Assembly (NCBI GenBank): GCA_003693705.1
Contig: RBZT01000588.1
Location: forward strand, 145,256 to 209,255
DNA from: Polymyxa betae A26-41
Lineage: Eukaryota; Protista; Endomyxa: Phytomyxea
DNA length: 64,000 bases
Direction: 5' to 3'
Shown here: piece by piece, positions 1 through 64,000 of the stretch
Numbering within the stretch: position 1 is the stretch's first letter
How the letters are laid out: every line of letters begins with the position of its first letter
The notes under the pieces: model-generated
Databases searched by the model: none
Told to the model about the DNA's origin: nothing
What the model saw: the letters and a program-made list of their open reading frames with translations, nothing else
Made by a program: the position numbers and the translations under genes

Positions 1-665
1 CGACCAACGCAATCTGCATTGCAAAAATTTTTCTTGGTGATAGGTTCCCGATATGCTTCGTTTAGAAGCAATAGTTTATAGCAGTGGTAACAGGCTGCCC
101 TTTTCGTTGTAACAGTTTCTGCTTCAACCTTAAGTAATTGGAAAGATCTCGTCGCTCCTTCGTCTGGAACGGATTTTTTTTGGCGGCCCCTGAGCCATTG
201 CACTCGGGCTTCTTGGAACAAGCGTCTGCTTTTAGCCTCATCAAAGAATTCGCCATCTCCCGCGTTAGCAATCTCTTTATGATCTTCATTCTGAGTAGTA
301 ATTGGGCTCAAGGTAACCTTGCAACTTCTTTTAGGCGAAACTAACGCCTTTGGATGAGCATTGCTGACCAATCGATGAGACTCAGAAAGCATCGGTGTTT
401 TGTTTTTCAAAACTAATGGAGCTTTCTTGTCTGCTTTTTGAAGAATATTTTCTGCTAATTTGCGAATTGATATCGGACGGGAATTTTCCCAAAACAAGCC
501 TTGATTCTTCGCTCGTTTCTGATTGAACTTCAAGCGGGCTTGTTCTTGCATTTTTTGAATCAGAAGTAAGCGTCGTTCCATGTTGAGAGTCTCCTGACGC
601 AGCGAATCTGATAAATTCGCTGTAGCCGGCATTGGGCGCTGACGTTGTGTGGCGGCTTTTGACAT
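1..665 (-). CDS. Hypothetical basic/coiled-coil protein, intron-containing, 3' end uncertain (may run off window)
   Basis: ATG at 665 opens MSKAATQRQRPMPATANLSDSLRQETLNMERRLLLIQKMQEQARLKFNQ...; ORF 62..289 is likely a downstream exon; no family recognised. Confidence 0.45.
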   Translation of the reverse strand, partial: MSKAATQRQRPMPATANLSDSLRQETLNMERRLLLIQKMQEQARLKFNQKRAKNQGLFWENSRPISIRKLAENILQKADKKAPLVLKNKTPMLSESHRLVSNAHPKALVSPKRSCKVTLSPITTQNEDHKEIANAGDGEFFDEAKSRRLFQEARVQWLRGRQKKSVPDEGATRSFQLLKVEAETVTTKRAACYHCYKLLLLNEAYREPITKKNFCNADCVG

Positions 666-887
666 AGGCGCAGCTTAAGCGTTCATGACGTACATTCGAA
701 TCGTCTGTGATGAGATGTAAATGTGATCTGGATGGGAATCAAACAGGAACAGCAACGACTTATATCTCATGAAGCAGAATTATAACAAAAGCAGAGCGAC
801 ATCAGATTGTATAATAAAATAATAAGCTAAGAACAATGCAAACAACTAAGAGCTTTATGAACGAACTTCATCTCTATCACAAAACAA

Positions 888-1155
888 TCAGTAAATGCCC
901 TGATGCAAAATCTGACCGTACTTAATGGAACGAAGCAAAGTAATGATACCCGATGGCGGGACGCCTCTTTCTAATAGCATCAAGATAGGCACTAGCGCAT
1001 CGTCTTTGATGTCGACGTCAACAGCTTGGCATAGCTGTTTGAAAAGCGACACTGCCGTCAGCAGAGTCAGTTTAACCACGAAATTGGCAATGTCAGTCGA
1101 TACCTTGGGCTGGCGTTAGCTGCGACGACACCTCTTCTCCTAACTTCGATGACAT
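888..1155 (-). CDS. MOZART (gamma-tubulin ring complex microprotein) family, most like MZT2
   Basis: One GT-AG intron gives MSSKLGEEVSSQLTPAQVSLFKQLCQAVDVDIKDDALVPILMLLERGVPPSGIITLLRSIK, which matches the three-helix MOZART pattern. Confidence 0.65.
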
Positions 1156-1264
1156 CACCCTGAGAGTTGGAGCCACTGACGCCAAAACAACCTTAAATTG
1201 TAAATTGTGCGAATTTATTGAAAATGGCCTATTAATGGCTTTGATAGGAGTGCCTTGAAAGACT

Positions 1265-1795
1265 TTAGTATATCATTTCGTCTGTTTTGTGAACATTTCG
1301 TTCCAGCTTTCTCGACTGTTGCCAGGCAGCCTTGCAGTAATGCTCTGCATAGTCGACCTCTGTGAGCGAACCATTCAATGGTTCATGAGCTGGGTAGGCC
1401 ACCGGGTTGGTAATTAACTCGACCAGCATCATCCTCTGAGCCTCTCGTGGATCGACTTCAGTGATGGCGGCGCGGCCATCATCCTTAGCAGAAGTACTTC
1501 GGCTTTGCAAACCGCTCTCAAAAGGATCACTGCGATGGGGCTTGTAATGAGTCGAGGAGTCGAAATGGTCGACTTCCGTTATCTTCCCGTTCAGATTCCA
1601 ATCGAAACTGTTCGCTTTGGATTCTGAAACAGGCTCGAATTGCGGAATTTCGCTGATGCCAAAAGTAGGCTCGCCACCGCCTTTTCGATGCTCGCTGCTG
1701 AAGACTTTAGCCGTTTTTGGGACGCCCCTTTTCACAGGCAGGTCAGGTTCATAGCCATCAAACGGATGGTCGGTTGGTGGTTGGGTGAATTCCAT
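1265..1795 (-). CDS. Hypothetical 176-aa protein with three [IL]TEVD motifs
   Basis: Single-exon ORF with ATG; LNGKITEVDH, AAITEVDP, LNGSLTEVDY. Confidence 0.6.
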   Translation of the reverse strand: MEFTQPPTDHPFDGYEPDLPVKRGVPKTAKVFSSEHRKGGGEPTFGISEIPQFEPVSESKANSFDWNLNGKITEVDHFDSSTHYKPHRSDPFESGLQSRSTSAKDDGRAAITEVDPREAQRMMLVELITNPVAYPAHEPLNGSLTEVDYAEHYCKAAWQQSRKLERNVHKTDEMIY

Positions 1796-1904
1796 TCTTT
1801 GTACTAGTGAGTGGCGGAAGGCGCGTGTACCACTGTTGCATCATGCAAGTCCAGAGTAATGACGAAATTATTTTACTTCATACGATAAGCTTATTAGAAG
1901 TTGG

Positions 1905-2884
1905 CTAAGTCGAAGAATCGGTTTGTAGCTGTCCTGGTAAGAGGGGATCTTTTACTGTGGAGCTAGTTGCTGGTTCATGAATATCACTACACTTCTGAAG
2001 GTCCTCCGATATCTGAAGGTTTTCTCGTTCGGCTTTGATGGCTGCAACACGAGCGATTTGTTGATTCTGTCTGGTCTGTGAGTATGTAAAATATATCCTA
2101 GCATTATTCAATGCACCTTCTTTTCGGTTTCTTGTTTAGTCCATTCGACAATATCTGTTTGTGTTCGGCTTTGCAGCTGATCGTGGCGCTCCGATATGGC
2201 TTTCTCAAGCCATTGAAGTCCTTCGATAATGTTTACATCTGGTGTTGTCCTATTTTCAACATAGGCACTATAATACACAGTTGGAGATTCTCCCTAACCA
2301 AATTAAGCGAAACCTACATGCATCCTTGTACGTGATATGGTGTCTGAACGAAGGCTCCCATATCAAGGCTTTTACTGATTTCATCAGCTGTCAAATGGTC
2401 AGCTAGATCCTGTTTGTTTGCCAATCTACAACATATTATTATAACAAAAGGCAACTTTGAAAAAGGGCGAACATCAGTATTGGTTTCCCAGCAACTTTAG
2501 GATTTCTAACAGCTTCATGCAGAGCGACTTTTGATTCGTCCAGACGCTGCAAATCGGAGGAATCGATGACAAATATAACGCCATGAAGCTGGCCTGATCT
2601 TGATAAGGCGAAAATGACATATTTTCAGTTCTGCGAACCTCGTGATAGTAATTGCTCCAGTATTTCCGAATTGACGAACTGCCCCCAAGATCGAAGATCG
2701 TCATGCGCATTCGACCGAACGTCGTCGTAAAGCTGCTGAAGCCGAGCGTGGGCGTCACCAGTGCTTGATAATCGCCCGTTATCTGATTAACCACGCTCGA
2801 CTTCCCTGCATTATCTAACCCAACAACTGCAACTTTAATCTTGGTTCGCCGTCGTATAGGGCAGGAGCTATTACAGATACCCAT
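1905..2884 (-). CDS. ARL13: Ciliary Arf-like GTPase ARL13
   Basis: GLDNAGKS P-loop; DLGG switch II (Gly replaces the catalytic Gln, diagnostic of ARL13); ANKQD exon near 2410-2425; C-terminal coiled coil QIARVAAIKAERE; N-terminal Cys. Confidence 0.88.
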
Positions 2885-3977
2885 GGCCTAAAATGGCTCT
2901 GTACGATAATCCTGAGACTGCACGATTGGTGTGATGTGCAATTCTTCAAACGGCGAAAAGCAGACGAGATTAGGGTATAAACCATTTGGATTTATTTAGA
3001 AACAGGGGAAGGTGTTCTTGATAATCCTCAGACAGCGTTTGCAGGACGCAAGGTCTCAATCTTGAGGGTGTGCACGAACTGGGTTCACACCAGTTATTGA
3101 AATAACCGGATCAGATCATGGAATCACACCCCTAAGTTCACAGCTGTTCATCATCAGATCCAGAACACCGAATGTCTAGCCGTTAAAACCGGCCCAAGCG
3201 ACTCCTAACGGCTAGGCATATGAATGCGACGCCATTCAATGGAAGACAGCTCGTCTATGTCGACCAGCGCCACCATAATCCAAATGGCATCCAATGTCCA
3301 ACATGCAGACTGACCTGAAAACTGCGGTCACAAGCAAATTCGAACTACCGTAGCGGAGATTGCCTGAATGTTGCCAAGTCGATTATATTAGCGCGGGCTC
3401 TCATATACTGAATGCCTAAAATTGTACAGAAATTGCAAATCATCACATCTGGATACCATCTGATTACATTCTGCTTTCAGATTGAGATGAGCTCTTTAAC
3501 CTGCCAGAATCTTGCATCCGTAAGGCGGTCACGTTTCACAGGCTCGTTTTTGTATCAAATCAGCCAGTATCTAGTAACATCGAATCCGCATACATAATAC
3601 ATCTATCCGGATTCTCTTGCAATCATAGTCACATTGAGAACTGTTTTTCAAGTTGACAATCCATAGTGTATTTCCTGGACTCAGTATATCTGTTCTGAAA
3701 TGAAAGGCGTGGCGTCGTACTCATTGAGTGAGCGTTCAGATTGGAATGCTATGAGACAGAATTGCCTATATTATCATGTGTTCATCCGCAAATCGACAGT
3801 TTCATAAACGATGTCTGTTTTATTCTGGCCTTCAACACATTTTGTCTCATGATCTTCGTAATGAAACACGATTCAGGGATATGCGGTGTCTGTTTGTATT
3901 GCGAATGCGACCCCCTGCTATTCCTGTAGGGCTTTCATGTGTTAAATTACAACCAAGGCTGTCTGTGATCGCCTCTT

Positions 3978-5807
3978 ATGCCGCCAACCCAGGACGACTT
4001 CTACCGATCATTTCTCAATTGGTCGGCGCCCATCGGCTGCCCACAGCCAGATCCTGAGCTTTTCCGGAATCTAGCCAGAGGCAATGGCGCCCATTTCTTA
4101 CGGCTTCTTGTAGAGTATGTTCGGCCGCTCGAAACTGTATCTCATGTGCACAACACATTGAGACTTCATTCTGCTAATGCTCCTGACGAGCCAGTACTCG
4201 AACAGGTTGCCTGTTTACTCTATATTGCCAGCCTGATTGTCTGATGTTAGTTTAGAATGCTACCGATAAGAAGGATAGCGAAAAGCTGGCATTTCTTAGA
4301 AGGTCACATACGGCAACCATCAAGGAAATTGATTATCTAAACCAGAAGCAATCGCAGTTAGAGCGGTCTATCAGAAGACTCTCTACTTCAGCCGTCTTAT
4401 TAGAGCGTGCTTGCCTTAAAAACAGTCGCGACCAAGTTCAGCCGATTGAAAATCTCACAGAATGCTTTACGTCTATCTCTAAGAGAAAATATGGCTTTTC
4501 TGAAAAGAAAACTATTATTTCAATGGGCGACTCCGGTCGTCTGGAGACATCCGATCCGATTCGCTCCACTTTACAAAGATTGTATGAAACCTTTTCCAAC
4601 GATCATACGAAAACTGTCACAATTCCTTTGCCATTTCCACCGAGTGCTAATCTCGTTGAAATCGCTATCAAAATTTCACGAGACCATCTAGCGCTTTTGC
4701 AGCAAAACATCTCGCTTCCAGAAACTGCCGAGCCTGCCAAATCAAATACCCCAGTATCATTGTGTCAGCTTATGCAAGACTCTCGAGATGCTCACATTGA
4801 CCGTTTCTTCGATGCTTTGGAGAAAATGAATTTAGCGCGAGACGCAAAAAATCGCTGTGAAGGTGCATCGGCTCCAGAATTGTTACGTCGTCAGATTCGG
4901 CTTCGCGCGCGTCTGGATTGCTTAAACAAGCACATTAATCGCTGCGAGGAAAATCTTTCCAGAGCTCAAGCGGACTACAAACATCTTCATGATTCTCTCG
5001 ATGCCATCTCAAAGCTCGATGCCGCACGAGAAAGGCTTCATCAACAACTCGTCACAATAATCAGGGCTAATCGTGAGTTGCGCTCGAAGCTAACACAGAA
5101 ACAGACACAATGTCGATCGAATGAAACCTTGATCAAATCAGCAATTAAAACCGTCACTGATCGTCGTGCTCGTTTAAAGAACTGCTTCGAAATCGAAACA
5201 AAGTCCATCCTGCAATTGTCGGAATCTGATCAGTCATTGATTTCTGATCTGGATGACGTCTTGTGGCAAAATACTGCTGGCAATCTAGGCTTGAACGCCT
5301 GTCAGTCCTGTCATCCTCTTTCGATTCTCTTCAGTGTTCGATCATGGTTCGAAAAGTTCTCCGCGCTGCAGATCTCGAATACGGTTGGATCACTGCTACT
5401 AGCAGCTGCAAAAAATGTTCAATCTGGTGACGTCGAAGGTTGGTTACTTTTTTTATCTACTAAGGACAAGTAATTTCAATGCCGGTATAGGTTTGAAAAT
5501 TCGGTGTAGAGACCTGCATGCCAGTTCTGAAAGAACAATGGTCGATTTTAACTCTACTCTGAAATTGCTAGAGAATCTAGACAAAGAATCGGATCATTAT
5601 CGGGAATTGTTAAGGAATTGGTAAAACCGAATTGCTTTCGTCATCACGAAAGGATCTGAGAAGTTTTCCAGGTGGGAGCAGCCAGCTCAGCACACAGTCC
5701 CAGATGAGCAGCGATTAGGCTTAAACATCAGTAGCTGGATACATCGGAGAAGGAAGCTGGTGGCTGAACTTCAACGAGACGTTGGAAGGAGAACAGCTTT
5801 GGTGTAA
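3978..5807 (+). CDS. HAUS5: Augmin/HAUS complex subunit 5
   Basis: N-terminal FRNLARGNGAHFLRLLVEYVRPLETVSHVHNTLRLH; long coiled coil; C-terminal spliced W-WEQPAQHTVP...SSW motif typical of HAUS5/AUG5. Confidence 0.8.
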
Positions 5808-5831
5808 ATAAAGCCAGATAGATGTATTTAT

Positions 5832-6213
5832 CTAGAACCCCATCTTGTCTAACAAATCAACACATTCCTGCCTCCAATTGCCCATTATTCTTATCTCGTG
5901 TTCGTCGCCGGATTTAGCTCCTTTCGCTACATATAATTCGCCGAACTCTTGTCTGAGAACTGCTTCAAAGGTCGCAAGATCGCCTTCAACCCCTCGAATA
6001 ACAGTTGCAACAGAGCCTAGCTTGACATCACGCCTACTTCTGTCTTCTAAATACACAGGAAGTGTGCCTAGAACAGTCCTTGAAATCTAGCCCATGCCAT
6101 CAAAAAGTGAACATGCAAATGTATGGGTTTCAGGCTGCACGTACATGGAAGGGCAACTTGCGCTTGATTTGACTGGATGTGTGTATTAATCGGATGCCCA
6201 ACCAGCGATGCAT
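5832..6213 (-). CDS. MRPL49: Mitochondrial ribosomal protein L49 (Img2)
   Basis: Spliced LPFH-ISRTVLGTLPVY...TVIRGVEGD...LDKMGF C-terminus; Arg-rich presequence. Confidence 0.88.
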
Positions 6214-6441
6214 CTAGTAGATGGTACAATATGGCTTAACAACACGAGCTCTCAGAAATTCCAACAAAATCCGAGATGTCGACAGAATTCCCGCACACTT
6301 CCGGTATTGATGAGCAATTGCCAATTGTAGACGCTCATGCTCATGGCTCCGAAAAATGGATCTAAGAGCAAATCTGTTCCTATTAACTGAAATGGAATTA
6401 AGCCAACCTAAGTTGGATTTACGATTTATTAAAAAAATATA

Positions 6442-7700
6442 TTATTTCTTTCGCGATCCACCCTGACTTGAGGCTAGAATTTGCACCATTCGAATAAATA
6501 TATTCAGAATATTGAAATAAACTGTATACGACTTTTGTATAAAGTCAGGATCCGGATCTTGGTTATATTTGGCCTCTTCAATCATTAGCTGGGTATCATA
6601 CAAAACCAAGCCACCTAAACGGACCACGTTCAGTAACCACAGAATTCATTTTCGGGAGAAACCAACCGAAGACAGCAAGGCCACCGTAAAGAGAAATCGA
6701 CTGAGCAATGTTGAAGGCTGCTCTGAACAGCAAATTAAATTGAATCTGAATGCAGTTGAAAAACAGGGTTTACCCTGTTACCGGTAAGAAAACGCCTGCG
6801 ACTGATGACAGAGCGACAACAGTTAGACCAGCGAACAACGGACCTCCCTACAGATAATTCGGAATAAATGACGATTAGTAATGGGAAACACATTCTCACC
6901 AAATAAAGGAATTTAGCCTCCTCAGCGTTGATAGCAATAAGCGAAAGAGAGCCAATGATACCGGCTGTGTATAACCCGGCACGGTAGAGAATAGGTCGAG
7001 GAACGAATAACAATGGCGAAAGAGACAATGCGCCAACTGTGGCCATCGAAGCTCCCCATGCTATGTGCTTAAGTATAGGATGCTCCTTATGTGAAAGCGA
7101 GCTTGCTAAGAATGTCGTTCCTAAGACAGCTGCTAACGACCCGCCCAGAAACATGATCGGATTCGCATGTAGAATACGAACAGCAATCTAAAAACTGTAA
7201 GACGAGCGCTGCTATCGATTAGTCGTACATACGCCTGATCGGAAGGCACCGACAGCAGAGGCAGCTGTGATAGCGAGCCCGCCAGCAACATAGGTGTAGG
7301 TTCCTTTCAAGTAATTGTGAACTGAGGGGGTGATAACCGCCTTGGTGCCTGCAGAAACTGATTCATCGTGTTGGTTAAGTGCATGGTTTAATATCAGATA
7401 TGTTGACAGCATTAAACCGCCAGCGCCCACTATGTACGAATAAGCTACGTAAATACACAATACTACACAAGATAAATTACGAAGGGTGAACGTAGAATTT
7501 GCTGGTGATGGTTGAAGAGCCTGAGGCGGATAGCCAAACGCTCTCCGAGTAACGGGGAGTTTCAAGGATTGCTGCCTTAGACCTAAAGTGCCCCTGTAGC
7601 AACTTCAAAATCTGCCCACAGCCAACAATGAAGTAGCGGACAGAGACGAGACCAGCCGAGGCATTCCGATTGAACGCTTGATCGGCATTCGGGAGACCAT
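6442..7700 (-). CDS. GHITM: Bax inhibitor-1 family mitochondrial membrane protein (GHITM/MICS1/TMBIM5-like)
   Basis: YLKGTYTYVAGGL, KHIAW, RAGLYTAGIIGSLS...EAKFLY, GLVLYDTQ, NIFIRMVQIL...GSRKK; several introns. Confidence 0.87.
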
Positions 7701-8229
7701 AGCTAATCTAAACTGCATGATGCTTCGCAAGATGGTAAGAAGCTCCAACCCTATATTATTGAAATGGCGACAGAAATTCAATGATCACAGAAAGCAATGA
7801 TTTTAGGGGCGCGGCCTCTCAGTTAGAAATCTCGAATCGGAATGTTCTCTCGTTGACAAACTCTTCAGACTGAATCAATGATACTTGCAGCTTTCTCTGA
7901 AGTTTCCAGTAATAACTGTACCGAAACACAGCGGATCCCCAAAAGTATGACTCAAGAGCTTCCAGAAACATCGTTTAGGTTGAATCGGACAACCGAAGAC
8001 TGCTCCGCTCATTCGATTTCGATTTTCAAATCTACACACTTATTAGGAGTAGCATTGTGACTCAGAAGCTGTAATGCATCCGATGAGGTATTCAGTCCTT
8101 CAGTATGGTGATTAATTTCATTCATGTACCGGTACGACGAAGAGAATGTTACGCAGGCTTTAAGTTGCGCTTGTCCCCTCTTCTGGGTTCTCGTTGAATT
8201 CCAGTATCCTTCATTGTGAGCCATTCATA

Positions 8230-9156
8230 ATGGGTACCGAGACTGCTCCAGAGCAGGGTACTTGGCTACCATTAGAATGCAATCCGGAACTGATTTCTGA
8301 CTATCTATGCAAGCTTGGTATTCAGACGACAGTCGGCCTTTTTGTTTTTTTCGTCTCATACTGATTGCAGGTGTGAAGGAGGACGAGATCCAATGTGCAG
8401 ACATTTATGGGATAGATCCTGATTTACTGCAAATGGTCCCTAGCGGCGTCGTCGCCGTTCTGACTCTGTTTCCTATATCGGATGCTTCCGAAAAGCATCG
8501 TCGTAAAGAGCAAACTGATATTGAGAACAATAAGCTCTGCCAGAATGTTGCATTTACTGTCATTTGCGTTTTCGAATTCATGACCAATGAGCCTTAGGTT
8601 CCTGAAAGAGTCTGGTTCACGGAACAGAAAGTCCCAAATGCTTGTGGAACAATCGGGTTGCTGCATGCCGTTTTTAACAATCTTCAACATTTCAGGTGCC
8701 AGATGCGTGCCTGTTTTTCATATCATTGCGTGTTAATCGTATTCAAGTTTTCGCCCAGAATCGTTTCTAGATAAATTCTACAACGAAACTCGGAATAAGT
8801 CCCCGAGTCAGAAGGCTGAAACTTTATCCGGTAATCGAATGGCTGAACTCATACATCAAGAATTTGCTGGTTCGTACATGGATCGTGATGCACGATTGTT
8901 AACTTACCCGATAACAGCTCAAGGGCAATCCGAAGTGCCAGAAAACGTAGAAAACGTCAATCTGCATTTCAATGCATTAGTGTGCGTCGACGGTCGATTA
9001 ATTGAACTCGACGGTCGTAAGAAGCAACCTATCGACCATGGGTCGACTACTATCCAGAGTTTTCTGCAAGATGCTGCTCAGGTTATCAAGAAATTCATGG
9101 AACGGGATCCAGAAAATATCCAATTTTCCATGGTCGCGCTGGTAGCTAACAGTTAG
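8230..9156 (+). CDS. Ubiquitin C-terminal hydrolase (peptidase C12, UCH-L3-like)
   Basis: WLPLECNPE, QKVPNACGTIGLLHA catalytic Cys, LHFNALV...LIELDGRK, QFSMVAL. Confidence 0.93.
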
Positions 9157-9524
9157 CTCTGAGCTCTTTATTGGTGTCACATTGTTTTAGATTATGTATT
9201 ATAGCAGCAATAAACAGGTAAAGACAACGTCTGGTTTACAGATGCAATAATCAGAGAAATGTGTTCAACTCAGACCCTAGCAAGGGACAACGCGCTCGCC
9301 TGGGTGAAAAAAAATCCTTACCAATCTAATCCGCCTTGGTTCTGGTATGAATTTTACACTATATTAGTAAACGAAAGCATACGAAAAATTCAAAAGATCG
9401 CCGAAATGTTGAAGGCAACCTCTGTCAATGCCGTCGATCGTTGCGATTGTCTGTCTGTTATCTGGTCACGGGTTAAAGTCTGTGACAGCGCGAACCACAT
9501 TGAATCAGTAATCACAGATTCATC

Positions 9525-9977
9525 ATGGAAGGCCAGGCTTTGAGTCATCGTCGCCAGCTTCAGATCCAACTGAAACAGGCCGGTCTTCGCGCTACTGGAA
9601 AGGTTCTATAGGATTCTGGATTCGACGTTAGTGATTATAATACAAATCTACAGACGTCCGAGCTTGAAGCGCGCCTAGCTGAATATAACTTGACGAAATC
9701 TACTAAGTCAAGTAGGAGAGGCGAGAAGTTGCTGAAAGTATCTTTTTCTCCACATCATAATATTAAGATAATTGAAAATTGCCTGGACAAGTCGGATGGT
9801 ACTGTTTTAATCCGCATGCCGTTTCGGTGTTGTTTAGGAATTCTTTCAGAAGAGGGAGAATCAAGCGATTTTGATGACACAGAACACATTAATGAGGACC
9901 AGAACGAACAAAACGAATGGAGCGGATGGGTTCGAGCAACTTTCGAGAGTATGATACCCCAGATGAGGTGGTTCTGA
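9525..9977 (+). CDS. Small SAP-domain protein
   Basis: Spliced MEGQALSHRRQLQIQLKQAGLRATGK-TSELEARLAEY fits the SAP helix-loop-helix; acidic stretch and amphipathic tail WSGWVRATF follow. Confidence 0.6.
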
Positions 9978-10016
9978 TATTCTTTAATGCGATTGTACAT
10001 GTTCAGCTTTCTGTCA

Positions 10017-10442
10017 CTATATATTTCGATAAAAGTACAAAGGTGGTTGACTAACTAAACGTTGTCGTGATTTTACAGAAAATCTTGTCCTAACAGCCCT
10101 CATGGTTTCTGTGACAGCTTTTCGTTCAGCAATCTCAGACGGACTCGGTCCTTTCTGCCGTTGAACCGATACCAATTGCCTGTTGGTACTCATCTGGGTG
10201 ACGATATGGTGTAGATCTAAAAGTGTTGGAATCTTTGATTGGCGCCTTTTGTGCTGTACCAAGAAACTGGGATTGGGAGTCTTGTTCCCTGGGGCCTGCT
10301 CCTCCTTGCCGGGCTTAGTTTTGCATCTGATATGAGTGGTTTGAGCTTCGTATCTATGAATGGTGTATGGAATATTTATGCTGGTATCTGAAAATGACTT
10401 CGTGTCATGTGATGCTTTCTGTTCCTTTGAGACCGCGACCAT
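10017..10442 (-). CDS. Hypothetical protein
   Basis: 141-aa ATG-initiated ORF; no recognisable motif. Confidence 0.3.
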   Translation of the reverse strand: MVAVSKEQKASHDTKSFSDTSINIPYTIHRYEAQTTHIRCKTKPGKEEQAPGNKTPNPSFLVQHKRRQSKIPTLLDLHHIVTQMSTNRQLVSVQRQKGPSPSEIAERKAVTETMRAVRTRFSVKSRQRLVSQPPLYFYRNI

Positions 10443-10498
10443 TGTAAGACTGCTGAAAGAATAAGGATACGATCAATTGGATATCTCGAGATATTACA

Positions 10499-10774
10499 TC
10501 ATTTCCTGGGGTTCAAGACGTCTTTGAGATATTCTAACACAATGAGAAATAAATTCATATCATATTCGATATAAAGGATGAATGAAATAATCGCGAGCAT
10601 GATCACGATAATAATGAGGTCAAACTGGGTCCTCGTTCCTATCAGCGGTTCGCTATATTCGTCTGGAATCTGGGTCAAGGCGGCTTCAAATTGCTTCTTG
10701 CGCTGCTCCAGATAGGGTCGAAGTCGTGAGCGAACCCATTGTCCACCAACGGAGTCGCTCCTGGTTGAAGTCAT
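10499..10774 (-). CDS. Small single-pass membrane protein
   Basis: ORF with hydrophobic segment FDLIIIVIMLAIISFILYI. Confidence 0.55.
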   Translation of the reverse strand: MTSTRSDSVGGQWVRSRLRPYLEQRKKQFEAALTQIPDEYSEPLIGTRTQFDLIIIVIMLAIISFILYIEYDMNLFLIVLEYLKDVLNPRK

Positions 10775-10949
10775 CAAATAAATACGTACAGAACCGCAGT
10801 GAGCCTCTCACTGTGTTGTGAAAGAGCTGTCACAGATTTTCGAAATCCGGACTCTGAATGTTTGCATTAAGTGTGATACAGCATTATGAGTTTATGATAT
10901 TATTGTTGGTTAAACAGTTTAGGAGTTTCACAGACGTTGACAGATGTTA

Positions 10950-12724
10950 TCATAGTTCATCACGAAATTGTTCGGGCTGGGATAGTTCTGATAATTCCGA
11001 ATTTAACTTATCAGCTTCTGCTTGGGAACAGGCCGCAGGAGTCTCAAACTGCATTTCGTAAACGCAGGTGCTGGGTTCGTGAACTGAAACGATCTGGTTC
11101 CGCAATCCACAACTCAACTTTACCTAAAAACATTCAACATCAACTTTTGGTTGAATGTCTTACGTACCTGTACAGATCTTTCAGGACCGTTCCAGCATCT
11201 CTGCCCGTGATCAAAAAGCCATTCGGAATAACCATTACTCCATGTTTGAAATGAACTGAAACGCAACGTGAATTACCATGCAATGCGAATTCATAAGAAT
11301 ACCCAAGAGATGTGGTCTGGCTCTCAATCTGTGATGCCTCCTTGAACGGGCACAGTTCATAGGTATACTTTTCATGAGTTGTGGTGAAGCATTCTGATTG
11401 CAGTGCACGATATGCATCGTTGGGGCCATAATCAATGGATAACATTCTACTAAGGTCATCAACTTCTTTCTCCAGCGAAGTAAGCTGGTTTTCGGCGTCG
11501 TTAAAGGCACGGCGAGCCTCTTTCGCAGCTGGAAAAATCATTTAGAGTTTAAATAAGAATCGCTTGTAAAAATGGTCAAATTAGCAGATAATGTGAAAGG
11601 TTGGTAAAAACGCCGAAAGCTGTGCATGAAATACACATGCCTTCAGCAGGGGGTTTTTGAGTTCCCTTAAAGAAGTCAACAAGAAAAGGAGGTAACTTGG
11701 CGAGCATATTATCAAGAAAAGGAGGCAACTTGGCGAGAATATCACCAAGCATACCTTTAGCTGTCAAGCTTTCAGGTTCGGTAGATTCGGTTTCTACTGT
11801 TTGCGAAGATTCGTCTTCTTGAGCGTCTTCAGATCCTTCCTCTTCAGCTTCTGCCGCAACATCAGCACTGGTTTCACCACGCTGATTCTGAGGGGCATAT
11901 TGTTCCGGATATGGAAAGGATGATTCTGAATTCTGATTTCCTTCAGGCGAATTACCAGAGTAAGCATATTGCTCGGGATAAGGAAATGATGACGAGTGAG
12001 ATTGCGAATTGGTCTCTGTTTCTTTTTCCTTGGAATCACTTTGGATTTCTTTTTCAGAATCTTTGGTATTTTCGGCTTCAGAGTGACCTTTCTGTGGCTC
12101 TTGATTGTCTTTCTCGGCTTTGGCAATTGCATCAGCATTGTCTTTCTCGGCTTTGGCAGCTGCATCAGCTATTTCAACTTGACGTCGAAGATTCTCAAGT
12201 TCAGATTTCCTGGCCTCAATGCCCGATTGTAATTCCGCTAATTGTCTTGCTTGTTTGTCCTTCATAGCTGCACCAGAAATCAACAACTTCTGCTTCTCTT
12301 TCAATCCTGTTTTTATGGTCGAAGACAGGTTCTCAAGATGCTCCTTAATGGTTTTCCCTTCCTGTTCACATGTGGAAGGACAGCTTCTTAGTACGAGGTA
12401 TTCGTCGCTGCCATCGCAGCAATCGCATATACCATCATTCACTCTCCAGGATTCGATTCGAGCAGCCTTTGATCCAATGTTCTTGCAAAAAAATGTCCCA
12501 TTAGAGCAGGCTGAAGTGCCAGGTTCATCTTCCCCTTTGTCAGGGCAATCGCAATACTCATCATTCACTTTGGAAATCGGAATTGAGCCTTTCCCTTGAC
12601 ACGAAATGGTCGATCTCGAATATAGATCGTAAAATACTGGGTCTACACCGAAGCGGGCATCGAGAGAAGCGGACGTTAGGGACGCGACAACTAACAATAC
12701 GACCGAGACGATCGGATACGACAT
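10950..12724 (-). CDS. PRKCSH: Glucosidase II beta subunit (PRKCSH/GTB1)
   Basis: Signal peptide; VNDEYCDC...DEPGTSAC...VNDGICDCCDGSDE; MRH domain YTYELCPF...GQRCWNGPERS...EPSTCVY; C-terminal ER-retention RDEL. Confidence 0.95.
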
Positions 12725-13371
12725 GATATCAGTTACTTAGATATACGACTATAGACGATATGAGTAATACAACCACCAAACCTCACCAGAGCACCTTGTC
12801 TGAAACGTAACCGAGAGTTCACGCACTCTCTGTCTGTATTTCGATCGTTTTCTGAGATTCAGAAAGCACAGATTTCGATATGTTTCAGCGATCAAATCCC
12901 ATGGTTAATGCTTGGATGGAATCAAACAACGCATGAATCTAGTCGGTTACACCAGTAACTGTATTCTGGGCTTCGGATGGTGCCGGTAATTGTGTATAGC
13001 TTTACGTGCACATCCGGAGCGTTATGACTGTTGAACGTCAATCGACGACCTATAGCAGATCCAAAATTGATACCCAAAAGCATGGACAAGGAAGCTTTTT
13101 AGTTACCAGCATCTTGTATTTCTATGTAAACTGCCAAATCTTGCACGTTTCTTGCTACCAGAAGTATAAACCCAACGTTATTCCTTCGAAAGCACTTCAT
13201 ACGTTGGTGTAAATGAGACTGTCCAGACGATTAGCAATGTGTTGTGAGGAATTTCCGATCATGAATCTAACTGCCGGTGCCATCCAGTTCGGGTCGCATC
13301 ATTTGTCTATATCACCGACCTCCCTTTCATCATCCTGAACTCCTTTCAGTCTCTTTCGCTCTCGTTTTACC

Positions 13372-13665
13372 ATGAATACCAGCCGGCCTCACATTTTATC
13401 GCTGTACAAACGCATTATCAGACTAGGCAGCAAGTTTCCAAGTATCAAGCGCGACTCGATACTGGCCAGCATCAAAGAAGGTTCCAATGTTAACCGAATC
13501 GCGTCATGTCCTTATTTGTTTACAGAATTTAAGAGTAATCGTAATGAAAAAGACCCCAAGAAAATTTCCCAGCAGGTAGCTGTTGCAGAAGATGGCATAC
13601 AGAAACTGAAGATGTATGTTGATACAGCAGCTGGAGCTGGTAATTTCCAGATCGACTTGAAATAA
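13372..13665 (+). CDS. LYR-motif (Complex1_LYR) protein
   Basis: ILSLYKRIIR...IKE-EFKSNRNEKDPKKI with one intron. Confidence 0.85.
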   Translation: MNTSRPHILSLYKRIIRLGSKFPSIKRDSILASIKEGSNVNRIASCPYLFTEFKSNRNEKDPKKISQQVAVAEDGIQKLKMYVDTAAGAGNFQIDLK

Positions 13666-13739
13666 ATTAATAATTCGCTGTGAAGAGCACCAAATGATTA
13701 GGTCATGATGATCATCGTATCGTCTCAGAATAGTGAATC

Positions 13740-15738
13740 ATGCTGCTAAGCCGAGCCAAGCCGACGTCTCCAAATTCAGGGCGGCCCGGAACTGGCCCTA
13801 GCGGCGCCAAGCCCAAAGATAAACGCCCGACTCTCGAGTCGTTCCTCTCTGCTCGCGATTTTTCCGGGGCAGCTGCGTTGGCTGAATTCTTGGTCCAATC
13901 AGGTGATTCTGAACCGACTTGCGGCACGTTAGCCGAGAAGCAAGCCTGGCTGGCCTATATTTACTTTCATCTGCATGATTTCATCAAAGTGTAACCGTTT
14001 CTGAGTTTGTAGGAGAATTCTGATTGAAAAATAGAGCCAATCGTATTATAAAACGCTCCTGAAAGACTCTTCATCCAATGCCATGTTCAAACTGTATGCT
14101 AGCGCCTGCCAGTTTTACTTAGGAAACTTTGACAAAGCTGTTGAACTCGCGTTATCGGGGCCTGAGTCCAGTCTACAATACCGACTGCTATTTCATTGTG
14201 CTCATAAGCTTTCTGATGAAAAAATGTTAGTCGAAAATCATGCCAAGCTGACAGGTAAGCACTACCGATAGGCTCTTCCTGTCCTCTAATCTCCTGCAGC
14301 TAACATAGAAGACCAGCTTGCTTTGGCAGCGATCCATTTTCTTAGAGGCCATTACCAAGAAGCTATCGAAATCTACAAACGCCAGTTGCTTGAGCACCGC
14401 GAATATTTAGCAATTCATATTTACATTGCTATTTGTTATTACAAGCTCGACTATTATGATGTAAGATAGAATGCTCAAGCCTCTGTTTGTATACTCAGTA
14501 ACTGTCTAGGTTGCTTTAGAAATTCTCGGCCCTTACATGACTGCAAACCCTGACTCCTCAATAGCTTTGAACCTGAAAGCATGTTCACACTTCCGCTTAT
14601 GCGATGGAAAAGCAGCGATTCAGCAATTACAACCGTATTTTGAAAAAGCCCAGACATCAGCAACAATTCAGAACACGTTCAGCGCCCATACGTTAATCAA
14701 TCACAATTTAGTTGTTTTCCGTGCTGGCGAAAATGCTCTGAAAGTGCTACCTCCCATGGTCGATATAGTCCCTGAAGCTCGGCTGAACCTGTGTGTTTAT
14801 TATTTGAAAGTCGGAGATACACATGAAGCCTACAAATTAATGAAGGATTTTGAACCGACAACCCCTCAAGAGTAAGACGGCTCTTGGGTTCCATATAGCT
14901 GCCCTGCTGAAATTCGTGCAATTAGATACATTTTGAAAGGTGTTGCTCAGGCTGCTTTTGGTCAGGCAGCTCAGTCGACTGAAGATCTTCAGCTAGCGCA
15001 GCAATACTTCCAGCTGATTGGTGAATCGGATTCCGAACGGGACACGATCCCTGGTCGGCAAGCAATGGCGTCCTGTTATTTCTTATTACAACAGTGGGAC
15101 GACGTCATTGTTTACTTATCGAGCATTAGCGAGTATTTCAAGACTGATGATAGGTTTGTGTTTGTGTGCCGATTCGGTGATTAATCTCATTTTATGAAGG
15201 TTCAATTGGAATTATGGGTTAGCTTTGGCTAAGGCTGGTCGATGGATGGAAGCGGCCCAATCGTTTGCAAACATTCAGAATCCGGTAGATCAATCGACAT
15301 TTGCTTGTGTCTAAATTGTTCAAGTATCCACAGGCTCGACGAAAGCAATACGATTTCATCGCTTGGTCTGCCCGCATCTATATCAATACAGGACTGTCTA
15401 CCCAGGCCTGGGAGCTCTACCTCGAAATGGAAACAACGACGAATTCCTTCAATCTGCTTTTATTGATTGCCAATGAATGCTACCGCACTCAAGCCTATTA
15501 TTACGCTGCCAAAGCATTCGACGTGCTTTGGAAATTGGATCCCATTGCTGAATACTGGGAAGGCAAGCGCGGCGCTTGTTGCGGCGTTCTGCAGCAGATG
15601 ATTCAAGGCAAAGAGAAGCGCTCGCATCTGGCCGAGATCATCAACCTTTTGAAAAGCAACAATGCTACACCTCAGGCCCAATTTATTGCCCGAGTCATGA
15701 ATAAGTTCTGGCTCGAAACCAGCGAATACGATATCTAG
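13740..15738 (+). CDS. IFT56: Intraflagellar transport protein IFT56 (TTC26/DYF-13)
   Basis: MLLSRAKP start, [54 protein letters not shown]. Confidence 0.95.
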
Positions 15739-15926
15739 ATAATAAACTTGGAAAATTGTGCACATGCAGCAAATTCATATCTTAACTCCATGGCGCGATA
15801 CTAGCCGGTTTATTGATGGTCTACTCTCCTGCAGCAAATCAGAGAGTCCAGACACTTCCATTTATGCATGATGGAGGGAATCCCTATCTAAAAAGTCGCG
15901 GTCCATATCGCACTTCGTCTGATGGG

Positions 15927-16738
15927 ATGCAAAAAGGGAGACCGGATCGAGGTCGGGGGCGCGGCGGAGGTCAGGGTCAGCGGGCCAAAGGCGTGACACT
16001 TCGCGAGCATCGTGCCCGTAAACAGCACCATCGACCAGCCCAGTTGTTCCCCGATCTAGATGAAGATCAAGACGACATTCGACAGCGCTTCGCTCGTCGC
16101 CAGCTGAAACCAGGCCCAACAAGGTCGCTTTCAATTGAGGAAGAGGGCGGAGCCGGTACTGCCGTTGACAGAATCGCACTGAGAGAACAGACCCGACGAC
16201 TTCTAACAGAAACTCGTTTGTGCTAATTGGTATTTTCGGATTAGCGATCTGAATATTCGTTATAGCCGAAGAATGGGATGGCCTTATTCAGCAGGCATTC
16301 GATCATATCGCTGCCGACCAGGCGTTGTTGGCTGAATCGCTGCAGTCGTTATTCGCCCTCGATCTCAACGAGCTTGCTGATTCATTGGGTTCCCTTCCCA
16401 ATCATGTTTATTTGAAACTTCCCGGTGACTATGATGACACTGAAAATAATGTTGACGTTGCAGCTCTTGATGATGATTCTTCTCAATCCCGCGTTGTCAT
16501 TGAGACGGAAGCTACGGCCAGTGCTTCCGCTACTGAAGTCGTGCCTACAAGTGAACCATCCCAGGCGGCAGCTGTTCCCCTTGTTAGTGCTCCCTTGCCT
16601 GCGACGCACGATTCAGATCAGGAACTGGATGATTTGCTGGAATTAGCAAACCGAGATGTTGCTGATAGATCTCTGCAATCCCAAGCTATTGCCGGCGATT
16701 CCGATTCCGAAATTGATCGTCTTCTGGATGATTTATAA
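15927..16738 (+). CDS. Aven-like protein
   Basis: N-terminal RGG box, FARRQL motif, LDLNELADSLGSLPNHVYLKL segment and terminal EIDRLLDDL resemble Aven conserved blocks. Confidence 0.55.
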
Positions 16739-17060
16739 AGCGTACGTGACTGGCGGAAAGTTTCTTGGAATCTGTGTCATAAAAATGTAAAATTTGCAGG
16801 GAACGCTTTGTCTGGCGATGGTATGTCACTTAGGAAGTTTTCGCTCCTACATGTAAGCAATGCTGCGAATTGCAATGTTTGAGGTCGAACATCAGTAAAA
16901 CCGAAGAGATTCATCGTGAATGCAACCTGAACCAATTCTTGTTGATTCGTCTAAGAAATATAACCGAATAAAGCGTCGAAGGTTTGAGTCACTATTTTAG
17001 ATGTTACAACTTCCGGTTTCCTCGTGAACCTCAAATCCAAATAATCAGTGAAGTATCTAG

Positions 17061-20000
17061 ATGCCTCCTGGCTTTAGCAATGGAGCGGGTGCTTCATCCT
17101 CTCGGCCCCGCCGACGTCGTCGATTGCGAAATTACAACGATTCTTCACAAACTCAGCAGGCTCGATTCGGTAAGATACGCAAAATGCACATTCGTTTGCT
17201 CATTCGTCGCAGAGCAAACTTCTGATCAGCAACGCTTAAAAACAGGTCCATCTGCGTGGGAAAACGAACCGACGCAATCCAATCCTCCGAAAGAGCAAGA
17301 ATCTGCTCAACGGCAACCTGAAGCTTGGCAGAGCACAGCAAGAGATGATCCCAAAGATTCGAAACGTTCACTGGAAAAGAAACCTGCCCAAGAACCCCAG
17401 GTTGGACAGTCAAACGAAGCAGCGCCACAAGACCGTCAGATGAAGCGCTGGTGGCACTGGCCAGTGGACGACGGCAATGACATTGATATTGGTGACGATG
17501 AACCGGACCGGGAGAATGGCCGTCAAGCAGAGCCAATTCAACCTGAATCGGAGAGATCAGGAAAGGACGTGCCCAATTCAATGCCGGACAATCGTACGGG
17601 CGACAACATGGCGCCGGAGAACAATAGCAGCGACAGGGAACCGGCGATAGCCAACGGCACAGCCAAGCCGGCTCCAGCAGGCGATAATGATTGCAATGTA
17701 GTTGAGTCGGCGGAAGCATCGCCAGGCGCTCAAGATCATTCTAACGCCGGCGACAATCAGGGTAAGATCTACGAATGGCTTTTTTGCTGGCTGATACGTC
17801 GCAGATCAAACTCCCGATCAGCAAAGCATTTTCAGAAACGACCCTACACAGCTCAATCCTTCGAAAGAGCAAAAATCTGCCGAACGGCCATCCCGTGCCT
17901 GGCGGAGACCAGCATCAAACAATAAGCCTGTAGGCCCCGATCGTTCGCAGAGACAGACGCCTGTACAGGAATCACAGGTTGGGCAGTCAGTGCCTTCAAA
18001 TGAAATAGCGCCAGAGGAGCGTCCAAAGAAGCGATGGTGGCAGTGGTCTGACGATGACGACAATCCAGTTGATTTTGACGGCAACGATTTGGATTCCAAT
18101 CGGGACAGCTACCGACGAGACGATTCTAATGAACGTGGACCAGCAAAGGATGCCTCGGATAATTCAGATCGGCGATCCGTTCCTTTGAATCTATCAGGCA
18201 AAGACATTTCGGATGTAACGCCGGTGATTGACAAAATGACGCCGAAGAGTAACAACAGCAACGGCAAGGAATCGCCGACGACGACGATGAATGGTACTGT
18301 TGAACCGACTATAGCTGCAAGCGTCGAACGGCGAGCATCTCCACAGGGCATCGGAAATGATTCTGACGCCGTCGACAATCAAGGTCCAATGCAGATCTTT
18401 TGAATACTGTTCTGATTGTTAAAGTTTAATTACAGATCGGGCTGACCAAAAGTCATCTCCAGCAAGAGATGAACCTGCAAGCTTCACTCCTTCACAAGAT
18501 CAGGCTCCTGTACAGAAACCCCAAACTGGGCAGTCTGCAGTGTCAAACGAGGAAAAGCCACAAGACCGTCAGAATAAGGGCTGGTGGAATTGGTCGGCGG
18601 ATGACGACAACGACGCAGGTTCCAATCCGGACAACGACCGCCGTTCTAAGCCAGTTGAAGCTGAGCCAAAGACTAGCGCCCCAAATCCTCCGAATCTGCG
18701 AGCCGTGCCTGTGAATCCATCAGAAGACACCCCAGATGCAACGCCGGTGGATCTTTCTGAACACGATATGACCCCGGAAAATGTCAACAACGGCAAGAAA
18801 CCGACAACGGTCAATGGTACTACAAAGCCAGCTCTAGCAGGCGATGATGACCCAAATGTAATGGAGTCGACGGATCGCACGCAACGGGCACCGCAAAACG
18901 CTCAAGATCTTTCGAACGCCGGGGAAGGTCCGATTCAGTCCTTCAGAAACTTTATTTCTAACACTGAGGTTGATTATCAGATCAGGCGAAACCAGACTCA
19001 CCAGGTGGATTCAATCTATGGAATTTGTTCGGGGTGATTGCCGATGACGAAGACGATCAAGACGAACAACAGCCTCAAGCCGAGCGGAATCTGGGGTCTG
19101 ATGTCGCTGACGATGCCGGCAGCATTCCATCCCAGACAGGACCCGATCCTTCTCCTGTTGATGACGCTCCCCAGTCTAACGACAGCAACAACGCGATTGC
19201 CGATGACGAAGACGAGCAAGACAAACAACAGCCTCAAGCCGAGCGGAATCTGGGGTCTGATGTCGCTGACGATGCCGGCAGCATTCCATCCCAGACAGGA
19301 CCCCATCCTTCTCCTGTTGATAACGCTCCCCAGTCTAAAGACAGCAACAACGCGAGCCCTACCTGGGACCAAGACAATGATGATAATGATGATTCTGTAA
19401 ACGGTGGCCGCGCCCCTCCTGAAAGCCTTCCTTTCGCTCCAATAGCGCCCAGTTCGACTATCGACTCCGGTCGACGTCAGCAGCAGCCCAGATCTCGTCG
19501 TGACCGCCAGAGGCCTAAGAAGAAATGGAGCCAGCATCAGTGGATACCATTTGATTCGGAAGATGAACGAGCAGCGGATGCTGATGCCCCGGAATCGCCC
19601 CCAACCTCGAATGCACCACAAGCCAGCGACTCACCTATTGACCAATCTGATCAAGACAAGGCTTCTCCGAATCCAGATCGCAATCGGTCTCAAACTGGCA
19701 CCGCAATTCAGGATAATGGTAACTGCAAATGTCGTATCAATTATGGATGCAAATATCTCACCCAAAATTAGATGTAAGGGCGGCTTCTGATCACAATAAT
19801 CAACGACGAGATTTTGAGCAATCACGAGATCCAGCGAATGTAGACCCATCTAGCAATGCATCCCCGAGACAACCGATCATGGCGCCTTCCAATGACACGA
19901 CATCAATCGCACCCAGTGATCCATTCTCGAGAGATTCGATAGCGTCGACATCCGACTCCAGGCCATCGCCAGTCATCCGAGAACCTGAACGTCAGATCCC

Positions 20001-21046
20001 GGCTGACCGAGCACCACCGACACCAAACTCGGCCATGACCAATGATGTCGTTCTTCCCGATGCCAATCGGAGCTCAAACAGCTCTCGTTCTGGATCACTG
20101 TCTGCTAAACGTCGCTCGGTCTTGCCAGATACTGCCAGCCCGACTGATCCAAAGAGTGACCTTTCAGAACGTGCATCGAATCGAAGCTCGATAGCTTCTG
20201 CGCTGAACTCACCAGATCAGAGTGACGAATCTTCTCGTCTACCGCCAGGACCGGTTCAGGTCGGCATCTTATCCAACCGTTGGTCATCCATTAATTTTGT
20301 ACAGGTTCAGGATCGGCAACCAGAACGAAACTCGTCGTCTTCGTCGACTTCAAACGCCGGACCTGATCGAATCGCGTCTTCAACCAGTGCTGTAAGCGTT
20401 CGCGTATGTTTCGCTTCAATATCAAGTCACAGCATAATTAATCAAATTCTTGCTCAGTCGAATTCGTTGACAGTTGTGACTCCTAATGATCGCCTACAAT
20501 CGGTTCATTCTTCCAGTCTGCGAAAGGCTCGTAGGATGTTGTACATGATCGCCCATTCTTATTCTTTTATGTTAGGTTCCTGAACCGATACATCAAGCTG
20601 ATCGTGAAACACAACAAGCTCCAAATGCCAGCGCTCATGTTGTATGTACTGATAATAGTAATAACCCATGGACTCTAGCTAAAACATTCCAGGATGAAGA
20701 TATCAGAACAGTTGAATCAGCCATGCCAAAGTTAAACTCTCCAAAAAACAAGACGGAAACGAGTGTGAAGACCGGGTATCTCGTCAAAGGAGTGAATTCA
20801 AAAGAAACACAGCGAATGCACCGCAACGCTCATCCAAGCATTCAGAAGCTAAAGGAAATGAAAGCAGGGTCACGAGCCTGTCTTGCTGGAGGGCTTCATG
20901 AACTAGAACCATGCCATACGTCTGGCAGGGCACTAGCCTTCGCCATTGCGACGTTTCCGTTGAAGTGGATAATCAAGAACCCATTCAGGAGGTGCATGAA
21001 ATGCACTACCATTATCAAGGAGGAGGAAAACTCTAACAATTTCTGA
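17061..21046 (+). CDS. Large disordered Asp/Pro/Ser-rich repeat protein with WWxW motifs; possible C-terminal BRI3/LITAF-like Cys domain
   Basis: ATG 17061, then phase-1 introns link exons 17213-17761, 17805-18383, 18436-18927, 18981-; last exon ends CLAGGLH...AFAIATFP...RRCMKC. Joining the last exon needs a GC donor at 20527. Confidence 0.6.
17213..18927 (+). repeat. Three diverged exon-sized repeat modules
   Basis: Each exon carries PxQxxQxGQS, WWxWxxDD, MxPxxN and NGTxxP, and is flanked by phase-1 introns. Confidence 0.85.
19036..19353 (+). repeat. Near-perfect 159-bp (53-aa) in-frame tandem duplication
   Basis: IADDEDDQDEQQPQAERNLGSDVADDAGSIPSQTGP...NNA repeated; copies start at 19036 and 19195. 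Confidence 0.95.
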
Positions 21047-21651
21047 TCAAATACAAACCACAACGCCTAATAATGTCAGGAAACTTTGCTCAATGCTCTT
21101 TTAAACAGCGTCATTTTGTAAACACAACAGAGCTTACAAAAATTTTACAGAACCAAACAAATCAAGATTATCATAACTCCTTGAAATCTGTTGAAAAGCG
21201 ATGCCTTGGGACATCCATGAAAATTTTCAAGGTCTCATAACGAATTCAGTAGTGATCAAACTGATTCCCAAAGCCAATCTAGGGCCGCCTCGTACCATCA
21301 GCCCGAATAACAATGCATAATGTGGGAGAGATAGAACTGATTATATCATGGCAGAGCGCCTTGCATTTTGTGGTCGCCAGAACCTGGTAGCTAAATATCA
21401 CCTTGATAGTGAGAAAGGGATTGTGGAGCATGTGATTGGCAGCCAGGCGGCCGAAATAAGGCAGGGAGCCTGCTAAGCCGTCTCGCCAGGCTGTCAGGAG
21501 ACTTCCATCACCGAACGTCCATCACCGACCCCCCTAGACTGACAGCCTTCATTCTGATACTATTTGGTTGTAATAATCCGTTCGGGCACGCATTGCCGTT
21601 CAGGCCTCTCTAGCGTTCACAACAACCGATAGAGGCGCGTCGCTCCCTTCA

Positions 21652-23144
21652 ATGGACCAGACCACCCCCATGCAGCTTGATGATACCACAGCAGTCGACG
21701 TCTCGGCCACCGCCCGACCCACACCTGTCGATGGTGAGCGAAGCAGCTCTGACATGGTATCAGGGTCGTTAACTATCGATGCAGACCTCACCGATAGGAT
21801 ACAGCGGACTTTGACGCTATTGCAGAATTCAGAACGAATGAACTCGGTCCAGAAACAAATTCTTGTCAAGGTCTAGACTGCCTTGGGCTTGTTCCTAACC
21901 CGTTTGCTTACATAATGTGCAGTTGATTGAAACTGGTGATCCAGCGGTGCTGTCTTCGATAAATATCCGTTTTACTGACGACGAAATTGTGGCTGCCCTG
22001 GAGAAGATGGCACAGGCTCAATGTGCCGCTGACTACCTGGATTCAAACGTTGACATGGTGTTGTGTTATGAGGTCAAATGGACAGAGTTTCATTTGCTTC
22101 GTAGGCACTTCGCCGTATGTATCAGGCTGTCGATAATAAAAAGAAGCAAGCCGCTGCGAAGTCATCGCTCAGGCACATTCGCAAGATTATTGAAAAGGTG
22201 CATAAGACGCCGTCAGATATTAAGTCGCGGTCAGGAGCATCGTCTACTGAGTTTTCTGGGCTGACTTTTTTCAGGCGAGTTCTTGTGAGAAATTTCACAT
22301 TTAAAAAATTCGTATCCGATGTTCAGGGTGCTTTGGACCTCATGTCAGAAATCGGCTTTGCTGCAGTGAACGATGAATGCCTTGAGATGAGCGCTGATGT
22401 TGATCTTGAGTTTCTTGCTAGAACAATGGTTAAACTGGAGCAGTCCGCTTTGGTAATTGATGTTTCTCATTTTGATTGTTAATCTGAACAAGAACAGGAC
22501 ATGGATGCCGCTATATCCGATTCGACAACGGATTCTGGGCCTAGAAAACCTTGTTTTGGAAACTGTGGGTTTTTCGGCAATCCAGATACAGAAGGCTTCT
22601 GCTCGCTTTGCTACAGGTAGCTCTTTGAAGTAAAGTGTCTGAGCTAAAACTGGTTCAGGCAGAAGCTGGCTGGCAAAGACCCTATTGTTGAAAAATCCGA
22701 ATGTAGTACAGATGGATGTACTAATTTTGGCAATCCTGCCAAGGAGCGATACTGCAATAAATGTTGGCAAGAGCGCGAAGATAGGAAAAATGGTCAGTTG
22801 ACTCCACAAAAATCGCTATCAGTTATTGATAACTAGCAGCTGGATGGTCGAACCGTTCATGGTGGCCTGCTTTGCAAAGAGCAAAATTAAAGCTCTACGC
22901 CGTGTGGCTGTTTCGGCAAGGTAGTTCGAGCAGGCCAATTCAAAGCGATCTGAGGAAATGCTGGGTCTGTACAAGGAAGATCCCGCTGACGGCAATCGCC
23001 TGCCAATGTGGATATGTGTTCTGTTCAAAGCATCGATCAACTCTTGATCACGATTGCACCTACAATTTCCGTCGTGCACACAAGGTCCACTTGCATCAGT
23101 TAAATCCACAGATTCAGGGAAAGAAATTTGACAGACTCGACTGA
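21652..23144 (+). CDS. PUB domain + two A20 zinc fingers + AN1 zinc finger protein
   Basis: IRKIIEKVHKTPSDIKSR-RVLVRNFTFKKFV...GALDLMSEIGF (PUB); CFGNCGFFGNPDTEGFCSLCY and CSTDGCTNFGNPAKERYCNKCW (A20); CWVCTRKI...CQCGYVFCSKHR...HDC (AN1). Confidence 0.88.
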
Positions 23145-23324
23145 GCCATCAATAAATTTTACTTCGTTAAGTGGTATTTGCCATAATTACTTTTGGCGGT
23201 CGCGGCTTAATCTGGGGATGTGACCATGAATTGCTTACTCGGCATTTCTCATCCCATGTCAGCTGAGCTAAAGCTTTTTCTCTATTATTCCATATCAGAA
23301 TGGTCCAATTTTAAAGTGGCATTT

Positions 23325-26075
23325 TCAATACGATTTTTCAAGGTCATCTTTATTTCGTTTTGGTTCTTCTGTAGAACCGGTGTGTGATCGTTGAAGGTTT
23401 ACGGAGACTCGGCAAGCTCGTAAAGGTGGAAGCAGGAGTTTTCTCCCCTGTAAACCTTTAAGCAGATCAGAACCTAGGTAAACATCACAGCATATCTCTG
23501 ACCCTTTGGCCATATTTCGTAAAGCACTACCGTACTTGGATTCCTAACTCGCTGCAGTTTGTATGAGCCTGGCAACCGAACAACCGAAAAGTCATCGTCC
23601 TCTTTCATTTTCGTGTTCACTGCCTAAAATAGCTCAAAATATTGCCTCAGCAACGAGATTCTAAAGTACTTTCACGACGGCGTCGCTACAAATGATCTGC
23701 CCACCGTGAGCAGCGCTGCTTATACGAGATGTTAAATGTACATCAGTTCCAGAGTAATCGATCCTATTCGTGATAGAGTTTCTTCTTTTTCGAGGAGTTC
23801 CTGTATGAATACCCATCCTTACTCGGAGACCTATATCAGGCCGATTTGGTAATATTCGAACGCTCAAATAACCATATGTACCAGCGAACAATTTGCTTGT
23901 CGTTACGACAGCTTCTGCAGAGCCGATGCCCACGCCGTATTCATTGTGTGCGTCATAGCAATTCGCGAGGGACGAAGGCCACTCTGCTTTTAATAAATCG
24001 TATTGAGCAGATACGCACCACCTGATTGCATCCAAAGCTGAAAACACGTTGAGTTTAATGACTGTAAAAAGCGGCTCCCAACCTTCAATAAATGCCACGA
24101 CGAACGCATCTCCTTCGGTTTTCACCTCATATCCATTACATCGACCCAATGCAGATCTAAGAATGTGGTCCTAGAAAAAGTTCAGTGGTTACGGTAATGT
24201 TAGCTTAAAAACGCCTGACATGCATTTCAAGGGCCACATTCATGGCTCCTGGTTCACGCTCCCACAGCATTGTGGAGCCTTGAACGTCGCTGACTACCAA
24301 TGTGATCTTTGACAATTCAGCACTCCGTTCAACACGTATTCAGTTAGAGTACCTGGGTTACTTGTGAGTTCTCGAATGACTGGTCAGGTATTGATTTAGG
24401 GGCAATGGATACTTCTATGGACCCGTTCTCTTCCTATAAACAATATCGAACTTGATCAACAAATTCGAAGGCAAACGGACCTCGATGGCGGCGTTGATTG
24501 CCCATATCCAATCTTCTCTTGTTTTTTCTGAATCCGAGGCTAGATGATACGATTTGCATCCATCTCTGATAGTAAAGCGGAATGGGAATCCATTTTGGGA
24601 CAATGCCCCTATTCCACTTCCATTTACTGTAACAGCACATCAATGTAAGTAATAAATCGTCGGTGGCTGTTTGTCAGTTCTTCAACTACCTGCGATAGTT
24701 GCACAGGCCACGTCCAGCACAGCCTCTGCATGGAACGACCTTAATCCGATTTCCTGTTCCACATCCATATCAAAATATGCACCTAAACATCGTCTTCAGT
24801 AGACAATCAGATAAAGTTGCAATTAGAACATGTTTGCGATTGTAAGACGAAGTAATATCGGCGCCAGATTTTCTCCCCATGATCCTGAAATCCTAATCAG
24901 CAGAACTGTCCATGTAAATTAAATGGAGTGGAGTACTTGCTTAAAAAGCCATCCATCTTTACTGCCGTTGTCAGGCATGTTGCCTAGGTCTTGCAGAGCG
25001 TCTTTCCAATTTGCAAGCTCATCCTTGTCACTGGACCCCAAACGGATGACTTTCTTTAACTTATCGTTGAATACAGAGAAGCAAAATTTCGGGGGTTCCT
25101 CTCTTCCTGGATTAAGTTAAAAGCATGAATACTAAATGCCGTTGAAACCCCAACCTTTCAAACTAAATGTGTGACCACTGCTATCAGACAGCGTCAGCGC
25201 TGAGGTATCGCTCTCGATCTCGTTGCCAAGCTCGACATCAGAAGCATCAAAAGCACCTTTATGTTTTGCTTTAAGAAAGAGGAGCGACCTTGGTTTGAGC
25301 AATGTAAAATATTGTTGCCAAGTAGAATCATTTTCATAAGTCAACCATCCACTTTTCGTAACCGAGTCAACCTCCGAAGTCTTTGAATGAAATAGAGTTT
25401 TCAGATTATGTTTAATCCAATTCGCAGTAGTTGATTTTGGATGGAAGACTTTTTCAGGATGGGTCGATGATCTCTGTGGCAAAGATTGAATAGTTTAGAG
25501 CAGCGTCACATGTTAACCAACCCGTTTAATTAGCTCAGGTGCTGAGTTCTTCCACTCTGTCTTAGTTAACACGTACGAGGTCAGGCTGCTGTCCTCGCTT
25601 ATACACACTTCAAACTTTCTGTTTGTCAACCGCTCGTAATAGGTTCCAGTTACTTCTACCACTCCTAGACGATTATCTACAATATAATGATAATCATAGC
25701 CATCTGTAAACATTTTGGTTTGCTTGCTTAGCCGCTGCGCAAAAGCGAATTGTTACCTTGTATCTGGAATACGATCTCGTTTGAATTCCGCGCGATTACC
25801 ATTCCGCGAAGATGCTCGATAGGGATTCGGCGTCGAAAGCTAGCATATGAATCTTTTTTAAGATTATACAATGCTTTATCAGTAATAAGCAGGACTCGAG
25901 ACTGTCTCCGTTTCATTGGATTGATCTTAAAAGCCATGGCCGCGAACTTCACTGTCTCGACAGCCTGCTCACCATTCTCCAAACATAGCTGATCCAGCAA
26001 CGCCAGTAGGTTGGGGTTCATACCTAGCTGGAGATGGTCATACACCGGTAGATTATTACCTACCGGGCTCGTCAT
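23325..26075 (-). CDS. Class III adenylyl cyclase with N-terminal myosin-TH1-like and two PH domains
   Basis: KINPMKRRQSRVLLITDKALYNL...RRRIPI (TH1); KSGWL and KDGWL...REDWIWAI (PH x2); SDVQGSTMLWE, GYEVKTEGDAF, GLRVRMGIHTG, DYSGTDVHLTSRISSAAHGGQI (cyclase). Confidence 0.85.
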
Positions 26076-26271
26076 GCAGACAAAAGTGAAGAGAGGAACG
26101 ATGAGCACTAAACCGAAAGGCCTCTACAGTTCTGGAATCTGTATCGTATAGACGGGGAGAATGTCGTCACATTTAACATTGTCCAACTACAGTATGCGGA
26201 CAAGCCGGTGATACGATTACTTCTAGAATATCCAGCAGCAAACGATACGTATTTATTTATTATGTGCAGGA

Positions 26272-29200
26272 TCAGGATTTGATAAATGGTTTATTGCCGG
26301 GAAATGATCGAGCCATTAACTTTGGAGACTTGGGGGCTGATTTCGCTTTTTTCTTGGACCCGGACCCAAGACTTCCGCTTGCTCCTTCTAATGCGGCTTC
26401 TGCGCTAGAATCTAATCCTTTACCAGATAAAGCGTTTTCTCCCAGTTCCGTTACGGTTTCATCAACGTCACCGTATGCAGGCACGTACGGGATTCCTTTT
26501 ATTCCTTGCCGGGTTAGAGCTGACTCATCTTGGTCCTACACCATGAGTTGTGAAAAGCTGTTGTCATTTTAGGCGTTTTAATTACTTTGGTGGCTTCGTC
26601 TACACTTTGTTTGAGTGTTAGTATCGACGTTTCAAATGCCCCCAGAACTTGGTTAAATTTCTCTGCTGTCCAGGTAGTTCCTGATTCGAGCCATGATTCA
26701 TCAAAGTCACTTCCCTGCAGCAATATTCCATCAGTCATCCAGCTCACTGGAAACCCGTACGGATGCACTCACAATGACTTTAGCGACTACATGCAATAAA
26801 CCGGAAATACCCTCCTGCAGTAGGGCCATACGTTGAGTCGCCTTGTCTGCTTGGATTTTGGTTTTATCGGCCCGAGCGCATGTCTCTCTAAACTTCTCCT
26901 GCAATTGGTCGACATCTCGCCATCGACTATTGGTAAAGTTGCTCTTCTCCTCCTCGAGGCGCTGCAGAAGATCATTCTGTAAACAATTTGAGACAACAGG
27001 ACATGTCAGGCATTATTTTCAATTGACCTTCTTTTGTTGTGTTGCTTCTAATAATTTGGTTTTTTCTTGAATCTCCTTCTCAAGATCAAGCTTAATTTCC
27101 TCTTTGAGATAAAACTTATTGATGATATCATCTGGCTTCTCAAATCCAGTGGCCGCTGCAATCCTCTGGAGAGTCTCTTTCTGTTCCGTTATCTGAGCGT
27201 TTAGCCCATCCAGAACTTTATGCAAATCATTTGCTTGGTTCTCTTTAGCACGGATTTTTCCCAACATCCTTTCGATTTTTGAATTGAATTTGTCGATAGT
27301 CTGTAGTGAAAAATATCAACATTTAGAGAAGGCAGTCAAGACAACCCAACCTTGTTTTCGCGATCAGCTTTTTGGAGCTGACGTTTTTTACGCTGGGCCT
27401 TTAATACTGTGAGCACATTTTGGAAACTTTGAAGTTGATCAACGGCAAATTGATGAAAGGAAATAATTTCGCTCTGGAATTGCTCGAACTCATGAGCCGC
27501 CTGCTCCTGCTCGATTTGGGCCTGATTTTTTAAGGTATTCATTTTCCGATACAGAGCATTGATTTCCGCTCTGTTAAGGATTGGTAAATTATAGGAAATG
27601 TAGCATTTTCATCGAACCTTTGCTTCCGTAAGGCCTCCATCTGGAAGAAACGATCGAGCTCCTCTTCTTTGAGATGAGCAATATTCAACTCGTAGTTCTT
27701 ACGGTTCTCTTCCGTTTCATTGATCTTGATCGTAACGGTGTCCAGTTGCATCTCGAGACCTTTTAATCTTTCTTCATACTGAGCTTGAGCGGTTTCCATC
27801 GCTCTTGTGGACGTCGTTATATACTGCAACTTCAAGTCAGCTGTTGCCTCTTGATCAGTGATTTATAGATCAACCTGAACTTCTCGTTGAAGGCGATGGA
27901 GCAAGGACTGCTTCTCAACGACTTTCGAACGTTGAGCATCATATTCTTTTCTTAATGCACAAACAATTGCAAAAGTATTTCTGATATGGGCATCGGAGTC
28001 AGATTCGTGTCTCTCGGTTAAAGCCGATGTCATTCTTGTTACCTAACACCACTTTTACAAACCGAAAACACACACACTGTTACAACCCACCATCTGTGCA
28101 GATTCGCGAAGAAACAGAGTCCGAGCAGACGGAAGAGCTGGAACAAGTGGAGAATCAGCCGCTTGTGGACTGGAATTTGCTGAAGGTCCTAGACGAAATG
28201 GATCAGCAATCAAACGTGATGATAATGCGATTTCATACTATCTGTATGGGGAATTAGGGGTAATGAAGCCCCATCTGCAATTTGCCTGGCTTCATTTCGT
28301 GAAGACAGCAATGCTACCAATTGCTTGCTAAAGACAAAATCAACAATGGCTAGCCGTTAATCGCAAACTCAACGAGGCAGGGCAGAAAACAGGGTGAATT
28401 ATTCCTAAAAGAAAAACAGCATAATGAACGACCTCAAAATTTTGCTGCGTTTCTGCCTAGATCTCTGCTGTTGCTCAGAAACTGTTATTATGTGCTTGCC
28501 AGGAGCACTGTTTGCCCCTTGCAAACTGCTGTCGAGCTCAGGTGGACCTTCTTGCGCAGGCCTTAAGGCTGGAGATTCCCGGATGCGTCTTAGGTTGTGC
28601 ACAGATTCAACCTGTTCTGATATCTCTGCTGTCATGCTTTGCCTGGTTTGAATACTCTCAAGCTGAGCCCTTGTATCTCTGACTTCTTCTTCTTTTGTTT
28701 GTTCTCGTGTCTGCTCATCTTGTAAGCATTGTCAAGACTGTGCAAAGGGGCATACCTTCTGCCTCGATTTCGTCCATTGCAGCATCTCTTCTTTTATCTT
28801 ACCCAATTCTTTCTTTCCCAGCCCATAATTCGTTTTCTTCAGATACCGTAACTTTAAAATTTGTTCCTGTTTCTGTCCAAGAAACCATTCGTGGACATCG
28901 TGGCCAAGCGAAGTCCATTTCACGCTTGTCAACGCAACACTGTGATGCTCTCCACATTGGATCATTCCAACGACTGACCCCAGAATGTGCTCGACAACGC
29001 GAGGAAAGAGAAGGTTGTCGTCGGTGTCTTGCCCTATTGACGACAAAAACACCATAAATAACTTCAATCTAGGCGTTCATAAAAGTTAAATCCAGACCTA
29101 GTTGACCGTTGTCATTGTTTCCCCAAGAATAGATAGCGCCGAAGTTAGTTAATGCAAGAGAATGGTATCGACCAGCTGCAACCTAAACGATGTAAGCACA

Positions 29201-30538
29201 ATAGGCGAATTTGTCAATAATAGGCAGCGTTACCTGAACAATATCCTTCGAAGCAATAATCAATCGGGGCACAGAGAGGTTCCCGCGAACACCATGCCCT
29301 AATTGGCCGTACTCTCCAGCCCCAACAGTATATACCTAAAATCATTAGTGAAATTGTCACCACTGAATATCAGTGCAACGCTACCTCGCCTCTGGCGCTG
29401 AGAGCGACAATGTGGCTTTGCCCACAAGACACTTGAGATATTCGTGTGGAAAAGCTAAACTTCCTTGGAAGGTACATGAAATTATGATCTATGTTTTGAT
29501 AGAAATATTCTCCAAAGCCACAGACATAAAGCTCGCCCGATTCCGTGATCATGCAAGTAAATATGGCACCACAGCGTACTGAAACGATTCTTGCTGTAGA
29601 CAGCGTTTGAATTATTATCGGCCGTAACTGATCAGATTGATCGCCGTGCCCCAGCTGGCCATGCTCGCCGCATCCAAACGAATACACCTTCCCGTTGCCT
29701 GAAGGCACATTCATTTTGAATCTTAAGCTGACGGCTCCTGGTTACGAGAAAGGGCAACAGAATGTTTGTCTCCACATGCAATTTGGACGAATTCAACGCT
29801 TCGTTCTGTATCGATTAACTTCGGGATCTTCACCATTTGACGATCACCATGCCCAGTTTGACCGTATCTGGAAAATCCCCACGACCATAGTTTTCCTTTA
29901 TCAGTGAGCACAATCTACAGATAGGTTGAGCCCAATGTCGAAACTGTAGCTATTTTCGTACTGTATGTGATTGGCCGCATGCCACAGCCATGACGAAAGC
30001 TGTCAGCGCCCTTACAGCCCTCGGCGTCGGTTGATTGACGAACCCTTCATGTACCTGGCCCAGCTGGCCCATACGCCCATCTCCCCAGGTGAACACTTGT
30101 CCTTCATCTGCGACACATTTAAATGTCCAATGGCCCGCCCGCCACCTTCCTTACCAGAGACAGCAGCTGTATGTAAGCCGCCGCAAGCCACTTGTCTTAT
30201 AGCAACATTCTCAGGAAACGCTACATACTGGGGGACCGACGCGTATTTCTTCTGCCCTCGCATGAACTTCCTGCCAAGCTGCCCATGGTAGCCAGCTCCC
30301 CACGTATAGACATAGGTGCCCCCTGATGAGTCTATATCTCATTCATTATCATATGGTTTTTTTGTTCAAAGGGTGTCAACATACCGATTGTCTTGCGCGA
30401 TCCCGGGTCCACATGATCAGCGATTTTCCGAAGACTATCGAAGATCAGCTGCCTGCGCTTGAGTTCTGGCGCCGGACCAAAGTCGACGGATTCTTTCTGG
30501 GTTGGTTCGTCTTTAACGCGTTCGAACGCGTTCGCCAT
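26272..30538 (-). CDS. RCC1-repeat protein with C-terminal ODA docking-complex-like coiled coil
   Basis: Multiple xWGxGxxGQLG / VACGxxH repeats at about 28930-30320; coiled coil with LQRIAAATGFEKPDDIINKF; plausible splice path between the two parts. Confidence 0.7.
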
Positions 30539-30670
30539 AATTGGCTGCTCCTGGCTTTAACCCAGCGGAGCCCGATTTCAAGAATCAAGATGGATCGTTC
30601 TGGTGGTACACATTTGATTAGTGTGAAAAATCGGTAGTTGTTCATAGCAAACTGATTGCCGAGATTTATT

Positions 30671-31316
30671 ATGGATTCTGCAAAAGAGTTATCGGCTGCA
30701 ACCACTGCAGTGAATGCCTTTGCCATCGACGAAGTATTTGGAATTATTGACAGTTCAGCAAGCGGAAGAATCGACGCTGACAGTAACGATCATGCACATT
30801 GTAGCAAAACCCCATAGTGCGCTGACTAGGCTTAGATCTGCTACCAATCTTAAACCGAGCGGGCCTGAATTTAACCCGGAAATCAGTCCAAGACATGATG
30901 AATGCGAGCTTTGGAACTGGTACGTTGACTCCGGTTGCTTTCAAGAGGATCCTGGAGCAATCTACTGTCATACCGGTAGCTTTAATTCTTTTCGCTTTTT
31001 GTATCAAGTTAATTACTGGGTAGGCAGACCAAGACAAAGAAGCGGCCGATCTACTATGGGCATTACAACAGGTTTTGACACTATGACAACGATAACTTAA
31101 TTCTACTGAACTTACTGTTCTAAGATCAGTATACCTGGTTCAGAGCTTGTGAAGATTAAGACCATACAGCAGTATCTTCAAGCATTTGGTCTGGATCTTC
31201 CTAAGGCACAATTTGATCGGATATTTGCCGGACTTCACATCGAAAACGATGGGACCGTGGAGTATCGGGAGCTGATCGATCATCTTCTCAGTAATCGAAC
31301 ATACCTTAAGAAATAG
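30671..31316 (+). CDS. Calmodulin/centrin/light-chain-like EF-hand protein
   Basis: Spliced model: EVFGIIDSSASGRIDAD...LNLTRKSVQDMM...FDRIFAGLHIENDGTVEYRELIDHL; not captured by the ORF track. Confidence 0.72.
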
Positions 31317-31513
31317 CAACCAAATTCTGCAAATACGACTTGCATGTCCGCTTACTGAAATCCGCGAAAATTAAATAAGCTGATCCAGCTCGGCAACAAA
31401 TCGATCGCGAACGATGCTTTAACACTTTTACTCAACCTAGTTTATTTAGATAAAAAATATTCTTCTTAAACATTGAATAAATAAGTTGCTTATTACGGTT
31501 CTGTAAATAAATA

Positions 31514-33016
31514 CTATACAGCGAACAGCACTGTAGGATTCGAACAAGAGCTGTTTAGCGGTAGTTCCAGCTTCTTCTTGGAGGCCCAGTCCGGAACAGT
31601 TTTCGCTGCAGTTGAAGGCGTGACGATACTCAGATTATAAAGTAATATTCCGATCATAGCGATACAAACGCCGACGACATTTGTTAGCTGAATCGGATTC
31701 CCGAAAAGAATTACAGCAGAGCAGATCAAGATGAGTCTTCGAAAAACATCGGCAATTGAATATCCTGCAGAAAGCCTTACAATCAACGGATCAACAGGAT
31801 AACGAATAGCTAACCTAACGAGCCCAGCGCTCCGATAGCAGCGTAGCTGAATCGAAGTTCAGCGAAATAATTCAATCCGCCAAGCGTGAGCAGAACAAAC
31901 GGGCTTTGCCCGGAAGTGGCTAGCACATCAGTTGCATTAACATCGCTTTGAAATCGGACCACAGCGCTAGACAACAAGCAAATGGCCCCCAATAACATAG
32001 CCGAAAGACCAGCAGTGAAAACCTGAAGCTGCATCGGAGACACGGTTTCTTGCATAAGAATGCTCTTGGCGCGTATATTGAAAAACGTCTGATTCCAAGC
32101 GGAAAATATACCCAGCATGAAACCGATAGGGTGAAAACCCAGCTCTTGAGAGATCACATTTAGCAGCGGATTTCCGCACAAAGAAAACATCTTCCTACCT
32201 GAGGCTGAAGCCAGGCCAACGCCTCCAACAACAGCAATAAGCGAAAACTGGGTTAGGAATGAGAACCTCTTTTTATGAAGCAACCAGCATACTAAAGATG
32301 TCCACAGAGGTACTATGGCACGATTCAGAATATTCCCGATTCTACCTGATATGGCCTACTGGTAGATTTGATCGTATTCAGGAAAGAAACAGGGATATAA
32401 AGCATGGCTGAATTATACGATATACTCATGAATGTCATGGCAATCGATAACGGCACGATGGACCGAAAATGCATTCCTGCTTTGGGTTTGGCAAGAGAGC
32501 CAGAGGATTTCGCCGGCGCCGAGCGAGTTGAAAATAAGACAATCGCCTAGAAAACACTTGAAAATCGATCCTCAGCAGTAATGACAGCAGGACGCACGCC
32601 TGCAATGCTAACAAATAATTGCTGGAATAGAGACAAACTGACTGCACTCCCCAAATACTTTAATTGAACCTATCCACATTTTCAGTTCAGATCCAATGCA
32701 GAAGAACCACAGTTCGCTGACATAACTCAATTTGGAAGAAATAATGCTGGATGTATACCAGAGGGCAATTAGCAAGGCATTCGCCGACTACATTGGAAGG
32801 CCACTTATCACCCTAAAAGCCAGCGGAGCAGTGGTGTCTACCTTTTTGGGCGATTGCTCTGCGGATTCGACATCGTCCGCTTTGGGCTTCATCTAGGAAT
32901 AGACCAAGCAGCGCTGGGCTAATCGCTATAGCTGCCCATATCAGCAACAACCATAGAATCCTGTGACAATACGGCCATTCTGAATCCGAATCGGGGCAAT
33001 CCGTAACAGCAAACAA
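31514..33016 (-). CDS. Triose-phosphate translocator / SLC35E-type nucleotide-sugar transporter
   Basis: LLIALWYTSSI, SLIAVVGGVGLAS, YSIADVFRRLILICSAVILFGNPIQLTNVVGVCIAMIGILLYN; 5' end uncertain. Confidence 0.82.
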
Positions 33017-33112
33017 GGTCGAATCATCTTTCTAGCGGGCGATTTCGTTGATTGTATTCAACAAACTAGGCGATTCCATTTGAATATGGAGTTTTAGCGT
33101 AGGGGTGCGAGA

Positions 33113-34675
33113 TGGCTTCTTGCATTTGCGAATTCACTTTGCCCGGAACTGCCTGGCTGCAATCTAAAGGAAAAACGGCCGATTCAGAAATGGGAACGGC
33201 TGCTTTGGGTTATATTGATGATTTCATTTTTTTTTGAAGTGTATGCAAGGCCTAGCCTCAGCTAAACGTTGTGCTGGGTGGTCTAGGCGTCGGAACATCG
33301 ATTTTACAAAAAAAAAATTTTGATGGCGGTTATTACATGGCACGAAATAATTTGCACTTGGTTCTTCGTAGTCAATTCTTAAGAATACATTATAAGATGA
33401 AGCGATGTCTTTCATCAGCAATTGGATTCCAGACCTGGTCAAGGAATCGCAGCGATTACCGAGCTGGACTCATAGATCATGATCTGAATGCTATGACAGC
33501 CATTTGTCGAGATCAAGCAATGTGTGCTGGGACACAGAATCCTGTTCCTCTCACCAATGAGGCTAAACAAACTGTAACAAATTCGGGCCCACGATGGACA
33601 AGAAGCGAATTGAATTTTTAAAGACTGGTGTGCACTTGACAGCAAACAGGAGCGACGTTTGCATGTCGTGTTTGCCTCTAGCAAATGCTCATTTCTGGAT
33701 TGACTACAGGAAGCCAACTACAGAAGCTATGCTGTTTGTTGGCACGGCTGGAGATCTGGTGAAGGAGGATACCCAGAGATTCTACCCAGAACAACTAAAT
33801 GACCTGTTCCAAGGATTGTAAGGAATGGGAAATGGCATTTTGTTAACTCGCTGGGCGAAAGGATATACGATATAGATCTGTACGTCGAGGCCTGCACAGT
33901 TACCGAAGGGGCTGAAGCACAACGTGGTTTTACATTCGTGAACGAAGCCATACGACGATCGGTCATCAGTCAGGAAAGATCCGCTTTGGACGAAAGACCA
34001 GCTGCTGTATCTAAGGCTGAGTCTATTTATTGTATTTTGAAGCCTGTGATTGTATAATGTCAAGGTGTGCTGATCAGCAAGATGCTCATACACCACATCA
34101 TTTTGCAAAGCATCATAATAATAATACCTTTTACCTTTGCTACTCACAAGGCGAGGAATTTCCCGACTATTTGCCCCGAAACGTCCTGTTGGCAGATCGA
34201 AATGATGACAAATTGTCAGTTTTCGTATGAAAAACTGTTATCGAAATGAAATTGCTGCCGATGAGATCGTGAATATGACAACTAACGTTTTCTTCGACTG
34301 AATTCATATGTGGTGGATAACAGGGCAATCGTTCGTACCCTGCACGCTAAAATCTCGTTGCTGTCAACATACAGAAAAGGTGATTATAAATCATTTGGAT
34401 ATGAAGGAGGTGAATGTATCGGCTCCAAGTGGAACAGCGATTCTGGCCTTGGTATTCAGGTTACTAGAGCATTACCTGCACCAATGCATGAACAAGCACG
34501 AAATCTGAGAGAACGAGAGAGATTTCTTCTAAATTTGCCTCTCTTGAAGACTTTTTTTTTGAAATTAATGATGTTCAGATATGCTTCACTCAGGATTAAC
34601 TTACTCTATCGTCAATCGTTATTCAGACAATCGTCAATCATTAAAATGATTTCCGTTGATGCGAAGTGGAATTGA
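33113..34675 (+). CDS. Hypothetical multi-exon protein
   Basis: Chain of same-strand ORF fragments separated by intron-like segments; no family recognised; both ends uncertain. Confidence 0.4.
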
Positions 34676-34851
34676 TATCTGTTCTCCATGTAAAGATGAT
34701 ATATTTTCATTTTCTGCTAGCGGGCCCGAATGACAATCTTCAAGAGAAATTCGTTATCGGAAGAGCATTTTCTCAGCCGCGCTTTGGCAATAGGGCTGTT
34801 AGGTCTGACCAGGTTCCTGTAATTGCCAGGAAACAGCGCAATTCATTTTCA

Positions 34852-37346
34852 ATGATGTCGCATAGGATTCAGCGTCTGCCTCCAGAAGTTGTCAATCGAA
34901 TCGCGGCAGGGGAGGTCATCCAGCGGCCGTCGTCGGCGCTTAAAGAACGTCTGTAGGAGATGAGGGATTTTGTTTGAAGAATCTCCTGACCATCCGAGTA
35001 TAGTCATTGAGAACAGCATCGATGCTGGAGCCACTCGAATCAATATCGCTCTTGGCCAGTCTGGGTTGAAGCTTCTATCGATTACAGATAACGGTTCAGG
35101 AATCGCTGTGGTCTGATTGGCTTGCCTTTTTGTTTTCATGGTTGACTTAAGCATTTGAATAGGACGACTTTCCGATTCTTTGCGAGCGGTTCACAACGAG
35201 TAAGCTGCGAGAATATAAAGATTTGGAATCGATCGAGACGTTTGGATTTCGTGGCGAAGCGCTCGCTTCCATTAGCCACGTCGCTCATATATCTGTGATG
35301 TCGAAAACAGCCGATGCGAAAACCGCTTTCAAAGCGACATTTCTGGACGGAAGAATCTGTGATCAGCCTCAGCCCTGTGCTGGCCTTCAAGGCACCCAGA
35401 TCGTTATCGAAGATCTGTTTTATAATATCGTACGTGTTTACGAGAAGATTAACTTATTGACACATGCTCACGCTCTGCAGCCAATGCGTCTCAATGCGTT
35501 GAAGAACCTGAATGATGAATACAATCGTTGCTTGACAACATTATCGCACTTTGCCGTTCATTTCTACAAAGTTGCATTTTCCGTAAAAAAGCAAGGCAAG
35601 ACGAAATGCGATTTGAACACAACAGGAAAGGCTTCCCAGCAGGATGTTATTCGTTTGCTCTTCGGACAGGTAGCAGGTTTTAGGTCCTGCGTTCTTTTTG
35701 TTGTAATTTATGCTTTTATAGGCGATAGCCAAAGAATTGCTTCCAGTATCTGGTTCAGAACCGGGGTCACAAGCAAATCTGAAACTCAGTGGTCTGGTGA
35801 CAAACGTGAATTTTAATGTGAAGACTTTCACGTTAATTCTTTTTGTCAATCAACGTCTCGTCGAATGCACAGCAATTCGAAAAACAGTCGAATCTGTATA
35901 TGCACCGTTTTTACCGAAAGGTTCCCATCCCTTCGTATATCTAGATCTGCGAATTCCTGTAATGAGAAAGTTCAATTCTCAATCGTATTTATCAATGACT
36001 TACACTAACAGCCACATACTGTTGATGTCAATGTACATCCCACAAAGCGAGAGGTCGGTCTGTTGTACGAAGCCGAGATTGTCGAGCTGTTGCAGAAATG
36101 GCTCCAAAGCTCGTTGTCTGCCAGTAACAAAAGCAGAACTTATGTCGTGCAATCTGTTGTCCAAGCTCCAATAGAAGTTTCTGCTGTCGCTCAAATTGCT
36201 AAAAAAGGCATATTTGTTATGCCCTGCCTTTTCTCTTAGCGTTCTGAAACATCGTATAGTTACTAATCCAAGCCAGGCAGTACGAACAGATTTTCGTGCA
36301 CCTGCTGGCCGACTTGCTGCGTATTTGTCCCATCCAAAGATGATGACCCTATCTGGCCCTAAACAGACAGAAGTTGAGGAGGTGGGAGATGGAACCACCT
36401 GCGATTTGGCAAGTGTTCGTGAGCTGCTGGATGATGTAAGATTAGAGCGTCTTTCTTATTGGTCTGTGTCAGCTTCGTACAGATCAGAATAAGCTGTAGT
36501 GAGACACTCTCCCATGTCTTCAAGACCTATGTATTCGTTGGTTGTATCGACGATCATTTTGCGCTTATTCAAAGTGGCACCAAACTGTTCGTTGTTAATG
36601 TCCCTGTAGTCAGGTATGGATTATGGTTATGTTTGTGGCCGCTGTCAACGATTTGGTAATTGTAGCAACTGCTTCTTCTATGAGCGCTGTTTGCGAAGTT
36701 TTTCGAGGCTGCCCAAGTTTCGGTTGCAATCTCAGCCCAGGATTTCAATTTGCAACTTGTGCCGAATTGCTCTGGATGACCCCAATTCTGGCTGGACTCC
36801 TGAAGATGGCGATAAAGAAGAAATCGCCACTCACATCACGAATGTCTTCATCAGTCAGCGTCAGATGCTGAATGAGTATTTCTCCATTGCCGTCTCTGAG
36901 AATGGTGATCTACTTGCATTACCTCAGGTTTGCTCATCGAAGTAACTATTTACGCTTATCATTATTACTTGCTAGATTCTTCGTCAGTATGTCCCACCGC
37001 TTGCCCTTCTTCCGATGTTTGTTTTACGTTGTGGTTCTGAGGTATCTTCTTTCTGTTTTAAGCAACATTCGGGATTGAGACAGTAAGTCAGGTCGACTGG
37101 AGGACAGAAAAGGAATGTTTTCGAGATTTGTCTCAAGAGTTAGCTCGGCTGTATCAGGTTCATCCGGGAATGTATATCGATTCTGTAGCTCAGGCCAACA
37201 AGCCATCTCTACAATGGATTACAGAGCATGTTCTGATGTCAGCGTTCCAGAATGGATTCGTTCCACCAAAACATCTAATTGACAGCGGAGCCATTCTGCA
37301 AATTGCTTCGTGTGAAAGCTTATATAAAGTATTTGAGCGGTGTTGA
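34852..37346 (+). CDS. MLH1: DNA mismatch repair protein MLH1
   Basis: [50 protein letters not shown]-terminal LYKVFERC. Confidence 0.97.
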
Positions 37347-37488
37347 AACTCAGCTAGAACAAATAGAATATGGAAAACAATTTAATCAATGTTGTAAGTT
37401 TACTCCTCACCCGTAATGAAAAGCGTTCGATTTGATCCACCGTACTGAATAAGATTTAATGCTAAGTTGCACTGAAGGTTATTCCTGA

Positions 37489-39067
37489 ATGGGAGCCTGT
37501 TCATCGACAGCAATTTCGGATGCTGGCGGTGCTAGAAAAATCTTGGTGGAACAAAACCGCCAACATCAGGCAGCTAAAAATTCCAAAGAAATCGATGTTC
37601 AGGTGGAAAAGGCATATTTACAGGAATCTAGTATCAATAAGCTGCTGCTGCTCGGAGCAGGTTGGGCCCGATTTGAATGAAATTTCTTCATCGATATCAT
37701 TGTTTTCAGGGGAATCTGGAAAGTCGACACTCTACCGACAAATGAAACGCATTTATGGAGCAGGATTCTCGAAGCAAGAGATCGAATTCTTTAAACAGGC
37801 GATTCTGTCGAATACAATTCGGTTTATGGCTACTCTACTAGATGCAGCCGATCAATTTCAGAATCAGATTGACGTTCCTCTAAATGTATTCTATTGTGAT
37901 TGCGGTTTCCCCAACAGACATATGACGTGTTTTCAGAGCAGCAGTGTCCCCCGGAAAGAGGAATTTCGACGGCTTCTAATTGGCGAAGCAATTTATAACA
38001 ATCACGTAATTCTGCATGAACTGATTTTTCAGAAAGGAATTCCATTCCCAATGAACAGATGGCATTTTTGATTTCGGAACTTTGGAACGACGAATCGTTG
38101 AAAATCACCTTCGATTTACGTTCGCGATACCAGGTTGGTCGAAAAATGCCAACAATTAGGCCCTAACTCCAGCATGTTCTAGCTTCCAGATTGCGCTCGC
38201 TATTTCTTTGATAAGGCCAAGGCTATAGCTCAGCCTTCATACACACCATCAGATACGGTAATACTCCACTTCCTAAGTATTTTTTTCTGATACTTAGTTA
38301 ACGATTTCAGGATATATTACTGTCAAGGATACGAACGACAGGTATTGTTGAGACCCGGTTTAAGATCAACGGCACAGTATTTGATATATTTGATGTTGGA
38401 GGGCAACGAAATGAGAGAAAGAAATGGGTCTGTCAAGCATCGTATATTCGTAATTGGTTGCTAACACTCCAATTCCCCATAGATTCATTGCTTTGAGAAT
38501 GTGACGGCGGTTATATTTGTCATTGCAGTTTCAGAATATGATCAAGTATGCGAAATTTGTGCTGCTTGCTGTTTATGTGCTAATTGCTTGCAGGTCTTAT
38601 TTGAAGATTACAACAAAAATCGGATGAAAGAGGCACTTGAACTTTTCGAGGAAACCGTCAATTCAAAATGGTTCGCGAAAATCGACATCATTGTGTTTCT
38701 AAACAAGATCGATATGCTGGCTCGTAAGATAGTAAAAACGTCTATTGATCAGTATTTCCCTGATTATAAAGGAGGTATGAAGTTCCGATCATGGCTATGC
38801 CATTACATTTCTGAAATGCTTTATCAAGGTCGGGATCTCAATGCGGCTTCACAGTTTTTCACAGAACAGGTTCTGTCTAGAAATCACATGCCTTTGCGAG
38901 CAATATACTGTCATTGTACGACGGCTACTGACGAGGCCAACGTAATACGTGTTTTCAGTGCCGTGAGGGATATCATCCTGAGAAAGGTAAAACAAACTCT
39001 GACCATTATGTACAAGTCGCTGATTGGAGCATTTTTCCAGAATATTTCCAGGGTCGGACTACTGTAG
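37489..39067 (+). CDS. Heterotrimeric G-protein alpha subunit
   Basis: MGAC N-terminus, [43 protein letters not shown]. Confidence 0.96.
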
Positions 39068-39234
39068 TTCCGAGAGCAACTTCTGCATGCGTCTCCTTAG
39101 TTGCTGCACCGTAATCAATCTAGCAAGAGAATAAATACACTATACATTTTAGCAGCAGGTTGATGATCGGGCGGGACGCTAGCTCCCTGCCTTGATCCTA
39201 GCAGCGTCTGGCTTGCAGTGAAAACTACACCATA

Positions 39235-39254
39235 CTGCTGCTGCTGCTGCTGCT
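39235..39254 (+). repeat. (CTG)6 microsatellite
   Basis: ctgctgctgctgctgctgct upstream of the 39440 gene. Confidence 0.8.
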
Positions 39255-39439
39255 TGCTTCTGTCTGGTCAAGTCTGAATGCCATGAGGAGGAGCGGCCCG
39301 TCACTTGGCTGGCAGCTCTTCCCGTCACAGAGTCATGGGAGTACCAAGGAATTGAGTGCGAAAGTGAGATCACTGTCCTTTCCCCTATTTTTATCGTTCA
39401 AAGAACCGGGGCATCATCGTTTGTATAAGAACGGTAAAG

Positions 39440-39693
39440 ATGCCCAACACTGATAAACACGGCGGTATAGACCGACATTCCGGGACTGGCCTGCGAGGGG
39501 AGCCCAAGAAAGGCGGCGCTGGTGGCAAGGTATCTGTCGTCATCATCAACCCGAATCCAGCGCGGTCTGAGTGTTTCGTTAGGGTACCTGGGGTGCGCTT
39601 GATGATTTCACCGAGGCGCCGGCTGCAATCGACAAGGGTGATCCGAACTACGACCCACACGAGCAGGCAGCCAAGAATAAGAACAAGCACTAA
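39440..39693 (+). CDS. 66-aa microprotein consisting of a PDCD4/SERBP1/Stf2-type KKGGAGGKGTWG...DPNYD motif
   Basis: GT-AG intron 39530-39582 gives MPNTDKHGGIDRHSGTGLRGEPKKGGAGGK-GTWGALDDFTEAPAAIDKGDPNYDPHEQAAKNKNKH*. Confidence 0.82.
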
Positions 39694-39763
39694 GTTAAAC
39701 TGACTGTGAGCATTAAGCAAATACAACATGTAATTTGGTGATTAGAGCATATATTGGCTATTG

Positions 39764-41293
39764 TTAAACCGGATCTTCTTCGTCGCTCAGTGATCCGCTC
39801 GTTCTTCTGATATCCGGAGGCTCAATCTGAAGTGGAGTCGCGTCATCTCGACATTCGAGATCGGGTGGATCGAGTTGGGGCCCATACAGCTCAACTAATG
39901 CTTGCTTCGTCCACTCTTCAATGGCCATCATCGCATGAGACAGATTTCCGGCTGTATCTGATGTAGAATCTTCAATAGCTAGCAGTCTGCATAACTGCTC
40001 TCTGGTTGCATCCAACAGTGAAGAAATTTGTTCACGCTCTTCTTCCAGCATGTCTAATTCTCGTGTTTGCTCCTCGATGCTGTGCGATAAACCCATTGCC
40101 ACAGTTGACGATGCTTTCGTGTTCCATGGATTTCGCCCGTCGTCATATCTTGTCAAGGCCATCATTTCGTCTGACATCTTTTTTCTCTGTAATGATAGTT
40201 CTCGTACCTCTTCGAACTGTAGGATATTCTGTTCTTCATGCATTGCAAACCATTCGCACAGAGCATCGATATCGCCGTCCATGCCGATATCTTCGATGAT
40301 GAGCTTCCAGTCCTGTTCGCGCTTCTTTAGCCATGCTATTGCTGACTCAATCTTGATGGAATCGATAGCATTACTCCAGGTACAGTGCGCCCAGATTTTG
40401 CATATTCGGTCGATTTCAGAAGCTTGCACTACTTCGGTAACTACTTTGGCCAGGTCTTTCTTCTTTGGACGTCGCCACTTCGGCTGATCACCGGATCGGA
40501 ATTGCCGAAGACGTTCGTCAATAGCACTCTTTTCGGCAACTATAGCCATTATATGGCTCCACTCCTGGTGACATAGTATTTCCAACTTCTCGCTGCTTGT
40601 TACCAGATTCGTCAATGTGCATTGCGACTCCGCTTCTTCACTTTCAATCCGGTTAATATTAGAGAACAATGAGGAGATTTTGTTACGTAGTTCAACCTGA
40701 GCGGAGCCTTTGGCATGAAACCGATGGCGTAATATTTGGTTACTCTGAGATAAATCCAACAGGTCGACTTTCAACTGCTTCACTGCGCTTTGAATTGTAC
40801 TAAGTTTCTTGTTAGCGATTGACAATTGCGATTCAAGCGAGCACGTTCTTTGGAATTTATGCTGCTCGTTAGATCTAAACTTGCCATAATGGTGATCAGA
40901 TTGCATCAGCTCTGCGATTTCCTGGTCCAAATCTATTATTTGTGATTGCAGTTGCTGCAGAGTCCGATTCATCCGCTTGGTGTCGAACTTGACGTGGTCT
41001 TCCAGCTCCAAAAGCGAAGCAGCCCATTCACTTGAATAACTTCCTCGGATTGATTTGTTAACATTATCGACGTTTCTGATAATGTCCTTCTCCATTCCCT
41101 CAATATACTCATTTTTTTCGTGAATTTTCGAGCGTAAACCATTCTCCCGGGCTAAGCCTTTTGCAGTTGCGCTTCTATGAGCCTGGACCTTATGCAACGT
41201 TCTTGAGAGGGCATGCAAATCAATCGTTGCATTTTGGATGATATCTTTCGATGAATAGAACGGAGCCGCCCCAGGGAGAAGACTTGGCAGCAT
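39764..41293 (-). CDS. Outer dynein arm docking complex DC2/ODA1 (CCDC114/CCDC63)-like coiled-coil protein
   Basis: SLESQLSIANKKLSTIQSAVKQLKVDLLDL and WKLIIEDIGMDGDIDALCEWFAMHEEQNILQFEEVREL resemble ODA1 blocks; intronless; start uncertain. Confidence 0.7.
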   Translation of the reverse strand: MLPSLLPGAAPFYSSKDIIQNATIDLHALSRTLHKVQAHRSATAKGLARENGLRSKIHEKNEYIEGMEKDIIRNVDNVNKSIRGSYSSEWAASLLELEDHVKFDTKRMNRTLQQLQSQIIDLDQEIAELMQSDHHYGKFRSNEQHKFQRTCSLESQLSIANKKLSTIQSAVKQLKVDLLDLSQSNQILRHRFHAKGSAQVELRNKISSLFSNINRIESEEAESQCTLTNLVTSSEKLEILCHQEWSHIMAIVAEKSAIDERLRQFRSGDQPKWRRPKKKDLAKVVTEVVQASEIDRICKIWAHCTWSNAIDSIKIESAIAWLKKREQDWKLIIEDIGMDGDIDALCEWFAMHEEQNILQFEEVRELSLQRKKMSDEMMALTRYDDGRNPWNTKASSTVAMGLSHSIEEQTRELDMLEEEREQISSLLDATREQLCRLLAIEDSTSDTAGNLSHAMMAIEEWTKQALVELYGPQLDPPDLECRDDATPLQIEPPDIRRTSGSLSDEEDPV

Positions 41294-41686
41294 GCCATGA
41301 ACGACGAGGTAAATATCTACCGCGAACAACTTGGTCGGTCGGTACCATAACGGAGATGCGATCTTTTTACAAATTGCTGTTTGGCAAGGAGGAAAATTTA
41401 ATTGTGAGAACTGAGGTGAATGATGGACCCATGGTCTGTAAATGGCCTGCTTCGTTGGAAGATTTGATATACAGCAGGGGTCATGGTGCCAGATGGTGGC
41501 CGCCTCGTTTATTATCGTTACAGCCTTGCATGTATGTAATGGTGCCATCATGCCATCCGTGTCATGGCCAGAACGAATCATATTGCGTGTTGCGTCGTTT
41601 GAATCGGCGCCGGCTTCCCTGAGTTGCAATCTCTCGCCTCGTATCGCCGCCGCACGCCGCCGGCCGCTCGCGGTCGTATCTGCATC

Positions 41687-42507
41687 ATGGCGACAGGCTA
41701 TAATCGGCCTCCGACGTCACCCCAGTTTCCACCGCTGCCATCGTCGCGATCGCAATCGGCAACGACTGTCGGTGGTGTAATTGGCCCTACGACCTCCTAC
41801 AGGCGTGCTGTCACTGCTGTTCCTGATAATCCCAATTTTTCACTCCTAGAGAATCTTCCAGGAAAGTTCGTGACATTGACTCGTTCAGAGCCCTTTTCTT
41901 GTGAAGTCTCCGGTCGCGTTCTTTTCGGAGATACTTCATATGGTGAATTAGAAAATGAATTCGTTGCCCGTTTATTAACCCGCGTCCTAAGGAGTGATTG
42001 GCATTGTTGACCAGTCGAATGATCAGCTGTGCATCTTTCAAACGCAGTCGCTTGACGATTTGAAAATCTTGGATCAACCCCGCCAGCCTTGGTCGCGTGA
42101 AGAGAATACTGGTATATCTGTTATTTTTGAAGGCATATCAGTTCATTGGCTTGACAGCATTGGGTTTAACTTCGGATCCGGAAGTTCAAAAGTATCGCGA
42201 GAATAGAAATCTTGAAATCCGTCGCGAAATTGCTGCAAAAATCGGCCCAGAAGGCACCAGCCCCACTGTGCAGAATTTATTTGATTCCTTGTCGAAAACC
42301 TTATCCTGCGCTTGGAAAGGCAACGACATTTTGATCCATGATGTTCGTATCCATCCTCCTTATCGTCCCGAAAATTGCATTGGCTCTAACCGAGTTTCAC
42401 TGAGCCGTATCCAGAAAATTGTAATGTTTCCATGTGAATTGTCCCATTATGTATTTAGCCAGATTTAGGTTGCTGCTGAATGGAAGAAAATTGACGAATC
42501 TCCATAA
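41687..42507 (+). CDS. LSM12: LSM12 homologue
   Basis: N-terminal Sm-like fold; anticodon-binding domain QNLFDSLSKTLSCAWKGNDILIHDVRIHPPYRPENC. Confidence 0.85.
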
Positions 42508-42708
42508 ATTCCATTTCCGGGGAGCGTAGTTACCGGTGTGGGCAGTAAGCATGAACATCAAGTCTTATCTTTATGGACATTTTTAATTGGTTTTCATTAC
42601 TGCTGGATAAACTTTCAATGTTTGTGCTATCTACATTGTAACTCATGCTTATCAATGCTTAGAGATTTTGGTATATTTCACAAGCAGTTGAAGATCTCTT
42701 CGTCACTA

Positions 42709-44355
42709 TTACGCTTCAGATGTTTTTGTAAAATTGTTTTTTTGAAAGATGTGGGTTAGAAGTATCTCATACACTTCGGTCGCTTCGATAGTTCCTTGGT
42801 CTTTCTGGCCGGTGGCGAAACCCGAAGCAATGATTATTGGCTCGGTTCCTTTGTCATCACGCCCATGCGACCCACATATAGTCTTGGCAGCATCCTCTGT
42901 AAAAGGTGTGGCATTCACCAATACTCGAAGACGGCAGATTTGAGACAGAATCGCCTTTAAAAAGAGATTCACATAGCCAAACCATTCTCCTAAAAATTTA
43001 GGATATGAAACCAGAAGCTCACACGGATCGTATCCCTAACATTTAGTAAGGTTCCGATTCTTCGTAATGCACATGAACCGACCGGCTTCTCGTGAATTGC
43101 CACCGTAGGTGCATAGTCGGGAGCGTCTGAATCCTTCAACCAGTAATAGTATGTAAACCAGGCAGATTTTTGGGCAATGCAGATAACTTCTCCACATCTG
43201 TCTTCGTGAAACATTTGCCGAACCCATTCAGGTGCATCATCATGATCGAACACAGACTCTATATCAGGTGTGTCTTTCAAGACCTTTTTGACTGCAAAAA
43301 CGTCGCGCTTATTGGCGACATGTATCAATGCGATTTGGTGATCAGCTAGAGCAAACGCTCGTGATGCGCCACAATCAAGAGTATACCCATTTCGTTCTCT
43401 TCGCAGAGCCAGGAATCCGGCTTCGTTCAGAATTTTGTTGATGTGTATCGGAGTGCCAACTGTGCAGATGCCATATTCTGACAACATGATGACTTCTGCC
43501 TTCCTCTCCTCATAAAACAAGACTAAATCTTTCACGAGTTCGTCAATAAGACGCAATTCGGAAGCGACTACGTCTCCACTTTCAGGACCATGCTTTTGCA
43601 GGACGTAATCCAGATGCGGAAGATAGATGAAGCTAAAATCGGGATTATAATCGAGCTCGATTTTGCGAGATGCATCGGCAATCCATCTGGAGCTTTTGAT
43701 GTTGCTCATGGGACCCCAGAAATTATGCAAGGGGAATGTCCCGAGCTCGTTTTGGAGCTGATCGCGAAGATGGCTCGGCTTCGTATAGATATCAGCAAAT
43801 TTACGACCATCCTTCATATACTGCAGGCATAGTAAGAATACGAAATATCACTACAAAACGCTAAAGAACCTGAGGCCTCGGTGCGATCATAATGTCGATT
43901 GCATCTACAACCACAAGTCATTCTTCTGTATTCATCTGCCCAAAACATTGCAGATTACCGTCGTACATGTTATGCCAAGCACAATTTGCAAACGTGATTG
44001 CGCTTGGGTGACGCTCCTTGATGATATCATAAATTCTTTTCGACTGGACCAGCGCTCTGGATTGGTGCCAGTTCCTAACTTCTTTCATTGCTTTGTCGTA
44101 GAATCCATTTGCTGTGATCCCGTGCTCGCTTGGCGTTTTCCCGGTCAAAAACTATTTATCTATTGAAACTTGTATGCGGAATGACCATTGAAGACCACCT
44201 ACGGTTGCTTGAGAGACACACGTTAACGCTGGAAATGCCCCTGTGATGTTTCGATGCCCTTTCTGCCAACGTTCATAAACAAAAGGTGTGTTCTGCTCGC
44301 TGATCAAAGAGTCACTTAGGCCGATGACGTCCAGTACCACCACTTTAGTCGTCAT
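42709..44355 (-). CDS. Alkaline-phosphatase-superfamily nucleotide pyrophosphatase/phosphodiesterase, EboF-like
   Basis: VVVLDVIGL, FPALTCVSQAT, TGKTPSEHGITANGFY, DGRKFADIYTKP, FPLHNFWGP, YLPHLDYVLQK, SEYGI, DHQIA, GYDPCEL, GSHG; several short introns. Confidence 0.88.
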
Positions 44356-44639
44356 GATGCTACGCAGACGAGAACCAGATATCGCTTTAATAAAAGGAGT
44401 GATTATCACTTAGCTCGCACAATACCTTAAGTGGTATCATGAAACTGATTGATTGGCAACCTTTCCACTTTATCTACTTTGGAATTGGGATGATCCGCTA
44501 CAAGTTTCACACAAGAGAACGCTTATGGAATCATATATAATGAAAATCGGGCAAACATCATGTAGAGCTTTCTCAGCTGAAGCAAGTCATTTTTAGTCGA
44601 ATTCCAACAATTTGATTTCATTTGTTCATAATTTCTATC

Positions 44640-45690
44640 AAAAGGATGTTTTTTGAATTTGATCTGATGACTGAACTCTGTAATGAAGGTTTGGGCGATC
44701 TCGTCTGGAGCTTACATGCATTCCTCGACGAATGACGTCTAGAAATTTAGTTAATTTCCAAGATAATCGTAGCCTATTATAATAGCATCGTTTGACTTAT
44801 TTCGTACCTTTCGTTGGCCATCTTTCTATCACGACGACGGTTATCAGGGACAGTTTTGTATGTGCGAAATCCACGGTCTCATACCATCTTTGCGAAATGT
44901 TATCCACCTCTGTTGATCACGCTATTCGGGAGACAAATGCTTTAATGACTCTCAGGAACACTGTTTTGACGACGCGAGACCAGGCTCGGGTTGTGGCCCA
45001 ACAGGTATATGTGACTCGGCATTGAAAGCTACTTTTTCAATTGGCAGTACAGATGCAGGAGCTAGACCTGGCTCTGCGAAATGTTCAGATCCTAATCTCG
45101 ACCGTCTCGATGCCTTTGCAATCGACATTATATCAGCAATTTTGGCCTCAGGTTGATGAGCGGCAGTCGACAAATTCGCCTGGTTTCTAATAAACTAGTA
45201 CATATTTATTGTTGTTTCTTCTTCTCTATCGCTTTCCGTTCCTCTCGAAGTTGCTGGTGAAGTTCCTGAATAGTAAATCATCAAGGGGCTTAAAATGAAA
45301 CAGCTCTAAAAAGATTACCCATCTTTGCCGACCTTCGGAGTCAATATGACGCCGATATAAGACGATGCTGCAAAGAGCGATAGCGGGCCTATTCAGGTTC
45401 TATTCAGTATTGATACCATGCGGTATCGTTTAGACAAACCAGGTATAGCAGGTGATCTTCAGACATCTCAACGCTTCTGGTGACCACGCCATCTTCCTCC
45501 GATCGCAGATGCGGATCACAAGTGCACTCGACTTCAGCCTGCAAGGTGACGATCGGATGCTTGTTTCGACGAGCCTTTTACATACATAAACTCCTTGTTA
45601 ACACTCACCGCCTTTTTACACATATTCGTTCTAACACCTTACCACCGTCTGAAGCAAGCCGAGGCTGACTGTTTTACTTTGGATCTGCCA
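44640..45690 (-). CDS. Possible multi-exon hypothetical protein
   Basis: Minus-strand ORF fragments (e.g. 44952..45173) flanked by splice-like signals; model unresolved. Confidence 0.3.
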
Positions 45691-45939
45691 GATCGGCATC
45701 AAACTCAACAACTCTCCGCTTACTAAGAGATTTATTTTTTGAAAAAATGAGTTAATCAGTACATGAATAATAAGAAGAAGATACAGATTCGTGGCGGATG
45801 TTATGATTACAATCGCTAGAACACTTTCTTATACCACAGCAACAATAGAGGAAGTAATGTTACTGAGTGGCTTCGTGGGCTTCATGATTGCGCGCAAGCG
45901 ACGTTTGGGTTCGAGTTCGGGCCGGAGGCATTTCGTATA

Positions 45940-47269
45940 ATGTCGCGTGATGAGACCGATCTGCAGGAGTCGTCGTCATCAGATCGGGCCATTTTCTTGC
46001 AAATCGATAATATAGTATCGAACCCGGTTTTGTCTGCAGGCCCCGAACAGCATGAGACCAAAGACGTGTAAGCTCGCTTTTCCTTGTATCTCATTGTATT
46101 CATTGTAGTCAGGCCGCTTTCAAAGCTCGAGCAGTTTTTCGTCGATCTACATAATGTGTTTCTGGAAGAGAGCACCGCAAAAGAGAAATCCTCGCCAGAA
46201 GGCGATCTTAGTTTAAATGTGCCACAAAATCCGATAGTTCAAGCAGACCAGTTCATACAGTATGTATTGATAGCAGTCTGGCGTATTGTTAATAACAGTT
46301 TTGTTTAGCATGGCTAAATACCAAATGGATAATTTAGTCCAGCTTATTGATACGGTTGTAAACCGGACTGGATTAACATTTAGTCGAGTAGCGCCGACGT
46401 CTCGGCAGGCTCCATCTCAAGATGCATTATTAATGACAGCCAGAACCAAACGTACACATCTCCGATTAGCTTCCGAGATGCTAAGTAGGGGCGCCGCATC
46501 CATTCGATCCAGCTGCGAGATCTCGCGAACATCGGTTGACGACCTCAACAGAATTGGAAGATTTTTCCATGTCGTTCAAAATTCTAATGGTGGCATGGCT
46601 GTGAACCTCTCGCTGCAGCCGACCAAACCCTCTTTAGTCGCACTGATTCAAGGCGACGATGGGCGCTTCACAGCCCAGGGCGGTACCACATCCAATCTGA
46701 TCGCCGACCTTAAAACGAAATTTCACGCTGGGCTTTATCGTCTCGTATATGACAGCATATCAACTAATAAGTCGTTCAAGATGCATCGCCTGGCTGATCG
46801 GATAGTGTGGAAAGACACTGATTTTACGGTCGAAATCAGTCCTGATTTAACAGTGTCGGGAACAGAATTCTCTCTGGCAGTTTCTGTTCGGCTCATAACA
46901 GACCTTCTGGTGGATTTACGAAAGCGAAACTTCGGGGAGCATTCGCAGCCAAGTAGTTCGCATTTTCTGCAAGTGATGCAGTTTATCGAGCACGAACATG
47001 TCTGCAGCAGACTCTCGTCTCTGTTTTCCAGATTGGTGGCATCACATCGCCATGTGCTGAATATCAGAGAATTGTATTCGGATTCACTTCTTCATTCTGG
47101 GTGGTGTATCAGTCTGAGGAATTCGTTCCTTGCTGAGGTCATTGTGGAAAACGCTGAGGTTATTGTTCGATGCTTGTCAAGCTCACCTTGCTCGGCATAC
47201 CAGGCTCGATGTTGTAATATATTTCTCGTAGAGCTGGTAATAGTAAATGCCGTTCAACAACGGTTGTAA
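45940..47269 (+). CDS. MED17: Mediator subunit MED17-like
   Basis: AKYQMDNLVQLIDTV...TKRTHLRLASEMLSRGAASIRSS...DDLNRIGRFFHV resembles the MED17 KxxxLxxAxxxLxxGAxxL block. Confidence 0.68.
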
Positions 47270-47859
47270 AACCAACTGCTATTTATTCAGTAAAACTCAG
47301 CGAATTTTAATCTATAATAACATCGCTTACCAATATTGATATGCGTATCGTACCGATTTATCTTTTTATTAACAATAGTAAATAAAAGTTTTTTCTTTTT
47401 ACTCTCGATTTCATGACTGTTTGGATTGCTTCTTGTCAATCTTGTGTGCATTTGAATTGGGTTTTATAAAAAAGCCGCAAAGCAACCGAATTCAACACTA
47501 CAGAGTCTGGATATCTTTACCAGAACATTCTGTTAGAACTGCATTCTCACACAATTTGCCTATCTGGTCTGGTTTGGTGACAAATTTTCGGTGGTGGCCA
47601 TTGAAGCCAAGCAACCCTACTGGAGCCAAGCCAAACAAGCTGGAATCAAATGCATAAATGGCGTCTCATAACGAGCTCAATTCTCATTCACGAGATAGTC
47701 AACTTTGAAATAGGATAAAAAACGTTGATGCCTTCCACATCAGAACGCCAGCCAAGACTTGAGAGGCAAAACGCAAGAGCCTATGAACAGATTGCTGCCA
47801 TAGTGGCGAAGGCTTCAACGAAGAACAGAGATCATGGTTATTAAGGAACCGGTTCGTAA

Positions 47860-47948
47860 CGCCTACACTCCCCTGACCCTAATTAAACCCGCCTACACAC
47901 CCTGACCCTAATTAAACCCGCCTACACACCCCTGACCCGAATTAAACC
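47860..47948 (+). repeat. Minisatellite, 3 copies of a 29-30 bp unit
   Basis: cgcctacac(t/a)ccc(c)tgaccc(t/g)aattaaacc x3, head to tail with no spacers. Confidence 0.92.
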
Positions 47949-48176
47949 AAATGACAAAAGGTCAAACGGCTACTCTCTAGGGGCCCTTCGTCCATGTAGT
48001 CAGGTCAACTCCGTGTGTGTGACAGACAGTGGGCGCGGCCTCCCATCCATTACCACTCTTGTTCATCTCTGTGTACTCCTGAACACATTCATCCCGATCA
48101 TATCGGCGAACATCAACTAATCACAGCCATTCGGCGTTCGAAATCGGCGACCCGATCTACCTCGGTGTATTAACCC

Positions 48177-50092
48177 ATGTCAACAGCGGTTCCGATCGAC
48201 TTGGGCGAGCCGCTTCTGGCTCAGAGTCGAAAAAAGAAACAGCCGCTAACGCTGAGGAGGCTGTTGAAACAATCGTATCCCGAGCGATGGCTCTTGTTTC
48301 TTGCTAGTATTGCGCTGTTCGTGTCAACTATCACGTCCTTAGCTGTACCAATATTTATTGGGCGTGTGGTTGACGAGTTAGTCAAGATGTCACGTGGTGA
48401 AGTGTCGAGGTCTGAAGCCAGATTTACCATTAATGAGACCATTCTTGAACTGGTCCTGGTTGTTTCTGCTGGCGGTGTATTCGCATTAATGAGAGGATAT
48501 CTATTCACGCTTTCTGGGGAGCGGATTGTCGCTCGGATTCGGAAGCAGCTCTTCCAGAGCTGTATACGGCAAGACATAGCCATGTTCGACAAGACGAGAA
48601 CTGTATGACTCAAACGGATTTATTTTCGCTGAATTTTATTTAAATAATCGTTCAGGGTGAGCTTGTCAGCCGATTAGCCTCGGACACAAGCGTCTTGAAT
48701 AATGCCATCACGAGCAATCTCAGTAAAGCGCTTCAGATGTTTGCCACCGTCAGCTTAGGATTAGGTACGTAAATATAGGCGTACCTGTTTACTGGCTCTT
48801 ATCCAGTCTTAGTATATCTGTTCAAACTTTCAGTCCAGCTGTCATTGCTGATGATGTCTGTTATTCCCGCTGTCACCATAGTTGGCAGAATATACGGTCG
48901 CTATGTCCGATCGCTATCGAGGCAAACTCAGGATGCTCTGGCGCGTGCGTCGGAAGTTGCTGATGAGTCGTTTTCCAACATTCGAACTGTCAGGGCTTTT
49001 TCGAACGAGCAGTATCAGGCCGCTATTTATAACAAGCGAATCGACGAGACGTATGAACTCGGTGCTCGGGTCGCTTTATTATTTGGTTATTTCGTGGGGT
49101 TTATGGCAACTGTAGCTCCTCTATCAACAGTTTTCATATTATGGTCTGGAGCTATGCTCGTATTGAACCAGACGTCGCTAACAGTTGGTCTGCTGACAAG
49201 CTTCTTGCTTTTAACAGTAACCGTTGGGAAATCTGTTGCCGGCATATCCGGGCTGATATCAAACGTTTATAAAGCGATGGGTGCTAATGCTAAAGTTTTC
49301 GAACTGATTGATCGCCAGGAGCGAATATCTCTTAGCGGTGGAGTTGAACCAGAGAATTTTGTCGGCAATATTCGTCTACAAAATGTGGTTTTTACTTATC
49401 CGCAGCGTCCCGACACGGCTGTTTTAAATGGTCTTAATATTGAATTCCAGTCGGGCAAAATGACAGCTCTTATTGGCCCTAGCGGCGGCGGCAAATCGAC
49501 TATATTTGCTTTGGTCGAACGGTTTTATGATCCATCATCTGGACGTGTCACTTTGGATGGGCAAGACATTCGCGGTATCAACCTGTCCTGGTTACATAGA
49601 AAGATTGGTCTGGTATCTCAAGAACCCGTTTTGTTTGCGTGTTCCATTCGAGATAATATTGCTTTTGGAATAGAAAACGCTTCCATGGAAGACATTATAA
49701 AAGCAGCAACAGCAGCTAATGCTCATGATTTCATCATGAGTTTCGATAAAGGTTATGATACATTTGTTGGAGAACGTGGTCTTCATCTGTCTGGCGGCCA
49801 GAAACAGAGAATTGCTATTGCAAGGGCTGTTTTATTAGACCCCAAGATTCTCTTGCTGGATGAGGCTACTTCAAGTCTAGATGCAGAAAGCGAATATGTC
49901 GTGCAAGATGCTCTAGATAAGCTAATGAAAGGGCGTACTGTCGTCGTCATCGCACATCGGTTATCAACGGTTCGAGATGCTAATCTTGTAGCTGTCATTG
50001 ATCAAGGTCGTGTTATTGAGCAAGGAACACATGCTTCATTATTAGAACATAATGGCATATACGCTCATCTGGTTCGAAGGCAGCTCCAGTGA
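48177..50092 (+). CDS. ABC transporter subfamily B half-transporter (TAP/ABCB9/ABCB10-like)
   Basis: TMD with SGERIVARIRKQLF; Walker A GPSGGGKST; LSGGQKQRIAIARA; ILLLDEATSSLD; IAHRLSTV. Confidence 0.95.
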
Positions 50093-50277
50093 TCAAATTC
50101 AGTATTCCCGCGCGGCGTGCTCACAGCCTTCCGGTCTGCATCCATCTCAATGCAGTATTCTGATGCTGTTTGCCAAAGTTCGATATATTTACAGAAGAAT
50201 TTGTATATATTCATATAAAGAAACGATTTAGTGAACTTTTATTGTCGCAGTTGATTGACGCATATAGTCAGCAATTC

Positions 50278-51025
50278 ATGTCGACGCCAAGACGTTCTTC
50301 GAGGCGTCAACAGAATTCATCACCTCGCCTTTCAAACGACTCATTAGTCGCATCGGTCTCTTTGAACATTGACGGGGCCGATGCTAATCCTGTCGAAGCT
50401 GCCCAAGAATTAGATCCAGGGAGGCGGCAGCCTGAGGTATCTAACTCCCGGTCTATACCCCAATCGGACATCGTAATCTTGGCAGTCAAATTCAAACGGA
50501 TGCTTGCAACTTAACTTGTGTTAACAGATTAACAATCAGTGTGCAGCCGACGGTTATCGTGCTTTTCTGGAAAACCAGGGGTCTGTTGGCAGTAACGATC
50601 TGCAAAATCTGGAGAGGCAATTGGAAAGCGCTATCGACACATTGTGGCAGAGCGCCGTGATTGTGGAAAATTTCACAGACCAGTCTCAAGAGAAAATTTT
50701 TCATGCAAATATTCGCAAGTACATGGGCTATCTTAGTAATATTTCCAAGATCGCATCGAAAATCGACATCGAAATCCCAGGCCGTGTTCTAACGTCGGTT
50801 TTTCGTTGCTAATTATGTTGTCCGTCATTCGTCTAATTGGAACTCAGAAAGATCGATAGCGGTGGTAACCCAGACTTGGTCACAAAAGAACTGGCAGAGA
50901 TTTGCAGCGCCAAGAACGACGAAACTCGGGGCAGGATCTTTTCTACGCGAATATTTCGAGACATTTTTCAAGCGGAAGTTGACGCCTGGAATGAGAAAGC
51001 TCCTCTCGACGATGATGTCATATAA
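50278..51025 (+). CDS. MED10: Mediator subunit MED10 (Nut2)
   Basis: LESAIDTLWQSAVIVENF...IEIP...IDSGGNPDLVTKE...KNDETRGRI. Confidence 0.85.
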
Positions 51026-51030
51026 AGTGA

Positions 51031-51654
51031 TTATTTACCGATGGCATTGTTTACCTTTTTGTTTCCCATAGGAATTCGTACAGGGACGTGCGGGAAGTCG
51101 ATCTGGGCCATCCAATGCGGCGTCCAGCGAAGGTCAATGGGATATAATCGGCTCGTTTTCCATCTTAGATTCACACGTTGCTCTCTTTGAATCGATTTCA
51201 ATGATGCTCCATGTCTCATCATTGCCTCGGTGGTCTGCCGATCATGCAATCGCATTTGTTTTTCATGATTCAACTGTTGTCGGAAATACTCTTTCTCGTT
51301 ATTCCTCATTGCGACAACTTGTTCAGGTGTTGGGTAATTTTTGAACGACGCTTTTCCTTTGTATCTGTCTTCAGGACGATTCAATATCGGGCTTGCTAAT
51401 CCAGACTCAGCTTTGACCAGTTGTTGGTTCAGATCCACTTGTAGCAACTTCTGTCGGAGTGTTGACCTCGACCTTATAACCGCACATGGGATATCGGAGC
51501 GGTAGGTTAGCGGCTGTTTCGAATTTGTCTCTTCAAATGAAAATAATTCTTTGTCTAATTCGTAAATCGCAGTTTGTAGTGGATCTGGGGCATTGCTTTC
51601 TTGGCTAATTTGCATCTCTTCTGCATTCCTGGCTAGTGAACGGCCGCGTGCCAC
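51031..51654 (-). CDS. Hypothetical protein
   Basis: 207-aa ORF; start uncertain; no family recognised. Confidence 0.5.
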   Translation of the reverse strand: MARGRSLARNAEEMQISQESNAPDPLQTAIYELDKELFSFEETNSKQPLTYRSDIPCAVIRSRSTLRQKLLQVDLNQQLVKAESGLASPILNRPEDRYKGKASFKNYPTPEQVVAMRNNEKEYFRQQLNHEKQMRLHDRQTTEAMMRHGASLKSIQREQRVNLRWKTSRLYPIDLRWTPHWMAQIDFPHVPVRIPMGNKKVNNAIGK

Positions 51655-51764
51655 AGTCGTGCATTTTTTACACTATAAAAGATTTAAAGCGAAACCAAAA
51701 AAAGCGTGCAAGTTTGTTGTGAAATCCTCTTGTGTACGCCGAGACGAAAATATCTTATACGAAC

Positions 51765-52617
51765 ATGGCTGCAATCGATGATCAGCGACAAGAACCCGGC
51801 GCCAAGCGGATCGCGCCGGGATTGTATCAGCTCGCTGAACTCTTAAATCCCACAAAACAAGCGAATCTGTTTCGATCGCTGCGATCGGCTTCGACTCAGA
51901 TGCGATACAATCCCAGCTCCGTCCTTCCAGCAACAGAATCTTTACCGATTGCTGGCAGCAAACAATCGTCGGTTTGGAAGACACCCAGAGTCGTTGATCC
52001 CGATGAACTTCTACCTCCTTGTCGAATTTTAAAACGGCACCAGATTGAGCAATTGGTGCTGTTGAACACATGGAAGAATGACGACCTGTCGATTCCGTTC
52101 GAATGGGTCAATATCTGCGATAAAGCTGCCGACCTAGTCCACGACATTCTGTCGCCTTTCTTTCCCGCCTTAATTCATTCGAGTAAGGGGCAGCACGGCT
52201 TCAGTCTGGCACTGCTAATGGCGCACAGACATGTATTTCACCAACGACCAGACTAGGTTTCGATCGGATGCCAAACTGCCCGGCTGGCGAGTTTGGGTAT
52301 CATTGGGCTGTAAAGCGAACGTTGCTGTTCATGCAGGTGCGAAGACGCTAAACTTGGAGATGTTCTCGGGCGACGCATTGGTGATGAATACGTCACCACG
52401 ATATAATTTCGATATAGCTGTGATGGCCATACAACTGGGCACCTGTCCACCATCATTAACCAATATAGATGTGCGACTTCAGAATGGCAGATGCAATCTG
52501 ATCCTGGCAGAGGATGCCAGACACGATACGGTTCGCGATAAAGAGCGACTTCTGCGGAGAACATTCGAGATCCACAGGAAGAAACTGTGGAAAAAACAAG
52601 CTCCGTTTGTCCAATAA
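51765..52617 (+). CDS. AlkB-like 2OG-Fe(II) fold protein, apparently degenerate
   Basis: PGLYQLAELLNPTKQANL; VWVSLGCKA...LEMFSGDALVM...GRCNLIL resembles the AlkB jelly-roll; metal-binding His residues not evident. Confidence 0.55.
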
Positions 52618-52652
52618 GCATGCTTTGGCCGCGAAAAGCTGCAAAATGTTTA

Positions 52653-54223
52653 TCATGATATGACCCATCTTCGTCCACCATCCTCAAACACGGCACGAAT
52701 GAATCCCTTTTGATGAAGCGTGTCGATCATTAAAGTAATCATACCTTCAGATTGGTCTAAGGTTTTCACCAATGATTGCAATGACTGTTGGAAAGTCAGC
52801 TCTAGTGAAGATGAAGAGGACAGTCATGTTTACCAGCGGTTGTGTAGTGCTCTTGAAACAATTGAAAACTTCCATGATTTGCTTCTGTGCATAACCAGAT
52901 CGATAAATACTTGGAAGCTTACTGAAGTCCAAAAGTGATGACCGGTCAGCTTCCAATAAGGTTTTAAAGCGAATCTCATCGTCTTCAGACTGCAGGGAAA
53001 ACGAGTCAGTTGTATCTTGGTTTATCAGCGCGCCTATATCAGCTAGTTTCCGAGTGGATGGTTTCGGTACAGAAAATGAGATGGACTGATCCAAATCGGA
53101 TCCATCAAACTCAGCTGGTTGAACGATAAGCAAAAAACAACAGAATGGGAAACGACTATCGCATACGTAAGCGGTCGGAAGGAAGCCGTCTTGGGGAATC
53201 AGATTTAACGGATGAGATAAAAGACAGATCCAGGCTGGACTTAGTCACGGCATCTTGTCGAGCCTGATTAGGATCGATATTGAATTGTGGAGAGTTCAGA
53301 GTTTGGCGGAATGGAGGTGATGAGAAATCGGGAGTTTGCAGGCATTGACTGATTACAGTATTAGGCTTGGCAACTATTCCTGAGATTTGCTTACTCAAGA
53401 CGAGAATTAACGATTTGCCGATTACACGTGGTAGATGACATATCGGGTGTTTTAGAACTGGACCTGAACCATAGTTGAGCTCATCGAGGATTGCTCAGTG
53501 GATAAAGATTACTCAATCCTTGGTGTGGCTTCAGATGCAGCTGCTTTCTTTGACGTTAATAATGGCGATTTCAAGTCAGGCGTAAGCCTAGATAACATCT
53601 AAATGACGGCACCGGCTGCCCAAAACGATGGAAGTACCCAAGCGATAATGGAACGCCAGATTTAGGCTTTGAGCTAATTAACGGTGAAGTCAATTGAGGC
53701 GTCAGATGCGTTGGTCTATCAATAACTTAGATAGCGTTGAAAAGGCAGAAAACCCCAACCTATCCGATTTGTTGATTTGGAATCCTGATTCCAAAGGCAA
53801 TATCTCAGGAGAAACAAATTGAGGACGATGATTCCTGGCATAAATCAGTATTTCTTGTCAGTTACAAAGTAACGCTCAACTCTTTTGAACGTTCTTCAAA
53901 ATCAGCCTCATTGGGCGTCTCCTGAACTACAGGCACAGCGCTCGAGGCATTCTCTGATCGACACTAAGCCGAAATTGAAATCGACGAGGTTAGGATGATA
54001 AACCTGTTGAGGATCCCAGAGGTTCAGCAGGCCGATAACCAGCGAAGAATTGAGTCCACGTTTGCAGATGTTGGCTTGCAGAACGTATCGCCTGCGTATA
54101 CTGCTGTGTAGCACGATGGATTCCAGTAACCACGGATACGATCGAAGCCAGATGGACATCGATGCGCTGCAGATCGGAAGTGATGGCAATCTCTATTTCT
54201 TCCACCGACTCATACTGATTCAT
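52653..54223 (-). CDS. ASK1: DASH/Dam1 complex subunit Ask1-like
   Basis: EEIEIAITSDLQRIDVHL...QQYTQ...WTQFF matches the Ask1 N-terminal signature; long Ser/Pro-rich middle; folded-looking C-terminus. Confidence 0.72.
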
Positions 54224-54587
54224 TTGGGACAAGCGATGGGGTGACGGGGTCCCCCAGCACAACTCCTCAACAAGCCAATTGAATATTCCGCCACTCTACT
54301 GTATACCCAACTTTCGTTTATTAATTCTTGGCGTTGATTTGTGATGGCGTACTGAATACTCGAGAAGTCAGGCTGTCAGAATGGGCTTGCGATCATTCGA
54401 ACTGGCTACCGATAAAATCTGAATCATGCCCATGACCCTTCAAAGGCATCGAGGTAATTTACCAACATATTCATATCCTTTGGTTTAATGCACGATGCTC
54501 ATAGGCAATGTATTCAGACTATCTGGAAGGGTTTTGAGCACCTGCTTGTGGCCCTGATGCCCGTCACACGTGATTTAGCCAGGGGAG

Positions 54588-55557
54588 ATGGCGGATCTTC
54601 AGATACAGGATATCGATTTCGAGACAGTTCGAACATGCAACGATGTCAAACGGTTGAAGGTCATGATCCAGTTGCTGAAGGATGAACCTTATTACCCCGA
54701 GCTGTTGGCATCTGCCATGGATCGCTTAAAGGAACTGTCTCCGGATTCGGCTCTGGAGATGTCTCCAGCTTCGTTTCTTGAGATCCCGAATGCCTCGGAT
54801 CTCGTCTCCTTTCGCGATTGGATCTCAAAACAAAATCGAATTGATGAGGAGTATACTGTCTGCACCATTTGTTTCGGTCAGTTTACTGCTTTTTAGGATA
54901 TGCACAAAAAAATCTGCTCCAATTGGTAGTACCGCCCCTGGAGAAGTTCCAGCCACAATTCAAGCTAATGAGCACAGGGCACAATATCTGAAAACAATCG
55001 GAAAAGAATATTTTAAATCGCAGGACTACAGTACTGCTGCCAAATATTACACAAAGGCTATTGAAACAGCCCCACCTAATTCTGAGACCCAATCAGTTTG
55101 CTATTTCAATCGTGCTAATTGTAACTTCCAGCTGAAACTATGGAAACAATGTGAAAAGGACGCCACATGTGCTCTCGAAATCAATGCAGAGTACATCAAA
55201 GGTAATATTGGAATCTCTCTGAGTCAGAAGCATTCACTGCTGCTCAATAGCTCTGTTTGTGCGTGCTAAAGCAAGAGACCTGCTACATAAATTTCAATTA
55301 GCTATCGACGATCTTAAATTAGCTTTGAAGCTTGATCCTGAAAATGATAAGATATCTTCGTATCTCCAAACAATGATTTCAAAAGTTCAGGTCGTAACTG
55401 AACAGAACTTGGATGCATCAAGTTCGTTCACAAGACTAAAAATTGTTGAAGTTGAAGAAGATGATGATGAGGGTAGTATTGTTATCAATTCAAGAGAAAT
55501 TTGAAATTTTCAGAGATACCACTTCCAAAGGTTCACGTTCATTCGACACTGGCGTAG
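54588..55557 (+). CDS. SPAG1-like TPR co-chaperone (dynein assembly factor)
   Basis: DIDFETVRTCNDVKRLKVMIQLLKDEPYYPELL resembles the SPAG1 N-terminus; one 3-TPR unit (KTIGKEYFK...YFNRANC...). Confidence 0.75.
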
Positions 55558-55567
55558 TCTGTCAACT

Positions 55568-56702
55568 TTAATTCTGCAACCTGTTTTGCACTTGAGTATT
55601 ACCAATTATAAGCCAGCACCGCTAAAACACTCACAATCTCAAATCCTTTTGCCTTTGCTGGATCATTTCCGTTAGTACCTGCATTTGGTTAGCTGTGACA
55701 GTTTCTTGTCTTTGTAACCTTGAGGAAGCAGTCAACCATGTTATCTGATAGAATTATATGAATAATAACCATTGTGTCCCCGTTTTCATGAATTCAGAAT
55801 TCTTCATATCGCCAAGTCGATTCTCTTTGAGAAGCGTGCTGATAATGTCTTTCTCTTGGTCTATCCAGCTTGTAAATTCCAGTGTAATACCTGATTTGAC
55901 AATAGAGATGAATCTGTTATGATATGAACGTATTTACTCTGTAGATCTTTATTGCCTGCAGTAGCAATCCTTTTGGTCTCATTCAGTTCGCAAGTTAATT
56001 TTGCAATCTGTGAACTAGCAGCGTTCTTCGAAGCAGCAACCCCAGCGATCTTCCGTTCGATATTGAGCAATTCTGCTTCAAGTTCCTTCACCTGCTGAAA
56101 TGTTATCACGTTAGCCTCCATTGACTTGGACTACTTCTTGTGATGTAGCGGCTTTTTTCAAAGAAGTAGCTATCAGGGTTTCAAGCGCATTCTCATGCTG
56201 ACTGATTTTCTGTAAACTGGATTCTTCTAAATACCAGCAATGGTTTAGCATAGTGCGGGTTTACCAGAGCTCGACCTGCTCGCATTGCGCTCCCTTAGCC
56301 TTCTGCTTCGCTAAAGTGTTCTCTTTGAGCAAGAATTTTTTTTTTGCCTCCTAAACCGCCTCAAGACGCTAACATGTTGCCAGTCTCATTATACATCTAC
56401 GTTCATCGGATTGGAAATGTCACATAATATATGCCTCTTGGCCTCTTGCTGATACAGCCCGGAAAGATCGGATTTAACCTGATCAAGCTTCTTCTGCAGT
56501 AAACATGTTTCAGCGGGACGCCATTCAATTTCTACATTACGACTTGGTTGGAAATCAAGCACTGCCTGGCCACCTCCCGTCTTTGCTGGAGATCAGTACG
56601 TAGGCTATCCTGCAAATGCTGAGCGGCATTGATCTGCTGCAGCTCCTTCAGCATGCGTGCCATAAGGTCAGCACTTCGACTGCCCTCATCAATAATCGTC
56701 AT
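55568..56702 (-). CDS. Hypothetical coiled-coil protein
   Basis: Multiple heptad-rich exons (56532..56702, 55861..56121) with splice signals. Confidence 0.55.
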
Positions 56703-56864
56703 GGTGATATCCAAACGGAATTGCTGAATGAAAGAGCAGCCCCATCCCAACCCCAAAAGAACACTACAACATTTACCGTGATTTGAAGTTTGACAATGCA
56801 AATACATTAATGTTTATTACAAAAACGAAAAGTGGTCTTCGTTTGCTCCATGTACTGAGTATCC

Positions 56865-58421
56865 TCAATTGAGATCAAACAAGTCGTCGTCGTCGTCATC
56901 ATAGTCCAGAAATCGAGAGTCGAAAGAAGTGAACCCGAAGGAATCTACAGACCCGCCTGACAGGCCCCGTTGCCCATAACCAGAACCGACCTCGCTTACA
57001 GAGGTTTTAGACAACCCAGTTCCAATACCATATGAACCAACTCCAAGATTGCCCATAGAGGTTGCAGACAGCCCAGTTCCGACACCAGATAAACCTATTC
57101 CGGCATTGCTCTTAGAGGTTCCAGATAAACCAGTACCGACTCCAGATAAACCGCCAACATTGTTCATTGAGGTTGCAGATAAGCCAGTTGCGCCACCAGA
57201 GAGACCGGCTCCAACATTGGTTATAGAGTCTCTGGATAACCCAGTTCCGATGTTGCTCATAGAATTAACTCCTCCATAGCCTCCAGAAAATCCACCCCCG
57301 AGGCCAAACGTGTTCGAGCCCAGTTGCTGTCCTCCAGTTCCATAAAAGTTCGACGACGATCCCGAAAAGACACCACCAATCCTGTATGGTTGCGACTTCA
57401 CCGAGTAGATACCTCCTTGTCCCAATGAACTACTGCTGCTTACACCAAATCCAGTTCCACCATAACCTCCGACTCCGAAAATTTTGGAGCTGGGGCCCTT
57501 TGCTCCAAGGATGTTTCCACCACGTAAATACGAATTTGACGAGAATGTGATGCCGCTAGTGGGATGGTGTCCGTATAATTTCAGAGAGCCAGCGCCGCCT
57601 GGATAACCACCGCCGTATTTTCCTGCCGCTATGTGAATATGGCTTTTCGTGAATGAGCTGGGACCAGAGCGCTTCGAGGAGGCTTGATTCCCAAACGACG
57701 AGAATGCCTTGCGTCCAGACTTTCCGTTCTTATGAGCGCTAGTTTTCACACGGGCAGAGTTGGATTGGTTTTTCGATGCAGCATTGGCTGCTCCTTGGTC
57801 ATGTAGGTTGAGCTTATTCTGTGCTGTACGTGATCGAGCCTTCAGACCCTTGTTTCTAGCAGCAGCCTTTCGGGCTTCGGAGTCCTTGGACGATGACTTC
57901 GCGGAGGCAGTGTTGTCTTCAAAGCTGTTTGTAACATCGCTGGCTTTCTTGGAGTAAATATTGATGTTCTTGGCCCGGCTGTACCTTTTAGCATGCTTTT
58001 TCGAAGCCTGAGCGTTTCGTTCCTTCTTTTTGGCAGAAGCCGAACCTGCTGCCTTGTTATACAGATTCTTACTAGCGTCATTGCTATCTAATGCCTTGCT
58101 CAGTTTCTTGTTGTGATTCTTATTCGCGGATGCCGCCTTCAAATGTTTCTTCGCAGCTGCGTCCTTGTTCGCTCCTTGTGAATACTGATCATACCCCAAG
58201 TTATCAACATTGTTCTTTTTTAAGGAATAGCCATTGTTTGAGCTGCCTTTGTAAGCCTTGATATCCATGGCATCGTTATTGTCATTGAAGTTTCCATCAC
58301 CATAACCTTCATGGTGGCCATGATGGTGGCGATGGCCTCCATCAACATGGCCCGCCAACGCCACCATCGCCAGAAGCGTCATGGCAAAACAAAGAGTCAT
58401 CAGAGACATTGTAATTTTCAT
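56865..58421 (-). CDS. Secreted structural-type protein A: His-rich N-terminus, Lys/Ala/Asn core, Gly/Ser/Tyr-rich tail
   Basis: Intronless 518 aa; signal peptide MKITMSLMTLCFAMTLLAMVALA; core paralogous to 61098..62066. Confidence 0.88.
   Translation of the reverse strand: MKITMSLMTLCFAMTLLAMVALAGHVDGGHRHHHGHHEGYGDGNFNDNNDAMDIKAYKGSSNNGYSLKKNNVDNLGYDQYSQGANKDAAAKKHLKAASANKNHNKKLSKALDSNDASKNLYNKAAGSASAKKKERNAQASKKHAKRYSRAKNINIYSKKASDVTNSFEDNTASAKSSSKDSEARKAAARNKGLKARSRTAQNKLNLHDQGAANAASKNQSNSARVKTSAHKNGKSGRKAFSSFGNQASSKRSGPSSFTKSHIHIAAGKYGGGYPGGAGSLKLYGHHPTSGITFSSNSYLRGGNILGAKGPSSKIFGVGGYGGTGFGVSSSSSLGQGGIYSVKSQPYRIGGVFSGSSSNFYGTGGQQLGSNTFGLGGGFSGGYGGVNSMSNIGTGLSRDSITNVGAGLSGGATGLSATSMNNVGGLSGVGTGLSGTSKSNAGIGLSGVGTGLSATSMGNLGVGSYGIGTGLSKTSVSEVGSGYGQRGLSGGSVDSFGFTSFDSRFLDYDDDDDDLFDLN
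56990..57260 (-). repeat. Imperfect Gly-rich peptide repeats (GTGLSxTSxxNxGxGLSG)
   Basis: About 5 copies visible in the translation of the 56865..58421 ORF. Confidence 0.8.
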
Positions 58422-58571
58422 TCAGGCTGAATACAGTAAGTGTGAATTGTCGATTTTTTGGTGGGATAGCTCCGGTTCGTTGCCCGCTCGCCTCCGGTTC
58501 CGAGCACGAACCTTCCTCTCATGCCGAAGTTGCCACATGTTTTGCAAGCATTTCCCCTGAGCCTACATCAA

Positions 58572-58583
58572 GCCAGCTGACCG
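58572..58583 (-). promoter_or_regulatory. Candidate shared upstream element CGGTCAGCTGGC (gene A)
   Basis: Identical 12-mer lies in the same relative orientation upstream of paralogue B. Confidence 0.45.
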
Positions 58584-58733
58584 ACCAAATCGCCAATCTG
58601 GAACTAGTGGCTCTTAGGGAAGCGACTGCCGGTACCCATCTAACCTTAGTTTTACGTTTTTAATGTGCTAACTGTAACGTAAGAGTATTGCTCTCCTGTC
58701 AAATGGAAAATCTCACTCTATGCTCTATGCTTT

Positions 58734-59945
58734 CTATTTACTAAGTTTGTCGAGATTAGCCATCTCTTGGGAGCATTTCAATGAAAGGGCCTCGAACCTC
58801 CTCACATGAGCAGAGAACGGCCTGGTTGGACAGCTACTGGTCGCCACATCGGCATCGCTCCCCCATGGGCTCTTGAGCTCCGGTCTTGGTGTATACATCT
58901 TTGATCTAAACGGTGGCGCTTCAAGTATGTTTGGAGTGTATGCTGGAGGATTAATATTCACTTCCGACCGACCCGGAACCAGCTTCATGCTAGCGAGCTG
59001 AGGATCTTCGGGAATTGCTCGGATCTGAAGCGGTATCGGCTGCGGTTCCATTATTCTCGGTACTAAAGAGCCATTCTGAACCATGTGCGATCTGGCAGTT
59101 CGTTGAAGAGGAACCTGTTTGAGCTCGGATAGCTCTAGATTGCGCTTGTGCCAATCGGTGAGCTTGTCGTGGTCGGGATGGTCCCAGACTGTCAAGTTCG
59201 GAGTGGATCGATGCAGCGGCCGACAACGAGTCGATAATTTAGTGGGAGATGCCGGCCTGGCAATGGCCATTAAAGTCGCTAATCGAGCCGCCTCTGAATA
59301 ACATTCTTTTGAAGGCTCGTCTCGATCAAGAAATGGCTCTTGAAACTCGACGACAAGTTCGCGAAAACCGTTCTCGCTACCACGCTCACAATTGATTAGT
59401 AATCGTTGGCGACGAGCGTTGACATCAACACCAAAACTTGTCAGCGAATTGGCGACCTCAGCAGCGGTACGCAAACCAAGATGGAGATCTTTGAACAAAT
59501 TTCGTAACAGGCCTCGTGAAACTTGGGTTGTGTTTGCCCGTAGTTTGCTGTTTTCAGAATCCCATTTATCTCCAAAGATCATATATTGACGAGTATGATC
59601 GAATGAAGTCGATGCAGGCAATGCCACAGGGTTCGATGATATTAAGTCGAAATTATATCTGTCACCATCTGGAATCGTCAACGCATGGAGAAGCCTAGCC
59701 AACGACAAAGGCGGCTTCCTCGCCGTTGTGTAGTATGCATTTGTCAGATGGATCCCTTGGGCTTTCAATGCAGCGCTTAGCTTGGCTGTAGTTATCTCGC
59801 CCAAGTCGTATTTGGAGAAGAGGTCGACGATGATTGCCCGCTTTGAATGGACATTGAGCTTCAATTCGAGCCCGGATTGATGGCAGAACTGGCCAGAAAT
59901 CCCATCGTGACCTACATCAGCCGGTTCGGTAACAGCCATTTGCAT
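58734..59945 (-). CDS. Hypothetical 403-aa protein with two degenerate EF-hand-like modules
   Basis: Intronless ORF; DLFSKYDLGEITTAKLSAALKAQGI and NLFKDLHLGLRTAAEVANSLTSFGV. Confidence 0.6.
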   Translation of the reverse strand: MQMAVTEPADVGHDGISGQFCHQSGLELKLNVHSKRAIIVDLFSKYDLGEITTAKLSAALKAQGIHLTNAYYTTARKPPLSLARLLHALTIPDGDRYNFDLISSNPVALPASTSFDHTRQYMIFGDKWDSENSKLRANTTQVSRGLLRNLFKDLHLGLRTAAEVANSLTSFGVDVNARRQRLLINCERGSENGFRELVVEFQEPFLDRDEPSKECYSEAARLATLMAIARPASPTKLSTRCRPLHRSTPNLTVWDHPDHDKLTDWHKRNLELSELKQVPLQRTARSHMVQNGSLVPRIMEPQPIPLQIRAIPEDPQLASMKLVPGRSEVNINPPAYTPNILEAPPFRSKMYTPRPELKSPWGSDADVATSSCPTRPFSAHVRRFEALSLKCSQEMANLDKLSK

Positions 59946-60102
59946 TCTTGTCAGACGTACATTTGATCGATCTGGTCAAGGTACAGAAGAAACAAGCATT
60001 GTATGGAGACAAAAATTATAACTAAGAACCTTTCAAAAATTAAAATTCAGATTAAGACAGCATACAAAAGACTGGTTATTCTTGGACGGTCAGTAAAGAG
60101 GT

Positions 60103-60727
60103 TTACGACCGATCAACGTCCATTTTATCTTCAGATGTTGTAGGAACATTATCCACGATATCGTCTTTGCGGTTAGACAGACATGTCAATGAATGAAATA
60201 ACAACGACATATCCTTCCTTGTTGAATCCATACGGCGCTGTAGCTGATCATGTTTTTCATTCAGCAATTGGATTTCTGCTTCAAGCGTTGATATGTTATC
60301 CGCCGATTCCCCACGGCTTGGCAGCTGATTGTAAGCTTGGGCCAGAAGTCGATATTGATCGTAACGCCCTTTGGTATCATATGCCTCTTTCAACTCTTCT
60401 CTTAGCACTTGGATCTCCTTGGTTACGGAATCGATCAGGGCCGTATATTTATCATGTTTTTCAGCATACGTTGCGCGCTCTCGCTTGGCGGTTTCAATGA
60501 TTGTATGTGTCTGTGAAATATCGAAAATTAACGTATCCAATTCCGCCAAGAACTCGTCGTTTTTCTCGATGATATCCGGCGACAATAATCTCCTAGCGAG
60601 GGACAGCACCAGATGATCGCGAGCGACGAACCTTTCGGCCGTAATCTGATCTGCGAACGCATCAGGAACCCCGACAACAACACAGCAAGCTTCGACAACG
60701 ACCTGATTCAGACAGTGAAGTCGCCAT
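60103..60727 (-). CDS. THOC7: THO complex subunit 7
   Basis: ERATY...IQVLREELKEA...QYRLLAQAYNQLPSR...RKDMSLLFHSL matches the THOC7/Mft1 pattern. Confidence 0.85.
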
Positions 60728-60905
60728 TGGAGACCTTCTAATACAAAATGAGCGTATATGCGCACTTAAACATCTGCTCTTTCAAATTCGATTCGTGTTA
60801 TTATCCTTTTAAAATTAAGATAAACGTCTCAAACGTCTTTATTGCTTGGCTTTACATTGCTAGGTAATTGGGTAGGCTTGCCGAAATAGTGGTAGGTCGG
60901 TGGGC

Positions 60906-60917
60906 CGGTCAGCTGGC
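60906..60917 (+). promoter_or_regulatory. Candidate shared upstream element CGGTCAGCTGGC (gene B); TATAAA at 61012-61017
   Basis: Same 12-mer as upstream of paralogue A; contains the E-box CAGCTG. Confidence 0.45.
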
Positions 60918-61097
60918 GGCGACGGATGCCGGCGGTGAACTTCGGACCGGGTGGTCGGGCAGGAGATTATGGCATTCGGAACGTATATCGGCCCGAATCG
61001 GAACCGATCGTTATAAAGCCGACGTTTTACGTAGGTCTGCTGCTCATTCCGATATTTGCTTGTCGACAGCAACAAAGAACCTGAACCATTGTCCAAG

Positions 61098-62066
61098 ATG
61101 CGTCTTTCCACAGTGACTTTGTTGCTCGTCGGGGTGGTCCTGGCGTTGAGCGCCATTCCAGCTGAAGCTGGTATTGGACTTGGACATGGTGTCAACAGCA
61201 TCCATGGGCATTCCGGCTCCGGATCCAGCAAGGCTGCCAATGAAAAAGCCGCCCTTGCTAATGCTGCCACCAAGAAGAACGCCGCTGCTTTGAACAGCAA
61301 CTTCGCCCAGTCTACAGCCGCCGCAGCCAAAAACGCTGCTGCCAAGAAGGCATCAAAGGCAGCTGCCGCATCCCAGGCCGTCAAGAAGCACATCAACAAG
61401 AACGCCGCCGCAGCCGCCGCGAAAAAGAGTGCCGCCAGCAAGGCTGCCGCTTCCAAGCTGGCCCAGCTGAAGAAGAAGGCAGCTGCCGCTTCTCGAGTTC
61501 GCACGGCCAAGTACAACCGCGCCAAGAACCTCAACATTTACTCGAAGAAGGCTACTGATGTCGTGAACAGCTTCGTCAACGAGGCCGCCACCGCGAAATC
61601 GGCTGCCGCTGCTGCCGCCAGGAAATCAGCTGCCGCCAAGGCCGCCGCCGTCAACTCCGCCAGGACCAAACGGGCCAACAACCTGAACGCCGCCAAGGCC
61701 GCTCGCAGCCAAGCAGCTTTCAAGTCGGCAGCTAACTCAGCTCATGTCAACTCGGCAGCCAAGAAGGCGGCCAAGAAGGCTCACAAGAACGCGTTCAACA
61801 CCAACTTCGCAGCAGCTAAGAAGGCTGCCAACAAGCGCGCTGCGTTCGCCAAGTTCCACAAGCACGGATTCGGAAAGACAGGATATGGTGCTCATTCTGG
61901 TGGCTGGGGAGGTCTAGGCAGCATGGGCTATGGCATCTGGAGCGGCGGTTACCCATCATCGGTAGGAGTATATGGACTTGGCCAAGGAATTGGTCATCTG
62001 GGATTCGGTGCTGGTAGCGTGGGCAGTTTGGGAGGAGTCGGCCTTGGATTCTCTTCCATGTATTAA
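61098..62066 (+). CDS. Secreted structural-type protein B: Ala/Lys/Asn core, Gly/Tyr-rich tail
   Basis: Intronless; signal peptide MRLSTVTLLLVGVVLALSAIPAEA; strong GCC/AAG/AAC codon bias; paralogue of 56865..58421. Confidence 0.9.
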   Translation: MRLSTVTLLLVGVVLALSAIPAEAGIGLGHGVNSIHGHSGSGSSKAANEKAALANAATKKNAAALNSNFAQSTAAAAKNAAAKKASKAAAASQAVKKHINKNAAAAAAKKSAASKAAASKLAQLKKKAAAASRVRTAKYNRAKNLNIYSKKATDVVNSFVNEAATAKSAAAAAARKSAAAKAAAVNSARTKRANNLNAAKAARSQAAFKSAANSAHVNSAAKKAAKKAHKNAFNTNFAAAKKAANKRAAFAKFHKHGFGKTGYGAHSGGWGGLGSMGYGIWSGGYPSSVGVYGLGQGIGHLGFGAGSVGSLGGVGLGFSSMY

Positions 62067-63118
62067 ATCGTCCAAACGTTAATACAGTAAAACTGGAATG
62101 TTGCGATTTGGTGATTCTCAACGTAGTCAGCTGGGCCGATGATCTAGATGCGGATTCGTCACTCTCAGCATGTAGAGTTGGCTAGATCTCCATTTCAACA
62201 GGTATGCCCTAGATTAAGCAGTTAGCAGCGACAAGAATCATGTAAAGTCGAAAATGAAAGGAAGAAGCCGGGGCACCTCTTTGTTTAAAAGAGTCATTTT
62301 TGGATGGTGTTTTATGTTTTTTCTTTATAGGATTTTGGAGCCCCCGCACGGCAGTTCTATTCGCAGATCTAACATTAAATAGGAACCGAATAGCGAAAAA
62401 ACGCCACACTTTCCGTGCGCTCGTTTTGTTCTCGATCGCAGCAAAACAGAACCAGATCTGTTCTCTGTTGATCGAACCAATTCAATTTTCTCGCATACAT
62501 ATTACATACATGATAGATTTGAGAGTCATATCTTTGACACAAACTGCGGAAGGCTTTCGTGGAAATGTGAAATCATGATTCTAATTATTCAGACACATTT
62601 ACCGTATTTCAAATGCTATTTTGGAATAGAGTTCGACAAATAGAATTGCGTTGTGTGGATGCTCTGAGCCACATTTGCATCACCGACAAAGGCACAAATG
62701 TTTCGAGGCCCAATGGAAAATCGATAAAACCGTCATAAAAGATAATTCTTCATCGGGTGAGATACCAGCTGAGAAGAGCAAGTTTCGAAAGTCCCATGAT
62801 GCCCTGAACACACCAAGAAGCAAGACGAGTCACAAAGGCGTACGAAGCTCCGAATCTTACCTAGTACGAGCTGCTGTTCTCACAGCCCAACTTAAGAGGG
62901 AAATGTATCGATGACATCGATACTATAGCAATTGAGACGGGGCAACGCACATCGATGTCTTAGAGCAAGCTCGAGGGTGGCATTCGGTCGTCACCTTACT
63001 CGGCAAAGAAACATCCAGGACCGAACACATGCAGGTTGGGATGTTGATCTGCCAGAAAATTCTGGTGACTACAGCGTCTCAAATCTTCACAAAAACATCG
63101 ATCTCACAACGTAGCTAT

Positions 63119-63146
63119 GCATTAGGGTTTGGTCAAACCCTAATGC
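63119..63146. repeat. Perfect 13-bp inverted repeat made of telomere/telobox-like motifs
   Basis: gcattagggtttg-gt-caaaccctaatgc. Confidence 0.85.
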
Positions 63147-64000
63147 CATCATGACTATTGACTATGTCTCAGTGTTCGCTCCTACCGATAGCCAGTGTGT
63201 AAACCCTGCATTTACCTGTTTTTCGTTCAGGTAAATAGTAGCTCACAAACATCAGCTGCGACACTGAAATTGGAGTCATGTGATTGCCTTGAAGAATTCG
63301 AGGTTTTTAAAGACAAATGAAGACTGAAGACTATTGCGGACACAGCAATTTGAATGGAGCCGAGATGGAAGACAGACGGGCTACTTCATTTCGTACAGAT
63401 CTCAAGCAGTGATTTGGGTTTCTTTATTACTTTGTGTAGTTATGTTAGATGAACATGTCATCTGTCAAAATCTTCCTCAATGGATTATAATAAACGCACC
63501 AACCCAGTTCAAACCTCTCCCAGTTTCAGGGCATCACTCTCAGCTCCGGGTTTTCCCATCAATTGTCGGATCCTAAAATAAGAGTGTTCTGTGATTTTTA
63601 TGTCCCTTGTTAGAAATTGGTTCCCAATGTGAGAGAGGGAGAGATAATAGTGGTGAAATTCTGCCCAATTTCATTGATCAGATTCGATCTAAATTTGGAA
63701 TCGAAGATGCGGATGCAACGACTGAATGACCCAGATTCCGGCCGGAACTAATCTTGCTACTCATCTATTGATCCTGAGTGACTAATCCTGCTTCTCATCC
63801 ATTGATTCTGAGATTAAATCCAACCCCATATATAGAGACATTAGAGGATTTGATATATTAGAATCATTAGCGCATCGATCATATATAAGATGGATATTAG
63901 TACGCAATTACATATATACACAAGAGCAGATTTCAGATTTGTATCCCTTTTGGGTGACTGCGAGTCTGCGGCCTTCTTAATGACCGTAAAGGGAGTCTCC

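What the first reader, a model, noticed from the sequence alone, without database searches (positions are those of the whole stretch)
56865..62066. Pair of divergent secreted paralogues with a strictly gap-free low-complexity core: candidate new extracellular fibre or spore-wall system
Seen: two intronless genes (56865-58421 minus, 61098-62066 plus) in an intron-rich genome. Both encode signal peptide + His/Gly N-terminus + Lys/Ala/Asn core + Gly/Tyr-rich tail. They share the block YxRAKN[IL]NIYSKKA[ST]DV[TV]NSF. The flanks differ in sequence, yet the spacings are identical by my count: AAAKK to RAKN is 56 aa in both, NSF to N[KN]LN is 34 aa in both, and N[KN]LN to NSA[RH]V is 15 aa in both. 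Low-complexity sequence normally accumulates indels, so exact register conservation implies a defined elongated structure or in-register co-polymerisation of the two chains. Established: Gly/Tyr-rich and His/Lys-rich segments are typical of cross-linked eggshell, oocyst and cuticle proteins. Inference: a two-chain structural polymer for a resting-spore/cyst wall, adhesive or penetration apparatus. I do not recognise the family.
Basis: partly seen in the sequence, partly recalled or inferred. Interest (0 to 1): 0.8.

Follow-up and report, generated by a model that had tools for sequence, protein, structure and literature searches.

The report
Fixed-length helical rod protein family
The beet-root parasite Polymyxa betae has three genes, and an unidentified ocean plankton organism has one, for an undescribed kind of secreted protein: two long alanine/lysine helices of fixed length joined by a conserved hinge, with a glycine/tyrosine tail; it probably helps build a tough coat such as the resting-spore wall, but neither location nor assembly has been shown.

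Summary
Observation confirmed and extended. Genes A (56865-58421, minus) and B (61098-62066, plus) are intact, intronless and transcribed. They align without a gap over 219 residues (34% identity), far above shuffled controls. They are not an adjacent pair: two spliced genes lie between them, and a third paralogue (C) sits on another contig. The His arm is not a family trait. The genome matches Polymyxa betae. One outside relative was found among 1.84 billion proteins: a transcript-like contig, probably from Tara Oceans plankton, with signal peptide, central block, register and Gly/Tyr tail all kept. No Plasmodiophora or Spongospora protein was hit. The core is proline-free and folds as helix-hinge-helix (about 14 + 15 nm), breaking at IYSKKA. 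It has no heptad repeat, but shows a 4.67-residue Ala/Lys rhythm in one phase in all four proteins. Best reading: a cross-linkable extracellular structural rod for the spore wall or sporosorus matrix (0.5), designed like insect chorion and bee silk proteins but a member of neither. Co-polymerisation is untested; a helical rod alone can explain the fixed length. The scan had noted gene C separately.

The parts
56865..58421 (-). Gene A, 518 aa, intronless: signal peptide, His/Gly/Asn arm, helical core, 255-aa Gly/Ser tail with 12 Tyr, acidic C-terminus
   Evidence: one gapless RNA contig 56834-58534 in run X12
58350..58421 (-). Signal peptide of A (about residues 1-24; boundary inferred)
   Evidence: hydrophobic stretch, mean KD 2.51; no later membrane segment; no dedicated predictor available
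57723..58190 (-). Common gap-free core of A (A78-233, equivalent to B70-225)
57918..57983 (-). Conserved central block of A (A147-168), the predicted hinge
56868..57632 (-). Gly/Ser/Tyr tail of A; length and sequence not conserved
61098..62066 (+). Gene B, 322 aa, intronless: signal peptide, short His/Gly arm, Ala 39%/Lys 18% core without Pro or Gly, 67-aa Gly/Tyr tail; the deepest-covered gene of the stretch in three RNA runs
61098..61169 (+). Signal peptide of B (about residues 1-24; boundary inferred)
   Evidence: mean KD 2.97
61305..61772 (+). Common gap-free core of B (B70-225); helices B62-147 and B153-246 in the model
61512..61580 (+). Conserved central block of B (B139-161); the model breaks at B148-152
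61863..62063 (+). Gly/Tyr tail of B
58572..58583 (-). 12-mer CGGTCAGCTGGC, 162 nt upstream of A; possible shared regulatory site or duplication remnant
   Evidence: weak
60906..60917 (+). Same 12-mer, 192 nt upstream of B; absent upstream of C
   Evidence: weak
58734..60000 (-). Intervening spliced gene without Pfam match (not part of the family; upper end approximate)
   Evidence: introns 59063-59114 and 59912-59960
60103..60765 (-). Intervening THOC7-like gene (not part of the family; head-to-head with B; upper end approximate)
   Evidence: PF05615 E 5e-9; intron 60651-60702

Best explanation
A, B and C are subunits of an extracellular structural material of Polymyxa betae, most likely a layer of the resting-spore wall or the matrix that binds spores into a sporosorus. 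Steps: (1) the proteins are secreted (inferred from signal peptides in all four members); (2) the core forms two long alpha-helices of about 14 and 15 nm joined at IYSKKA (predicted; supported by the absence of proline); (3) the helices pack side by side through small residues in a non-heptad bundle, and the conserved central block fixes the register, either as the turn of a folded-back hairpin or as a knot between chains (inferred); this explains why length is conserved while sequence drifts; (4) the disordered Gly/Tyr arms and the many lysines are cross-linked by oxidation, for which the genome has secreted-type tyrosinases (inferred from known eggshell and oocyst chemistry). Whether A, B and C mix in one polymer is open (about 0.3).
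For: Gap-free register in three paralogues and one distant relative at 28-46% identity, while the tails of the same proteins are full of gaps. Synonymous sites near saturation with pN 0.19-0.33 in the central block against 0.35-0.56 over the whole core, so the block is under old purifying selection. Two models give helix-break-helix at pLDDT about 72. Gly/Tyr tail and signal peptide kept in the outside relative. All three genes present in one spliced RNA run; B at depth 106 against 3-16 for its neighbours, and the only gene of the stretch almost fully assembled in two root metatranscriptomes; strongly biased codons in B. At least five tyrosinase loci, two with a hydrophobic leader. P. betae spores have five wall layers and a 'fimbrillar matrix' (PMC1866226). 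The same design (fixed-length core, variable arms, paralogues) builds insect chorion (PMC13252134) and bee silk (PMC12284834).
Against: No stage, localisation or proteomic data. No hit in Plasmodiophora or Spongospora, which also make resting spores, in three word searches and one full HMMER scan. No heptad and no one-face hydrophobic or conservation stripe over the whole core, so the packing mode is unexplained. pTM is only 0.23-0.26, so the relative placing of the helices is not predicted; the mirror test for a hairpin was not significant (p 0.13). All cores are cationic (+22 to +43), which opposes self-packing without a polyanion or cross-links. Contig depth is a poor measure of expression.
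Confidence: 0.5

Rival explanations
1. Soluble cationic single helices that bind a polyanion (nucleic acid, polyphosphate, pectin, membranes), acting as a protectant of dormant spores (LEA-like) or as a secreted effector in the host cell, without forming a covalent polymer.
For: Lys spaced about every 5 residues in poly-Ala spirals round a helix, as in monomeric (AAKAA)n model helices (own knowledge); no hydrophobic face; net charge +22 to +43; a histone H1-like HC2 cluster appears weakly in the Atlas shape search (TM 0.19); orphan helical proteins are the largest cluster of the P. betae secretome (PMC12503489).
Against: A free charged helix gives little reason to conserve exact length over 150-220 residues or to keep a Gly/Tyr tail; no 11-mer LEA period (z -1.6); no LEA or H1 Pfam match; a relative from what is probably open-ocean plankton argues against a land-plant-specific effector.
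Confidence: 0.2
2. Component of the zoospore cyst coat, adhesive or Rohr/Stachel penetration apparatus.
For: Secreted rod of defined length; Lys/Tyr chemistry suits wet adhesives; phytomyxids infect with such an extrusome (PMC3040567); the probable marine relative fits a flagellate stage.
Against: The apparatus is general in phytomyxids, yet no Plasmodiophora or Spongospora hit was found although a 37%-identical relative was detected; no stage data.
Confidence: 0.12
3. Parallel trimeric alpha/beta coiled coil: the central block is a beta-layer like those of phage fibres and trimeric adhesins, and A, B and C could form one heterotrimeric fibre about 30 nm long.
For: IYSK/VFSK has the spacing and chemistry of the second layer in LxxKADKxxVYTKxE (hydrophobic, aromatic, Ser N-cap, Lys), with R-A where K-A stands (PMC4786415); both models break the helix there; three paralogues.
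Against: Position g is Ala in all four proteins where D/E/Q is almost always required; the first layer reads R-A-K-N or R-N-R-N, not K-A-D-K; no flanking heptads; no PHROGs or PDB match.
Confidence: 0.1
4. The core is helical only as a storable precursor and converts to a beta-rich or other non-helical fibre on secretion; the 14/3 rhythm reflects that final fold.
For: The 4.67-residue rhythm is in phase across the hinge and across all four proteins and is not a helical-face period; Ala/Asn-rich silks and egg-capsule proteins undergo alpha-to-beta change (own knowledge).
Against: No Gly/Pro turn residues in the cores of B and C; both models are helical; no significant internal repeat (p 0.41).
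Confidence: 0.08

Closest known systems
Aculeate (honeybee) silk fibroins F1-F4
   Same: Secreted paralogues of low mutual identity, central Ala-rich helical region of about 210 aa flanked by unstructured ends, register kept between paralogues (PMC12284834).
   Different: Bee silk has 24 continuous heptads; here there is no heptad, a 4.67 Ala/Lys rhythm, a conserved break in the middle, a strongly cationic core and Gly/Tyr tails. No sequence relationship found.
Lepidopteran chorion proteins (A/B families)
   Same: One central domain of fixed length without indels, variable flanks, paralogues building a protective coat (PMC13252134).
   Different: The chorion core is 51 aa, Gly-rich and forms amyloid; this core is 150-240 aa, nearly free of Gly, and predicted helical.
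Alpha/beta coiled coils with tandem beta-layers (LxxKADKxxVYTKxE)
   Same: Short extended hydrophobic-aromatic-Ser-Lys motif between two long helices (PMC4786415).
   Different: Acidic g residue and KADK layer missing; no heptads; trimer not shown.
Intermediate-filament proteins (keratins, hagfish thread keratins)
   Same: Fixed-length helical rod with a conserved linker and Gly/Tyr-rich ends (own knowledge); Keratin_2_head matches the tail of C weakly (E 0.011, below cut-off).
   Different: Signal peptide; rod about 200 rather than 310 aa; no heptads; no Filament domain match.
Tyr-rich eggshell and oocyst wall precursors (trematode vitelline proteins, Eimeria gam56/gam82)
   Same: Secreted proteins with Gly/Tyr segments and Lys, hardened by tyrosine oxidation (own knowledge).
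   Different: No sequence match; cross-linking not tested here; those lack this fixed-length hinged core.

Membership tests
Aculeate silk-type coiled coil | Ala-rich helical central region of about 210 aa with unstructured flanks | tested here: met
   Ala 38-39% in B and C, 31% in the outside relative, 17% in A; helices over about 200 aa
Aculeate silk-type coiled coil | Continuous heptad repeat with small residues at a/d | tested here: not met
   3.4-3.8 band over the whole core: p 0.29 (hydropathy), 0.91 (Ala); only arm 2 shows a weak 3.64 peak (p 0.012); control THOC7 coiled coil p 0.002
Aculeate silk-type coiled coil | Hetero-oligomer of the paralogues | not testable with these tools
   Only single chains can be folded here
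Alpha/beta coiled coil (beta-layer) | N-capping layer: hydrophobic-x-[DNTS], then K/R at e | tested here: met
   I-Y-S-K in A, B, C; V-F-S-K in the outside relative
Alpha/beta coiled coil (beta-layer) | D/E/Q at position g; K-A-D-K first layer; flanking heptads | tested here: not met
   g is Ala in all four; first layer R-A-K-N or R-N-R-N; no heptads
Alpha/beta coiled coil (beta-layer) | Parallel trimer | not testable with these tools
   No multimer prediction available
Lepidopteran chorion proteins | Single fixed-length central domain without indels, variable flanks | tested here: met
   (N-arms 39-55 aa, C-terminal parts 53-285 aa around a constant 156-aa core)
Lepidopteran chorion proteins | 51-aa Gly-rich amyloid-forming central domain | tested here: not met
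   0-5 Gly in 156 residues; helical models; no Pfam match
Intermediate filaments | About 310-aa heptad rod (Pfam Filament), no signal peptide | tested here: not met
   No Filament hit, signal peptides present, no heptads
Group 3 LEA proteins | 11-mer amphipathic repeat and LEA Pfam match | tested here: not met
   11-residue harmonic z -1.6; no Pfam hit
Histone H2B | Histone-fold homology beyond a short block | tested here: not met
   PDB scan E 4 over 14 residues; hhalign with this genome's H2B probability 0.9%
Dityrosine/DOPA cross-linked wall proteins | Tyr-rich segment oxidised and cross-linked in a wall | tested here: inconclusive
   Tails hold 5-12 Tyr; tyrosinases are in the genome; the chemistry itself cannot be tested

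The most novel reading that the evidence does not exclude
A, B and C co-assemble into a new kind of secreted helical fibre that uses a 14/3 Ala/Lys rhythm instead of heptads and is registered by one central hinge motif; it forms a named layer of the Polymyxa resting spore, and related fibres occur in marine plankton.
Probability: 0.2. Interest if true: 0.78.

Novelty: new variant of a known kind. Interest (0 to 1): 0.5.

Why it matters
Polymyxa resting spores shelter beet necrotic yellow vein virus and are the form in which parasite and virus persist in soil, yet in the papers searched here no structural wall protein of Polymyxa is named. A small, well-expressed, sequence-unique family gives direct markers for immuno-EM and proteomics of the five wall layers. 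For protein science, a 200-residue helical rod that conserves its length without a heptad repeat is an unexplained packing problem, and a candidate recombinant biomaterial comparable to bee silk.

Tried and rejected
Homology searches that found nothing: Pfam, NCBIfam, PHROGs; three word-index protein searches with B, the three-way alignment and the 45-residue central block of C; ESM Atlas by features for C and the outside relative; JGI metagenome and viral contigs; PDB by sequence and Foldseek; wide structural search gave only generic long helices, Z at most 7.7; Atlas by shape gave nothing informative. P0002 is a fragment of gene B itself, on an 862-nt contig of another assembly, and is not independent. 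Rejected: H2B origin of the central block; heptad, hendecad, 28-residue or LEA 11-mer repeat; a recognisable internal tandem repeat; a conserved KR processing site before the tail (present in C only at that position); a head-to-head A/B pair with a shared bidirectional promoter (two genes intervene). The hairpin mirror test was not significant. The raw-read RNA run X24 held no reads of this stretch. The 12-mer upstream of A and B occurs 7 times in the genome and the other five sites do not precede secreted genes; TCGGAACC lies 82-100 nt upstream of A, B and C but has 876 sites genome-wide.
Full report
Source. The assembly has 27,085,814 bases in 1,001 contigs and about 45% GC. The published Polymyxa betae draft has 1,001 contigs, 27,085,946 bp and 45.1% GC (PMC6328671). 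I take the organism to be P. betae, a plasmodiophorid root parasite of beet.

The observation. Gene A (56865-58421, minus, 518 aa) and gene B (61098-62066, plus, 322 aa) are open and intact. That diagonal runs 219 residues at 34% identity, score 276; the next diagonal scores 78, and shuffles within 20-residue windows reach at most 136. Sliding 30-residue windows prefer offset 8 from B51 to B245, except around B171-200, where A is too divergent to fix the register. So net length between anchors is conserved, and small compensating indels in A cannot be excluded. Ordinary BLASTP does not see the core, which helps explain why the family has gone unnoticed.

Corrections to the picture. A and B are not a head-to-head pair. 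An orphan gene and a THOC7-like gene, both on the minus strand and both spliced, lie between them. A third paralogue, C (302 aa, intronless ORF), lies on contig C606. Four searches with proteins and profiles find exactly these three. B and C align without gaps over 233 residues at 46%; A and C over 195 residues at 28%. The tails of the same proteins need several gaps, which serves as an internal control. Synonymous sites are near saturation in all pairs, so the duplications are old; the central block has pN 0.19-0.33 against 0.35-0.56 for the whole core. With an indel-rate formula recalled from memory, 3-4 indels per pair would be expected in average proteins at this divergence (chance of none 0.02-0.07 per pair). 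The absence of gaps is therefore real but moderate evidence, and it is typical of long helical rods: coiled-coil regions vary 3.6 times less in length than other regions (PMC5082667).

Relatives. The full HMMER scan of 1.84 billion representatives returned two proteins. P0002 is a fragment of gene B itself. P0001 (E 2e-10) comes from a 1,016-nt Logan contig of run ERR1712137 that ends shortly after an AATAAA. An in-frame ATG 15 codons upstream of the called start adds a signal peptide, giving a 270-aa protein. It has a Gly/Tyr/Pro N-arm, the central block, a Gly/Tyr tail, and an ungapped match of 151-158 residues at 30-37% to A, B and C, each far above shuffles. Neighbouring accessions ERR1712117 and ERR1712199 are Tara Oceans samples, the first a eukaryote metatranscriptome, so a marine plankton source is likely; the organism is unknown. 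A marine phytomyxid is a guess. No Plasmodiophora or Spongospora protein was hit, even with the central block alone. This may be loss or missing annotation, and I could not search those genomes directly.

Expression. Run X12 shows three GT-AG intron skips in the intervening genes, so it is RNA. It holds one gapless contig across A (depth 10), one over most of B (depth 106), and a contig whose loose ends are the sequence of C (my rough estimate of its depth is 24). Neighbouring pieces lie at 3-16. Two root metatranscriptomes assemble B almost fully and little else in the stretch. Contig depth is a poor measure of level, and whole roots mix stages, so this shows co-presence and suggests that B is abundant. 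It does not show co-regulation. The X12 strain differs from A at nine bases (six changing a residue, two of them in the core) with no indel.

Anatomy. All four proteins have a hydrophobic leader, no later membrane segment and no cysteine beyond the leader. The common 156-residue core has no proline and 0, 0, 1 and 5 glycines in B, C, the relative and A. AlphaFold2 gives two helices of 96 and 102 residues for C and 86 and 94 for the shorter B fragment, both broken at (I)YSKKA, with pLDDT about 72 and pTM 0.23-0.26. At 1.5 A per residue the arms are about 14 and 15 nm. Whole-length structural matches to straight helices have rmsd 70-80 A, which by geometry means the model is folded back at 30 degrees or less. 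The low pTM and a non-significant mirror test (p 0.13) leave the hairpin unproven. There is no heptad signal over the core, whereas the neighbouring THOC7 coiled coil gives one with the same test (p 0.002). Instead Ala and Lys alternate with a period of 4.67 (hydropathy power 13.0, reached by none of 1,000 shuffles), at phases of -77 to -97 degrees in all four proteins and nearly in phase across the hinge. A multi-class version of the test was weaker (p 0.08), and the four sequences are related, not independent. On an alpha-helix this rhythm winds the lysines round the surface and makes no single binding face. How the helices pack is the main unexplained point.

Mechanism. The best reading is a secreted structural rod. 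The helical arms pack through small residues, the central block sets the register, and the Gly/Tyr arms and lysines are cross-linked by oxidation. The genome has at least five tyrosinase loci, two with a hydrophobic leader. P. betae resting spores have five wall layers and a 'fimbrillar matrix' (PMC1866226). Shown here: gene structure, transcription, register, composition and family size. Predicted: helix-hinge-helix. Inferred: secretion, assembly, cross-linking, stage and location. I give the spore wall or sporosorus matrix reading 0.5, a soluble polyanion-binding protectant or effector 0.2, a zoospore adhesive or penetration part 0.12, a beta-layer trimer 0.1, and an alpha-to-beta precursor 0.08.

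Comparison with known systems. The family works like insect chorion proteins (fixed-length indel-free core, variable arms; PMC13252134) and bee silk (paralogous Ala-rich rods of about 210 aa; PMC12284834), but fails the defining test of each (Gly-rich amyloid core; heptads). The central block half-matches the tandem beta-layer consensus (PMC4786415) but lacks the acidic g residue and the KADK layer. Its likeness to the start of histone H2B helix 2 is at chance level. No paper found describes the family; a structure-based secretome study notes only that orphan helical proteins are the largest P. betae cluster (PMC12503489), and I could not tell whether these genes are in it.

Verdict. A real, undescribed, narrowly distributed family with an unusual but probably structural design; a new variant of a known kind of biomaterial protein. 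Interest 0.5. It would rise if a hetero-oligomer, a wall location or a new packing mode were shown.

Noticed in passing
window 61512-61580 (+); L032:267-656 (-): The central block has the same spacing as the start of histone H2B helix 2 over 14 residues; at chance level against PDB and against this genome's own H2B.
   Followed up: yes
L073, L075 (G000:C846 and C467) and three further loci: At least five tyrosinase (PF00264) loci, two with an N-terminal hydrophobic leader or anchor; candidates for spore-wall tanning or melanin.
   Followed up: partly
window 58734-60000 (-): Orphan gene whose genomic 403-codon ORF contains a 52-nt GT-AG intron (59063-59114) seen spliced at low depth in run X12, which would shift the frame; that strain also has a 9-nt insertion after 59204.
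   Followed up: no
window 58496-58503 (-), 60998-61005 (+); L003 about 91 nt upstream of 654 (reverse): TCGGAACC lies 82-100 nt upstream of all three paralogues; 876 sites genome-wide against 650 for the reversed control. In A it falls inside the RNA contig.
   Followed up: partly
L011 (GCA_000510975.1, AYZY01073384.1): An 862-nt contig of another NCBI assembly matches the 3' part of gene B and its downstream DNA; probably Polymyxa DNA carried into a host-plant assembly (a beet assembly, from memory).
   Followed up: partly
window 56868-56910 (-): A alone ends in an acidic patch (seven Asp in eight residues) after a tail of imperfect Gly/Ser/Thr repeats; it could neutralise the cationic cores or bind metal.
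   Followed up: no
L010:1-106: The leader of the marine relative's contig is rich in short CCATT/CCAAT-like repeats and has no dinoflagellate spliced leader that I could see.
   Followed up: no
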